A DNA stretch of 64,000 nucleotides, from sequence record PQ613263. One strand, given 5' to 3'. The notes under the pieces are model-generated. The model was not told the origin of the DNA. It saw nothing but the letters and a program-made list of their open reading frames with translations, and made no database searches. This document shows positions 1 to 64,000 of the stretch, piece by piece; the first letter of the stretch is position 1, and each line of letters opens with the position of its first letter. The translations under genes and the position numbers were made by a program. The stretch comes from Shigella phage Moonfish.

Positions 1-8
1 ATTCTACG

Positions 9-974
9 TTGCGTAACTGCACTACTAGTAGCTGCCGTATGGGGTTACATCTATGGGGGCAAAACGTTTCTATCAATATCACGGGATGCCATTTCCGCCG
101 TGATCATTATTCTACATTGGGTAACACGTTTGGCATTCGCATCCAGCCTAGGGTGTATGCGTGGAGTCCTGACCAGAGTTCAGGATCTCGTAGTGAAGCC
201 ATCGTTATTGACGGGGAAACTATGTGTATTTCTGTAGATTATGGCATCTATGTTGATGACTGCCTGGACTTGCAGATGAGTAATCTGGATTTGGATTACA
301 TTCGAAAGAATGCCGTGTCTATTATTAACGTTAATGGTGGATTTAACCTATCAGATTCGTGGATAGCTGGCGATGGTGAGTCCACAGAGCAATTTTTTGC
401 AGTTTCTTTAAACGCTAACGCAATCCAACAACAGAAATCAATTACTGGTTTGCACTGTAATTTGCATAATGCCAACCCCCTCAATAATAACATTGGTATT
501 AACATTGCTGGCCAAAATGTTGGGCCTGTATATATCGGCCAGTCTACGTTTGTCGGTGGGTGGTCGGGTATAGCAATTTTTAACCATACAAGTGGGGGTA
601 TTGTTATTGATTCGTGTACTTTGGCAAATCAGTTGTACCTAACTGGTTCTAGTGATGTTGTAGTGCAAAATTCTGGATTAACTGGTATTGAGGAAACATT
701 TAAGCCTTCCAATTCTCATCATTACTATCGTTCTAATAGAGGCACACCTGCCACTAATGGGATAGTAAATGTTCCTGTTGCTAGTGGGGCCACTTCAGGA
801 ACATTAACTATACCTAATGCAGACACAACTAAGTCGTATAGCGTTCGCCCATGGGTAGTTGACCCAGCTACTGCAAACGATACTGCTTCCTGCTCTGCTG
901 GTGTAATTACAGTAAACAGGCCTATAGCAGTAGGTATCCCACTCCCATCTACAGTGGAATACTCTTTGTTTTAA
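9..974 (+). CDS. C-terminal part of a tail/appendage protein (beta-helix-like); 5' end probably lies outside the window
   Basis: ORF runs from the window edge; Gly/Asn/Thr-rich repeats typical of tailspike beta-helices; sits upstream of the lysis and head genes. Confidence 0.4.
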   Translation: MRNCTTSSCRMGLHLWGQNVSINITGCHFRRDHYSTLGNTFGIRIQPRVYAWSPDQSSGSRSEAIVIDGETMCISVDYGIYVDDCLDLQMSNLDLDYIRKNAVSIINVNGGFNLSDSWIAGDGESTEQFFAVSLNANAIQQQKSITGLHCNLHNANPLNNNIGINIAGQNVGPVYIGQSTFVGGWSGIAIFNHTSGGIVIDSCTLANQLYLTGSSDVVVQNSGLTGIEETFKPSNSHHYYRSNRGTPATNGIVNVPVASGATSGTLTIPNADTTKSYSVRPWVVDPATANDTASCSAGVITVNRPIAVGIPLPSTVEYSLF

Positions 975-978
975 TCAA

Positions 979-1006
979 AGCCCCCGTAGTTGGGGGCTTT
1001 TTTGTT
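979..1006 (+). terminator. Rho-independent terminator
   Basis: GC hairpin aagcccccgtagttgggggctt followed by a T-run, directly after the stop at 974. Confidence 0.6.
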
Positions 1007-1075
1007 GTACCTCAAACATCCCATTATGTAGACTGTTTCGGTCAATTACGACTTAACCAACCTGAGAATGCCTAT

Positions 1076-1408
1076 ATGGGAAATGAACCAGATAACGTAA
1101 CTCTAGCCAGACTCGAAGAGAGACTGAGAAACATTTTCGAAAACCAAACTCGTGAATCGAGGGAAAGGGAGAAAATGGAAGAGTCTATTAAAAAACTAAG
1201 TGAATCTATGGGTGACCTTAGTACCCGACTTAAACGGGTAGAAGAGAGTATCACTAAGTCTGAACCTACTATCGAAGAGTTCATCACCATCAAACATAAA
1301 GTTGTTGGTGCTGGAATCTTTGGTAAGTGGGTATGGGCTGGAGCAGGTGTAATCATTGGTGTATTGGCTGCTGCACGTCGGGAGATATTTACATGGTTCG
1401 CAAGCTAA
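1076..1408 (+). CDS. Hypothetical membrane-anchored protein (coiled-coil N-terminus, C-terminal TM segment)
   Basis: 110-aa ORF; C-terminal hydrophobic stretch VVGAGIFGKWVWAGAGVIIGVLAAA. Confidence 0.4.
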   Translation: MGNEPDNVTLARLEERLRNIFENQTRESREREKMEESIKKLSESMGDLSTRLKRVEESITKSEPTIEEFITIKHKVVGAGIFGKWVWAGAGVIIGVLAAARREIFTWFAS

Positions 1409-1515
1409 AAGGTAAAGTGGGGATTCATCCCCACTGGAAGTTCTCATGGAAGAAATTGGACTTACAGATAAGTTCATTTCTTCTGATACTATTCACTGGC
1501 ATTGATGTACTACAG

Positions 1516-1653
1516 ATGTCCTTCTCTGGATTACCTAAGCACCTTCTTGAATTGGTTCCATATGGTAATACTGTTGCATTAGCACTGTTTGGTCTTAATG
1601 TAGTAGGGCGTCTCTTTGTTCTTAAGAAGAAGGATAAGTCTCATGAAAGCTAA
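1516..1653 (+). CDS. Small one-TM protein, candidate holin/pinholin
   Basis: In-frame ATG inside track ORF 1327..1653; TM segment LVPYGNTVALALFGLNVVGRLFVL then a Lys-rich tail; directly upstream of the endolysin. Confidence 0.25.
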   Translation: MSFSGLPKHLLELVPYGNTVALALFGLNVVGRLFVLKKKDKSHES

Positions 1654-2278
1654 GCAGAAACTTGCTGCCAAAGGTGGTGCAGTGGGAGGAGTAGTCGCTG
1701 CTATTCTGGGGGCAGTGTTCTACATGGAAGGGGGGTATGTAAATAATCCTCGTGACCCAGGTGGGGAAACTAATCATGGTATTACTCATTCAGTTGCTAA
1801 AACACACAAAGAAGTACTGGCAACTGAATATGGTTGGGATGGTTCCATGAAGGGTCTGTCTAAAGAGATGGCTGCTGAGATATACATTGATGATTACGTA
1901 CTTAAACCTAACTTCGTAGCCTTCGCTGATATATCTCCTGCTGTAACACACAAACTGGTTGATGCTGGTGTTAACACTGGTGTATCTCGTCCGGCTAAGT
2001 GGTTGCAGTTATCCCTTAATGAAATGTCCCGTGATGGCAAAGACTACCCTAAAGTACAAGTTGATGGTAAAGTCGGTGTAGGTACTGTTAATGCATATAA
2101 AGCATTACAGAAAAAACGAGGCAAAGTTGCAGCGTGTCAGGTAATAATCAAGTTGCTTGATGCTAAACAACTGAACCACTATACCTCACTAAACATGCCA
2201 GACTTTACGTATGGTTGGGTAGCTAACCGAATAGGCAATGTGCCACTGGAGGCATGTAATGAAGATGCTAATCTCTAA
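1616..2278 (+). CDS. Endolysin, GH108-type N-acetylmuramidase with N-terminal signal-anchor (SAR-like)
   Basis: Motif EGGYVNNPRDPGGETNHGIT matches the GH108 signature; N-terminal hydrophobic GGAVGGVVAAILGAVFY; C-terminal peptidoglycan-binding-like region. Confidence 0.6.
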   Translation: MFLRRRISLMKAKQKLAAKGGAVGGVVAAILGAVFYMEGGYVNNPRDPGGETNHGITHSVAKTHKEVLATEYGWDGSMKGLSKEMAAEIYIDDYVLKPNFVAFADISPAVTHKLVDAGVNTGVSRPAKWLQLSLNEMSRDGKDYPKVQVDGKVGVGTVNAYKALQKKRGKVAACQVIIKLLDAKQLNHYTSLNMPDFTYGWVANRIGNVPLEACNEDANL

Positions 2279-2759
2279 AGGTTGGCCTTATCTTCTGGTG
2301 GTGGTCCTCGGGGCCACCATTTACTTTTGGGGTAATTCCAACGGACAGTCTACTGTTCAAAAGAAGTGGGATGACCAAAAGGTCGAAGACCTGAAGGCAA
2401 CACAAAAATTACAGGACAAATACAATGCTCTCCAAAGAAACCATAGTTATGAAGTTGGGTTACTCACTTCCCGGTTGCAGACGGCTGAAAGTAATTACGC
2501 AAGCGAGCTTGCTCGCGTTAGCAGTGATTACGATAGCCGGATGCAACAGTCTGAAAGACGAGCATCGGTATATAAACGTCAAGTCGAAGCCGGAACCCTT
2601 GAGTGCAGAAGTCTTGCAAGCCATGCAGCCAGACTCGACAATAGTCTTGAAGAGGGCAGACGTTTGGTTGAAGAACTCCGGGCAACTGTTAGACTCCGTG
2701 ACAACCAACTAATTGAGTTGGGTAAACAAATTCAGGCTGACCGTAAACTTTTTGAATAG
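2238..2759 (+). CDS. i-spanin (Rz-like)
   Basis: N-terminal TM ([16 protein letters not shown]) followed by coiled-coil-rich periplasmic domain; immediately after the endolysin. Confidence 0.5.
2449..2712 (+). CDS. o-spanin (Rz1-like lipoprotein) embedded in the i-spanin gene in another frame
   Basis: ORF wholly inside 2238..2759; lipoprotein signal with lipobox LAVITIAGC; Pro-rich mature part. Confidence 0.5.
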   Translation: MKLGYSLPGCRRLKVITQASLLALAVITIAGCNSLKDEHRYINVKSKPEPLSAEVLQAMQPDSTIVLKRADVWLKNSGQLLDSVTTN

Positions 2760-2767
2760 GAATAACT

Positions 2768-5038
2768 ATGGAACACCAAGATACTATGAAGCCGTTACCA
2801 GACCCGGCTCAATCGGATAAGCTGACAGACTGGAAGAAGGAACCAAGCATCCAACTACTAAAGGGTGACTTGGAATCAGCCAAGCCTGCTCATGATGCCA
2901 TCATGTCCCAGATTCGTGAGTGGAATGACTTGATGGAAATCAAGGGTAAGGCTAAACCCCCAAAGGTTAAGGGACGATCACAAGTCCAACCTAGACTGGT
3001 TCGCCGTCAGGCAGAGTGGCGATATGCACCATTGTCTGAACCATTCCTCTCATCCAGTAAACTCTTTAAACTAACTCCGGTTACTTTTGAAGATGAGTTA
3101 GCTGCTCGACAGAATGAGTTAGTTCTTAATTACCAATTCCGTACACAGCTTAACAAAGTGAAGCTAGTGGATGATTACGTACACAGTGTTGTAGATGATG
3201 GTACTGGTATCGCTCGTATTGGGTGGGAACGTAAGACCGTTAAGATTAAAACAGAAACCCCAGTATTCCAGCTGTATCCAATTGAGAACCAGGAACAGGC
3301 AGATGTTCTTCAACAGGCTTTACAACTTCAAGAAGAAAACCCTCGTGAATATGATGAAACAATGCCAGAGGATATTAAGGAATCTGTTAACTACTTCAAC
3401 GAAACTGGAGAAGCTACTTATGCAATCCAGACTGGGGTTACAGAGGTAGAGGTAGAGAAAGCACTGGTTAACAGACCTACCGTTGAAATGCTTAATCCTA
3501 ATAACGTAGTTATTGACCCAAGCTGTAATGGTGATTTGGATAAGGCTCTGTATGCGGTTATCTCTTTTGAGACATGCAAAGCAGACCTCATGAAGAATAA
3601 GGACCGTTATCACAATTTAGATAAGATTGACTGGGAAAGCTCCAGCCCTATGACTGACCCAGACCATGAGAGTAAAACCCCTAGCGACTTCCAGTTCAAG
3701 GATTCGCTCCGTAAGAAAGTAATTGCTTATGAGTACTGGGGATTTTACGACATCAACGATGATGGTTCACTGGAACCAATTGTTGCTACCTGGATTGGTT
3801 CTACTCTTATCCGTATGGAGAAGAACCCATTCCCGGATGGTAAGTTACCTCTGGTAGTTGTTCCATACATGCCCCGTAAACGTGAACTCTATGGTGAAGC
3901 TGATGCTGAACTGTTGGGAGATAACCAAGCTATTCTTGGTGCAACTATGCGTGGGATGATTGACCTGTTAGGCCGAAGTGCTAATGGACAACGTGGTTAT
4001 CCTAAGGGGATGTTGGATACCCTGAACCGTCGTCGATATGACGATGGTCAAGACTACGAATATAACCCAATGCAGGGTAATCCTAGTCAGGCCATTATGG
4101 AACATAAGTTCCCTGAGTTACCTCAGTCGGCAATAGTAATGACCCAGATGCAAAACCAGGAAGCGGAATCATTAACTGGGGTTAAAGCATTCTCTGGTGG
4201 TGTAACTGGTTCAGCTTATGGAGACGTAGCTGCCGGTATACGTGGTGCACTGGATGCAGCATCCAAACGTGAGATGGCAATCCTTCGTCGATTAGCTAAG
4301 GGTATGGCAGACATTGGTACTAAGATATGTGCAATGAATGCTGTGTTCTTATCTGAGAAGGAAGTAGTACGTATTACCAATGAACAGTATGTAGAGATTA
4401 ACCGAGAAGACCTTAAAGGTAACTTCGACATTGAGGTTGACATTAACACTGCTGAAATTGATAACCAGAAATCCCAGGACTTGGGCTTCATGGTTCAAAC
4501 GTTAGGTAACACAGTTGACCAGTCTATTACGTTATCTCTTGTAGCTAAGATTGCGGAACTTAAACGTATGCCTGACCTTGCACATGAGTTACGTACTTGG
4601 CAACCACAGCCTGACCCCTTGGACGAACAGCTTAAGCAATTGGCAATTCAGAAAGCACAGCTTGAGAATGAAGAGCTGCAAAGTAAGATTGCACTCAATA
4701 TGGCTAAAGCTAAAGAGGCTGCTTCTAGTGGTGACCTTAAAGACCTGGATTATCTGGAACAGGAATCTGGTACTAAACATGCTCGTGATATGGAAAAACA
4801 AAAAGCACAATCTCAAGGAAACCAGAACCTTCAGATAACTAAGGCATTGACAACACCTACCAAAGAAGGTGAAACTACCCCCAACATATCTGCTGCTGTT
4901 GGATATAACACTTTGACTAACGGGAACTCTCCACAAGAACGTGACCTAGCTGCTCAGCAAGACCCGGCTTATTCACTTGGTTCCCAATACTATGACCCTA
5001 GCCAAGACCCAGCATCGGCTCTTGGCATGAACTTGTAA
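2768..5038 (+). CDS. Portal protein (N4 gp59-like)
   Basis: 756-aa ORF upstream of head genes; size and position match the N4-type portal; low-complexity acidic C-terminus. Confidence 0.5.
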
Positions 5039-5051
5039 GGCAGACCTTCAC

Positions 5052-5396
5052 ATGAGTAAAGAATTAACAATCGCTGGACTGGAACATCGACTGGAAGCTG
5101 CTAAAGGTGCAGTTGCACATGCAGAAGATGTACGTAAACTTCTGGAGAATCCACTGTTCCGTAAAGTAATCCTTCGCCAGTTCTGTGTGGAAGATTGTGC
5201 ACGTTACGTGCAAGAGTCTGGTGACCCACTGCTTGAAGCTAACAACCGTGCAGATGCACTGAACATGGCTCAAGCTGCTGGTCACTTACGTCGTTGGCTC
5301 GACCTCGCCATTCGTATGGGCGAACGTGAAGCTGATGTTATTCTACAGGTACAAGAAGAACTCGATGTAGTTCGTGCTGAACCTGAAGACGAATAA
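5052..5396 (+). CDS. Hypothetical head-module protein
   Basis: 114-aa ORF tightly packed between portal and scaffold-like gene. Confidence 0.35.
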   Translation: MSKELTIAGLEHRLEAAKGAVAHAEDVRKLLENPLFRKVILRQFCVEDCARYVQESGDPLLEANNRADALNMAQAAGHLRRWLDLAIRMGEREADVILQVQEELDVVRAEPEDE

Positions 5397-5415
5397 TTAA
5401 CCGGAGATATTTCCT

Positions 5416-6636
5416 ATGACTACGGAAGCTGCAACCACAGCTTCCGACATTCTCGCAATGTCGGATGATGAGATTCTGAATATGGAAGCCCCAGCAGTTA
5501 TTGCTGAGGAAGATACTTCCACTCAGAACAACCCAGAAACCAACGGCGTACAGACTCCTGCTGAAGAAGTTGACACCCCTGCTGTTGAAGACCAACCAAC
5601 CGAAGAAACCTCCCCTGAAACTGAGCCAAACGAAGAAGATGCAGCAAATGCTTTAACTTCTGATAAAGTTGATGATAAAGTTGTCGACACAGAAGTTGAT
5701 AGTAACGGTAAGCCGATTACTAAAGCTGAACCTTCTACTGCTGAACCAGGCCAGGAACAGAAAGAAGAAGGCAAACAGTCTGAAGGTCTGCCTGCTGACT
5801 TCAACTATAAGGAAGGTTATGAGAAGTTGATGGCTCCTTTTAAAGCTAACGGCAAAATGATTACTCCCCGTTCACCGGAGGAGGCCATTAGCCTGATGCA
5901 GATGGGTGCTAACTATACTCGCAAGATGCAAGAACTTCAGCCGTACCGTAAGGTAATGCTGATGTTACAGAACAACGGTTTAATGGATGAGGATAAACTT
6001 TCTTACCTGATTGACCTGGATAAGAAGAATCCTGAAGCTATTAAAAAGTTGCTGAAAGACTCTGGTACAGATCCTCTGGAATTTAATCCAGATGAAGAAA
6101 TTAACTACCAGGGTGGCAATCACCGTGTTACCGACACCGAAGCAGATTTTGCAACCGAAATTGACGACTTAAAGTCTACTCAAGAAGGACAAGCTACATT
6201 AGGTGTTATCGGCTCGACGTGGGATGCTGCCAGTAAAGATGCTCTTTATCAGAATCGTGGTTTACTTCAGACTATTCACGAACAACGTGAGAATGGTATT
6301 TATGACACCATTGCTAACGAAGTGAATCGTCTTCAGATGTTAGGCCAGATTCCGGTTGGTACTCCGTTCATTCAGGCGTATAACCACGTTGGTAATCTCC
6401 TTGCACAACAGGGAGCATTTAACCAAGTGGCTAAGCCAGAACCAGTACAAGCAGTTAAGCCAGTGGTTCAGCCGGTAGTGCGTGTAGCACAACCCAAGCA
6501 GACCCTGACTAACAATGAGCAAGCTAAAGCAGCTTCCCCTAGTCGGGCTGCTACACGTAAAGCAACACCTATTGTAAACCCACTCGCTATGAGTGATGAA
6601 GATTTCGCTAAACTCCCAGTACCGGGTAGTCTTTAA
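5416..6636 (+). CDS. Putative scaffolding/head-assembly protein
   Basis: Highly acidic, low-complexity N-terminal third (E/D/T/P-rich); immediately upstream of the major capsid gene. Confidence 0.3.
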   Translation: MTTEAATTASDILAMSDDEILNMEAPAVIAEEDTSTQNNPETNGVQTPAEEVDTPAVEDQPTEETSPETEPNEEDAANALTSDKVDDKVVDTEVDSNGKPITKAEPSTAEPGQEQKEEGKQSEGLPADFNYKEGYEKLMAPFKANGKMITPRSPEEAISLMQMGANYTRKMQELQPYRKVMLMLQNNGLMDEDKLSYLIDLDKKNPEAIKKLLKDSGTDPLEFNPDEEINYQGGNHRVTDTEADFATEIDDLKSTQEGQATLGVIGSTWDAASKDALYQNRGLLQTIHEQRENGIYDTIANEVNRLQMLGQIPVGTPFIQAYNHVGNLLAQQGAFNQVAKPEPVQAVKPVVQPVVRVAQPKQTLTNNEQAKAASPSRAATRKATPIVNPLAMSDEDFAKLPVPGSL

Positions 6637-6652
6637 ACAGGAATAAGATGAT

Positions 6653-7855
6653 ATGTTAAACTATAACGCTCCAATTGACGGTCAGAAATCTAGTATTGAT
6701 GGTGCTGGTTCCGACCAGATGAATACCTTTTACTGGCTGAAGAAGGCTATTATTCAGTCCCGTAAAGACCAGTACTTCATGCCACTGGCTAACACCATTA
6801 ACATGCCGAAAAACTACGGTAAGACTGTTAAGGTGTATGAGTACGTTCCTCTGCTCGACGACAAGAACATTAACGACCAGGGTATCGATGCTAATGGTGC
6901 TACCATCGTTAACGGTAACCTGTATGGTTCTTCTAAAGACGTTGGTAACATCACCTCTAAACTGCCTCTGCTGACAGAGAATGGTGGCCGTGTTAACCGT
7001 GTAGGCTTTACCCGCCTGTCTCGTGAAGGTTCTATTCATAAGTTCGGTTTCTTCTACGAATTTACTCAAGAGTCCCTGGACTTTGATTCTGATGACCAAC
7101 TGAAAGAACACCTGTCTCGTGAACTGCTTAATGGTGCTATTCAGTTGACTGAAGCTGTTCTCCAGAAAGACTTGCTGGCTGCTGCCGGTACTGTACTGTA
7201 TGCAGGTGCAGCTACCTCTGATGCTACCATCACTGGTGAAGGTGCTACCCCGTCTGTAGTTTCTTATAAGAACCTGATGCGTCTTGACCAGATTCTTACT
7301 GAGAACCGTACCCCGACTCAGACCACTATCATCACTGGTTCCAAGCTGACTGATACCAAAGTACTTGGTGGTACTCGTGTAATGTACGTTGGTTCTGAAC
7401 TGGTTCCAGAACTGAAAGCGATGAAAGACCTGTTCGGTAACAAAGCATTCATCGAAATTCAGCACTATGCTGATGCTGGTACTCTGATGAATGGTGAAGT
7501 TGGTTGTATCGACAAGTTCCGTATTATTCAGGTTCCTGAGATGCTGCATTGGGCAGGTGCTGGTGCTGCTGCAACTACTAACCCGGGCTACCGTTCTTCT
7601 ATGGTTGGTGGTGAAGAACACTACGATGTATTCCCGATGCTGGTAGTTGGTGATGACTCCTTCTCTACCATTGGCTTCCAGACTGATGGTAAGTCTGTTA
7701 AGTTCTCCATCATGACTAAGATGCCGGGTAAAGAAACTGCTGACCGTAATGACCCATATGGTGAGACTGGCTTCAGTTCAATCAAGTGGTACTACGGTAT
7801 CCTGGTTAAACGTCCAGAGCGTCTGGCCCTGATTAAGACTGTTGCTCCTCTGTAA
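6653..7855 (+). CDS. Major capsid protein (N4 gp56-like)
   Basis: 400-aa ORF with strongly biased codon usage; position between scaffold-like gene and a strong terminator; size matches N4 MCP. Confidence 0.6.
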
Positions 7856-7873
7856 TAGTCTGAAATAAAACAA

Positions 7874-7897
7874 GGGGGACTCATGTCCCCCTCTTAA
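7874..7897 (+). terminator. Rho-independent terminator after the capsid gene
   Basis: Hairpin gggggactcatgtccccc followed by a T-rich tract. Confidence 0.45.
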
Positions 7898-7922
7898 TAA
7901 AACTAAATGAACCACAGGAAAT

Positions 7923-8564
7923 ATGAACATGAGTATTAACGATAAACCGACCACTGACGTAGAACTGGACGTACAGGGCAACGAAGATACCGTTAACGAT
8001 ATTGCAATGCCTAGCGAACTTGAAGTTCTTAAGCAACGTGCAACGTTGATGAATATTAAGTTCTCTAACAACATCTCCGTTGAAAAACTCCGTGAGAAAA
8101 TTGAAGCTGCACAAGCAAGCGACGAACCAGAAGTAACAGAAGCTGCTGTTAACCCACTGGGGGCTAAACAGGAAGCAGGTGCTAAGAAGATGACTCTGGG
8201 TCAGAAGATTCGTGCAGAACAGACTCGTTTGATTCGTGTACGTATCCAGAACCTTGACCCCAAGAAGAAAGACCTGCCGGGTGAGATTATCACCGTAGCT
8301 AACGAATATATGGGTACTGTACGTAAGTTTGTTCCATTCGGTGAAGTAACCGACAATGGTTATCATATTCCGTACTGTATTTATGAGTTCCTTAAAGAAC
8401 GTAAGTTCATCAACATTACGACTCGTAAAGGTAAGAATGGCTTACCGGATATCCGTGCAACAGAAGCACGTGAGTTCTCCATTGAGGTACTGCCTCCGCT
8501 GACTGAAGCAGAATTGGCTCAACTGGCTCAAGCACAGATTGCTGCTGGTAGCCTGAACGATTAA
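7923..8564 (+). CDS. Hypothetical virion protein (N4 gp55-like by position)
   Basis: 213-aa ORF with good coding bias and an RBS. Confidence 0.4.
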   Translation: MNMSINDKPTTDVELDVQGNEDTVNDIAMPSELEVLKQRATLMNIKFSNNISVEKLREKIEAAQASDEPEVTEAAVNPLGAKQEAGAKKMTLGQKIRAEQTRLIRVRIQNLDPKKKDLPGEIITVANEYMGTVRKFVPFGEVTDNGYHIPYCIYEFLKERKFINITTRKGKNGLPDIRATEAREFSIEVLPPLTEAELAQLAQAQIAAGSLND

Positions 8565-8634
8565 CGTATAAGCTACAGTTCAACACGGCTCACTGGGGTA
8601 ACTCCGTGGGCCGTTTCTTTTTGAACCAAGAGGA

Positions 8635-9477
8635 ATGATTATGTCTTGTTCTGCTGAGGTAGAAGCTAACCGACTCCTAGAAGAGTTAACTAAGGGTGAT
8701 GACTTTACCCTTCCCGATATTGATATGTCCGGTCCTGAATGGGATATCCCAGGTGGGGATGATTCTCCAATCTTTGGTGCTATTACCAAAGTAACCAATG
8801 AATCACTTACTACCCGCGAAGTAGGTGGTAGTGGTACGTTTGATGCATTAATGGAATCTGCACACAATCACCTTAAAGCTGAGTTTAAAGCTAATCGTAT
8901 TACCGGTGGTGAGTATACCAAGGCATATATTGCTATGATGGAATCTTGCATGGGGAATGCTGTTCAGTTCTTACTTGGTCGTGACCAAGCATACTGGGCT
9001 GCTGCTATGGCACAGATTCAGGCAGTTACTGCTCGTGTTCAACTGGCAACCTCTAAAGCACAGTTTGTACTGGCTAAGATTCAGGCACTGTCCGCTAAGA
9101 GTGAATATGCTCTTACTAAGATGAAGATTGCTACTGAGTCTGAAACGTACTGTGCTGCATTGTTTAATGCTAGTCAGATGTTACCTCAACAGCTTAAGCT
9201 GATTACAGAACAGACCGAAGCACAACGTGCACAGACTCTGGATACCCGTACTGATGGTACTGCCGTTAAAGGTTCTGTAGGTAAACAGAAAGAGTTGTAC
9301 ACCCAACAGATTACTTCTTACCAACGTGATGCAGAAGTTAAAGCATCTAAGCTGTTTACTGATGCATGGATTACTCAGAAGACTATTGATGAAGGCTTGA
9401 ATCCACCTAATGGTTTCACTAACGCAAGTATTGATACTATTCTGACCAAGCTGAAGTCTAACAACGGGCTGAACTAA
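8635..9477 (+). CDS. Hypothetical virion protein (N4 gp54-like by position)
   Basis: 280-aa ORF, coiled-coil-rich. Confidence 0.4.
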
Positions 9478-9478
9478 T

Positions 9479-12121
9479 ATGGGCTTATTCAGTGGGAAGA
9501 CCAAAGTATACGTAGCATCCTCTGTCTATAACATGGCAGGGGATATACAGAAACGTCCAAACTATATGAAGACTGTGGTCATTGGTAAGATTGTTGCTGA
9601 TACAGGATTTACTATGGCAGACACTATCTCTGATAGTTATCTGAATGGACCGGGCATTCGTATGCGACTGTTCTCCGGCTGGAGTAAGAACCACTATGAC
9701 TCAGTAGTTGGTATGGCAGGTTCTTCATTAGGTGTACTAGCTAAGATTGACCCTACTGTTATAGAGGGACAAATTACCCCACCTGCTGGAGAATCTGTCT
9801 ATGTTCAGGCAGCAGAGATTGGCTTTGCTGACTTTGAACAATGGTGTGACCAGTATCTTTATGAGAATGCCCCTAGTCGAATCATGGAACGATTCGACGT
9901 AGACATTGATGAAGATACTAATGAGATTACTATGACCTCCTTAGATGGAGGTTCTACTATTACATTCACACCTACTAACTTTGAACCAGGTGCTTTGTAT
10001 CTCTATGCTGATTACACATTCTATAAGTCCCCTTCTACCAATCCACCGGTAGTAGGGCCGACTACTGTCTACGATGATGAAGATGACCTACCTTCTACTT
10101 TGTTATGGACTACCGTTTCAAGTGATACTACAGCTAATACAACCAATCTTACTAAGACTATACAGACCCATTCTGTTTACTCTGATGGCAGATCGGATGA
10201 AGATAGTACTGTTACTGAACCAAGTGTGGATAACTGGAACTCCTACGTTAAGGTTTATCGTAGAGGATTCACTGAGAAACCCAATGATGTAACTGTAGTT
10301 GTATCTGACAGGGTAATGACCCATACAAAGTTTGGTGAGATTCAAACCAGTACTGCTGTAACTACCAATGTTGTTGATTTAGGTGGGGGTGTTACCCGTA
10401 CTGACACAATCACTACAACTACAGAGACACTGGTTCGTAAGTATTCATCCCAGACTACTCGTACTGATACTGAGATGACTGCTGTTGGTACACCTAAGCT
10501 GCTTATCTACAAGCAGAACTCCGGTAATGTTGCTCTGGATTCACTGTTTGAAACCGAGGCTACTGATAACCGATTCTACCCATTCATCCCAATCAGGAAT
10601 GATAAACAGTGGGTAGAAAATGACCCAATCTACCCGTACTGCAAGAAGGCTCTTTATAAAGCTACTGGTGGTAAACTCAATACAGTAATGACTGAGCTTA
10701 AGAAGAATGAGGACATAGGTGATATTCAATACATTTATGGCTCATTCGGTGTGTCTCTTAATACCCCAGAGGATACTGCTAAGGAATACATCTATCGTTT
10801 CTTTCAGATGGCTACTGAAGCATTCCCACCTGACCCAACCTACCCTACATTGGAAGCAGTGATTGCAGGTTATCAGGCAGCAAATGATGCAGTTGATGAA
10901 TATGTAGCATGGTGGAACAGGCAGGAAGGTCAGATTGTTGGAACACCCCCTCCACTGCCAGAATACCCAGTCATACCTAAACGAGAGTTTAGGGTACATA
11001 GTAATAAGCAGTACAAGTACGACATGACCATTGGCTGGAACTATGTATCTGAAACTACTCATTCAGGTGAAGCATGGTCTGGTGCTAAGCAGGGACAACT
11101 TCGAGCCAGATATGCAGGAGATATAACTCTTACTCGCAAGAACATACGTACAGGTGCTAACAACAAACTGGAAGTTACTACTACGTTTTACTCTATGCAG
11201 GAGTACGAGTTACTTTGGCAGGATGGTAATGACACTTACCGTAAACTTAGAGTACTGGGTCTAAATCACAATAACAGGGTATACAAAAATAAATCAGTAA
11301 GTATTGACGTTGCCGAAGCAATGGGTGATGCAGAAGAGAGTGGTTTCATTATTCCACTGCACACTAACATCTACCGTTCAATGTCACTGGTTCGTAGTAC
11401 CCAATTGTCTACTGCTTGCTCTTACTTAGTGATGAACTCATATAAGAAGGTTAAGCAGAAATGGTATACATCATCTGCATTTAAGATTGTGGTTGTTGTA
11501 GTTGCTGTTGTTGTATCCGTATTCACTATGGGTGCTGGTGGTGCAGGTATTCTTGGGGCATATGGTGCAGTTGGTGCATCACTTGGTTTTGTTGGATTAG
11601 CTGCTGTAATAGTGGGTGCTGTAGCAAACGCTATTGCTGCAATGATTCTGGTATCCATCATCACTAAAGTATCCACTTCACTGTTTGGTGATAAGCTGGG
11701 CTTTATTGTTGCAGCTATTGCTTCAATGGTGGCTATGAACGTTGGTACTGCTATGTCTACTGGAACATCCTTATCCACCTTAGCTGGTGAGATGATGAAT
11801 GCCCAAAACATCATGCAGCTTACTAGTTCAGTAGGTAATGGTATTAGTCAGTATATTAATGCATCCACGGCTGCTACTATTCAGAAAGCAGAGAGTGTAA
11901 TGCAGCAGTACAATACTGATATGATGGCAATCAATAAGCAGTATGAAGAGATGTTTGGTACTGCTGGACAGGGTGTAATTGACCCTATGCAATTTGTGTC
12001 AATGGAGTCGTTGGATTCTTTCTTATCACGTACTCTTATGACTGGTTCAGATATAGCTGACATGTCTTTAAACATGGTTGGAAGCTACTCTGATATGACT
12101 CTTAATACAGACCTTGTTTAA
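9479..12121 (+). CDS. Large internal virion protein with Gly/Ala-rich hydrophobic C-terminal segments (N4 gp53-like by position)
   Basis: 880 aa; Thr-rich central region; C-terminal VVVVAVVVSVFTMGAGGAGILGAYGAVGASLGFVGLAAVIVGAVANAIAAMILVSIIT predicted membrane-inserting. Confidence 0.45.
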   Translation: MGLFSGKTKVYVASSVYNMAGDIQKRPNYMKTVVIGKIVADTGFTMADTISDSYLNGPGIRMRLFSGWSKNHYDSVVGMAGSSLGVLAKIDPTVIEGQITPPAGESVYVQAAEIGFADFEQWCDQYLYENAPSRIMERFDVDIDEDTNEITMTSLDGGSTITFTPTNFEPGALYLYADYTFYKSPSTNPPVVGPTTVYDDEDDLPSTLLWTTVSSDTTANTTNLTKTIQTHSVYSDGRSDEDSTVTEPSVDNWNSYVKVYRRGFTEKPNDVTVVVSDRVMTHTKFGEIQTSTAVTTNVVDLGGGVTRTDTITTTTETLVRKYSSQTTRTDTEMTAVGTPKLLIYKQNSGNVALDSLFETEATDNRFYPFIPIRNDKQWVENDPIYPYCKKALYKATGGKLNTVMTELKKNEDIGDIQYIYGSFGVSLNTPEDTAKEYIYRFFQMATEAFPPDPTYPTLEAVIAGYQAANDAVDEYVAWWNRQEGQIVGTPPPLPEYPVIPKREFRVHSNKQYKYDMTIGWNYVSETTHSGEAWSGAKQGQLRARYAGDITLTRKNIRTGANNKLEVTTTFYSMQEYELLWQDGNDTYRKLRVLGLNHNNRVYKNKSVSIDVAEAMGDAEESGFIIPLHTNIYRSMSLVRSTQLSTACSYLVMNSYKKVKQKWYTSSAFKIVVVVVAVVVSVFTMGAGGAGILGAYGAVGASLGFVGLAAVIVGAVANAIAAMILVSIITKVSTSLFGDKLGFIVAAIASMVAMNVGTAMSTGTSLSTLAGEMMNAQNIMQLTSSVGNGISQYINASTAATIQKAESVMQQYNTDMMAINKQYEEMFGTAGQGVIDPMQFVSMESLDSFLSRTLMTGSDIADMSLNMVGSYSDMTLNTDLV

Positions 12122-12578
12122 CAGGAGAATCCTCATGGATTTGTCATTCTTAACAGGCAACCAAACCCCACAGCCAGCGGCTATGTCTTGGATGTCTAAT
12201 AACAACCAGAACTTTAATACCCCAGCTATGAACTATAACCCAGGTGCTGCCATTGGTATGGGTGCAGATACAGGAGTAACCTCACCTACTTCTTTCTTGT
12301 CTGGTTCAGCTAATCAGTTGGGCATGAACGTACCTACCTTCCAACTAGGACTGGGTGCACTTGGTTCATTAGCTAATATCTATGGTGGTTTCCAGGCTAA
12401 TAAGTTAGCCAAAGACCAGTTGAACTTTACTAAGAGTGTTACTAACACTAACCTGAATAACCAGATTAAGTCTTATAACACTGCATTAGAAGACCGTGCT
12501 CGTAGTCGTGCTACAGCAGAGAACCGTGACCAGTCTTCAGCCGATGCTTACATTGCAGCTAATAAACTAACTCGTTAA
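12114..12578 (+). CDS. Hypothetical virion protein
   Basis: 154-aa ORF overlapping the stop of the upstream gene by 8 nt. Confidence 0.4.
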   Translation: MFNRRILMDLSFLTGNQTPQPAAMSWMSNNNQNFNTPAMNYNPGAAIGMGADTGVTSPTSFLSGSANQLGMNVPTFQLGLGALGSLANIYGGFQANKLAKDQLNFTKSVTNTNLNNQIKSYNTALEDRARSRATAENRDQSSADAYIAANKLTR

Positions 12579-12590
12579 TAGGAAACCATC

Positions 12591-14546
12591 ATGGCTCAAA
12601 TTACATGGCGAAATGTTGACGCACCTAACTTCTCTGGAGTTGGTGACAGCATTCGCACATTTGGCAGCATGATTGGTAACGCTACCTCCGGCTTAAGTGA
12701 TGCACTGGGTAATTTCCAGAACGCTGCTAAGCAGGAGGCTGGCAATGCCGTCATGATGAATGCTATGCAATACCAAGACCCTACTGAGTATCGTAATGCT
12801 TTGGCATCTGGTGCACTGTTTCAGGGGGTTGACCCTTCTCTGGTAAACCAACGTACTCTCCAGAATCTGGATGAGCGAGCAGGTACATTACTGGCTCAGC
12901 AAGGTCAACAGGGAACCAACGACTACAATGCTTATCGTTTTGGTCGTTTACAAGATACCAATACTGCATTGGATAATGCTTCCCCTGCTGTACGTTTACT
13001 GTCTGAGGCTTACCAGTCTGGGGACCAGAACCGTATTAATGCTGCACTGAGTCAGACTCGTGATGCACTGTCTGCACTACCTGCCGACCAGCAACTTGAG
13101 ATGATGAGTCGTCTACAGGGACAAGGTGGTCAGGCTATTAATCAAGCACAGAACCGTTTTGATTTGGGTGTGGCTCAACGTAATGATGCTGATAGTCAGG
13201 CAGCACAGGGTGTTATGGCCCAGATTACTCGTGGTGCAGAAAACCCCAATGATGCTCGTCTGTTGGCAGAAGCATATAGCAAGAATCTGTCTCCGGTTGC
13301 ACAGGCACTTTTGCAGGGATTACTGGCTAATGCTTACCCAGGTGTATATGGTAATGGTGTAGGTGCTGCTTCTGCTCCGGGTACTGCTGGTACTCGTCAG
13401 GGTTCTCCTTATGATGTTACTTACCAGTTTGCTGGTACATCTACTCCTATTACTCAAATGAGTATTGGTGATGTAATTAAACACCAGGATGGTATGAAGT
13501 CTAACCAGGGTGCTTCACCTGTTGGGGCATTCCAGATTAACCAAGCTACCCTAAAAGACTTTGCTCCCAAAGTACTTGGTTCAGATTGGCAGAGCCAGCC
13601 ACTTTCTCCTGAGAACCAGGATAAGATTGGTAAGGCTATCTTCGAACAGCGTAAGAATGGCAACCTTAAAGATACTTGGGCTGCACTTCCTAATGCTGGT
13701 GTCGGTGCTTATAAGGACATGTCATGGGAAGAGATTAAGCCAATCATTGCACAGGCTGAGGTTGGTGCTAATCCATTAGCTATGCGACAGACTGCACAAG
13801 GTAACCAAGCCGTATCTACTCTGGCTCAGGGTATGATTGGTACTCGTTCTATGCAGGACAATACCGGTAGCCTTAACACTGACTTCCTCGGTACTGTTAC
13901 CGACAATACTCCAGTAGGTGAGATTGCTAACCGTTTGTTGGAAGGCGACTTTAAGGGTGCTGACCGAAACTGGGTACTTAACCGACTGACCGATATTTCT
14001 CAACGTGGGAATATGTCACCAGCTATGGCTGCTGCTGTTATGCAACGTTCACAGACTGGTGTTCCAGAAGGTTACATTAGTCGTGCTATTGATGCAGTTA
14101 ACCCATTTATTACCAATGAAGCTGGTAATGGTATGCGTCTTAATGACCGTCAGGTAGACCAGCTAATTGAGGGTGTACGTCGAGGTGAACCACTGGAAGG
14201 TAGTGTACGTAATCTTGGGCGTGCACAGGCAGCACAGAACATTCAGGCAGCACAGACTGCTTATGATGCTGCTGTAGCTGCACTGACAAATACTCAGAAC
14301 AAGATTAACACCGGACAAACTGGTCTTACTGCATTGTTACCTGCTCGACGGGAAGCTGTTACCAGAGCTGCTGCAATGCTCCAAGCTGCACAAGGGCAAG
14401 TTCAAGCAGACCCAGCTAACCTGGCTCCAAGAGGTTTCCAGTCACAGTCTAGTGTGGACCGGGCACGAGCCAAGGAAGATGAAGAACGTGCTGCACGGTA
14501 CTTACGTCAGGCGCAAGGTTTACCTGAGTATATGCAACCTCGCTAA
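12591..14546 (+). CDS. Internal virion protein (N4 gp51-like by position), possibly with a lytic-transglycosylase-like motif
   Basis: 651-aa ORF directly upstream of the vRNAP gene; segment SNQGASPVGAFQINQATLKDF resembles the SLT signature region. Confidence 0.4.
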   Translation: MAQITWRNVDAPNFSGVGDSIRTFGSMIGNATSGLSDALGNFQNAAKQEAGNAVMMNAMQYQDPTEYRNALASGALFQGVDPSLVNQRTLQNLDERAGTLLAQQGQQGTNDYNAYRFGRLQDTNTALDNASPAVRLLSEAYQSGDQNRINAALSQTRDALSALPADQQLEMMSRLQGQGGQAINQAQNRFDLGVAQRNDADSQAAQGVMAQITRGAENPNDARLLAEAYSKNLSPVAQALLQGLLANAYPGVYGNGVGAASAPGTAGTRQGSPYDVTYQFAGTSTPITQMSIGDVIKHQDGMKSNQGASPVGAFQINQATLKDFAPKVLGSDWQSQPLSPENQDKIGKAIFEQRKNGNLKDTWAALPNAGVGAYKDMSWEEIKPIIAQAEVGANPLAMRQTAQGNQAVSTLAQGMIGTRSMQDNTGSLNTDFLGTVTDNTPVGEIANRLLEGDFKGADRNWVLNRLTDISQRGNMSPAMAAAVMQRSQTGVPEGYISRAIDAVNPFITNEAGNGMRLNDRQVDQLIEGVRRGEPLEGSVRNLGRAQAAQNIQAAQTAYDAAVAALTNTQNKINTGQTGLTALLPARREAVTRAAAMLQAAQGQVQADPANLAPRGFQSQSSVDRARAKEDEERAARYLRQAQGLPEYMQPR

Positions 14547-14564
14547 AATACTTCATACTAATAA

Positions 14565-14586
14565 AAGCCCTCCGGGGCTTTTTTCT
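14565..14586 (+). terminator. Rho-independent terminator
   Basis: Hairpin aagccctccggggctt followed by tttttt. Confidence 0.55.
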
Positions 14587-14631
14587 TACACTGGCTTACT
14601 GTAGAGTAGGCTTCCTATATACGATATAAGT

Positions 14632-17600
14632 TTGAACAGGAAACATGCTATGTCAACATTTGACCGTCTGGCAGGTTTCGCAGACAGCATCACTAATGCC
14701 AAGCAAGTCGATGTCTCTACTGCAACCTCTCAGAAGCAAGCTGCACAAGGGCAAAGCCCTTTCCAATTAACCCCAGAGAATGCTTACAATCTCCAGACTG
14801 GACGTGTAGGTAATCTTGGAACTGGTGCATTCGAACCAGGTTCACTTCAGGCTGACTTCACTCAAGCCTCCCCATTAGAAATCATTAATAAGTACGGTAA
14901 TGAGAAAGGTTTACAGATTCTTAATAGCCGAGCTAATGCTGCTGATGTTGTACGTCAGGACTTATCTAAACAGCGTACTAACGCAGAAGCATTTGGCGAT
15001 ACTCTTTCTGGTGTTGGTCTTGGTGTTGCTAATACCCTTGGGGGCATTGCTGCTCTTGGCACAGGTCTGGTCAATGATAATGCCGGGGCATCCATTGCTT
15101 CCGGGATGGATTGGCTGAATGAAGGTGTACGCAATCTCCAGTCTGATGCACTGAATGCTACCCGTAAAGTTGTTCAGAATCAGAACCAGATTTCTGCTCA
15201 AAAGAACCAGAAACTTTACGAGCAAGATATTAAGAATGGGGAGAACGATTTGGTTGCCTCCCTGTCTCGCATTGGTCGTGACGCTTTTGATTCTGTTGCT
15301 AATACACTTGATAATGGTATGGCTGCTACCGATGGACTGAGCGAAGGTGTTGGTTCCCTCTTTACTGCTGGTCCACTTATCCGTGGTGTGTCTGCATTAG
15401 GTAAAGTAATGGTTGGTGGTGATAAAGCTGTTAGGGGTATTACCTTAGCTGCTGAGTTGGGTTCACGTCCTGCACAGGTTGCACTGTCTGCTGGTCGCGT
15501 TGCTGCACCTGCTATTGCAATCGGTGGCATGGAAGCAGGTGGTGCATACCAACAGACTGCATCTGAAATCATGAAGATGTCCCACCAAGAATTGGCAAGT
15601 AAGTCTCCTGTTTACCAACAACATATTGCTGATGGTTTACCTCCTGATGAAGCACGTCGTCAGACTGCATCTGAAACAGGTATCACTGCTGCTGGCTTAA
15701 CTGCTCCAGTTGCTGCTGCTACTGGTCCACTGGTATCTCGCTTTGAACTTAACCCACTTAGAGTAGGTTCACTGGCTGGTGCTGGTTCTAATATGTTACG
15801 TGAGACTGTAGAAGAAGGTATTCAATCCGGCTTTGGTCAGTTCGCACAGAATACTGCAATCAAGGAAAATGTTGATGCATCCCGTGACACCCTCAAAGGG
15901 GTCGGTGAGCAAGCAGGGCTTGGTGCACTCTACGGCTTCGGTAGTGCTGGAGTTGCTCAAGCTCCTGGTGCAACTGTTAAAGCTGCTGGTGCTGCCACTG
16001 CTCCTGTTGTACGTACTACCCTGGCTGGTGCTTCTCTGGTTGGTAATGCATTAGCTAAAGCTGCTTCCCCTATTACTAACATTCTGGTTCAACGTGGTGA
16101 AGAAGTTGCTAAGCGTAATGAACAAGCATCCCCTGTAGCTGATGCTACGGTTAATGCTGCTGCACAAGAAGCTACTGCTCAGGCAGAACAAGCACAAGCG
16201 ACTGTACAGGAAGCAGTAGATGCAATGGATATCTCTCCTGAGGAGAAGGCTGCTGCTACTCAGTATGCTGCTGACTTAACTCAGGCAATGAACTTTGACC
16301 CTGTAGAATTGGAACAAGCTAACCCGGTAATTCGTGAAGCTGTTTCTGGTTCCACTAACCGTGTTGAAGCTATTCAGAAGATGGCTGACTTGGTTAATAC
16401 AGCAGAAGACCCTAACGTTCAAATGGAAGCTGCTATCCAGATGTATGACAACATCATGTCTATGGATAGCTTCATTAACCGTGACCCAGGTGCACTGGCT
16501 AATCTGGAACAGGGTTCACCTGCTGCTACAATCGTAGACCAGTTCTCTGGTCTGATGGCTAACGTACAGAATACACCGAAGGTACTTCGTGCATTCCGTG
16601 CTATCCATTCCATGATTCAGGAACAGGCTGAAGCAGGTAAGCTGAAAGCTACTGAAGAAGCTAACCAAGCTCAAGCAAACAACATTGCCATGGCTGCTGA
16701 CGTGTCTCCAGAAGTATTGGATGCAGATTCAGTGAACATGGTTCTGAAACATGCAAGTGAAGGTAAGATTACACTGGGGAATCGTCAACGTGCTGCCCTG
16801 CAATCTGCTGCTGCCTTGTTACAGGGTGCACGAGAGTTTGACGCTAAAGCAGAAGAACTAGGCTTACGTCCTCAAGACATTGTTAGTAAACAAATTAAAA
16901 CCGACGAGTCTCGTTCTAACGAAGGACAGTACTCTGCGTTGCAACATGCGAAACGCATTCGTTCTGCGTATAACTCTGGTAACTTCGATTTGGCTTACGC
17001 TTATCTGAGCGACTTTATGAAGTTCGCCCAGCACATGCAGAATAAGGTCGGAGCGTTGAATGAGCATCTGATTTCTGGGAATGCGGATAAGAATAAGTCT
17101 GTTCATTATCAGGCTCTCTCGCCTTCCCGTGAATGGGTACGTAGTCGTACTGGCCTCGGTGTCAATCCTTACGATACCAAGTCTGTTAAGTTTGCCCAGC
17201 AAGTAGGACTGGAGGCCAAAACCGTAGCTGATATTGCTAACGCACTTGCTACGGCTTACCCGGAGCTTAATGTTTCTCATGTGAAAGTTACCTCGTTGGA
17301 TTCACGTCTGAACAAGCCAGCTGCCCAGGTAGTTAAAGAGTTCCGTCAAGGTGGTCTTGATGCCACTCAGTCTCAACAGACCAATGAACCAGTGAATCAG
17401 GTTGATGAATCTCCTGCACCAGTGCAAGAGGACACTACTACTGTACAGCCTAAAGCTAAACCTGTGGTAGAAAATAAGACTGCTCCTACTAAGGAGACTA
17501 GCCCAAAAACAGAAGAAGTCTCTACTACCAAGTCTGAAACAGTAGAAGCTACCCTCACTAATGAGGATACCATCCAGGAAGTAGCTGAAACCAAAACAGA

Positions 17601-20600
17601 AATGGAAACAGTGTTCCCCGTCTATAACAATGAAAAGACACCGAACCAGTTCCTGAAAGCATTTACCCTACCAGAAGAACCTAAGTCTCGTACCATTGGT
17701 TCTGAGTCTCCGTTGACTGATGTTAAGCAAGCACTGTCTTCTGTTGCTCGCTTTGAAGCATTCACTCAAAAAGAAAATAACGCTCTCACAGGTGATGTGA
17801 TTAAGCGTTATCAGGACTTAATGGACTTTGGTGAAACTCTGAAGACTACTTTGTCTGAACGACTGGCTAAGTTCCTTGCTAACAAAAATGTCGGTAAACG
17901 TTTTGCAGAAGGTACGGAAGCTAACCGTTGGGTAGGTGGCAAACTACTGAATATCGTTGAACAAGATGGTGACACCTTTAAGTTCAATGACCAGTTGTTA
18001 GAGACTGCTGTGCTTGCTGGTCTGCAATGGCGACTAACTGCTACACAGAATGCTGCTGTTAAAGACATGAAAGACGTAGCTGCTATTACGGGTGTAGAAG
18101 CATCTCTGTTACCAGAAGGTATTCTGGCTGAGTTCGAGAATGCTCAGACTCTGGTTGAAGCTACTAACTCACTGGCTCAGAAGATCGAATCCTACTGGGG
18201 TTTGAACCGTAACCCTAATGCACCACTGGGTTATACCAAGGGTATCCCAATGGCAATGGCTACAGAGATTCTGTCTTCCCTCATTGAGATGGGTGAAGTT
18301 AAAGAGTCTATGCTGGATGTGTCTGAGATTGACCCAGATTCCAATAAGACTGTCGGCCTGTATACCATTGAGAAGCTGGATGACAATGATGCCATTAACA
18401 AATTCCCTACTGCTATTGAGGAAGCTGTCCTCTTAGAACCAGAAGAGAAAATGTATTTCGGTGACGACATTCCTTCCGTGGCTCAAACTCAATTACGTAA
18501 TCCTGCTGTTAAGAATACCCCGGAACAGAAAGCTGCTCTGAAAGTAGAACAGGCTACTGAGTTCCGTGTACACATGCCGATGGTTAACTTCTATGAAGCT
18601 ATGGGCCGTGACAACATACTGGAATTGATGGGTGCTGGTTCTCTTAATCCTGAACTGTTGAACGTGAACACTGCTAAGTCACTGGAGGGTAAAAACCTGT
18701 CCGTGTCCATGGCATATGATTCCTTGTTTGGTGTAATCAATCAGATTAAGGAACAGGAGAATGGACTAGATACACCTATCCACTATGGCTACAACATGAC
18801 CCGTGTAGGTCGTATGCAGATGCTTGGTAAGAACAACCCACAGTCCAGCAAACTGGTACGTGAAGCAATCCTGCCAACCTTCTCTACTATTGACTTGAGT
18901 AATGAAAACAGCCAAACGTTCTCTGACTTCCAGTTAGGTCTGGCTCAGGCATTGGGTATCAAGGTTCATAATATGTCCCGTGAAGCTATGTCTGAAAAGC
19001 TGACCAAAGCTTTGGAAGGTAATCTGAAACCTGCTGTTGATATGATGGTTGAGTTTGATAAGTCTGGTCACTTACCTGCTGATGCAGTTGATATTCTGAA
19101 GACATCTCTGGGTGGCGATAAATCATTCGTAGCTCTCATGGCTCTTATGGAATATGCCCGTTACCTGAACAGTGATGACCGTGCCAACTTTAATACCCCT
19201 CTGTACGTTGAAGCCGATGGTGTAACCAACGGTCCGATTAACGCAATGGTATTAATGACTGGTGGTAAGTTCACTCCAGACTGGATTAAGAATACTGCTA
19301 AAGGTGGTTTGTTCTTCGGTAAAGCTGGTAAGACTATGAACGAACATCGTTCACAGGATGACAGTGTTGACTTGTATGAAGCATCCACCAATGGTCTGCA
19401 ACAAGCATTGGGTGAATTGCGTAGTACTTACCGTAACAACGTTCCTGTTATGAGCCAGATGAACCATCTCCAGAAGTTAATGGACCTGTTCATCAAAGAC
19501 TTTAACTTGAATGAAGACGGTACTTTGGACCTGAAACGTGGTATCGCTAAAAACCCACTGACTATTACCATCTATGGTTCTGGTGCACGTGGTATTGCTG
19601 GCAAGATGGTTAGTGCAATTACTGACACCATCTATGAACGCTTCAGTGACGTTCTGCAAGCACGTGCTGCTGACCCTAGCATTTCCCCAGCTATGGCGAT
19701 GTTTGGTAAGGAGGCTGCGTCTGAGGCTGATGCTCAGGCTATGCTGGATACTTTCCTTACTTCTATGGAAGCACTGACTGGTAATGTTCCAGTTATGCGT
19801 AAAGGCGAACTGTCTATTCAACAGGCAGAAGGTGCTCTGACTGGTAAGTTAGACCCTCAGAAGTTTACTGTATCTGGTAATGCCTTGAAGAACCTACAAG
19901 AGAACATGCTTCACTTGTTCGTTGAACCAATGCGTACAGGTATCCGTAATACTGTTGGTGAAGGTCTGATGCACTCTACTGAGAACTTGCAGAAGGCTAC
20001 TCAGATTCAGTCTCTGGTATTGCAGGATATGTTCCAACAAGCAGTACAGGCTAAACTGGCAGAAAAAGAAAATGACCCAACGTGGAAGAAGGGTGATTTC
20101 TTAACACAGAAAGAACTGAATGAAATTCAGGAATCATTATCTCCACTGGCTCCAATGATTGAGACTGGCGCACAGACTTTCTACATTGCTGGCAGTGAGA
20201 ATACTGATGTTGCTAACCAAGTACTGGCTACCAACTTAGATGACCGTATGCGTGTGCCAATGAGCATCTATGCCCCGTCACAAGCAGGTGTTGCTGGTAT
20301 TCCATTTATGACCATCGGTACTGGTGATGGCATGATGATGCAGACCCTTTCTACTATGAAAGGTGCTCCGAAGAATACCCTGAAAATCTTTGATGGCATG
20401 AACATTGGTATCAATGACATCACTGATGCAAGCCGTAAAGCTAATGAGGCTGTATACACTTCCTGGCAGGGTAACCCTATCAAGAATGTTTATGACTCCT
20501 TCGCTAAGTTCATGAAGAATGTAGACTTCAGTAAACTGTCTGATGAAACCAAACAGGCTATCGCTAAGTCTGCTCTGGAATACGACCAGCGTGAAGGTGC

Positions 20601-28200: not shown

Positions 28201-28677
28201 TTAACTACGTTTCAGGCCAGCGAACAGTGAAGGTTTCGCAGCAGGTTTCTCTGCTGGTTCTTCAACCTTAACTTCTTCCTGCACAACTTCTTCTTGTGCT
28301 TCTGGTTCAGCTACTGCTTCTTCTTCTACAGCAACTTCTACTTCAGGTTCCGGCGTAGAACTCTCGTTCTGACCACCAGTAGAGGTCTGGGTTTCCTCTT
28401 CCTTTACCTCTTCAGCCTGAGCTTCTTCTTCTTCCTCTACAACTTCCGGTTCTACCGGACGATGTTTGGCTTCCTGAGGGTTCTTACGAGGACGACGTGT
28501 CTTCTTACCTACCAAGGGTGGAGTATCATCGTTATGATTTACCTCTTCGTTGATACCAACGGAGGCTGTACCATCTGCATTGATGACAATACTAATGTCA
28601 CCAGCAAGATTGATTTGATCATCTACATAAGCCTGTACAGCAGCTTCTACTTCGGACTGGTTCAAAATGATTTGCAT
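28201..28677 (-). CDS. Highly acidic Glu-rich low-complexity protein
   Basis: 158 aa; ordered N-terminal 45 aa then EEEEEAQAEEVKEEE-type tracts. Confidence 0.4.
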   Translation of the reverse strand: MQIILNQSEVEAAVQAYVDDQINLAGDISIVINADGTASVGINEEVNHNDDTPPLVGKKTRRPRKNPQEAKHRPVEPEVVEEEEEAQAEEVKEEETQTSTGGQNESSTPEPEVEVAVEEEAVAEPEAQEEVVQEEVKVEEPAEKPAAKPSLFAGLKRS

Positions 28678-28678
28678 G

Positions 28679-29233
28679 TTACGCCTTTAATAATTTAATG
28701 AGGTTCTGGAAAGATGGGAGATTTACACCAGCGTGGATTGCACCGATTGCATCAGCCAAGTGCTCATTCTTATTTAGAAGTTTGCCTTTCTTATCAGTGA
28801 GCCAGTTGGCTTCAGGATAAATGGCATGAGCAGCACGAATCATCGTGTCTTTGGATGCAGTCTTATCACCGACCAGTGCAAGTTTGTTTTCAATTGGGGA
28901 TACTTCAAAGATTGGACAACCCAATGCACGAAATGCACCGATTAATCCTACGCATACACCATAGGACTTCATACCGTTAGCGGACTGAGAGCCTACTGGT
29001 ACTTCTACGAATACTGCTTTAGCAGACCGTAACCATTCCTCACAACCAAGAAACAAATCATGAGAGGCTTGTATATCTTTGGAGTTGGTTCGAACTTGTT
29101 TGTTGTGGTCAACTTCAGTTTGAACCAGTTTAAGTTCGACCTGCTCGAAGACGCCGGACTCAATGTCCAGCATCCCACGAGCTAAACCCCAATTGCGGAG
29201 ACTAATATCTGCACCAACAATTGGGATTTTCAT
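28679..29233 (-). CDS. RuvC-like Holliday-junction resolvase
   Basis: N-terminus MKIPIVGADISLRNWG (RuvC-like first acidic motif) and C-terminal HLADAIGAIHAG. Confidence 0.45.
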   Translation of the reverse strand: MKIPIVGADISLRNWGLARGMLDIESGVFEQVELKLVQTEVDHNKQVRTNSKDIQASHDLFLGCEEWLRSAKAVFVEVPVGSQSANGMKSYGVCVGLIGAFRALGCPIFEVSPIENKLALVGDKTASKDTMIRAAHAIYPEANWLTDKKGKLLNKNEHLADAIGAIHAGVNLPSFQNLIKLLKA

Positions 29234-30030
29234 TATTTCTTACCGAACAGTGATTTACCACCTGCCGGAGCAGGACCAGTGTTAGCACCCGGTTTAGGAG
29301 GCAAGCCACCTTTACCATTACCACCAGCAGAACCCTTGGTCTTATCACGGGTTTTACCTTTGTTCTTTTCCAACCATGCTGTATGGAATACAGCCAGTTC
29401 TGGGGTCAGTTCTTTCTCAGCCTTCTCTGCTTCCTGAGCCTCGATGACTGTGACCAGCAGTTCCGGGTGAAACACTTTCTGAATCTCGTTTACTTCACGA
29501 GTTTCACCAGAGTCAACGTAACCGTTGTCACCTTTAACCTGCTTAGCTTCCAGAACCTTTTCCAGAGCAAAGGTAACAGTCTGACCTACCAGTTCAACTG
29601 GAACCATGACAGACTTGTTGGTTTCTGCTTTCAGGTCAAAGTCATAGACTTTAACAATCTTCTCTTCGAAGTCAGCATCCGGCAGTTCATTACCAGTAGC
29701 CATCAGCATCATGTCATTAATGACAGTGTAACCAGGCAGGAAGTATTCTTTACCGTTCTTCTCGTAAGTCGGCTTGTTGCCTTTAGCATTACCAGAAGTG
29801 AAGTACACCTGGGCACGGAACTCACCAGCATCATTTCCATCGGAACCTTTCAGGTTTTCGATGATTAACTGCATCCAGTCTGCACCGGAGTCAGCTTTAC
29901 CTACGTAAGCTACTTTTACAGTACCGGTATAGATATCAGTTTCTTTGGCACCGAAGCCACCACCACCAAGGGAGTCTTTTGCAGCTTCAACGTTTTTGGT
30001 TTTTTCTTTCAAGTTACCGAACAGTGACAT
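29233..30030 (-). CDS. Single-stranded DNA-binding protein (N4 gp45-like)
   Basis: 265 aa, matching the N4 SSB length as I recall it; Gly/Lys-rich flexible termini; sits in the replication module. Confidence 0.45.
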   Translation of the reverse strand: MSLFGNLKEKTKNVEAAKDSLGGGGFGAKETDIYTGTVKVAYVGKADSGADWMQLIIENLKGSDGNDAGEFRAQVYFTSGNAKGNKPTYEKNGKEYFLPGYTVINDMMLMATGNELPDADFEEKIVKVYDFDLKAETNKSVMVPVELVGQTVTFALEKVLEAKQVKGDNGYVDSGETREVNEIQKVFHPELLVTVIEAQEAEKAEKELTPELAVFHTAWLEKNKGKTRDKTKGSAGGNGKGGLPPKPGANTGPAPAGGKSLFGKK

Positions 30031-30071
30031 AGTATTTTTTCCTATTAAGTGATTAACAACCAGGCAAACGC

Positions 30072-30824
30072 TTAAGCGTAGTATTCAGCCAGATGGTCTA
30101 AGAGTTTTTGAGCGTCATTATCAATGTACGTCTCTGATTTATCGAACATACCCATTGGGGAACGTAAGCGTTTACCAACAGACTTCTTGGTTGGGCGAGT
30201 CTGGAATACGTGCTTATAGCCTAAGTCACGTTCTTCTTCGGTAATTTCAAGCATCTTGTTGCCATACTTCTCCAGTTCTTTAATGTCTACACGTTCTGCG
30301 TAAACCACTGTAGAGAAGTATGCCTCAAGGCCATTATTCTTCAGGGAGCCTTTCACTGGGATGAAGGTTTTCATCACACCAGCTGCCTCGTCGAGTTCAT
30401 CTTTGGCATGAGCAGTAATGATTACAGGCTTACCAAACTTAACAACTTTCTGTTGCAGCAGTACTTTAAAGAACTGTGCAAAGTCTCCCCAGGCTTTCTG
30501 GGTATTAGCAGATGGCAATACATATTGTGATTCCAACATGTCCATCATGAAGGTAGCAGAGTCGATAATGATACCATCAACATCGTCTGCCATTTCCCCA
30601 CCCGGAGATGCAACATCAAATGCTTCCCAAATCTGATATGGGTCTTCAATGTTGTAGGTGTTGAACTTATTACGGAAAGGTAGGCGTTTACCTGCTTCAG
30701 TATTCAGATACAACCAGCGTTCCTGGTTACGAATATTACGCAGTGATGCTGATTTACCACTCGCTGAAAATCCTGCAATCAGGATTAGCTGAGTGTTCAT
30801 ATCATTGGAAATTTCTTCGGACAT
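30072..30824 (-). CDS. P-loop NTPase (putative replication/recombination ATPase)
   Basis: Walker A LILIAGFSASGKS; 250 aa. Confidence 0.45.
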   Translation of the reverse strand: MSEEISNDMNTQLILIAGFSASGKSASLRNIRNQERWLYLNTEAGKRLPFRNKFNTYNIEDPYQIWEAFDVASPGGEMADDVDGIIIDSATFMMDMLESQYVLPSANTQKAWGDFAQFFKVLLQQKVVKFGKPVIITAHAKDELDEAAGVMKTFIPVKGSLKNNGLEAYFSTVVYAERVDIKELEKYGNKMLEITEEERDLGYKHVFQTRPTKKSVGKRLRSPMGMFDKSETYIDNDAQKLLDHLAEYYA

Positions 30825-30880
30825 TATTTTTCCTCGTTTAGTTTAGGAGTCCTTCAAACCAAAGAAAGACTCCTGTTTGC

Positions 30881-33091
30881 TTATTTGCCAGCGTAGCGTT
30901 TAGCCACAGTGACCATTACGGTTGCATTCAATTCATCATCTGGTAATGGATTAGCCAGTTTCTTATTGAATGAGTAGACGGATTGTTGTACTTGAGCAAA
31001 GTCCCAACCACTGTCTACTAATGCCAGTGCGTACTTAATCATTTGATTATTACGATTACCGGAGGCAATGCGATCAGCGAACCAACGCTCCAGATTGTCT
31101 AACGACTGAACTTCCTTCATCTGGTTCTGGAACTGCTCGTTCTTACTGGTACGAGGAATAAAGTCACGCACGTCCAACAGATTCGCATCAAGGTTGTAAT
31201 GATAGGAACCAGTTTCACAGGACATCCACTTCTTGGCTCGTTGGTTAGCAGACTCATCCGTTTCGAATGGTAGCCAAGCCATAACGTTATTCATGAACTC
31301 TTTATACTCCTCAGTATCGAGGTGTAACTCATAGTTCATTGGAATAATCAGACGGAAGCGGTTCTCTTCATCAGTATGACGCTTAGTGGTATAGGTCATG
31401 AACTTATAATCCTTCATTAGTTCATGGCACGTATGCAGTGGTACTCCACCATCACAATCAATAACAATCATGTTAAATCCTGGAATCACGTTCTCATCAG
31501 AACGATGTCCATTCTTCATGTGATGGTTCACCCAGTGCATACCGGGAGCTTGGGTTAATACATGTAGCTGGTCGAACGGTACGCGTTCACCAACATAGTC
31601 ATAAGCAAAGCTTTCACTATAAGCCACCAGCATCTCATTGGTGTCAGTCTCTTTCAGAGTTTCACCACGGAAGAACTCAATACCTTCATTGAATGTCTTC
31701 TTAATAATGATGTGCTGTTTGTAACCCCATGCTGTAGCAAGAGTCATCATCTCATTGCGAGCTGCATTACCACTCTTATAGAACGGTAAGGACTCCAGCA
31801 AGTCAGCATGGGTTACTTCTTTCCCTACTGAAGCAATATACTTAGCCAGCTTCACATAGGCTTTTTCACGATTGAGGATTGTCTGGAATGCTGCCCCGGA
31901 TTCCTCTACAAGCAGGATTGCTTGTTTGAGGTGAGCCATCTCAATGAATGAACTCTGGTCAACAAACGCCAGTGCACCTGCTAGCTTAAGAGCTTTGAAG
32001 TAACGATGGGATATTTCAGCCTTACGAATTTCTTCGTGGTCAGCCATAGCTTCTGCTTGTTTCTCACAATCAATTTTGTAAGTAATCAGAGCAATACCCA
32101 CTGCATCTTCCACAATCATCTTAAAGCCAAACAAGTTTGGGTCAGCCAGACTATGGAAGTGGTTAGCCCACTTACCAAGAGACTGAACGTTATCCTGCTT
32201 AATCAGGTTACGGTAGATTTCTTCAGGAGTCAGTGTTGCATGTGCTCGCTTGTCTAAGTGCCCGATGGCAAACAGGCAACGACGAGCATACCCTGTATCA
32301 AGGAAGTCATAGAACTGGTCTTCAGTTTGCCCACCATCCAGCAGCTTACTCGGAGTACCGAACAGCAGTAGGTTAGCAGGAGTTTTACCATCCAGTTCTT
32401 CGCCACGAACACTTTCAGCAGTGTTCTTGGTTAACTTCTGTTTTACTTTCCCCTGGTCATATAACTCAAGGAACAGGTTAAGTACTTCAACGTTGGCAAT
32501 AAGGTTGGAACCAATCTCGTCAATCTGTAGGTTAATGCCACCACAACCAGCCATAAGCAGTTTGTGACGGAGTTGTTTTACAGCAGGTGCTGTACCAGAG
32601 TCGAATGTGAATGGGAATGCCCCAGCACGTTTATACTCTGCTTCAACTTTATCGAACTCTTCCTGCTGGTCAGTACCCTGACGTGCAGAACGTTCGTTAG
32701 CAATCTTCCATAGACGGTCATTTGCAATGACGGGCATGGTGTCTTCCATAAAACGTTTACGGAAGCCAGTCATGAACCCGTCTTCAATGATATTTACTGA
32801 GTGACCTTTACCGAAACCAGATGTAGCCAACGCCATAGCGTAGATGTTTACTGGCAGGTCACCACGGTCTTTAGTTACGATGGTTGCACCCATGCAGGAT
32901 GCCATTTTAGCCAAGAAGTAGGCTACTTCGACACGGAAGAATCCCCGGTCGTTATTCTGGGTTTTATTGCAGAGCACATCTACGATTTCTTCAATCGCCG
33001 GATGATGCACTACTCCGGTAAGGTCAATACTCATGATGGAAAATATCTCTCTCTTTGTTTGCAAATGGACGCGACAGGGCAATATAAACAA
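30881..33091 (-). CDS. Putative DNA primase (N4 gp43-like)
   Basis: 736-aa ORF between the ATPase/SSB genes and the polymerase; size and position match the N4 primase. Confidence 0.4.
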   Translation of the reverse strand: MFILPCRVHLQTKREIFSIMSIDLTGVVHHPAIEEIVDVLCNKTQNNDRGFFRVEVAYFLAKMASCMGATIVTKDRGDLPVNIYAMALATSGFGKGHSVNIIEDGFMTGFRKRFMEDTMPVIANDRLWKIANERSARQGTDQQEEFDKVEAEYKRAGAFPFTFDSGTAPAVKQLRHKLLMAGCGGINLQIDEIGSNLIANVEVLNLFLELYDQGKVKQKLTKNTAESVRGEELDGKTPANLLLFGTPSKLLDGGQTEDQFYDFLDTGYARRCLFAIGHLDKRAHATLTPEEIYRNLIKQDNVQSLGKWANHFHSLADPNLFGFKMIVEDAVGIALITYKIDCEKQAEAMADHEEIRKAEISHRYFKALKLAGALAFVDQSSFIEMAHLKQAILLVEESGAAFQTILNREKAYVKLAKYIASVGKEVTHADLLESLPFYKSGNAARNEMMTLATAWGYKQHIIIKKTFNEGIEFFRGETLKETDTNEMLVAYSESFAYDYVGERVPFDQLHVLTQAPGMHWVNHHMKNGHRSDENVIPGFNMIVIDCDGGVPLHTCHELMKDYKFMTYTTKRHTDEENRFRLIIPMNYELHLDTEEYKEFMNNVMAWLPFETDESANQRAKKWMSCETGSYHYNLDANLLDVRDFIPRTSKNEQFQNQMKEVQSLDNLERWFADRIASGNRNNQMIKYALALVDSGWDFAQVQQSVYSFNKKLANPLPDDELNATVMVTVAKRYAGK

Positions 33092-34011
33092 CGTTTAACC
33101 TGCCCCTCCACGACCTTGATAGCACCCTTGCCACCTTTTTCAGCCATGAAGATACGGGCAGATGCCATATCATCAAAGTTTTTGGTACTTCTGGCTCCAG
33201 GTACATCTACCCTAGAAGCATCAGAGAAGTATTTGAACTGTGGCTCTGTTCGCCACAACTCCTCGTCAGTACATTCGGGGATTTCCTCTTCAGGTGCATC
33301 CCAGTACTTCTCGATTAAGTGAATTTTCTCTTCCACCCAACGTTCAGTCTTCTCGGCAGACAGCAACGGAATATCCTTATGCATAATACGATTAGCAGGA
33401 TAGTTAGGATTACTGTTAGCCATGTGTTTCATGAAGTCGGTGAAGATGTAGTTAATACGGATTACATCCTCGGTAATGATGTCGTTGTGAATCCAACGAT
33501 ACAAGCTGCCCTGCATCTTGTGTTCATCATCACGGGAACCAGCAACCCAAGAATAGGTTGAGGTAGACTTGAAGTCTTGCAACAGACCTTCTGTTACGAT
33601 GTCGAACTTACCACCGATAGTCCAACCCTTAACTACCTTGGTTCCACGTTGTTCAATGTAGATTGGGATAAGGTCAGGGTTAGCAGCAAAGTCTGCTTTG
33701 GTTGGGTTAATGACTACTGCATCAATGACTCGCTGAGGATAACCCAGCTTCTTCAATGCAGTCTTGTGGCCTAGCTTCCAGGCTTTCTCGATAGAATCAT
33801 GTAAGCCAGTGCCCATTGATGTGGCGACGAAATCCATAACATCAATAGACTGGTCACTAAAATCTACACGATGCTTCATGACGATTTGCTTAATAGGCTT
33901 AAGCAATGTAGTAGCAGACAGATACTTAGGATTGTCTACGTAATCATACTCGTCATGCAATAGCCATACAGCCAGAGCCAGTGAGACATCATGATTGTTG
34001 GTTATCCTCAT
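33031..34011 (-). CDS. Putative PD-(D/E)XK-type nuclease with C-terminal Cys cluster (Cas4/RecB-like)
   Basis: 326 aa; C-terminal CLYCPVASIC; 3' end overlaps the primase ORF start by about 60 nt. Confidence 0.35.
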   Translation of the reverse strand: MRITNNHDVSLALAVWLLHDEYDYVDNPKYLSATTLLKPIKQIVMKHRVDFSDQSIDVMDFVATSMGTGLHDSIEKAWKLGHKTALKKLGYPQRVIDAVVINPTKADFAANPDLIPIYIEQRGTKVVKGWTIGGKFDIVTEGLLQDFKSTSTYSWVAGSRDDEHKMQGSLYRWIHNDIITEDVIRINYIFTDFMKHMANSNPNYPANRIMHKDIPLLSAEKTERWVEEKIHLIEKYWDAPEEEIPECTDEELWRTEPQFKYFSDASRVDVPGARSTKNFDDMASARIFMAEKGGKGAIKVVEGQVKRCLYCPVASICKQRERYFPS

Positions 34012-34273
34012 TGTAAGCCTTTTTTAATATGCGGTTGGCATAGTGCACAATCTTCTCTGAGTCATACACCGAAGAGTTTCCGGGTTTACCATTACCCATA
34101 CGGGCAGCAGCATTTCGCCATAGAGCTTTAAAGGCACAACCTTCATCGAAGGTCATGCCCAGTGCTTGGATAATATCCTCACACTCTGCTTGATATGGTT
34201 TTTGCTCTATCCGTTGAGGGTTCTTAACTGACACTACATAGTAGTTATTAAGACCGCCGGAGAGCTTAGTCAT
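33989..34273 (-). CDS. Hypothetical protein
   Basis: 94-aa ORF. Confidence 0.3.
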   Translation of the reverse strand: MTKLSGGLNNYYVVSVKNPQRIEQKPYQAECEDIIQALGMTFDEGCAFKALWRNAAARMGNGKPGNSSVYDSEKIVHYANRILKKAYNEDNQQS

Positions 34274-34578
34274 TATTCCCCCTTAGGAACCATGTTTGCT
34301 TGGAACTCTGGTTCAGACATTAGACCCAGATTGTTAATAGACAGATAAACAATGTCTTTTAAATCAACTGAGGTGTCGAAACGCTGGTCCAGACTAATCT
34401 TCAAGGAATGGTTGGCACGGGCCAAATCTTTGTAGGTCACATGAGGTTCGTCAGTGAGCAGCATTGTGTTCATGGTAAGCAGGGAACCATCATCAGCTTT
34501 AGGAAGCTGGAAGATTACCTGTGCTGCTACCATCCAATGATATTTTCTGACAACGGTTTCTTTAGTACTTTTAGTCAT
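34273..34578 (-). CDS. Hypothetical protein
   Basis: 101-aa ORF, start/stop overlap with neighbours. Confidence 0.3.
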   Translation of the reverse strand: MTKSTKETVVRKYHWMVAAQVIFQLPKADDGSLLTMNTMLLTDEPHVTYKDLARANHSLKISLDQRFDTSVDLKDIVYLSINNLGLMSEPEFQANMVPKGE

Positions 34579-35498
34579 GCGAATGCCTTTTGAATTATTT
34601 GATGAACTTCTTCAGGGGTAGCGTGATTTGGAATCTCAATCTCGTTAGCCCACGTTGGGTAGAACAAGGACAGTTCCCCACCCAAACCAACTTCTGGATG
34701 AGCAATATCAGGATGGTCTTGCCAGTTAACGGCTTCAACCAAATGCTTGTTCGTGTACTGCAAGGTATCCATGTTGTCACGAATCATGAAGTACTGAGCA
34801 TCATGAATGTGAATACTAGGACGAATATCTAACCTGAACTCACTGGCTCTAACTTTACGCATAAACTCCGAGCCAGCACGGTTATTCAGTAGGCACCAGC
34901 TTTGCCCTAAGGCATTACCAGCAGTTCTACCTTCAGCTTCTGCTTCATATGGAGTCTTACATGTCCCACGTAAAACCTGAGCCAGTAAAGGAGTACGCAC
35001 TCTCAAACCAAATGCAGCAGTTACATAACCAGTCTTGGCAGCTTCGTCTAGCTTAGCCTGAACCCAAGCATCACTAACTACATAAAGGTCGTGATAACGT
35101 TTCTCTGTGAGCTTTGCTTTCTCTTCCGAGAAGCCACAGTTCTTCATTAAGCCCATATACGTACCACCATAGGTAAGCAGGAAGGTTGGAGCCTTCGAGT
35201 CACCTCGTAATGATTTGTATTTGTGCTGGATGGAGTTGATGGATTCAACCGTATCTACAATGTCTGGCATCTGCTCACCGAAGTAAGCATACGCACGAAG
35301 ACTGTGCCCATCATAACCATCGGTATATACCTTAAGTTTCTGGGGGTCTTTCGTAGTCAATGCAGAGATACGGTCTTCAAGGCTTGCAAAGTCCAGTCCA
35401 CAAAATATCCAACCTGGGGGTGCTTCGAAGCATTTCTTAATCTTCTTGGCATATTTGGAACCACTAGGGATGGTCTGTAGATTCCTGATGTTCAGCAT
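34575..35498 (-). CDS. DNA polymerase, family A, C-terminal part (downstream exon or fragment)
   Basis: Contains NLQTIP, the second half of the conserved PolA motif RLSSSDPNLQNIP, and a motif-C-like IHIHDAQ. Confidence 0.65.
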   Translation of the reverse strand: MLNIRNLQTIPSGSKYAKKIKKCFEAPPGWIFCGLDFASLEDRISALTTKDPQKLKVYTDGYDGHSLRAYAYFGEQMPDIVDTVESINSIQHKYKSLRGDSKAPTFLLTYGGTYMGLMKNCGFSEEKAKLTEKRYHDLYVVSDAWVQAKLDEAAKTGYVTAAFGLRVRTPLLAQVLRGTCKTPYEAEAEGRTAGNALGQSWCLLNNRAGSEFMRKVRASEFRLDIRPSIHIHDAQYFMIRDNMDTLQYTNKHLVEAVNWQDHPDIAHPEVGLGGELSLFYPTWANEIEIPNHATPEEVHQIIQKAFA

Positions 35499-35561
35499 GG
35501 GTCGTTAATCCATGCCCGTCTTTCGACTGCTGCATATTCCTATGCAGAGCAGACTATATCA

Positions 35562-36095
35562 TCACGCCAGATAGTAAGGCGTGCCATGCGCTTCCACCCA
35601 CTTGAGTGTACTCTCTTTCGAGATAGTCGTTGCACCTTTCAATGCTGCGTGTAACCGAGCGTGGTCAGGAACACTTAGCAATACAAGATTATCAAAGTCG
35701 TTGTTATACGGATTCTCATCACAATGATGCACACACCAGCCTTTTGGTATTTCACTGATATTAAGTGCCTCACATACTACCACATGGTGAGCAAAAACGT
35801 GTTTACTGCCTTTGCGTGCAGTATACCAATCCGGTTTAAGTACCATTAAGTAACCTTTACTGTCGGATACTAAACCTTTGTAGTTATGATGGTCTTTCCC
35901 AAATTTACCTAGCATGGGGTTATTTTCCCCCAGCTTGGAGCGTCGGTAAGACTTTGCATTTCTGTTTTGACGGTATTCTTTACTGTAGTTCTCCATAATA
36001 TATTTAGAGACTTTTTTGTAATTAATACCTAAACGCTTTGATATTTCTGCTTGAGATAGGTCAGTATTCTCGTACAGAGTCTTGATATCCATCAT
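35562..36095 (-). CDS. HNH homing endonuclease inserted in the DNA polymerase gene
   Basis: HNH core HHVVVCEALN...CVHHCDENPYNNDFDNLVLL...DHARLH; own RBS TAGGAGG; lies between the two polymerase pieces. Confidence 0.6.
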   Translation of the reverse strand: MMDIKTLYENTDLSQAEISKRLGINYKKVSKYIMENYSKEYRQNRNAKSYRRSKLGENNPMLGKFGKDHHNYKGLVSDSKGYLMVLKPDWYTARKGSKHVFAHHVVVCEALNISEIPKGWCVHHCDENPYNNDFDNLVLLSVPDHARLHAALKGATTISKESTLKWVEAHGTPYYLA

Positions 36096-36168
36096 GTGCC
36101 TCCTAAGGCAGGTATGGTTGATTTGGCTCAGGATTGCCCGGTCTGGGTTTCCCCTGAATTCACATGGT

Positions 36169-37860
36169 TTAAATAGCCCAATTTATTTTAGGCTCTGAAG
36201 CCGATAACCTGCCGGAGACCGTGCCTCCCAAATTGAGATTACCGAACAGATAGTGCCAGCCATCCGGTCCCGGTTGGGCGTTCCTGAAAGCTGGTATAAA
36301 GCTAGTAATAATCTTATCCACGAGCTTATAGTCGATAAGAGCATTGAGCAGTTCCTTAACATCTTCACTCTGCGTATGTGTACGCAGTGCTTTAATAGTG
36401 TCACCATCAGTAGCTGGTTGCTTGCTCTTAGTAAGACCAAGAACTGGTAAGCCAATAAAATCAAATAACAATTTCTGTAACTGTGGACCGGAGTTAGGAT
36501 TGAACTCGATGTCACAATCAGCCAATGTTACCTGCTTCTTCTTAAGCTTGGTATTCTTATCGTCTACCCATTCCTGACGAAGCATCAGGGTGAAATTCTT
36601 CATGAGCTTAGACTCACGAATAGTTTTCAGAGCCTGGTTCCTGTCAGTTTCCATTTCCTCAGCTACTTGGTTAACGGTTTCCATATTCATTGGCATACCG
36701 GTTAACTGCATCTGAATAATGTCTTCACAGGCAGGTTTAAAGATGTTGTTATAAACATCCAGTTGGTCATCAGCAATGAGAGTATCCCAGTGCTTCTCGT
36801 AGGTGTACCACGTACACAGTCCATCGATTAGGTTGTAGCGTAACAATTGCTCATTAGGAATAAGACAAATGTCTTTGATATCGTCTTGAGCATAGTTACC
36901 GGCATACTCCTGAGCCTGGTCTTTCAGACTAAGGTGATTACCAGCACAACTGTTAGTAGCCAGATAAGTGATTAACTTAGTGCAGTCCCAGTTACGTAGC
37001 ATGACGTTCATGCCATACAGTAGACCTTCTGTATCAATCAGGTTATCCATGAATAACTGATAGATAAGTACATACACGTCATAGCTAATGTTGTGATACA
37101 TCTGCCGTTGGGTGTACTTAATGAAGAACTCACGTAACAGGTTACGGACAATATCATTTCTGTTGATACGCCCATAAGGTGCTTCAGTAGCTCCCTTAAT
37201 TGGCTCGTAGTCCACATTAAAAGCTATGCCTTGTGTCTTACTCCAACAGAATGTAATCGTTCCTATACCGGCGTTATAGTGCTTTAAACCGAATGATTCG
37301 ATGTCTATAGCCAATGGCTTATTCATCTCCAGCAACTGGTCTAGCCAGGCTTTAATCTCTTCGGGGGTATCTGGGTAGGCCTCAAACTCAATGATTCCCT
37401 GACCTGGTTCAGCATACTGTCCACGTATGTGGTTAAGTAGTGCATCCATACCCTGAGCAATTTTAGCTCTCACTACAGGTGGGTCATAAAAGACCTGTCT
37501 GTAGTTAGGCGTATAGATAACCTTCTGCTTACCCCATACTGAGTCACAAACGTAGCCGAGGTTGGCCTCTGCTTTAGCTTCTTTAGTCAGTATTTTAAAG
37601 TAATCAGAATCGGTACAGATGACGTACTGAGTTTCTGCATCATCCAGTACTTGTTGCAGTTCCTGCTGTATGAACTCCTTAATCTCCTTTGCAGGAGTCT
37701 TCTTTTTGCCGGGGGCAGAGTGAAGTTCAAGGAAGATAAAATCTTCCATGCTTAGGTCATATGGCAGCAGGTAGGTTTTAATCATCTCCTCCCTTCGGAT
37801 TTGATGACCGAGGATAGCAATAGGATATTTACCCGTATCCTGAGAGGTGATGTAACGCAT
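36169..37860 (-). CDS. DNA polymerase, family A, N-terminal part (3'-5' exonuclease and start of the polymerase domain)
   Basis: Exo I motif LAIDIESFG; ORF ends inside SGRLSASEP, the first half of the PolA motif. Confidence 0.7.
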   Translation of the reverse strand: MRYITSQDTGKYPIAILGHQIRREEMIKTYLLPYDLSMEDFIFLELHSAPGKKKTPAKEIKEFIQQELQQVLDDAETQYVICTDSDYFKILTKEAKAEANLGYVCDSVWGKQKVIYTPNYRQVFYDPPVVRAKIAQGMDALLNHIRGQYAEPGQGIIEFEAYPDTPEEIKAWLDQLLEMNKPLAIDIESFGLKHYNAGIGTITFCWSKTQGIAFNVDYEPIKGATEAPYGRINRNDIVRNLLREFFIKYTQRQMYHNISYDVYVLIYQLFMDNLIDTEGLLYGMNVMLRNWDCTKLITYLATNSCAGNHLSLKDQAQEYAGNYAQDDIKDICLIPNEQLLRYNLIDGLCTWYTYEKHWDTLIADDQLDVYNNIFKPACEDIIQMQLTGMPMNMETVNQVAEEMETDRNQALKTIRESKLMKNFTLMLRQEWVDDKNTKLKKKQVTLADCDIEFNPNSGPQLQKLLFDFIGLPVLGLTKSKQPATDGDTIKALRTHTQSEDVKELLNALIDYKLVDKIITSFIPAFRNAQPGPDGWHYLFGNLNLGGTVSGRLSASEPKINWAI

Positions 37861-37869
37861 GGCTTTACC

Positions 37870-38400
37870 TTAGAAAATCAGATGGGAAGCTGCATAGTAC
37901 TCAATGGAAGGTAGAATCTTCTCATACTGCTTGATTGCTAAATCATCACCAGCAAGAGTCCAAGCTGCTTCACGAGTACGCTGTAGTCCTTTGTACTGAC
38001 CAGTCTGGTCTTGAGCTACCAGACATTCAGGTAGAGCATCACGTACATCCTGATAGGACATACAACCACGAACCAGACGATATACAGTCTGGTTCACAAG
38101 GTGTACTTCCATAATCAGACTACTGGAGGCTTTCAGATACTTGTCCATTGCTGGCCATAGTTCTGGATTAAGTGTTAATCGTTCGCCGTAGGTTGGGGGT
38201 CTAGAAGCATTAGAACGTTGATAGAACTCCCCCTGATAAAGGAATCCAGCCGATATATCTACACCGTTGATACGGTCATTCTTATCAATGATACTGTTTA
38301 GCACACCATCAAGACGAACCAGTTCTGCTAAGAACAGGTGTTTGACTATCTCACTACTATTGGCAACCTGACCAATAGTCGTTGAACCAATCTGAGGCAT
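37870..38400 (-). CDS. Hypothetical protein
   Basis: 176-aa ORF between helicase and polymerase. Confidence 0.35.
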   Translation of the reverse strand: MPQIGSTTIGQVANSSEIVKHLFLAELVRLDGVLNSIIDKNDRINGVDISAGFLYQGEFYQRSNASRPPTYGERLTLNPELWPAMDKYLKASSSLIMEVHLVNQTVYRLVRGCMSYQDVRDALPECLVAQDQTGQYKGLQRTREAAWTLAGDDLAIKQYEKILPSIEYYAASHLIF

Positions 38401-38410
38401 ACACCCTCCC

Positions 38411-39721
38411 TTAAAAAGTTAGACCACCGTACTTGCTAGCAAGATTGCCATAGAACACTACACGCTTACGTGCACGGGACACAGCGACGTAAAGCAGACG
38501 GGCAACCATATCTGGTTGGCGACAGCTTGAGAGGTCATCTGCATCAATGAAGATTGTGTCGTAAGTGGAGCCTTGTGATTTATGGACGGTACATGCATGA
38601 GTAGCACGTAGGTCTGGAATGTTTTCTTTAAGACGGAAGTAAGGTTCCCAGTTCTTTTCTTTACCCAACCATTTAACCAAACGGTTAAAATAGTCTGGGT
38701 CAGTAGGAACAGGAACTTCACTTACGATACCACCATAACCAAGGTCAAGAGTACTATCACGGACTTCCAGTTCCAGGTCACCTGTAACTTTAATCATGCG
38801 AGTACTGCTATCCTGGTCGATGAGTTTAACGTCTTGCTCAATAGACAGACGGTCTTCCGCACCTAAGCGAACAGCAGAGTTAGAAACTAACTGTTCCCCG
38901 ATGGAGTACTCACCCACGTAGCCTTTAGCTTCACGAATGTAGTTATTGTAATTAATAACTTGGTCATTGGTGTAAGCAACAATACGGCTATTAGTAGGTT
39001 GAGTGAAGTGACTGAGAACCAGTTTCTCCATCTCTTCCCCCTGTACCCAGTCAATGATGCCTGGAATACATTTAATAGGAAGGAAGCCTGTCTTACCTTC
39101 CACCGTATCACGCAATTGCTGGTGCAATGCTTTGAGTTCTGGTGTATCGGTACGCATCTGTTCAGTCAGATAGTGTGTTGGTATATTACCTGCATACACC
39201 GGAGACTTATTCTCTTTAACAGGTAGAAGCTGAGAAGCATCACCTACGAATACCAGTTTGCACTGGTGAGTACCTTCACGAGCATACTTAAGTAACTGAC
39301 GGTCAATCATGGATGCTTCATCTACGAAGATGATTTTATTCTTCTTAATATTGAATGATTTGGATGGTACGACATTAGCCTCACCAGTCTTAAAATCATT
39401 CTTAACAATCAGACCCTGAAAGGAGTGATAGGTAGAGGTTGGACGTCCAGTAGCTTGAGCTAGAACTTCAGCAGCTTTGTTCGTGGTCGCTGTCATGACA
39501 ACTTCGTTATACAGAGGCTTGGTCCCCATCAGAGAACAGGTTTCCATATATGCAGGCATAGTGTCATCAATTAGGTGCGACATCAGGAATGTCTTACCAG
39601 TTCCTCCAGGTCCACTGATCCCGAACTCTGTGGCATTAGGGTCGAGCAGGAAGTCGAAGAACTCCTTCGCAACCGCTTCTTGCCCCTGGTTCAATGGGGC
39701 TTTGGTAGGTTTGGAAAACAT
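38411..39721 (-). CDS. SF1 DNA helicase (RecD/Pif1-like; N4 gp37-like)
   Basis: Walker A GPGGTGKT, motif II-like VFVGDASQLLPV, C-terminal TVHKSQGSTYDTIFID. Confidence 0.65.
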   Translation of the reverse strand: MFSKPTKAPLNQGQEAVAKEFFDFLLDPNATEFGISGPGGTGKTFLMSHLIDDTMPAYMETCSLMGTKPLYNEVVMTATTNKAAEVLAQATGRPTSTYHSFQGLIVKNDFKTGEANVVPSKSFNIKKNKIIFVDEASMIDRQLLKYAREGTHQCKLVFVGDASQLLPVKENKSPVYAGNIPTHYLTEQMRTDTPELKALHQQLRDTVEGKTGFLPIKCIPGIIDWVQGEEMEKLVLSHFTQPTNSRIVAYTNDQVINYNNYIREAKGYVGEYSIGEQLVSNSAVRLGAEDRLSIEQDVKLIDQDSSTRMIKVTGDLELEVRDSTLDLGYGGIVSEVPVPTDPDYFNRLVKWLGKEKNWEPYFRLKENIPDLRATHACTVHKSQGSTYDTIFIDADDLSSCRQPDMVARLLYVAVSRARKRVVFYGNLASKYGGLTF

Positions 39722-39754
39722 TTAAATCTCCAGTAAAAAACCCTCCGTAGAGGG

Positions 39755-40216
39755 TTAGACGTATGGTTTGAGGTTAGGCTTGGTGTAATGTGGGCCTTTC
39801 ATTACTTTCATATTTTCATTGAAGATGGGATTACCGTCTTCGCCGAACTTAGAATAGTTTGAGCGATTGACTTCAGCTAATGCTCCAGGGACATTCATCC
39901 CAAGGAAAGTACCGACGCCAGTTGCTGTAACAATCTGGTCAGCCAGAGCGTCCAGCAGTTCCACTCGGTCTTTAACCATAATACCCCCATCCTTTTTGAT
40001 GAGGTTACCTACGTGGTCAATGGCTTCACTTAAGAAGCCCATCTTAGTAGCTAACTCTGGGTCAGCGTTAGTGAGAGCATTAAGCATCTCTGCTACTTCT
40101 TCCAGGTGACAGCCCACCTGGGTACTAATGTTCTTACTCGTCGGATTCTCCACTGCCTTCTTGAACCAGGCTTCGGTTCTTGCCAGCGTACAAACGGATG
40201 AACTTGTCATGCTCAC
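39755..40216 (-). CDS. MazG-like nucleotide pyrophosphohydrolase (tentative)
   Basis: Helical 153-aa protein with HLEEVAEMLNAL and ELLDALADQIV-type motifs; overlaps the upstream ORF, so the true start may be internal. Confidence 0.3.
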   Translation of the reverse strand: MSMTSSSVCTLARTEAWFKKAVENPTSKNISTQVGCHLEEVAEMLNALTNADPELATKMGFLSEAIDHVGNLIKKDGGIMVKDRVELLDALADQIVTATGVGTFLGMNVPGALAEVNRSNYSKFGEDGNPIFNENMKVMKGPHYTKPNLKPYV

Positions 40217-40559
40217 TCTCTTGGTTAAGGTGGCGATTATTATATGCCTCCAGAATCAAGTCTCTTATGTATGAGCGAATCTCATACTTAGGACCAACTT
40301 GTTCTGAAAGCCAATCAGCCACATGGGTTGGTAATGGACGGAGTACATTCTCCATGAACGTCCGACGTGTGTCGGCTGGTTCAATGTTTAAAGAACGCAA
40401 TCGCAAAGTAACCGTAGTGGGGTGAACCCCCAACGTCTTAGCGATAGTTGCGAGGGACAGTCCAACAGCATTCATACGAATGATGTCTTCATCAGTTGCT
40501 TTGCGATTAACTCTGTAAACTTTACTCATAGTACATTTCCTCTTCAAATTTACCCTCAC
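40134..40559 (-). CDS. HTH DNA-binding protein
   Basis: Helix-turn-helix-like LSLATIAKTLGVHPTTVTLRL. Confidence 0.35.
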   Translation of the reverse strand: MRVNLKRKCTMSKVYRVNRKATDEDIIRMNAVGLSLATIAKTLGVHPTTVTLRLRSLNIEPADTRRTFMENVLRPLPTHVADWLSEQVGPKYEIRSYIRDLILEAYNNRHLNQESEHDKFIRLYAGKNRSLVQEGSGESDE

Positions 40560-40591
40560 TTTATTATAAGTGAGGGCATTTGAACAGGCTA

Positions 40592-42625
40592 TTACTTAAC
40601 GGCTTTGACCAGTTTGGTAGCTAACTTAGCTTCTTCTTCAGTCAGTCCCATTGCAGTGAATGACTTCTTAGCATGGCGCTTATAGTCTTGCAGAGCATGG
40701 CCTTTCTGATAGTCAGGATATGACTCATCATTCAGGATACTACGCAGGTTATCAGCGTGTTTGCTATTGGCAGGTGCTTTAGCCACTGGAGCTTTAGCAA
40801 CCTTAATCGGTTTGCCAACAGGCTTACAGGAGCAGGTTGCACGTACATCAGCAATCTTAGCAACAACATCATTGCCAACATCGAATGCAGCCCAAGGCTT
40901 ACGAGCTTTTCCACGTAACTCTACCAGCAGGTCAGCAGCAGCTAACTTATCTTCCGGGGTAGTTGCATTAAGGAACTCTTTAACCAGTTCCTGGATTTGT
41001 TCTTTCACAGTCGGAGCCTTCTTAATAACAGGTTTAAGGTCAGTAGCCTTCACTGGTTCAGAAGCTACAGCTTCATTCAGTGACTCTTCCATATTCAGTG
41101 CTTCTTTATTAGCAACAGTACGGAATTGTTCTACGGAACCAGATGATAGATTGGTGTATTTGAGGTTAGTACCATAATGACCACCAACCATAACAAGTGT
41201 GGTAGGTGAGCTGTGGTTCCCAACGATAGCATCGTTAAGCAATTTCTTGCCTACTTCTGTTTTAGACAGGTAGATACCTTTATTAACGTTACTACGTTCC
41301 TCTTCTGGCAGTTCAGCAATAATGTGATACGCAGCTACACGCATCTTATTGGTGTTGTATTCAGGAACAGCAAATACATCTTCCGGTGCTACTTTACCGA
41401 GGATAGTTACATCACCGCCGAAGGTGCGGATATAGCTCATGGATGCTACATGCAGACCATTGGAGCAGTCCTGACGGCGGTCAGGGTCTACCAGGTCTTC
41501 ACGTATCTGTACTTTACATCCTACCCATTGACGGATGTTGCCTGAGTGACAGTCAACGAATACACGTTTACCGTCTTCTGTACCTTTATACTTAAGGCGT
41601 TTCAGGAACAGGATTGAACCATCATCAGCAATAGGTAGTTCAGCAGTTTCCATGAACTTCATCAGGTCTTCCACTGAATGCAGACGGTCTTTAATAACTG
41701 GAGCCAGACGTTCAAGGAACTTAGTAAATCCCTTGTAGTCTTTCAACTTGGCAGACTGACGCAGGTGACGTTGTAGGTTCTCAACTCCAGGGATAACCCC
41801 ATCGTTGGTAACAGCAACAACCACTTCATCTTCCTTCACATCAGTGTGGAAGTTGGCGTCATCGGTACAAATAGCCCCCAATGCAGTTAGCTTCTCAGAA
41901 GCAGCAGCCAGTTTATCCTGGTTCGTAACTTTATCCTCTTCTACGTAAGGTAGAGGGGTTTCCTCACGATTGGTAAATACAATTTGTACGCCTTTGATGT
42001 TCCGGGCTTGTTTAGCAAACTCACCCATTTCATCATCAGATACCCCACGAATTGCAATAGGCCATTCCTGTGCAAGAATGTTGTTGGTGTGGTAATAACC
42101 CCAACCCAACACATCGTTAATAAAACGAACCAGTGCAGTATGGTTATGGTCTTTATCCCAGCCGGTAACCCACATCAGATTGTCGCGTTTGTCACGCCAA
42201 CCCTCTGATACAGTTACTACTGGTTCATTAGCCTGTACAGCCAGGAAGGTATCCATAGCTTTTGACACCAACGTCTTGGTAGGACTGCCCAGCTTAATAT
42301 CTGAAATGATACGAGTAGGTGGAACACCTGTACCATCTTCGAAGAACTCTTTGAGTTTAGCTTTTGCTACCTTGAAGAAACGGACGAATCCGTTAGTATT
42401 CTTCTCTGCTTCCAGATACTCGATACGTAGGCTTACTTCTGGTGCAATGTTTACTTCTATTTGGTCCAGGATAGTACCCAGACCTTTGGTTTGTGCTTCG
42501 GATACAATGCGAGCAACCCGAGGGTCGCTCTGGGGATATACAACCGTGGAGCCATCAGGCTTCCACAATGTGAGGTTACGACTGTCAACTGCCAGTGCGA
42601 TGATAGAAATCAGCTCGATTTTCAT
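40592..42625 (-). CDS. rIIB-like protein (by position after the rIIA-like gene)
   Basis: 677-aa ORF immediately downstream of the rIIA-like gene; assignment is positional only. Confidence 0.3.
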   Translation of the reverse strand: MKIELISIIALAVDSRNLTLWKPDGSTVVYPQSDPRVARIVSEAQTKGLGTILDQIEVNIAPEVSLRIEYLEAEKNTNGFVRFFKVAKAKLKEFFEDGTGVPPTRIISDIKLGSPTKTLVSKAMDTFLAVQANEPVVTVSEGWRDKRDNLMWVTGWDKDHNHTALVRFINDVLGWGYYHTNNILAQEWPIAIRGVSDDEMGEFAKQARNIKGVQIVFTNREETPLPYVEEDKVTNQDKLAAASEKLTALGAICTDDANFHTDVKEDEVVVAVTNDGVIPGVENLQRHLRQSAKLKDYKGFTKFLERLAPVIKDRLHSVEDLMKFMETAELPIADDGSILFLKRLKYKGTEDGKRVFVDCHSGNIRQWVGCKVQIREDLVDPDRRQDCSNGLHVASMSYIRTFGGDVTILGKVAPEDVFAVPEYNTNKMRVAAYHIIAELPEEERSNVNKGIYLSKTEVGKKLLNDAIVGNHSSPTTLVMVGGHYGTNLKYTNLSSGSVEQFRTVANKEALNMEESLNEAVASEPVKATDLKPVIKKAPTVKEQIQELVKEFLNATTPEDKLAAADLLVELRGKARKPWAAFDVGNDVVAKIADVRATCSCKPVGKPIKVAKAPVAKAPANSKHADNLRSILNDESYPDYQKGHALQDYKRHAKKSFTAMGLTEEEAKLATKLVKAVK

Positions 42626-42629
42626 CAGA

Positions 42630-45293
42630 TTAATTACCTTTCAGTTTATTTAGACGATTACGGTAGAGGGACTTAAACCCAGGAATATCATCTGGATGTT
42701 TCTTGAGATACCTGACTAAGCTAGTCAAGTCCAGGTTTTGCAGGATGTCATCCTTATTCCAGCTATAACAAAATAAAGCTTTGTACTTGCTGAGTATTTC
42801 GTAATGTTTATGATTACGTGGGTTAGTCATTGTCATGTATGGCACTAAGTCTTCCTCTGACTTAATGTAACCCATTTCAATGAGCTTCCTCTCTTTACTC
42901 CGATGATTTCTTAGGAAATCATACGCCCATTCATACTCTGGATTAAAAATCAGATTTTGTAGTGGTTTGAATGTTAGACCAAGAATACCGAGGATTTCCC
43001 AATACTCTCTGTCATCCAATCCTATGTACTCAGTAATACCAATACGCTGTTCAGTGACATACTTCTTGAATCCCTTACTGGAAATAACAGACATCAATTC
43101 ACTGAGTCGAATATCGTCAATGTGAATAGCACCACGTCGTTTAGCCTTGTTAACTTCGATTTGATTGCGACAGACAACAGTTTCTGCTTTCATCTCATCG
43201 GACAACTCATACCATTTCCACATGGTTCCAATCCGGGCATTATCTGGTCTACCAGAACTAACCTGATTGGCTAGTACGTAGTACTTAGGCTGTTCCACTT
43301 CAACGAAACCAGATTTCTCATGGTAGATTGGGTCAGCAAACTCCTTCTGGATATACGGTTTATATATCCGATCTCCATTTTCATCTCGTACAAGAGTAGT
43401 ACCTAGTACTGCATTCAATGAAATTAGAGCATTGGTTTTACCCCCTGCTTTGGTTTTATTGTCAGCTAGTGTCTTAGCTCGATTCTCGGCAGCTATCCTA
43501 GCTTGCTCCTTACGGAAGTTAGTTGGTTTGTCCCACTCATTGTATTGAGTAAGGTCAATTACCCGATAACCCATAGCAGTGAATTTAGCTACAGCCTCCT
43601 CTGCTGCACCCTTCTTAGAACTAACGTTGTCCCACTCATTGTATTGAGTAAGGTCAATTACCCGATAACCCATAGCAGTGAATTTAGCTACAGCCTCCTC
43701 TGCTGCACCCTTCTTAGAACTAACGACGTGAACAAAAGCTGTACGCTCCAGGTCACCTCGGTTGTACTCAGGGAAGTATGAGAAAGAGTCTGCACAATCA
43801 GATAAACGGCGAGTAACTACAACGTTCTTGGTAGTGAATATACCAATACCTAGATGGGAGTGATAATCCACCTTAAAGTAATCAGTAAGTTTACCTTTCA
43901 CCAGTTTGGTACAGCTACCCTGGTTCATTATGTAACCTGACCACTTAATACCAGTAGCTTTTAAAGCAGCAATCTGAGGTAAGTGCAGATGGCGATATAC
44001 GAATCCCTGGAATGGATAGCGTGTACCATTTGCACGAGTATGCTTAAGAGCACTTATAGCCTTACTATACAGTTTTTTAAGACCTGCATATTCAGGACGA
44101 GCTAGTAATGCTTTATTGGATAAATTACGCCAGTGTTTGATGTGGTGCTTGCGTTGCTTAGCCCATAAACTAGAGGACATATAGCGTTGAACAATAGGGT
44201 CTGTAACAGCAAGTAGGAAAGGTGGATACCTCCAGAAGCAGGAAGAAGCTTTAGAAGCATATTCTTCAATCTGCTTAATAGCTTCAGGAATCTTAGCCTT
44301 AATCTCTTTCTCCATACGGTCTACTAAATCTACACATAGAGCAGTAATACCATCGTCGGTTAACTTCTGGTTAGACAGGGTTTCTCGACTAGGAGCAATA
44401 GCTAAGGTATCCGGTGCAGCCTGAACTACTAAATTAGAAGCACCAATGATGTTCATAAAGTTGAGAATAAGACCTACAGCTTCTTCACTAGCTGGGCTGG
44501 ATACTATTGGGTACATTACATTACCGTAACGAATAAAGATGTTACTGCTACCCATATAGTTTTGATACCAGCTATCAGACATATCATATGAACCAGGTTT
44601 AAATGACATACCTAACGTAGGTAATAAAGTGTAGTCACCTTGTAGAATACTATTACCCGTTTCTTCACGAGTGAGTTTGGGGGTACTAAGCTCAGCCTTA
44701 ATTTCACCGTTAAACACAATAGATTTGATGTAGTGAATAAAGGTACTTACGTCGTGTTTACCTAGCTGGAATTTAACTTCCAGACCGGATTCCTCAGTAG
44801 GAATACCAGTAACGATAGGAACAATACCTGGTTTACCATCATTCTCTATTGCAGCTTTAGCTACGTTATATACCGACATCTTTCCTTGGTTCCACGAAGT
44901 AACCTGGAAGCTATCTGTATAAGCGAATGGGGACTTACATCCCAGACCAAATCCACCAGTAACACTACTGTTGGACTTCTTGGTAGATGCACCATAGACA
45001 CCATAAATGGAACCAATGAGTTCATCTGGGATACCGTTACCAAAGTCACGGAAGGTAATAAAGTTGTCTGTATCAATAGTAATACGGATAGGAGTATCAG
45101 TCTTACCTGCTTCAATATGAGCATCCCAACTGTTACAGATAGTCTCACGGACTACTGCCAGAGTAGGATTGTTATATAGGGAAGTACTTAATACGTGAAA
45201 GAATGCCGGGTCATCAGAGATGCCAAAGGCGATTGCTTCTTTACCACCCAGTGTCGCTGAAGTGGCTGATTGATTAGTATCTGCAACTAACAT
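42630..45293 (-). CDS. rIIA-like protein with N-terminal GHKL ATPase domain
   Basis: GHKL motifs ETICNSWDA, RDFGNGI, GGFGLGCKS; 887 aa; contains an in-frame 33-aa tandem duplication. Confidence 0.55.
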   Translation of the reverse strand: MLVADTNQSATSATLGGKEAIAFGISDDPAFFHVLSTSLYNNPTLAVVRETICNSWDAHIEAGKTDTPIRITIDTDNFITFRDFGNGIPDELIGSIYGVYGASTKKSNSSVTGGFGLGCKSPFAYTDSFQVTSWNQGKMSVYNVAKAAIENDGKPGIVPIVTGIPTEESGLEVKFQLGKHDVSTFIHYIKSIVFNGEIKAELSTPKLTREETGNSILQGDYTLLPTLGMSFKPGSYDMSDSWYQNYMGSSNIFIRYGNVMYPIVSSPASEEAVGLILNFMNIIGASNLVVQAAPDTLAIAPSRETLSNQKLTDDGITALCVDLVDRMEKEIKAKIPEAIKQIEEYASKASSCFWRYPPFLLAVTDPIVQRYMSSSLWAKQRKHHIKHWRNLSNKALLARPEYAGLKKLYSKAISALKHTRANGTRYPFQGFVYRHLHLPQIAALKATGIKWSGYIMNQGSCTKLVKGKLTDYFKVDYHSHLGIGIFTTKNVVVTRRLSDCADSFSYFPEYNRGDLERTAFVHVVSSKKGAAEEAVAKFTAMGYRVIDLTQYNEWDNVSSKKGAAEEAVAKFTAMGYRVIDLTQYNEWDKPTNFRKEQARIAAENRAKTLADNKTKAGGKTNALISLNAVLGTTLVRDENGDRIYKPYIQKEFADPIYHEKSGFVEVEQPKYYVLANQVSSGRPDNARIGTMWKWYELSDEMKAETVVCRNQIEVNKAKRRGAIHIDDIRLSELMSVISSKGFKKYVTEQRIGITEYIGLDDREYWEILGILGLTFKPLQNLIFNPEYEWAYDFLRNHRSKERKLIEMGYIKSEEDLVPYMTMTNPRNHKHYEILSKYKALFCYSWNKDDILQNLDLTSLVRYLKKHPDDIPGFKSLYRNRLNKLKGN
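43528..43725. repeat. Perfect 99-bp direct tandem duplication (2 copies) inside the rIIA-like CDS
   Basis: Two identical adjacent 99-nt units beginning ttgtcccactcattgtattgagtaaggtc; encodes VSSKKGAAEEAVAKFTAMGYRVIDLTQYNEWDN twice. Confidence 0.9.
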
Positions 45294-45320
45294 TTATTTA
45301 CTCTCCAGTTTAAATGTTGC

Positions 45321-45512
45321 TTAAAGTAGTACTTGTTTACACTTATCAAAAATAGCTTTACGTAGTTCAGCTTCTTCCAGCGGTTCATCATTGGGGTGAT
45401 GACCCAATGGACTGTTTTGAAAAGCATTCATTAGGAATAAGACTTGATATTCTGTTAAGCCATTGATCTGAATGCTATACGTTTTCTCTGAGGCGATATT
45501 TACATTAACCAT
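45321..45512 (-). CDS. Hypothetical protein
   Basis: 63-aa ORF. Confidence 0.3.
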   Translation of the reverse strand: MVNVNIASEKTYSIQINGLTEYQVLFLMNAFQNSPLGHHPNDEPLEEAELRKAIFDKCKQVLL

Positions 45513-45837
45513 TACGTTTACTTGCCATTGCTTGTAGGACGAATACAGCTATATCACTTGCAGTGTCATCAGTAAGTTCCTCCACTGAATAGTGACTTTC
45601 ACCATCAAGTTCACCATTTTGCCATTCATCCAGCATACGCTGCACTTCAGCTAATCCAGCCTGTATCATTTTCTTGCTTGGTTCCAGCCATAATTTACGT
45701 TCCTCTGCCAGTGCAGCAATGCACATACACAGTGAAGCGATGTTAGCCGGACAAGCAGCAATATCACCAGTGAGAGCTATCTCACTTAAAGGTTTAGCTT
45801 CCCCAGTTTGGGCCAGTATAACTTCAGGATTAATCAC
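45505..45837 (-). CDS. Hypothetical protein
   Basis: 110-aa ORF. Confidence 0.3.
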   Translation of the reverse strand: MINPEVILAQTGEAKPLSEIALTGDIAACPANIASLCMCIAALAEERKLWLEPSKKMIQAGLAEVQRMLDEWQNGELDGESHYSVEELTDDTASDIAVFVLQAMASKRNG

Positions 45838-46075
45838 GGATTTGCTCCAGGTTATGAGTAGGAATAGGGAAGAACGGATAGTCCCCAGTAGGGTCTAAGG
45901 TTACGGACACATGATGAATACCAGTAATCTGGGACATGCTGAGAGCAGTGTCGAAATCATCCTGTGTACAGGCATAAACAACATCACCTTTATTGACTTG
46001 TGGATCCATTACAGGTGTGTCTTTGATACGGTATTTAGCAGGCATATGCCCCCCTAAAAGGGTTAATAGAATCAA
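45830..46075 (-). CDS. Hypothetical protein
   Basis: 81-aa ORF. Confidence 0.3.
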   Translation of the reverse strand: MILLTLLGGHMPAKYRIKDTPVMDPQVNKGDVVYACTQDDFDTALSMSQITGIHHVSVTLDPTGDYPFFPIPTHNLEQIRD

Positions 46076-46098
46076 AAAAAGACCTCCCGGAGGAGGTC
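46073..46098 (-). terminator. Rho-independent terminator
   Basis: Hairpin gacctcc-cgga-ggaggtc; on the - strand it is followed by TTTTTTT. Confidence 0.6.
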
Positions 46099-46104
46099 TT
46101 AGGT

Positions 46105-46341
46105 TTACTTACTATTTCTCCCAAAGAAGCGTATTACACGTTCCTTTGCTTCATCCTGCTCCTTAATGGCTACATAATCTCGTGCATAGTAATACACACA
46201 CCATAAGCCAAGAACACATGCAGAAAAACGGGCTACTACGAAGAACATCTCTTCCAGGCTCTGTGCACCATGTAGTGCAAATACAAATTCCAGAACCAGG
46301 ATGATACTTATAATCATTGCTTGGATAGCTAAACGTTTCAT
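46105..46341 (-). CDS. Small membrane protein (2 TM)
   Basis: 78 aa with two hydrophobic segments. Confidence 0.35.
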   Translation of the reverse strand: MKRLAIQAMIISIILVLEFVFALHGAQSLEEMFFVVARFSACVLGLWCVYYYARDYVAIKEQDEAKERVIRFFGRNSK

Positions 46342-47282
46342 TCTGTAATTGTTTCTCCTGGGATTAACTTACGGAATTGGATGAAATCTAGCAGGTTGCC
46401 TGAATACAGATTACCTTCACGGTCCATAGAGGTAACACCCTGTTCCCAGGTTAATGGGTTCTGGTTGTTAATGAACTTATCACCGAATAGCATAGGAGTT
46501 GCTTGGTGTTCAGTAGGGGATGCATGAATAGGTTGGTCTTCGACTAACTTAGCAAACAATCCCAAGTCCTCTTCAATAGTAGAAGGGCGGCCTTCGAAAT
46601 TGTTGTAAGAAGCACGAGCACAACGAGCAGCACTTACTTTAAGAAGTAAGCCATACACTTCTTCACGACTTGGCTCATCACGAGTAATTCGTTGATGTTT
46701 GCAGTAATTATAAGCCCCGACACGATCAATATGAGCAATATACGGTAAATGCCATTCCCCTTGTGGGAGTGCTCTTGGAGTGCTTTCATTATGAGCCTTA
46801 CGCATTGCTTGAGCCAGTTCACGAATCTCCGGTTGGGCATCTTCATGGTCACGCAGTCCATAGAAGTTAGTCCAGCTAGTTGAAGTTACCACTACACGAA
46901 TATGTGTGAATGGTTCCAGAATACGGTTAACAATCTGCTTATGTACTTGCCCACGACGCAGCATTTCTGCATAGGTAGCAGCACTGGACGCAGCCTGGTT
47001 CCAGATAAAGATTGCATCACTACGTTGGTCTTCGGACAATTCTTCAAATGCCTGCATCCCTTTCTGGTTCTTACCCCAGTGACTTGGCATCACTGGTTCA
47101 TTACGAACCTGTTCGATGAACTTAGAAGTAGGGATAGCACGACTACTTGAAGCGTTGCGGTTAAACACACGGTGGGTCATAAACTCACTGTGAATGAATC
47201 GGGGATAGACCAATTCAAAGGTAGTAATACGAGTACCCGTTGCATGATGAACGGAATCTGCAATGACAGTTGCCTTAATCAT
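46338..47282 (-). CDS. thyX: Flavin-dependent thymidylate synthase (ThyX-like)
   Basis: ThyX signature region SEFMTHRVFNRNASSSRAIP (RHR-x7-S-like); 314 aa. Confidence 0.5.
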   Translation of the reverse strand: MIKATVIADSVHHATGTRITTFELVYPRFIHSEFMTHRVFNRNASSSRAIPTSKFIEQVRNEPVMPSHWGKNQKGMQAFEELSEDQRSDAIFIWNQAASSAATYAEMLRRGQVHKQIVNRILEPFTHIRVVVTSTSWTNFYGLRDHEDAQPEIRELAQAMRKAHNESTPRALPQGEWHLPYIAHIDRVGAYNYCKHQRITRDEPSREEVYGLLLKVSAARCARASYNNFEGRPSTIEEDLGLFAKLVEDQPIHASPTEHQATPMLFGDKFINNQNPLTWEQGVTSMDREGNLYSGNLLDFIQFRKLIPGETITE

Positions 47283-47725
47283 TAGAATGACCTTAGATAG
47301 TTGGTAATACCACTACGGTTTTCTGTAATCTTCTTGGCCTGAACATATACCAGCTTAAACTCACTACGGGGTAGTTCCTGTAATACTGCTATACCTTCAG
47401 TAAGAGCCACAGAACACGCTACAGCGGTTTCTTTTTTAAAGGAGTACAAGTCTTCATACAAGAGGGCTTCATACTCTTTACGGAGCATACAGAGAGCATC
47501 TCTTGCCTTATCACTTACTTCTTTTGAACCAGCAGACATAGCTAAACTGTATATGATAAAGACTTGTTCAAAAACAAAGTCCAGTAATCTATCAGGGTTG
47601 TTAGTACCCATGAATAATTTTGTTGTGTAGGAACGGGCTTTACGGTTGAGTACATACTCATCCTCTATACCTTTCTTATAAAGAACGGGGCTTCGTTCCC
47701 TTTTCCGTAGGAATGGAATACGCAT
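47282..47725 (-). CDS. Hypothetical protein
   Basis: 147-aa ORF. Confidence 0.3.
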   Translation of the reverse strand: MRIPFLRKRERSPVLYKKGIEDEYVLNRKARSYTTKLFMGTNNPDRLLDFVFEQVFIIYSLAMSAGSKEVSDKARDALCMLRKEYEALLYEDLYSFKKETAVACSVALTEGIAVLQELPRSEFKLVYVQAKKITENRSGITNYLRSF

Positions 47726-47745
47726 TAGTAAATCTTTCTTAGTAA

Positions 47746-47773
47746 ATAAAAAAGCCCACGGGTTAGGTGGGCT
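47746..47773 (-). terminator. Rho-independent terminator
   Basis: Hairpin agcccac-gggttag-gtgggct preceded on + by an A-run (U-run on the - strand). Confidence 0.55.
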
Positions 47774-47853
47774 TGGGTTAGGAGAAGGATAAGCAATGAT
47801 CTGGAAGTAACTTCCACAAATAGCCCTACTAGAGGGCTATACAGGTAAGTTGC

Positions 47854-48060
47854 TTATTCAGCTTCTGCTTCAGGCTTAGCTCCAGACAGTGCTTTAGCTA
47901 CATTACGACGAACAGAGTCGTAACCTACTTCAGTTCGTAGAAGAGAGCCGTCAACAAAAGCAATATCTGCTTTTCCGTCATCGCTGCATTGTACTGTTAC
48001 TACGTTTGCTGCAACTACTGTAAACTTACGACCATTTGCTTTGGTAGTGAATACTGACAT
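47854..48060 (-). CDS. Hypothetical small protein
   Basis: 68-aa ORF. Confidence 0.3.
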   Translation of the reverse strand: MSVFTTKANGRKFTVVAANVVTVQCSDDGKADIAFVDGSLLRTEVGYDSVRRNVAKALSGAKPEAEAE

Positions 48061-48069
48061 GTTGTTTCC

Positions 48070-48576
48070 TTATTTACTGCTTCTCGCAGCTACTGGTTTG
48101 TTTTCCTGGTTATTGTACTTGCCTGTGTATGTGGCAGGTTCTTGAACCAGATGAAATAATACTTGAGCTATCCCGGAACCAGCCGGGATATGTAATTTCT
48201 TACGTCCGTGATAGACCAGTTCAAGGGTAAGATACCCTTTCCATCCTGGTTCAATCACGGTATTGAACACTGATAATGCACGTCTTGCCCATGTAGACTT
48301 ATCGTGAACGATTGCTACACAGGATGGGGACATGTTGAACTTCTCAATGGCTGAAGCCAATGCGAACTTACCGAGATGGTGTGATACCTGTTTTCCATCA
48401 ATGATTTTCACCATTGGAATCAACCCAAATAAGCGATAGAAGGTAATATCTTGTTTGATACGAATATCATAACCAGCTTCACCCAACCCATAGCTTACAC
48501 CATGCTCGGATACCTTACGGTCTGGGACATCCAGTAATTGAGAGGAACGATATAGGGAATTACCGTTAACAACCAT
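48070..48576 (-). CDS. dcd: dCTP deaminase / dUTPase-superfamily protein
   Basis: Motif VIEPGWKGYLTLEL resembles the dCTP deaminase signature; 168 aa. Confidence 0.5.
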   Translation of the reverse strand: MVVNGNSLYRSSQLLDVPDRKVSEHGVSYGLGEAGYDIRIKQDITFYRLFGLIPMVKIIDGKQVSHHLGKFALASAIEKFNMSPSCVAIVHDKSTWARRALSVFNTVIEPGWKGYLTLELVYHGRKKLHIPAGSGIAQVLFHLVQEPATYTGKYNNQENKPVAARSSK

Positions 48577-49751
48577 TATTTCATTCCTTTAGGGATATGA
48601 ACTACCTCCCCAAAAGGTACGGTAGCACTAGGATTATTCAGAACACACCATATGATAGGGATATCAAATGGTAATTCCTCCATTGGATGAACATACATAT
48701 CGGAGAATATGATTGCAGCGGTTGGCTTATTCTTAATAATCCAATCCCGTACTGGCACAAGACTTGTACCACCACGGCCCGTAATCTTAATCTCTTCAAA
48801 AGTATCTTCTTCAGTGATGTCTATTTCTTCTTGGATAATATCGTCGAAGGTAATTAAGGACATCTTCTTAGGATTGAACTGGCTCTTAACGTAGGCAACC
48901 TCAGAGTTAAAACGCAGAGAGTCAGCACTACTAATAGAACCAGATACATCCTCAAAGTAAGCTAAGTGTCGTAAGCGTCCTTCATCATCTTCCAGGGATG
49001 GTAGATAGATGTCAGTGAAACGACGGTTAGGTCTGGCCCACGTATAACGTGAGTCATCAATGTCAGTGAAGAAATCCATCAAGACTTCCTGCCATGGAAC
49101 TACTGGCTTAAGGAATTGGGTAATAACCTCTTCCATATGACCAGCACCCTTACCAGGCATTGTTCCACCAGCCATCTTCTGGCTTTGCATCGCACGTACT
49201 ACGTTGTTGACAACAGCACCCTGGGACTGCCCCGGAGTGGGAGCTTTCATGTCGCCAGCAAGACCTGCTCCAGCACCCCCTGACGGCTGCTGCCTTTTCT
49301 GAGGGTTCTTCATCAGGTCATCGTAGATGTCTTCTTCAACCCATCCTTTGTATTGAGGGTCTTTGCAAATACCTTCGTCGATACCAGTGAACTTGTAACC
49401 ATCTTCCTCTAACTGAAGATTAATGAAGTGGTCACATGCCTGGTTCCAGACTTCTGGGTCACGGCTTCCACATCGGATGCCATGCAGATATGCCACATGC
49501 CAGAGTTCGTGCATTAATACGGTTTCTCTGGCATCTGGACACATCCAGACAAAGAAATCGGGATTGAAATGGAGTTCTATCCCATCAGTACATGCAGTGG
49601 GACAATCCTCACGTCTCCATGAGAATTTAAGGCTACACAGCAATGAACCAAAAAACGCTGCGCTGCGTCCAAGAAATGCGTTGGCTTGTATTCTATCGTA
49701 CTCCCTCATTAACTGTTCATCAGTGAGGGTATGTGAAGGTATGTTATTCAT
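48576..49751 (-). CDS. VWA-domain protein with N-terminal metallopeptidase-like domain (partner of the MoxR-like ATPase)
   Basis: HExxH in LMHELWHVAYLH; MIDAS-like FEDVSGSIS; 391 aa. Confidence 0.45.
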   Translation of the reverse strand: MNNIPSHTLTDEQLMREYDRIQANAFLGRSAAFFGSLLCSLKFSWRREDCPTACTDGIELHFNPDFFVWMCPDARETVLMHELWHVAYLHGIRCGSRDPEVWNQACDHFINLQLEEDGYKFTGIDEGICKDPQYKGWVEEDIYDDLMKNPQKRQQPSGGAGAGLAGDMKAPTPGQSQGAVVNNVVRAMQSQKMAGGTMPGKGAGHMEEVITQFLKPVVPWQEVLMDFFTDIDDSRYTWARPNRRFTDIYLPSLEDDEGRLRHLAYFEDVSGSISSADSLRFNSEVAYVKSQFNPKKMSLITFDDIIQEEIDITEEDTFEEIKITGRGGTSLVPVRDWIIKNKPTAAIIFSDMYVHPMEELPFDIPIIWCVLNNPSATVPFGEVVHIPKGMK

Positions 49752-49845
49752 TAAGATGCTCCATGATTAGGGTGATAGCCATACAGTTTTTCAGCTGCTT
49801 TTCTAGCGTCTATGGCATCCTGCTTTTCAGCAAAAGTGCCTAAAC

Positions 49846-50199
49846 TTACCAGATGGAATCTCGTTTATGCCAGTACACCCCAGTTACTCCACTGGAATTA
49901 GTTACACGTTTCTTTTGGTTTCTACTGTTAGTTTTGCTGTCCACCAACCTAAAGTTACTTAATAGATTGTTAACCCTATTATGGTCTATGTGGTCAACCT
50001 GCATTCCCTTTGGTATAGGTCCATTGTGCATTTCCCATATGACACGATGCACTTTGTAGCTTTTGCACTTATAGTTAAAACACAGATACCCATCACCATT
50101 TAAAGAGCCAACCCTGCCCCCAGCAATGGCCCTTGAGGACAATGTAACTTTCCAGAATAGCTCACCATTTTCATAAACGAGTATGTCATTCCAGTTCAT
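49846..50199 (-). CDS. HNH homing endonuclease (free-standing)
   Basis: HRVIWEMHNGPIPKGMQVDHIDHNRVNNLLSNFRLV; wedged between the AAA and VWA genes. Confidence 0.55.
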   Translation of the reverse strand: MNWNDILVYENGELFWKVTLSSRAIAGGRVGSLNGDGYLCFNYKCKSYKVHRVIWEMHNGPIPKGMQVDHIDHNRVNNLLSNFRLVDSKTNSRNQKKRVTNSSGVTGVYWHKRDSIW

Positions 50200-50202
50200 A
50201 GA

Positions 50203-51255
50203 TTATCCGTGAATGTAACGAGAGATATTGGCAGCAGCCTTACGCCATTCAGGGGTAGCCTGAATTTCTGGTAATGCTCTACCTACTGTACGGAAGTACA
50301 GAATCTTATGAGTGAACGTTTTAAAGCGTTCAATGTACTGAAGAACATCAGCGAAGTTTTCTTCAGTAGTTTTGTTAGCCAGATGGTTAACGGTAGCCCA
50401 ACACAGGTTGTTATCTTCCGGTAGTGCACAGCCCATAGGGTCTTTGACTACTTTCTCAATCGTAATCATACGATTGTATACCTGAGTGAACTGAACAAAT
50501 TCTGTAGCCTTACCAGCAGTAACGTGGCCTGCATAATAGATAGAATCTTCATCAGGCAGAGCACCTTCTGGTCGGTTCTTGAGGTCTTTATTAACAAAGT
50601 CCCAGGTACGAGGGCAACAGAATGTTTTGTTCTTGTGGGCAGGATCGAAGTCATGCAGATAACCAGGGTTAGCATGTAAGAATGCAACCAGACGCTCGTC
50701 CCATTCCTGTGGAATCATTACGTCTTCAACAAAGATGTCGAAGTTAAGTTCCATTTCGAAGTGGACAACTCGAGACTGCATTGCAGTACCTAGTGGGTTA
50801 ACAATGGCACGGTCAGTAGCTTTGTTACCAGCACAGACAATCATCACATTAGGGTGAAGTTTTTTCTGACCAGTCATGCGGTCAAGAATTAGTTTGTATG
50901 CAGCAGCTACTACTTCTTTCTTAGCTGAGTTGAACTCATCAAGGAACAGGAGCCATCCATTGTAACCTTCAGGGATTTCATCCCCTTCAATTGGGAACAA
51001 GTCAGCGAATGGAATAAACTCTGCACGGTCACCATTACGGAATGGTAGACCTGATAGGTCTTCTGGGGCAGAAGTAGACAGACGATGGTCAATCAGCTTC
51101 ATACCAAATTCATCTGCAACAGAACGAATAATTGCAGATTTACCCATGCCTGGTGATGAAGTCAGGAACGGTACGTTACCTGCTTGTAAGGCACGGATAA
51201 TAAAGTTACGGGCTTGACGTGTGTTACATACAGTCAAGGAGTCAATGCTTGCCAT
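50203..51255 (-). CDS. MoxR-like AAA+ ATPase
   Basis: Walker A SSPGMGKSAI, Walker B LLFLDEFN; 350 aa. Confidence 0.55.
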   Translation of the reverse strand: MASIDSLTVCNTRQARNFIIRALQAGNVPFLTSSPGMGKSAIIRSVADEFGMKLIDHRLSTSAPEDLSGLPFRNGDRAEFIPFADLFPIEGDEIPEGYNGWLLFLDEFNSAKKEVVAAAYKLILDRMTGQKKLHPNVMIVCAGNKATDRAIVNPLGTAMQSRVVHFEMELNFDIFVEDVMIPQEWDERLVAFLHANPGYLHDFDPAHKNKTFCCPRTWDFVNKDLKNRPEGALPDEDSIYYAGHVTAGKATEFVQFTQVYNRMITIEKVVKDPMGCALPEDNNLCWATVNHLANKTTEENFADVLQYIERFKTFTHKILYFRTVGRALPEIQATPEWRKAAANISRYIHG

Positions 51256-51289
51256 TTACTTACTCTCCTAAAGGTAATGGAATTACTAA

Positions 51290-51619
51290 TTAAGATTTAA
51301 CACAAGGGTATGCTTTATTAACGGCGTAGCTCATGATTGCGAATGAGGACTGCATCGATAATACTTCAGGGTCATACACAATTACTCGCGCTACACGATC
51401 GGTGATGCTTCCGTACTTCATTCCTTCCGGGATACAGTTTTCAGTACTATCCCCATACAATTGAACCATGCCAGAGAAGTAACCTTGTAGGAAATGCCTA
51501 CCAGCGTCATTGTGGTAAGCTTGTGCAGCCTTAATAAGGTTATCTGCTGAGCCAGATGCCTTAGCAGAAAAGGACAGAGCTGACAAAGCTACTACAGCAA
51601 CAGCAATTAAAGTTTTCAT
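51290..51619 (-). CDS. Secreted/periplasmic small protein
   Basis: Signal peptide MKTLIAVAVVALSALSFSAKASG; 109 aa. Confidence 0.4.
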   Translation of the reverse strand: MKTLIAVAVVALSALSFSAKASGSADNLIKAAQAYHNDAGRHFLQGYFSGMVQLYGDSTENCIPEGMKYGSITDRVARVIVYDPEVLSMQSSFAIMSYAVNKAYPCVKS

Positions 51620-51805
51620 TTAGTTACCTTTTAACTCGTTGAGTTGAAGTACTCCGGTAGGGGTTAATGACCACCCAAGACCAGCATTGAACTGTACTAA
51701 GCCCAGTTTCTTAAGAGACTGTGCGGTTTTGTTATTACGGTTGCTGGTGGCAGAACCACCTTGAACCATGCGAAGGAATATTACTTGGGACTGGGTAAGT
51801 TTCAT
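51620..51805 (-). CDS. Hypothetical small protein
   Basis: 61-aa ORF. Confidence 0.25.
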   Translation of the reverse strand: MKLTQSQVIFLRMVQGGSATSNRNNKTAQSLKKLGLVQFNAGLGWSLTPTGVLQLNELKGN

Positions 51806-51990
51806 TTCTTCTCCGGTACGAACTGTATTACACAGCTTTGGTTACGAGGGATATTCAATTCACATTCATGCTTGAGGGTTTGTGTTACAGAAATTGGAAT
51901 AGAACCAAAGTAGGTATTAGAAATAGCTACAATTCCTGCACCAATTAACCCTCCTAACATGAACGAGAATAATGAAAGCTCTTTATACAT
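51802..51990 (-). CDS. Small membrane protein
   Basis: 62 aa with TM segment LFSFMLGGLIGAGIVAI. Confidence 0.3.
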   Translation of the reverse strand: MYKELSLFSFMLGGLIGAGIVAISNTYFGSIPISVTQTLKHECELNIPRNQSCVIQFVPEKK

Positions 51991-52014
51991 TTCCTGGCTC
52001 CAGTTTGTTTAAGT

Positions 52015-52044
52015 CAAAAAAAGACCTCCCTTCAATAGGGAGGC
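52015..52044 (-). terminator. Rho-independent terminator
   Basis: Hairpin cctccc-ttcaata-gggagg with flanking A-run on + (U-run on -). Confidence 0.5.
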
Positions 52045-52095
52045 CAAACTTGAGGGTTTCATGTCAGGGTTTGTAACCCCAAATAAGGGATACCC

Positions 52096-52677
52096 TTACT
52101 CTTCAACAGTATCAGCGTAGTAGCCTACAGCCAGCAATGAGGTATCTTCTACCGTGGTTCCATTAGCATCAGTAACAATCACTTTATAAGTACCAGCAGA
52201 AGCAGCTGTTACGTTACTAAGGGTCAATGTTGCAGTAGCAGCAGATGCGTTATCGCCAGAATCAATATCAGCGAATACTGCACCATCAGTGTCTGCTTTG
52301 AATTGCCACTTATAAGTAAATGGTGCTTTACCACCTGCTACATCAATATGCCAGTTAATATCTTCACCTTCGATGGCAGAGATTACACGAGGCAGTTTGG
52401 TAGCAATAGTCAGTCGTGGAGTAGCTTTCATATCAATAGAGATAGACTGCATATCCACGATGTTGTCAGGCCAGAAGCCTTCTTCAGCAGGGTTTTTAGC
52501 AGATCGTTTATACAACAGGTCACGTACACCGTGATAAATAACCAAGCTATCAGGGTAAGTGGCATCTGGATGTTCAAAAGTACCTACTTCCACGGAACCA
52601 CCTGGAACACTGCCACCTGAATCAAGCACGGTAGCAACGTTGGTAGTTTTATTAAACGCAATCTTTAGGGTTGGCAT
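52096..52677 (-). CDS. Ig-like-domain protein (possibly N4 gp17-like capsid decoration protein)
   Basis: C-terminal TATLTLSNVTAASAGTYKVIVTDANGTTVEDTS resembles bacterial Ig-like domains; followed by a strong terminator. Confidence 0.35.
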   Translation of the reverse strand: MPTLKIAFNKTTNVATVLDSGGSVPGGSVEVGTFEHPDATYPDSLVIYHGVRDLLYKRSAKNPAEEGFWPDNIVDMQSISIDMKATPRLTIATKLPRVISAIEGEDINWHIDVAGGKAPFTYKWQFKADTDGAVFADIDSGDNASAATATLTLSNVTAASAGTYKVIVTDANGTTVEDTSLLAVGYYADTVEE

Positions 52678-52723
52678 GTATGTATCCTCTTGAGTAAATA
52701 TGCCTAATCATTATGAAGGCTGA

Positions 52724-52754
52724 TAAAAAAGAAAGCCACCCTTGAGGGTGGCTA
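52724..52754 (-). terminator. Rho-independent terminator
   Basis: Hairpin agccaccc-ttga-gggtggct with A-run on +. Confidence 0.5.
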
Positions 52755-52970
52755 GTTGTTGATGTGGTAAATCCAGTAAGCTATCCAACCGGCTAATACA
52801 AAGCATCCGGCAGAGTACGCCCCATAGTAGCAATAGGCAAACTTGGATTTATGAGCGTTAACCATAGTGAGTATTACAATAGCAGATAAAACTATCAGTA
52901 CGGTTTTAGTAATAACATCATAGATGTCTGGCATGTTGACTACCTCCAAGCAAAAAATAAAAGGCCTCAC
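52752..52970 (-). CDS. Small membrane protein
   Basis: 72 aa, two hydrophobic helices. Confidence 0.3.
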   Translation of the reverse strand: MRPFIFCLEVVNMPDIYDVITKTVLIVLSAIVILTMVNAHKSKFAYCYYGAYSAGCFVLAGWIAYWIYHINN

Positions 52971-52988
52971 ACCCGAAGGTATGAGGCC
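52952..52988 (-). terminator. Rho-independent terminator after the RNA polymerase II gene
   Basis: Hairpin ggcctca...tgaggcc preceded on + by AAAAAATAAAA. Confidence 0.5.
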
Positions 52989-52994
52989 AGTTTA

Positions 52995-53222
52995 TTAACT
53001 TAATGCATAATCCGTTTCAAGAATGTCCTGCCAGAGGCTGTCATCCAGCTTACCCGCAGAGAACTCTTGTCCCAGTACCTGAGATAGGATGAAGCCCAGC
53101 AAGTCACTCTTAGCAATGTCAGATAGAATCTGATTGTACTGACGACGTAGGTCATTACCATAGTTAGGATGACAACGAAAACCATTAGTTAAACGAGTCG
53201 TTAGCTCGCCCTTACCTTCCAT
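52995..53222 (-). CDS. RNA polymerase II large subunit, C-terminal segment (downstream exon or fragment)
   Basis: Ends WQDILETDYALS, resembling the T7 RNAP C-terminus LRDILESDFAFA; overlaps the HNH ORF stop. Confidence 0.5.
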   Translation of the reverse strand: MEGKGELTTRLTNGFRCHPNYGNDLRRQYNQILSDIAKSDLLGFILSQVLGQEFSAGKLDDSLWQDILETDYALS

Positions 53223-53856
53223 GATTAACATGAAAGCCATATGTAGCATCTGCTTGTTTACGAGCAAGCATTGCCTCCTCAAGTGTGTCGTACGTACCCA
53301 GACCGATCTGTTTGCGATTGACTGTGATGTGTGCCTGAAATCTACCAGAAGGCAGTATTCTCACACCGTTCACTTTGCTTGAAGTATTACTAGATAAACT
53401 CATATTCATCTGGTTCTGTCTGCTGGTTACATTTCTCAAATTAGACCAACGATTGTCGTTTCTAGTATGATTGATGTGGTCCACCTGGTTAGGTGTTTCC
53501 CCAGTTTCCATTATCCAGATTATTCGATGTAGTAAGTACTCTTTGCGGCCCAGGCTAACGGATAGATACCCTTCTTTGTGAGGATACCCCACAATTGTTC
53601 CGGCTAACCCACTGGCAGAGTCATAACGATGAGTCACTAGCCCACTATCCCTGTCATACCTTAAAACCTTCTGCAAAGATTCTTGGGTAATATTACCCAA
53701 GTTTATTATTAGGTTTTTACAGGTAGAGCATAGATGACCTATTGGACTCTTTCTAGCATCATAGAAGTTACAAACAAACTCATTAGAGCATTGCTTGCAA
53801 CTACAGATAGCTGTGTACTTACCAGTTTTACGTAATATTTGAGAGTTATCTAACAT
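53212..53856 (-). CDS. HNH-AP2 homing endonuclease inserted in the RNA polymerase II large-subunit gene
   Basis: HNH motif HRIIWIMETGETPNQVDHINHTRNDNRWSNL plus AP2-like NGVRILPSGRFQAHITVNRKQIGLGTYDTLEEA; own RBS. Confidence 0.6.
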   Translation of the reverse strand: MLDNSQILRKTGKYTAICSCKQCSNEFVCNFYDARKSPIGHLCSTCKNLIINLGNITQESLQKVLRYDRDSGLVTHRYDSASGLAGTIVGYPHKEGYLSVSLGRKEYLLHRIIWIMETGETPNQVDHINHTRNDNRWSNLRNVTSRQNQMNMSLSSNTSSKVNGVRILPSGRFQAHITVNRKQIGLGTYDTLEEAMLARKQADATYGFHVNHGR

Positions 53857-54148
53857 ATGGATTCCTTAGTAATTTTGCATACAATTTCAGATTGTATCCT
53901 AACCAAGGAAGTAAGTCTCCAATTTTCACTGGAGTATCGGACTATATCATCACCCACTAATCAGTGGGGCAAGGCGCTTGGGTGGTCACTTGACTCACCT
54001 ACTCTACTCACATACGAAATGCTTTCGATAGTCTCTGAACCTTCCCTCATAGAGGGCTTGGCTGCTGATTGGCATATCCATAGGACTTAGCTTTCCAGCA
54101 ATTCACCTTGTTTTCGACACGGATTACTCCGTGAAGGATCATTTATGT

Positions 54149-55180
54149 TTAATCATGTACAGTCAATACAGGGAATGGCTTCTTAGGTAAAGTGTCCAGC
54201 ATGTCTGCTACTACCTGACGGTCAACCATAGCAATAGTGCCTGGGTCGAGATAGTCGATAATAGACATAGATAAGAATCCAGACTTCTCGTAGTGTTCCC
54301 ACAAGGTCTGTACCATTTCCATGTTACCTTCAATCTCCCCATACTCTGCTGGGCCTGTGTCGCAGAGTTCACGAACAGCAGCAACCAGGTTAGCATCGAA
54401 GTTACAACGACGCAGCATCTCGCGTACCACCATCCCATCAATAGAGTGGGTGATGTTAGCAGAGAGCATACGAGTCTTCTCTTCAGTACCCTGAACCATG
54501 CGGGTAATGTCGAATGGTTTACCTAAGAAGTTAACAGTCTGTACTTCTGGAACCATGACCTTAATGACGGCATGGAAGTTGTCAGACAATACCCATACGT
54601 AACGGTTAGCATCCGGGTTACCACATTGCAGTAAGAACTTGTTCAATGCCCAAGGCCCACTAGCAACAGTTTCCATTACATTCTCAAAAGTCTTGAGACG
54701 GATACCCTCACCGAATACTTCTTTAGGCTTAGCTTCTGAACCGTAGAATGCAGTCATAACTGCCTGCTTAGTGTCACTACGCTTAATACGAGATGCTTCA
54801 CCAAGGATGTCCAACATCTTGTGATAGATAACTGTATAAGCATCACGACGTAATGGCTTACCGTTTTCACCCATGTAGTTAACTACGTTACACAGTTCAG
54901 CAGCAGAACGGTCACCAGTCAGGCAAGCCAGTAACTGCAAGCCTGATGATGTAGCATCCAGAGCTACGGCATAGCCAATAGGCTTACCGGCTTTCATATC
55001 TTTCCATGCGTTTACACCTGCATAGAACAATGCGGATTCTTCAGCTTCATCTACCAGATTAAGCAGGTTAGCTTCGTTTTCATCGAACCAGCTAATACGT
55101 TCATCCCATGTTTTCTTATCCAGACCCATGTTATTCGCAATATCAATCTTTAAATATTCTTTCGCTGTGAAAAGCTGCAT
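54149..55180 (-). CDS. T7-like single-subunit RNA polymerase, N4 RNAP II large subunit (gp16-like), N-terminal segment ending at motif C
   Basis: Motif A ALDATSSGLQ (T7 DGSCSGIQ), motif B RSDTKQAVMTAFYGSE (T7 RSVTKRSVMTLAYGSK); ORF stops right after VHD (T7 motif C IHDSFG). Confidence 0.7.
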   Translation of the reverse strand: MQLFTAKEYLKIDIANNMGLDKKTWDERISWFDENEANLLNLVDEAEESALFYAGVNAWKDMKAGKPIGYAVALDATSSGLQLLACLTGDRSAAELCNVVNYMGENGKPLRRDAYTVIYHKMLDILGEASRIKRSDTKQAVMTAFYGSEAKPKEVFGEGIRLKTFENVMETVASGPWALNKFLLQCGNPDANRYVWVLSDNFHAVIKVMVPEVQTVNFLGKPFDITRMVQGTEEKTRMLSANITHSIDGMVVREMLRRCNFDANLVAAVRELCDTGPAEYGEIEGNMEMVQTLWEHYEKSGFLSMSIIDYLDPGTIAMVDRQVVADMLDTLPKKPFPVLTVHD

Positions 55181-55181
55181 C

Positions 55182-55763
55182 TTAAGCTCCTAGTTTCCAC
55201 GTATAGCCATATGCTTGTGCATATGTACCAATAATTGATTGTTTAATGTTTGATGGTATTCCATTTACACTGCGTGCTGCTGCACTCAGTGAATGGAATG
55301 TCTGGATGTAAATACCATCCAGTGTGTATTGCTCTACAGGGATAGCAGATTTGGTATTAATACCGTTGATTGCATCAGAGTAATACCTTCTTACATTGGC
55401 GTTTACCGTAACAACACGAATGTTATCCAGTGAGTAACCTTTATAGTCATCCAGCCTGTCAAGGCTTGGCTTCAGGTTGGTTGGGTAATCCTCTATTACC
55501 CATTTATCATACAGAGTGTGAAACTCTTTCTTTGATAACACCCATTGTTCTAGTTCCTCTTTAGTAAAAGTAACAGGATTAAACCCTTTCTTCTTGGTTC
55601 TGCTTACGCAACCGGAGTACATTTGATTAATGACTCCTTGTTTGGAATGGATAAAACGTTTCACACAGTCTTTACAGTCTGCTCTTACACCCTGTTTACC
55701 TGTGGACTGTTTATTGAACATGTCCAGAGGCAAGTTCTGCTTACATACTGAACATGTCTTCAT
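55182..55763 (-). CDS. Putative homing-endonuclease-like DNA-binding protein (Cys-rich N-terminus, NUMOD-like HTH C-terminus)
   Basis: CSVCKQ...CKDC at N-terminus; C-terminal FHSLSAAARSVNGIPSNIKQSIIG...GYTWK; stop/start within 1-3 nt of both neighbours. Confidence 0.35.
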   Translation of the reverse strand: MKTCSVCKQNLPLDMFNKQSTGKQGVRADCKDCVKRFIHSKQGVINQMYSGCVSRTKKKGFNPVTFTKEELEQWVLSKKEFHTLYDKWVIEDYPTNLKPSLDRLDDYKGYSLDNIRVVTVNANVRRYYSDAINGINTKSAIPVEQYTLDGIYIQTFHSLSAAARSVNGIPSNIKQSIIGTYAQAYGYTWKLGA

Positions 55764-55764
55764 A

Positions 55765-56583
55765 TTAATCCTCGTTTACTAACTCTTTATCTGCGAACTC
55801 TATAACTGCCTTATTGTAAGAGGTTCCCGCATAGTTAATATGGTATCCACATGCATATGTTCTTCCCCTCTTATCAAATTTATGTGCTAGTGAGAAGTTA
55901 TTACCTTCTTTGGTCACTAACTCCATTACTTCCTTAGCTGTACGGCTGTACTTCTCAAAGGCTTTAACTCGTTTCTCATAGTCCTGACGGGTTTCACCCT
56001 CTTTGGGTTTATCCATGTTAGGACGAGAGTCTTTTACATAGTTGGCAACGTCCCAGTTAATACAGAGTCGTTGGTTGTTCATACGGTTAATGTGGTCAAG
56101 GCAGACGTCCATCTCATGATGGTTCTTCTTGAGGATGATTGAGCCTTTAGATTCATAGTAGCCAGTGTCCCGATTAGTCAGGACTGGCTTAGGCTTACTG
56201 ACGATAGGTAATGGATACTGGAATGCCTCCAGTTCCATCTGAACATCTTCACTAATCTCATAAATAACACCGAACTTGTCGATGGTAGGGTCATAGTTGA
56301 AGCAGTCATTCTCTGCCATCTTATACAGACAGTCAGCGATATACTGAGCGTCATCTGAGTGACTCATGAGAGAGCCAATCATAGTCTGAATGTCAGCACG
56401 TTTATGTAGGGCAATCTGCACCATTGCATCAATGAGCAGCTTATAATCAATTTCTAAATAGGCGGCGAATGCCTTAAAGTCAATTTCTTTGGAGTCCTCA
56501 AATTCCTTCCTCATGCGAGGGAGTAATTGGTTTTTGTTGAAAAGGATTTCAAGTTGCTTCTGATGTTCAATAGATGAGTACAT
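55765..56583 (-). CDS. RNA polymerase II small subunit (N4 gp15-like)
   Basis: 272-aa ORF immediately upstream of the large subunit; sizes match the N4 two-subunit RNAP II. Confidence 0.45.
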   Translation of the reverse strand: MYSSIEHQKQLEILFNKNQLLPRMRKEFEDSKEIDFKAFAAYLEIDYKLLIDAMVQIALHKRADIQTMIGSLMSHSDDAQYIADCLYKMAENDCFNYDPTIDKFGVIYEISEDVQMELEAFQYPLPIVSKPKPVLTNRDTGYYESKGSIILKKNHHEMDVCLDHINRMNNQRLCINWDVANYVKDSRPNMDKPKEGETRQDYEKRVKAFEKYSRTAKEVMELVTKEGNNFSLAHKFDKRGRTYACGYHINYAGTSYNKAVIEFADKELVNED

Positions 56584-56616
56584 CGCATATTCTCCTAAAT
56601 GTTATTAATAACCAAA

Positions 56617-56631
56617 AGCTGCGGAGCAGCT
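56617..56631 (-). promoter_or_regulatory. Hairpin promoter candidate (N4 vRNAP-type), core agctGCGGAGCagct
   Basis: 6-bp stem, 3-nt GGA loop; 35 nt upstream of the RNAP II small-subunit start; identical core at three other sites. Confidence 0.55.
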
Positions 56632-56636
56632 ATTAC

Positions 56637-57017
56637 CTAAAAGGTTCCCCAGTAGATATAGTCATCTCCCAGGATAGGTTTCCAGGCTTCGTCAAACATG
56701 ACGTTGCCTGTAGCATTTGCAAACATAGGGGCAATGTCCTTGTCTTCATAACCAGCCAGTCCACAACCAATGCGTGTTACTTTAAAGTCCCACTCTGGGT
56801 GTGCTGCTGCATACAGGATGAATGCTGCTACAAATTTCTCAATATCCTCTAAGGACATAGTCTTGATTGACTGGTTTTTGGTTGGGATTGCATAGCTGCA
56901 ACCATAATGGCCTACGCCCATACCCCAACGAGCACCGTGCTTCTTATATGCAACTTTCGCTGCACCAGCACCGTGACGGCCTGCTAAATTACTACCGAAT
57001 ACTAATATCTCTTTCAT
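56637..57017 (-). CDS. Hypothetical protein (Gly-rich nucleotide-binding-like motifs)
   Basis: 126 aa; VFGSNLAGRHGAGAAK and IGCGLAG. Confidence 0.3.
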   Translation of the reverse strand: MKEILVFGSNLAGRHGAGAAKVAYKKHGARWGMGVGHYGCSYAIPTKNQSIKTMSLEDIEKFVAAFILYAAAHPEWDFKVTRIGCGLAGYEDKDIAPMFANATGNVMFDEAWKPILGDDYIYWGTF

Positions 57018-57021
57018 GCTA

Positions 57022-57342
57022 TTAATCCTTTGGTTTAAGAACTTGGAATGCGAACACAGGACGTTTACTACGCCACTGGTTCATAGCTAGTTCACTAGCA
57101 GGAGAGCCATCATGTAAGTCATATATGAATGTAATCATATACTCTGGTTCCTCTGGGAAGTTCTCTGTAGAGAACGGTAGACCTGCTTCTTTTAATACAG
57201 GAACCAGTGGTGATTCAGCTGCACAATAAATAATGAACTTTTCGCTGAATGCTTTACTGGTCTGAGATACGTAATCAATATTACGCATCATCTTATCGAC
57301 ATCAGTAAATGTATTATCATGTACTACTACGATGTTATTCAC
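57022..57342 (-). CDS. Hypothetical protein
   Basis: 106-aa ORF. Confidence 0.3.
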   Translation of the reverse strand: MNNIVVVHDNTFTDVDKMMRNIDYVSQTSKAFSEKFIIYCAAESPLVPVLKEAGLPFSTENFPEEPEYMITFIYDLHDGSPASELAMNQWRSKRPVFAFQVLKPKD

Positions 57343-57596
57343 TCTACTTTCTCCAGGGTTAGATATACTGTATTCATTTGAGGCACATAATCACAAAAAC
57401 CAATTTCCTCTTGTCTGCCACTAGACTTCCAAATACAGTTTTCAGTTAGTTTAGGCTTTCTACTAAATCCAATTAGTGAGGCATTCTTACTCTTCTGAGG
57501 ACGAGGTAATAAGGCTACATATTTAACCCATAATGGGACTTCAATAGTTTGTCCCATATAGTTAAATGATTTAGTTACAGGGAATGTAATAATCAC
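57339..57596 (-). CDS. Hypothetical protein
   Basis: 85-aa ORF. Confidence 0.3.
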   Translation of the reverse strand: MIITFPVTKSFNYMGQTIEVPLWVKYVALLPRPQKSKNASLIGFSRKPKLTENCIWKSSGRQEEIGFCDYVPQMNTVYLTLEKVE

Positions 57597-57956
57597 TTAG
57601 TACCTCACCACTATTACTTTCTTATTATTTAACCGAGTCATGATATCAATCATGTGTTTGGTTCCTTTTGACTTACCATCCCAGAATGCTACAAGAGTAT
57701 CTGCGAAATTAGCCATTTCAGTATTACGTACATAACCTGCACGCTTACCTAATCTGTCCCAGTCAGCAGGAAATTCATGTATTATCATCCCTGCCTCTTT
57801 CCAGAGATTATATGCTGTAATGTCTGCTCCTCTAGCCATACCACATACAAGTTCAGGTGAATCAGTTATTTCACCAGATTCTACTAGCTTCTGTAATTCA
57901 GCAATCATGCGATTAGTGTCAATGAAGTCACGTCCACCAGCTACAATTAGTCTCAT
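57597..57956 (-). CDS. SLOG-family protein (DUF2493/YspA-like)
   Basis: Motifs IVAGGRDF, CGMARGADI, FPADWDRLGKRAGYVRN, VAFWDGKSKGT. Confidence 0.5.
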   Translation of the reverse strand: MRLIVAGGRDFIDTNRMIAELQKLVESGEITDSPELVCGMARGADITAYNLWKEAGMIIHEFPADWDRLGKRAGYVRNTEMANFADTLVAFWDGKSKGTKHMIDIMTRLNNKKVIVVRY

Positions 57957-58174
57957 TTCTGATACCCCTGAATATAGTTAATACGGCGAATACGTTGAGT
58001 AGATGCCTTAACAGCCATCTGATGATTTTCTTCTTTGTGCTGATTTTCCAGCACCTTAGCCCATTCTTCCTGGTTCCGTTGTTTCTGTAATATACGACTA
58101 CAACGTTTATGATTGGCAACTCCACGTCCTTTCTTACAGACTGGGCATATACCATAATCGTTTGAGTACATCAT
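57953..58174 (-). CDS. Small zinc-ribbon protein
   Basis: 73 aa with CPVCKK...HKRC. Confidence 0.3.
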   Translation of the reverse strand: MMYSNDYGICPVCKKGRGVANHKRCSRILQKQRNQEEWAKVLENQHKEENHQMAVKASTQRIRRINYIQGYQK

Positions 58175-58479
58175 TGGCTTAAAGCCTCCATTAATATTTT
58201 ACGAATAACGTTAACATCAGATTCAGTACCAATTAAACCAACAGGTTTCTTTGTACTATCTGTGACAAAGGATGCAATCCTTTCCATCTCTGCTGTAATT
58301 AATTTGTCACCACTAATAAGACGATTACGAAGGTAAGCCTCATAAGCTACCTCTATATCTTCTACTGTGGTTCTTTCATTACGAGTGAATGGATTACTTA
58401 ATGGGAAGGGTAAATGTACCCGTATATTCCTGTCAGCTACCTTAGCTAAGTGAGGGAGTATACATACTATTTCATTCAA
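58171..58479 (-). CDS. Hypothetical protein
   Basis: 102-aa ORF. Confidence 0.3.
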   Translation of the reverse strand: MNEIVCILPHLAKVADRNIRVHLPFPLSNPFTRNERTTVEDIEVAYEAYLRNRLISGDKLITAEMERIASFVTDSTKKPVGLIGTESDVNVIRKILMEALSQ

Positions 58480-58520
58480 GATTCTTTCTCCTATTTAAAT
58501 ACATATCTAAACTATTCAAG

Positions 58521-58557
58521 AATAAAAAATAGGAGCCTCCTATTGGAGGACTCCTTA
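58521..58557 (-). terminator. Rho-independent terminator
   Basis: Hairpin aggagcctcc-tatt-ggaggactcct with A-run on +. Confidence 0.45.
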
Positions 58558-58848
58558 CTATTTGATACATGGGTGATTGAAGGTAACAATCTTACGTACT
58601 GGTTCAGATGTCTGTTGCTTAGCAGCCAGACGCCCTTTCATCTTTTGTACGTCAGCTTTGGTTCCCATGATTAATGACTTACGCATGTTTAGTACTCCAC
58701 ATAAAGTTATAAGGTTTACCGTTACGTACAATTCTTACAGCCATTTGATAACCATTGATTTGTACAACACCATAGTGTCTCTTTTGGTCACCAGTCTGGT
58801 TCCGTCTGAAGATACACTCTTCAATAGCATCATTGATATTAGTGAACA

Positions 58849-59037
58849 TCATTGGTTCCTCTTTGCAAACTCTTCTGCTTGTTGCTTGTAGTACTGAGTC
58901 ATTGCTTTCTTGTGTTTAACACTAGCAATGAGACACTCGATAGTAACGAATGGCAGCTTAGCAATAAGCAGCCACTTTTGACGTAACTTCCAGCCTAGAA
59001 AGTAGAAGATTACACAGAAAGCGATGAAGTCTAACAT
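58849..59037 (-). CDS. Small membrane protein
   Basis: 62 aa with TM segment. Confidence 0.3.
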   Translation of the reverse strand: MLDFIAFCVIFYFLGWKLRQKWLLIAKLPFVTIECLIASVKHKKAMTQYYKQQAEEFAKRNQ

Positions 59038-59139
59038 GGTTATTTCCTCTTCTAAGATAGCTCTAATGGGATAGGTTTTAATTTTAGACCCCCTTCGTCG
59101 AAAGAGGCGTAAAAGTTAAACTTAGCTTATCGCATAGTT

Positions 59140-59168
59140 AAAATAAAAGGACTCCCCGAAGGGAGTCC
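59140..59168 (-). terminator. Rho-independent terminator
   Basis: Hairpin ggactccc-cgaa-gggagtcc with preceding A-run on +. Confidence 0.55.
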
Positions 59169-59177
59169 AGTTGTTGA

Positions 59178-59564
59178 TTAGAAAGTCAGTTTACGAGCAT
59201 ATTTATTCTCATCGGCAGGAATAGATTCTTCCTGAGCCTTCACGCGTCTTAACTGAACTTGCAGGTTAATGATACCTTCTTCACCTGGTTCCAGGTTCTG
59301 AGCATATTCGATTAACTGTTCCAGCAAATCGTTCTGTGCACAACGCATAGCACGGAAGTCAGCATTGCTGCTATTAGTAGGCAGTGCTTCCTGAGTATCC
59401 AGTGGAATACCAGTAGGCAGAGAGATGAATTTCTCATCATCAGAGCCTTCATTAGCAACATAACCAATGTTCAGCCAGAACTGAGCCTTAGGCTTAGCAG
59501 CTTTAGTTTCAGCAGTGGTAGCAGCAACGTTAGATTGACCGAAAGTGAATTTTTGAATAGACAT
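59178..59564 (-). CDS. Early protein, unknown function (start at internal ATG with GGAGAG RBS)
   Basis: Track ORF 59178..59663; the ATG at about 59564 has an RBS; first gene downstream of a hairpin promoter. Confidence 0.35.
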
Positions 59565-59674
59565 TTTGTACTCTCCAGATAAATGATTGTTTGATTGATG
59601 GGTTTGTCTGTCGGTGACTAAACCCAAGAAAAGACTTAGGATTTCAATGATTAGTGGATGCATTTACGTCCTCA

Positions 59675-59689
59675 AGCTGCGGAGCAGCT
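59675..59689 (-). promoter_or_regulatory. Hairpin promoter candidate (N4 vRNAP-type), core agctGCGGAGCagct
   Basis: Identical to the 56617 hairpin; intergenic. Confidence 0.55.
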
Positions 59690-59693
59690 ACTT

Positions 59694-59897
59694 TCAGACC
59701 GACTGCAATACTGACTTATCGTGAGGTAAGTCCTCAAGGGAGTTGAATACTTCTTCTGTGCTATCCAATCGGATACCAATGGATGGATCTTCAACCATTA
59801 CACAGTTGTAATCAGTTGATTCATTTACTTTTTGTAACTCAAATCCACCATGTACAAAGAACTTTTCACCATCTTTAACGTCAACAAATGTAGCCAT
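59694..59897 (-). CDS. Hypothetical early protein
   Basis: 67-aa ORF 34 nt downstream of a hairpin promoter. Confidence 0.3.
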   Translation of the reverse strand: MATFVDVKDGEKFFVHGGFELQKVNESTDYNCVMVEDPSIGIRLDSTEEVFNSLEDLPHDKSVLQSV

Positions 59898-59930
59898 TTT
59901 ATTACTCCAGTAGTTATAGGGATACCCAAT

Positions 59931-59945
59931 AGAAGCGGAGCTTCT
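59931..59945 (-). promoter_or_regulatory. Hairpin promoter candidate (N4 vRNAP-type), core agaaGCGGAGCttct
   Basis: 6-bp stem, GGA loop; intergenic. Confidence 0.55.
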
Positions 59946-59951
59946 TGGTTT

Positions 59952-60305
59952 TTAAGACAAGCGTTTAAGTAATTCTGCCTTAGCAGACTCATACTCTTGT
60001 TTAGCTTTAGTGAGGTCAATGGTTGACTCACCCCAGTGAAGGATATCTATTGTATAGGTTGTAAGAACATCGACTGCATCTTCGAAGCGAGCCAGTAGTT
60101 CTTCCTTATCAGGACCATCGAATTGTTCCCATTGCCATACATAACCGGATAACTTAACTGTTTCCCCTTTCTCAAAGTAAGGTTCTTCTCCAAATAGGAA
60201 AGTAGAATCTTCAGTTAATCGGATATGTTCTCCTTCCAATTCTCCTACGATAATTGTTCCAATAGGGATGTCAGAATTACCCCTGATACAACGGAATTTA
60301 GTCAT
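59952..60305 (-). CDS. Hypothetical early protein
   Basis: 117-aa ORF. Confidence 0.3.
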   Translation of the reverse strand: MTKFRCIRGNSDIPIGTIIVGELEGEHIRLTEDSTFLFGEEPYFEKGETVKLSGYVWQWEQFDGPDKEELLARFEDAVDVLTTYTIDILHWGESTIDLTKAKQEYESAKAELLKRLS

Positions 60306-60361
60306 GATTTTCTATCCTAGAAGTAGATAGTTATCTACTTAGTCTATCTATCTAATGTTTA

Positions 60362-60388
60362 TAAAAGGAGACTCCGAAGAGCCTCCAT
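60362..60388 (-). terminator. Weak terminator-like hairpin
   Basis: Imperfect hairpin ggagactc-cgaa-gagcctcc with A-run on +. Confidence 0.3.
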
Positions 60389-60398
60389 ATTTGATTTA

Positions 60399-60719
60399 CT
60401 ATTTAGTCAGGATGTCGATTACTTTTGAATATTCTGCGTTATAGATACGAGCGTTCTCTGAATCTTTGCAGAATTCTTCGATACTTTTCTTACGCATAGT
60501 CTCGTTCATAGCTGTTTCTTCAGCTAATTTGTTTACGAATGTATGCATTTCTAATTTAGTACGGATGGCTTGTTTCTCTGCCATAGTAGATACATATGAA
60601 TTAAGCATACCTACTGCTTTAGTAGCTGTGCCGAATGTATCTGCAACAGTAGTAGCAGCTGAGTTAACAGTACCCAGTAAAGTTCCTGCGGTCATACGTA
60701 CAGTAGCGGTAGTAGTCAT
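60399..60719 (-). CDS. Hypothetical early protein (coiled-coil)
   Basis: 106-aa ORF 43 nt downstream of a hairpin promoter. Confidence 0.3.
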   Translation of the reverse strand: MTTTATVRMTAGTLLGTVNSAATTVADTFGTATKAVGMLNSYVSTMAEKQAIRTKLEMHTFVNKLAEETAMNETMRKKSIEEFCKDSENARIYNAEYSKVIDILTK

Positions 60720-60761
60720 GATGATAGCTCCAATAGTTGATGATAGGACGACATGTCCATA

Positions 60762-60776
60762 ACATGCGGAGCATGT
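60762..60776 (-). promoter_or_regulatory. Hairpin promoter candidate (N4 vRNAP-type), core acatGCGGAGCatgt
   Basis: 6-bp stem, GGA loop; in a 267-nt intergenic region. Confidence 0.5.
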
Positions 60777-60986
60777 GTAACGTGTAAGGTGGGGTAGGGT
60801 AGTGGCTACAGGGTCAACATACCGGGGGGGATGGTTGAGTGTAAGGGTGTAGCCCCAGCCACACCACTAAAGCTGAACATAGCTATGATGAAATCCCTAA
60901 GAAAAAATATGAGAAGTACTTTCCCTATGCGACTACTGCTAGACATAGCTATCAACATTTTGACATGCAAAAATATCATAGCTATC

Positions 60987-61313
60987 TCACTTATAAGCAG
61001 CTAAATAGGAGGGAGCATACACCAGGAATATGGATTGAAGGGTATCGCTCGATGTGAAGGTAAGGGTGTACTTATCAGTGTTCACATGCCAGGGGGAATG
61101 TACATATGTAGACCAGGGTAATTCCTTTCCTGGTTCCTGAAGTTTTACAATAACTTTCCTGCCTAGTATTAGAGCCAGACCTTTCACTTCATGAAGGGTT
61201 TGCTCATCTGGTACTAGGATAATAGGAGTGAGTCTACCTGGTTCGAGGTCTTGTAAGGTTGTATGGGCAGTGGGATTGGGTCCACCAGCATAACCTATCT
61301 TAGTGAGTTTCAT
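60987..61313 (-). CDS. Small early protein, paralog family member A
   Basis: Shares IILVPDEQTLHEVKGL and SPWHVNTDKYTLTF with 62014..62298. Confidence 0.4.
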   Translation of the reverse strand: MKLTKIGYAGGPNPTAHTTLQDLEPGRLTPIILVPDEQTLHEVKGLALILGRKVIVKLQEPGKELPWSTYVHSPWHVNTDKYTLTFTSSDTLQSIFLVYAPSYLAAYK

Positions 61314-61316
61314 TTG

Positions 61317-61694
61317 TTATACCCCGTAATCTATCTTAACCAGTCTACCTTTGTAGTAACCAAAGTTCTTAGGGAAGGCATCATACTCAAAGAACTCTTT
61401 ACCGAGTGGCTGTGGTTCATTGGCTGCATCTAAGTATAGCTTCTCTAACTCTACCCAGAATAAACCAGTATGTTTCACAGGCTTAGCCCTGTGCATGATT
61501 AGAACCAGACCAAATCTATTAGAGTACTTGATTGGGCATAGGAACTTATTGTTGTAATCCTTCCACTGTCCTTCAGTTAGATTGCTTAACATACCTTGTA
61601 CGAAGTGTTTCCATGTAGAGAGGATAGGGAACTTAATTGCGTAATGACGAGTGAGTATTACCCATCTGGTTCCACCGGAGCGTATTAGTTTCAT
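61317..61694 (-). CDS. Hypothetical early protein
   Basis: 125-aa ORF. Confidence 0.3.
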   Translation of the reverse strand: MKLIRSGGTRWVILTRHYAIKFPILSTWKHFVQGMLSNLTEGQWKDYNNKFLCPIKYSNRFGLVLIMHRAKPVKHTGLFWVELEKLYLDAANEPQPLGKEFFEYDAFPKNFGYYKGRLVKIDYGV

Positions 61695-62017
61695 TTGGTA
61701 GCCTTGAATTGTGGTAACTGATTAAGAAGACTATCCATGTAGTAGCAGTATGCCTCGGAGGATTCGTCATTAATTGGAAGACCAATGAATCCAAAGGTAT
61801 AAATGCAGAAGTGATTAAGCTCATGAACCAAGGTTATCTTACTATCATCAAATATACCCATAAGCACAAAGTTGTCCGCTATGTAGCAGGTTTTTCCTTT
61901 AAGGGTTGTTTCCTTTTCTGGTTCAGTACCACGGTATGCTTTATGCTTCTTAGAGAATGTAGCCCAGTCATATACTACTTCTAACTGTACTGGATAGGGG
62001 GATGTGTTTAGTTTCAT
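61691..62017 (-). CDS. Hypothetical early protein
   Basis: 108-aa ORF. Confidence 0.3.
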   Translation of the reverse strand: MKLNTSPYPVQLEVVYDWATFSKKHKAYRGTEPEKETTLKGKTCYIADNFVLMGIFDDSKITLVHELNHFCIYTFGFIGLPINDESSEAYCYYMDSLLNQLPQFKATK

Positions 62018-62298
62018 TGTCTTTCCTTATAGATTAGGGTGTTATCCTCGAAGGATAGAATGTACTTGTCTGTATTGAGATACCAAGGACTGAAGCTCCC
62101 CTGCCAGGACATAGGTGCACTTGGTTCAAGTAGATGTACTTCTGCTTTCTTATTGTATAAGAAAAGTAATCCTTGTAGTTCATACAAGGACTGTTCGTCT
62201 GGAACCAGGATAAGTATATCAGCATCCATGCGAGCTACTTCTTTATGGTGGGAGCAAACATTTCCGAATTCTCCTGAATAATTTTTATAGATAACCAT
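62014..62298 (-). CDS. Small early protein, paralog family member B
   Basis: ILILVPDEQSLYELQGL and SPWYLNTDKYILSF. Confidence 0.4.
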   Translation of the reverse strand: MVIYKNYSGEFGNVCSHHKEVARMDADILILVPDEQSLYELQGLLFLYNKKAEVHLLEPSAPMSWQGSFSPWYLNTDKYILSFEDNTLIYKERQ

Positions 62299-62618
62299 TA
62301 GCAGCTCCCGTCGCTAGATAAATATGAGGTAGAAGGATAGAGGGTAATGAGTCTACCAGTAAGAGTAGTAGCTACCATAGGTTCGCTGGAGGAGTAGATG
62401 TATACCCTCTTACCTTCTGGTATCTCAATAGAGGTATCTATCTTAACAAAGTTAATAGGTACACCTAACATTAGACAAGAACCAATGAACTCATCTGCTT
62501 CCTCACTGGGTTCATAATAGACAGTGACACCATCCAGTTTACCTTCGAAGAAATCCCTCTTAGTTAGACCAGGCCATCTAATGTTAGAACTGTATGCAGC
62601 TAATGTGTAGAAGTGCAT
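62298..62618 (-). CDS. Small early protein, possible distant family member
   Basis: VTVYYEPSEEADEFIGSCLMLG resembles the family motif. Confidence 0.3.
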   Translation of the reverse strand: MHFYTLAAYSSNIRWPGLTKRDFFEGKLDGVTVYYEPSEEADEFIGSCLMLGVPINFVKIDTSIEIPEGKRVYIYSSSEPMVATTLTGRLITLYPSTSYLSSDGSC

Positions 62619-62621
62619 AGC

Positions 62622-62936
62622 TTACTTCCTTACATAGTAATAACGGTATTCGTCATTCTCATAACGACTAACCCATTGGTAGTCATCAGACACCAACATA
62701 TATGGGATAGGGTCACCTGCACTGTAGTCGGTATAGACAGAAGGAGGAACAATGCATACAACCTTACGGGCATTACCTGCTAAGAAGAGTTGACCCCTTA
62801 CTTCGTGATAATCTTCTAAAGTAGGAACCAGGATTACTTGGTGAGGATTACTGTTCATGACTTCTTCTAAAGTGAAGTCAGTTGTGTACAGTAACTTCTC
62901 TTTAGTAAAACTGAGGACGGTCATTATGAATTTCAT
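62622..62936 (-). CDS. Small early protein, paralog family member C
   Basis: VILVPTLEDYHEVRGQLFL. Confidence 0.35.
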   Translation of the reverse strand: MKFIMTVLSFTKEKLLYTTDFTLEEVMNSNPHQVILVPTLEDYHEVRGQLFLAGNARKVVCIVPPSVYTDYSAGDPIPYMLVSDDYQWVSRYENDEYRYYYVRK

Positions 62937-63300
62937 GATGGATTCTCCTTCCTTTGGGAAGAGGTCTGAAGTAAATGGAAAGTGTTTTATTAAATACGTT
63001 ATGGTCAGCTATCAATTCCCAACCATCAATCTTATAGAAGCGTACACCGGGAAAGAATGTAGTGAAGTCACTATACTTAGTGAGGTCATACACCCTTGGT
63101 TCAGTAAGTATCTCGGTATTGAGTTGCAGGTTGGATAAGAAAAAAGAACCAATAACTTCATGGGACTCTTCACAATCAGGTAAGAAGACTTGCTGCCATG
63201 GAGCAATGAACTTACTTACTGCTTCTGGTTCTCCTAAGAGATAAGGCTCCTGCCCTCGTAGTACTCCGGTAATATCAAAATCAAAACAGTAGATGCTCAT
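62902..63300 (-). CDS. Small early protein, paralog family member D
   Basis: VFLPDCEESHEVIGSFFL; start may be internal because the ORF overlaps its neighbour. Confidence 0.35.
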   Translation of the reverse strand: MSIYCFDFDITGVLRGQEPYLLGEPEAVSKFIAPWQQVFLPDCEESHEVIGSFFLSNLQLNTEILTEPRVYDLTKYSDFTTFFPGVRFYKIDGWELIADHNVFNKTLSIYFRPLPKGRRIHHEIHNDRPQFY

Positions 63301-63315
63301 AATTGCATACCTCCA

Positions 63316-63352
63316 GAAAAAGAAATGGGGTAGAGCCTCTCGACTCTACCCC
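63316..63352 (-). terminator. Terminator-like hairpin
   Basis: 9-bp stem ggggtagag...ctctacccc preceded on + by an A-rich run. Confidence 0.4.
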
Positions 63353-63501
63353 TTACCGTTTTCAATCACGGGTCAGTTCATCCCCCTAGGTACTTATGTA
63401 CCATTAGACCTACGGAGTAGGAAAGGAGCCGGGGAACCCTGACTGTAGAAGTTATTAACTCTTTACGAGTACCGCCACTGTCTACTAGGCGGTATGACTA
63501 A

Positions 63502-63792
63502 TCACATCATCTCCGTCATCCGAACGCTATCTTTGCTTCGTTTGATGGAGACACTATGAGGTAATTTTGTGAAGAACACAATAGCAGAAATAGCTTTTTC
63601 TAAAGAGTAACTTTTTGCAGGTTCTTTGACGGTAACCCCTGAAACGTTTTCAAGGAGGAGTATACCGGACAACTCGTGGTATTCCTGCTCGGTCGTGGTA
63701 ATGATGATATCTCCTGGCAGGAACCCAGCCTTCTTGTGGTCAAGTTCTACATATCCGTCAAAGGTATCATCGCTTTTGGTAAATAGTCTCAA
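63502..63792 (-). CDS. Small early protein, paralog family member E
   Basis: IIITTTEQEYHELSGILLL. Confidence 0.35.
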   Translation of the reverse strand: MRLFTKSDDTFDGYVELDHKKAGFLPGDIIITTTEQEYHELSGILLLENVSGVTVKEPAKSYSLEKAISAIVFFTKLPHSVSIKRSKDSVRMTEMM

Positions 63793-64000
63793 GGTAGTAC
63801 TCCTTGGGGAATAAGGTCATCGGAACATTACATACTATTTAGTATCATGAACTTTTTCTATATCATGACTAAAGTGTAACTGTATGGTATGGTTTCTTCA
63901 AGGGGTATCTCACCCCAAGAAAAGAATCTTCGTTAATAGACATAACTTTGTAGAGAGATAAGTATGAGTGAGCTAACTAAGCAGCAGATCATTAATGCCT

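Follow-up and report, generated by a model that had tools for sequence, protein, structure and literature searches.

A YAcAr-family SLOG protein and a highly diverged macrodomain in the early region of Shigella phage Moonfish, with a probable role against ADP-ribose-based immunity

Shigella phage Moonfish (PQ613263), an N4-like coliphage, encodes two small proteins, ORF-S and ORF-M, that probably help the phage to undo ADP-ribose-based host immunity. ORF-S is, by its profile match and predicted structure, a member of the YAcAr family with a Rossmannoid three-layer α/β SLOG fold, and ORF-M is, on the strength of its structural model, a compact and highly diverged macrodomain whose structural class is that of TARG1, DarG and Poa1p. 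Gene fusions link the two families functionally.

Organization of the locus

Both ORFs lie on the minus strand of the window (the whole stretch of 64 000 nt that was analysed) where the initial annotation had placed them; all of the motifs that it quoted are found in the translations, and the matches are far beyond chance. They are part of a dense co-directional gene block with start/stop overlaps of 4 bp, the features of which are listed here from its upstream edge.

58536..58549, minus strand: putative terminator-like hairpin at the upstream edge of the block (pattern scan)
58171..58479, minus strand: N4 gp9 homologue heading the block; divergent, probably degenerate DUF4326-like protein
57953..58174, minus strand: 73 aa Cys-containing protein (phrog_6887), flanked by the gp9-like gene and ORF-S
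57597..57956, minus strand: ORF-S, 119 aa, ATG start; predicted stand-alone SLOG-fold protein of the YAcAr (formerly DUF2493) family
57339..57596, minus strand: 85 aa protein (phrog_1972), flanked by ORF-S and the gp11 homologue
57022..57342, minus strand: N4 gp11 homologue (phrog_7827), directly upstream of ORF-M
56637..57017, minus strand: ORF-M, 126 aa, ATG start; predicted diverged macrodomain, N4 gp14 homologue (NCBIfam A1S_2505 family)
56617..56631, minus strand: putative terminator-like hairpin, AGCTGC-TCC-GCAGCT then TTTGG (pattern scan and sequence)

Two small genes separate ORF-S from ORF-M, and an RBS-like AAGGA is present upstream of the ORF-M start. Phage PBM-2 carries an orthologue of the phrog_6887 protein (86 % identity) in the corresponding place, and the gp11 homologue is 69.5 % identical to N4 gp11 (phrog_7827, E-value 2.5e-56). 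The hairpin at 56617..56631 is located just past the ORF-M stop codon and ahead of the gene for the RNAP II small subunit; no further minus-strand terminator-like sites were found by the pattern scan between 58536 and 56631, and the scan as a whole gave 11 such sites against 3.0 +/- 2.2 in shuffled sequence. Since homologues of gp2 and gp15, two early genes of N4, lie to either side of ORF-S and ORF-M and share their strand, it is reasonable to predict from position that they are expressed early.

The gp9-like protein at the head of the block is 73 % identical to N4 gp9. It and its PBM-2 orthologue match PF14216 below threshold (15.3 and 15.7 bits), and HHalign relates it to DUF4326 proteins at 95.6 % (E-value 1.1e-8, with three sequences common to both sets left out). 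The CxC..CHGD motif of DUF4326 is replaced, and the protein is probably, as judged from these comparisons, a divergent and degenerate DUF4326-like member.

ORF-S

The ORF-S translation contains the motifs AGGRDF, MARGAD, FPADWDRLGKRAG and VAFWDGKS, and it matches the Pfam YAcAr model PF10686 over profile positions 1-65 of 66 (36.4 bits, E-value 4.6e-9; gathering cutoff 28.2 bits) as well as phrog_289 (E-value 5.6e-30). Homologues number in the thousands, as they do for ORF-M, and a precomputed PF10686 match is present in all 120 of the 120 ORF-S homologues among the matches listed. GGRD, CGMAxGAD and WDGxSxGTxH are invariant across 27 orthologues. The AF2 model (pLDDT 95.2) consists of alternating strand-helix units, and its Foldseek matches are to ShosA (8zva; E-value 5.5e-4, TM 0.70), Helicobacter pylori DprA, the 3'cADPR-bound SLOG domain of ThsA and the LOG-like proteins TM1055 and TT1887, all five at probabilities of 0.97-1.00; Cdn1 bound to cA3 is also matched. 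The SLOG/DUF2493 call made for this ORF by the initial annotation is thus supported both by Pfam and by the fold.

Two other labels attach to this protein and its relatives. The PHROG designation 'GTP-binding domain' is not adopted, as no G-x4-G-K-[ST] Walker A motif was seen and the fold is predicted to be SLOG; nor is the depositors' 'DprA', since the YAcAr model passes its cutoff and the DprA model does not. Matches to MRT4 and ORF2 were regarded as noise. We found no report in the literature of a ligand or activity for the YAcAr family.

The Rossmannoid SLOG fold is common to ORF-S and the ThsA SLOG domain, LOG proteins, DprA and ShosA (TM 0.55-0.70), and in all of these glycine-rich loops follow strand 1 and later strands. 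ORF-S is, however, a minimal domain of 119 residues that lacks the effector (SIR2), DNA-binding or other modules of SLOG superfamily proteins.

ORF-M

ORF-M, which contains FGSNLAGRHGAGAAK and IGCGLAG, is a full-length match to NCBIfam NF049995, 'A1S_2505 family phage non-structural protein' (158.1 bits, E-value 7e-47; curated cutoff 45 bits), and to phrog_2072 (E-value 1.4e-58). N4 gp14 is 73 % identical and syntenic, with the RNAP II genes following immediately downstream. The gp14 family is present in 458 phage records, the identity in roseophages is 51 % (PMC2784036), and we found no experimental work on N4 gp14 or the A1S_2505 family in the literature.

Sequence searches alone do not reveal the macrodomain. 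There is no Pfam Macro (PF01661) match at E <= 0.1, comparisons with macrodomains of solved structure give non-significant E-values of 0.4-1, and a profile search of PDB sequences reaches macrodomains at E-values of 0.5-0.7 only. The structural model, by contrast, has the mixed β-sheet between helices of the macro fold, and its best matches are DarG and TARG1, with Poa1p also among the top matches. In alignments that are individually weak, G16-A17-G18 pairs with the GAG loop of TARG1 and G84-C85-G86-L87 with its GCGL; the same pairing is reproduced in an alignment to the AdfM profile, and both glycine-loop positions are 88-99 % conserved in the family. K47, which is conserved at 90 %, falls in local alignments with E-values of about 1 on the first lysine of TARG1 ITKK; TARG1 has its catalytic lysine, Lys84, where the central strand ends. 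The Asp of TARG1 GCGLD is replaced by Ala88 (Ala in 95 % of the family), so that the acidic partner residue of the TARG1/DarG type is absent from ORF-M at the aligned position, and Asn10 and His15 are invariant.

The initial annotation took the Gly-rich motifs as signs of another nucleotide-binding fold. The ligand class that this implied, nucleotide-derived, agrees with what is now predicted, but the motifs correspond to the two ADP-ribose-binding loops of a macrodomain (GAG and GCGLAG) and not to a Rossmann or P-loop motif, and the predicted structure is unrelated to the SLOG or Rossmann-like folds that the initial annotation had named.

Matches to 5-FTHF cyclo-ligase (E-value 0.062), purple acid phosphatase and Asp-tRNA ligase were regarded as noise, and PADLOC gave no match for ORF-M or its five upstream neighbours. 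A Rhodobacter phage protein labelled 'ADP-ribosyltransferase' is itself an ORF-M homologue with no adjacent ADP-ribosyltransferase (ART) gene, and since it falls in the macrodomain family the label is probably wrong. The label 'DUF4326 domain-containing protein' in related phages belongs not to ORF-M but to another gene of equal length (in PBM-2) or to N4 gp12.

Gene fusions and neighbourhoods

Seven independent-looking fusions join YAcAr and ORF-M-family domains in one polypeptide, in both orders. ORF-M-family proteins are also fused to, or adjoin, NADAR, DUF4326, ADP-ribosylglycohydrolase (ARH) and NrtR; an Acb2/Tad1 hairpin domain and WYL_2 are further fusion partners, and the cellular neighbours include NrtR/Nudix-type ADP-ribose-sensing or -cleaving proteins. 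YAcAr in turn is fused to DUF4326 and also occurs next to macrodomains of another family, the AdfM type. The NrtR, ARH and Nudix-type partners and the Acb2/Tad1-hairpin fusion are no less suited to soluble ADP-ribose metabolites or protein adducts than to DNA adducts, and no DarT-like gene was seen in the top clusters of recurrent neighbours at 80 bacterial loci. The pairing is facultative: YAcAr is present at only 7 of 80 ORF-M loci (raw count), and N4 itself has no YAcAr gene.

We note that the initial annotation had missed the fusion link. A second SLOG-like family ('SLOG2'), which occurs in fusions with DUF4326 and with the ORF-M domain, stays putative, as a phmmer search of the PDB found no SLOG protein and HHalign against YAcAr gave a probability of 4.6 %, with the C-terminal motif alone aligned.

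Comparison with known systems

Among the nearest known counterparts is T4 Tk.4, or AdfM (anti-DarT factor), which is genetically required against DarTG2 and counters DNA ADP-ribosylation. Like ORF-M it is a small stand-alone phage macrodomain, and its sequence neighbours in the PDB (BT1257, Poa1p, SCO6735, DarG and TARG1) are the structural neighbours of ORF-M. Pfam Macro nevertheless detects AdfM (27.7 bits) and not ORF-M, which is about 30 residues shorter; the AdfM family has the Gln of an invariant NLYTQ, as aligned by eye, at the strand-end position where ORF-M carries Lys. Profile-profile HHalign between the two families is marginal (64 %, E-value 6.4e-5), and with AdfM as a single sequence the PRIGxG loop alone is aligned. 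These comparisons indicate that ORF-M lies outside the AdfM sequence family, with remote homology at the superfamily level only. DarG and TARG1 are 18-23 % identical to ORF-M, whose family differs from them by its own invariant Asn10 and His15; DarG of DarTG2 has a DarT-binding C-terminal domain and a cognate toxin gene, whereas ORF-M is a single domain with neither.

Linkage of SLOG, Macro, NADAR and DUF4326 in phages, with predicted processing of ADP-ribose derivatives against host immunity, has been described by the Aravind group (Iyer, Burroughs) in the sections of PMC7824862 and PMC9503650 that treat such sets, and the Moonfish pair therefore adds to a known type. The domain families, the tendency to fusion or adjacency and the placement in early regions are common to those sets and Moonfish. 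The N4 gp14/A1S_2505 family is not singled out in those sections, and the Moonfish set differs in having a macro member beyond the reach of Pfam, separate small genes and a DUF4326-like protein whose Cys/His motif is lost. A pairing of this kind had been predicted from comparative genomics, and the N4 gp14 family is added here as a predicted macro member.

Possible roles

On balance we favour the interpretation that ORF-S and ORF-M belong to an early ADP-ribose-processing counter-defence cassette, in which ORF-M would hydrolyse an adduct and ORF-S would act on the same ADP-ribose-derived substrate. In ORF-M the two conserved glycine loops would hold the ADP-ribose moiety, and Lys47, together with Asn10 and His15, would serve to hydrolyse the linkage between its distal ribose and the host-installed adduct. 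The substrates may be DNA adducts of the DarT2 type, which T4 AdfM counters, or else soluble ADP-ribose-derived signals, with nucleic acid ADP-ribosylated by DarT2-type toxins the likeliest by that analogy. ORF-S would bind the substrate (or ssDNA) or, like SLOG enzymes of the LOG type, might instead cleave a ribosyl N-glycosidic bond.

It is also conceivable, if rather unlikely, that the pair degrades or sequesters small ADP-ribose-derived messengers or toxins (gcADPR, His-ADPR or ADPr-1''-phosphate) and not macromolecular adducts, with the SLOG protein binding or cleaving the adenine-ribose bond and the macrodomain processing the distal ribose. The resemblance of ORF-S to the 3'cADPR-bound ThsA SLOG domain and cA3-bound Cdn1, the Acb2/Tad1-hairpin and WYL_2 fusions, the NrtR/Nudix-type cellular neighbours and the placing of Poa1p, an ADPr-1''-phosphatase, among the top ORF-M matches are all in keeping with this, and the Aravind group makes an explicit prediction of the kind for phage Macro/SLOG/NADAR/DUF4326 sets (PMC9503650 and PMC7824862, in the sections cited above). 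However, the top matches DarG and TARG1 act on macromolecular adducts, AdfM, the only genetically studied phage macrodomain of this structural class, counters DNA modification, and the N4-like anti-signalling (anti-Thoeris/CBASS) hotspot, Bes1/Bes2/Acb4-Sequestin, is a separate locus. The initial annotation suggested that the proteins may act on host nucleotide signalling. That idea agrees with all of this, although it is too broad, because the evidence points specifically to ADP-ribose chemistry; a version in which ORF-M is a Gly-rich Rossmann or P-loop binder directed at host (cyclic) nucleotide signalling draws on the existence of the Gly-rich motifs and on the PHROG label of the SLOG family, is contradicted by the predicted macrodomain fold and is very improbable indeed.

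A role in the phage's own NAD+/ADP-ribose housekeeping, such as clearing by-products of RNA repair or NAD+ reactions, or reversing or limiting modifications by a phage-encoded ADP-ribosyltransferase, would account for the conservation of gp14 in N4-like phages whose hosts differ widely, as expected of a core function; the N4-ART family is reported to be common in phages (PMC9503650), which also fits, as do known phage pairs of Macro with sirtuin or ART proteins resembling toxin-antitoxin systems. We think it improbable, as no ART gene adjoins ORF-S or ORF-M, and gp14 alleles alternate within one genus (88-93 % versus 48-49 % identity, between flanks of 85-90 % nucleotide identity) while SLOG and DUF4326 genes are gained and lost among related phages, a mosaic pattern typical of arms-race loci rather than of housekeeping genes. 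Similarly improbable is that the two are unrelated neighbours, ORF-S being a DprA-like ssDNA-binding or recombination accessory and ORF-M an independent ADP-ribose-binding protein. The structural matches to DprA and ShosA, the deposition of orthologues as 'DNA processing protein DprA', the two unrelated genes between the ORFs and the lack of YAcAr at most ORF-M loci lean that way, but the seven fusions in both orders, the occurrence of YAcAr beside AdfM-type macrodomains and fused to DUF4326, and the failure of the DprA model where YAcAr passes argue against it.

The counter-defence interpretation can be carried further. N4-like early transcription relies on extruded ssDNA hairpin promoters and SSB, and this reliance could leave such phages unusually exposed to ssDNA-modifying DarT-type toxins. 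Macrodomains of the gp14 type might then be near-universal early guardians of N4-like phages against ssDNA ADP-ribosylation, with the YAcAr SLOG protein as a DprA-like partner that would recognize ssDNA or ADP-ribose and either target the eraser or complete the reaction, the two forming a two-component ADP-ribose-DNA repair module that is sometimes one fused protein. We offer this as speculation and consider it unlikely.

Significance

From the first N4-like genome comparisons onward N4 gp14 has carried the label 'unknown', and it is invisible to Pfam Macro; its predicted assignment to the TARG1/DarG class makes it directly testable, and the fusions with its family give a way into the biochemistry of YAcAr SLOG proteins. 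N4-like coliphages and Pseudomonas phages are in use in phage therapy, and since evasion of defences affects host range the findings may have practical relevance. Orphan antitoxin-like erasers such as AdfN and AdfM are an emerging theme in phages, which the gp14 family would extend to the Schitoviridae.

Organization of the early region

The phage, an N4-like coliphage, belongs to the genus Gamaleyavirus (Schitoviridae) and contains a 3,456-aa ORF that matches the N4 virion RNA polymerase in size; the 3 kb surrounding ORF-S (the SLOG gene) and ORF-M (the gp14 homologue) are 90-93 % identical to phages E20, KKP 3715 and PhAPEC5. Both ORFs are on the minus strand in a region homologous to the N4 left end, where the following homologues were placed by tblastn with N4 proteins.

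60408-60719, gp1 homologue
59181-59663, gp2 homologue
58177-58479 (ORF 58171..58479), minus strand, gp9 homologue
57028-57342, gp11 homologue
56640-57017 (ORF 56637..57017), minus strand, gp14 homologue, ORF-M
55774-56577, gp15 homologue
54152-55180 and 52998-53180, minus strand, gp16 homologue

N4 gp1, gp2, gp15 and gp16 are early products of the injected virion polymerase (PMC4496689), and because these homologues are early in N4, the same class can soundly be inferred for ORF-S and ORF-M from their position in the N4 gene order. The block that holds them is co-directional and tightly packed, with 4-bp overlaps, and its edges are terminator-like hairpins at 58549-58536 and 56631-56617 (minus strand), the second immediately 3′ of the ORF-M stop codon. 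Four such hairpins, which come after the gp1, gp2, gp6-like and gp14 homologues, punctuate the early region.

60367..60386, minus strand, GC-rich hairpin with T-rich tail
59149..59168, minus strand, GC-rich hairpin with T-rich tail
58536..58549, minus strand, GC-rich hairpin with T-rich tail
56617..56631, minus strand, GC-rich hairpin with T-rich tail

Terminator-like sites are enriched (11, versus 3.0 ± 2.2 in shuffles); for the hairpin after ORF-M (6-bp stem, 3-nt loop), a possible alternative reading is an N4-type hairpin promoter.

The RNAP II large-subunit gene (gp16 homologue, 52998..55180, minus strand) is interrupted after '...VLTVHD', with residues 1-342 encoded by 55180..54152 and residues 344-404 by 53180..52998. 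The insert of approximately 970 bp holds a group I intron (Rfam RF00028, 91 bits, E-value 2.6e-23) and an endonuclease ORF. The two RNAP II subunit genes are only 47 bp apart in N4, whereas here a free-standing endonuclease gene separates them, whose product matches NUMOD1 (Pfam), phrog_1035 'endonuclease VII' and several HNH-endonuclease PHROGs.

55182..55763, minus strand, free-standing endonuclease gene
53917..54160, minus strand, group I intron core
53212..53856, minus strand, 214-aa HNH_3 and AP2 homing-endonuclease ORF

ORF-S is a SLOG protein and ORF-M a macrodomain

The initial annotation had assigned 57597..57956 to the SLOG/DUF2493 group, and rightly so; both ORFs, with all the motifs it quoted, are present exactly as it described. 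ORF-S (57597..57956, 119 aa) scores 36.4 bits against PF10686 (YAcAr, the SLOG family once named DUF2493), above the Pfam curated cutoff of 28.2, and an AlphaFold2 model built from 27 orthologues is confident (pLDDT 95.2). Foldseek against the PDB gives as its best match ShosA (E-value 5.5e-4, TM 0.70), with further matches to Helicobacter pylori DprA, the LOG-like proteins TM1055 and TT1887, the ThsA SLOG domain with 3′cADPR and Cdn1 with cA3. The motifs kept among orthologues, GGRD (after strand 1), CGMAxGAD and WDGxSxGTxH, appear by eye to resemble the glycine loops of DprA and LOG proteins. As specific labels for this family, neither the PHROG term 'GTP-binding domain' nor the depositors' 'DprA' finds support.

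ORF-M (126 aa) has no credible match in Pfam, but scores 158 bits against NCBIfam NF049995 ('A1S_2505 family phage non-structural protein', cutoff 45) and matches phrog_2072, the function of which is labelled unknown. Its nature was first hinted at by phmmer, which aligned it weakly with human TARG1 (OARD1/C6orf130), pairing RHGAG with RMGAG, PTK with ITK and RIGCGLA with RIGCGLD; a profile of 39 sequences then retrieved several distinct macrodomain entries at E-values of 0.5-0.7, none individually significant. ORF-M is a macrodomain, and its Gly-rich motifs are the two predicted ADP-ribose-binding loops of a compact member of this fold rather than a Rossmann or P-loop signature. For this ORF the interpretation in the initial annotation was wrong in kind, the fold being that of a macrodomain and not a Rossmann-like one.

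Across 150 sequences that each represent a different 50 %-identity cluster, F7-G8-S9-N10, G13, H15, G18 and A20 are 99-100 % conserved, G16 and A19 94-95 %, P45-T46 99 %, K47 90 %, and G84, C85, G86, L87, A88 and G89 99, 88, 97, 83, 95 and 95 %, respectively. In the weak alignment K47 pairs with the first lysine of TARG1 ITKK, the catalytic Lys84, and an invariant alanine stands where TARG1 GCGLD has its aspartate, Asp125. The family is thus only in part like the lysine-dependent TARG1/DarG class, having an extra invariant asparagine and histidine of its own, and the pattern of conservation suggests that these proteins are enzymes and not binding modules in decay.

Distribution and variation

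ORF-M is 73 % identical to N4 gp14, of equal length and in the same place, with the RNAP II genes following directly downstream; N4 belongs to another genus. No experimental work on N4 gp14 was found in the literature. An exhaustive search gave 5,103 representatives at 50 % identity. The family occurs in 458 phage records, most with N4-like genome sizes but also some jumbo phages, on hosts including Pseudomonas, Vibrio, Escherichia, Klebsiella and Rhizobium, and in many bacterial genomes, above all of Bacteroidales, Burkholderiaceae and Acidobacteriota. Depositors mostly label its members 'hypothetical', and a few 'ADP-ribosylglycohydrolase' or 'macro domain-containing protein'. The homologue in the Rhodobacter siphovirus RcKeef (L084, 3001..3369), called 'ADP-ribosyltransferase', is probably a mislabelled macrodomain; its strand also carries, some 3 kb upstream, a gene labelled 'DprA-like'.

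The gp9-to-gp15 interval of the Enquatrovirinae is a combinatorial cassette in which YAcAr and canonical DUF4326 genes are present in some phages and absent from others.

PBM-2 (L001), 3901..4635: YAcAr, DUF4326, gp14
N4 (L083), 3605..4528: DUF4326 (gp12), gp13, gp14, without YAcAr
window, 56637..58479: gp9-like protein, then YAcAr, gp11, gp14

The gp14 alleles also switch, being 88-93 % identical to ORF-M in PD38 and PhAPEC7 but only 48-49 % in E20, PBM-2 and UE-M3, while the DNA around them remains 85-90 % identical. Loci under arms-race selection typically show mosaicism of this sort. The gp9 homologue (58171..58479, minus strand) is itself a divergent DUF4326-like protein (HHalign 95.6 %, E-value 1.1e-8, with shared sequences removed), and since it has lost the CxC...CHGD motif of that family it could be a paralogue without activity; N4 has both gp9 and the canonical DUF4326, gp12.

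Association of the two families

The ORF-S and ORF-M families are linked, though loosely. In 56 long ORF-M family proteins, YAcAr is the commonest fusion partner (seven proteins), followed by NADAR (four), DprA-like (three) and WYL_2 (two) domains, with DUF4326, an Acb2/Tad1 hairpin and DUF488-N3 found once each. The YAcAr fusions exist in both orders (macro-SLOG five times, SLOG-macro twice), which argues for repeated, independent fusion, and they are stronger evidence than neighbourhood frequencies, which are raw counts. At 80 viral loci with ORF-M homologues, YAcAr is present in seven, DUF4326 in 12 and a further gene that looks SLOG-like by eye in 12; at least one of these occurs in 25, in every case on the strand of the ORF-M homologue and, with one exception, upstream of it. 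Conversely, when 80 YAcAr loci were grouped into 46 clusters at 80 % identity, six had a macrodomain encoded on the same strand at a distance of at most 6 kb (two of gp14 type, four of T4-AdfM type), and ten had a macrodomain or DUF4326, including one DUF4326-YAcAr fusion. The interpretation in the initial annotation stands for the SLOG gene, fails for its neighbour's fold, and is incomplete in that it overlooked both the link by fusion and the connection to ADP-ribose.

We also note a domain of about 180 aa, 'AGIGSRxTP...SGxAxGAD...WTPxG...GGTGxAI', that Pfam does not recognize and that looks SLOG-like by eye; viral loci have it in fusion with DUF4326, and a Geobacteraceae genome has it joined to an ORF-M-type macrodomain (L014, 8..871; L008, 3739..4695; L180, 4767..5813). 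This putative SLOG-like family is the one that adjoins ORF-M homologues at 12 of the 80 viral loci.

At 80 bacterial loci, longer proteins often include the ORF-M domain, which is fused N- or C-terminally to ADP-ribosylglycohydrolase (PF03747) in five and to NrtR in one, with DUF1810 and PAS fusions elsewhere. NrtR (Nudix plus the NrtR winged-helix DNA-binding domain) adjoins it in 16 and stand-alone ADP-ribosylglycohydrolase in 12, one or other partner being found in 21. This context is independent and consistent evidence for ADP-ribose chemistry. Among the top neighbour clusters of the 80 loci, no recurrent DarT-like toxin partner was seen. The Bacteroidales proteins with PF03747 and a C-terminal gp14-type macrodomain (L174, L178, L213, L219 and L235) combine two unrelated ADP-ribose-erasing folds in one chain, often beside NrtR-type Nudix regulators.

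Proposed function

The Aravind group reported earlier that in phages the domains SLOG (with YAcAr among them), Macro, NADAR and DUF4326 are found together, become fused and lie in early regions, and proposed that they process ADP-ribose derivatives made by host immunity, DUF4326 as a rhodanese-phosphatase-like enzyme (PMC7824862, PMC9503650). Phage NADAR proteins (AdfN) undo DarT1 guanine ADP-ribosylation experimentally (PMC11825919), and T4 Tk.4 (AdfM), a DarG-like macrodomain, is needed for resistance to DarTG2 (bioRxiv 10.1101/2025.11.20.689424). The PDB sequence neighbours of AdfM (BT1257, Poa1p, SCO6735, DarG and TARG1) are the structural neighbours of ORF-M, yet ORF-M lies outside the AdfM family, with a profile-profile probability of only 64 % (E-value 6e-5) and the loops correctly paired. 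The anti-signalling hotspot lately described for N4-like Pseudomonas phages is another locus. ORF-S and ORF-M are thus a diverged new member of an already described type of phage system.

Folds, memberships, conservation, fusions and neighbourhoods were observed, whereas the catalytic activity and its substrate, a joint action of the two proteins in this phage, the time of expression and the anti-defence role are inferences. The best explanation, towards which we lean, is an early ADP-ribose-processing counter-defence cassette, in which the gp14-type macrodomain would take ADP-ribose off a host-installed adduct, and the YAcAr SLOG protein would bind the same ADP-ribose-derived substrate or cut another bond in it. 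The adduct would most likely be ADP-ribosylated nucleic acid, given the AdfM/DarG analogy and the rank of DarG and TARG1 as the closest structures. The main rival, which we think rather unlikely, is that the pair acts on soluble ADP-ribose-derived messengers or toxins; to this point the NrtR, Nudix and ADP-ribosylglycohydrolase (ARH) context of the ORF-M family, its Tad1-hairpin fusion and the likeness of ORF-S to the cADPR-bound ThsA SLOG domain. A housekeeping role in phage NAD+ chemistry or in the service of a phage ADP-ribosyltransferase is less likely, as is the reading of ORF-S and ORF-M as simply independent genes. Recognized as encoding a macrodomain, gp14, a conserved early gene of N4 long listed as 'unknown', becomes a directly testable candidate eraser of ADP-ribosylation.
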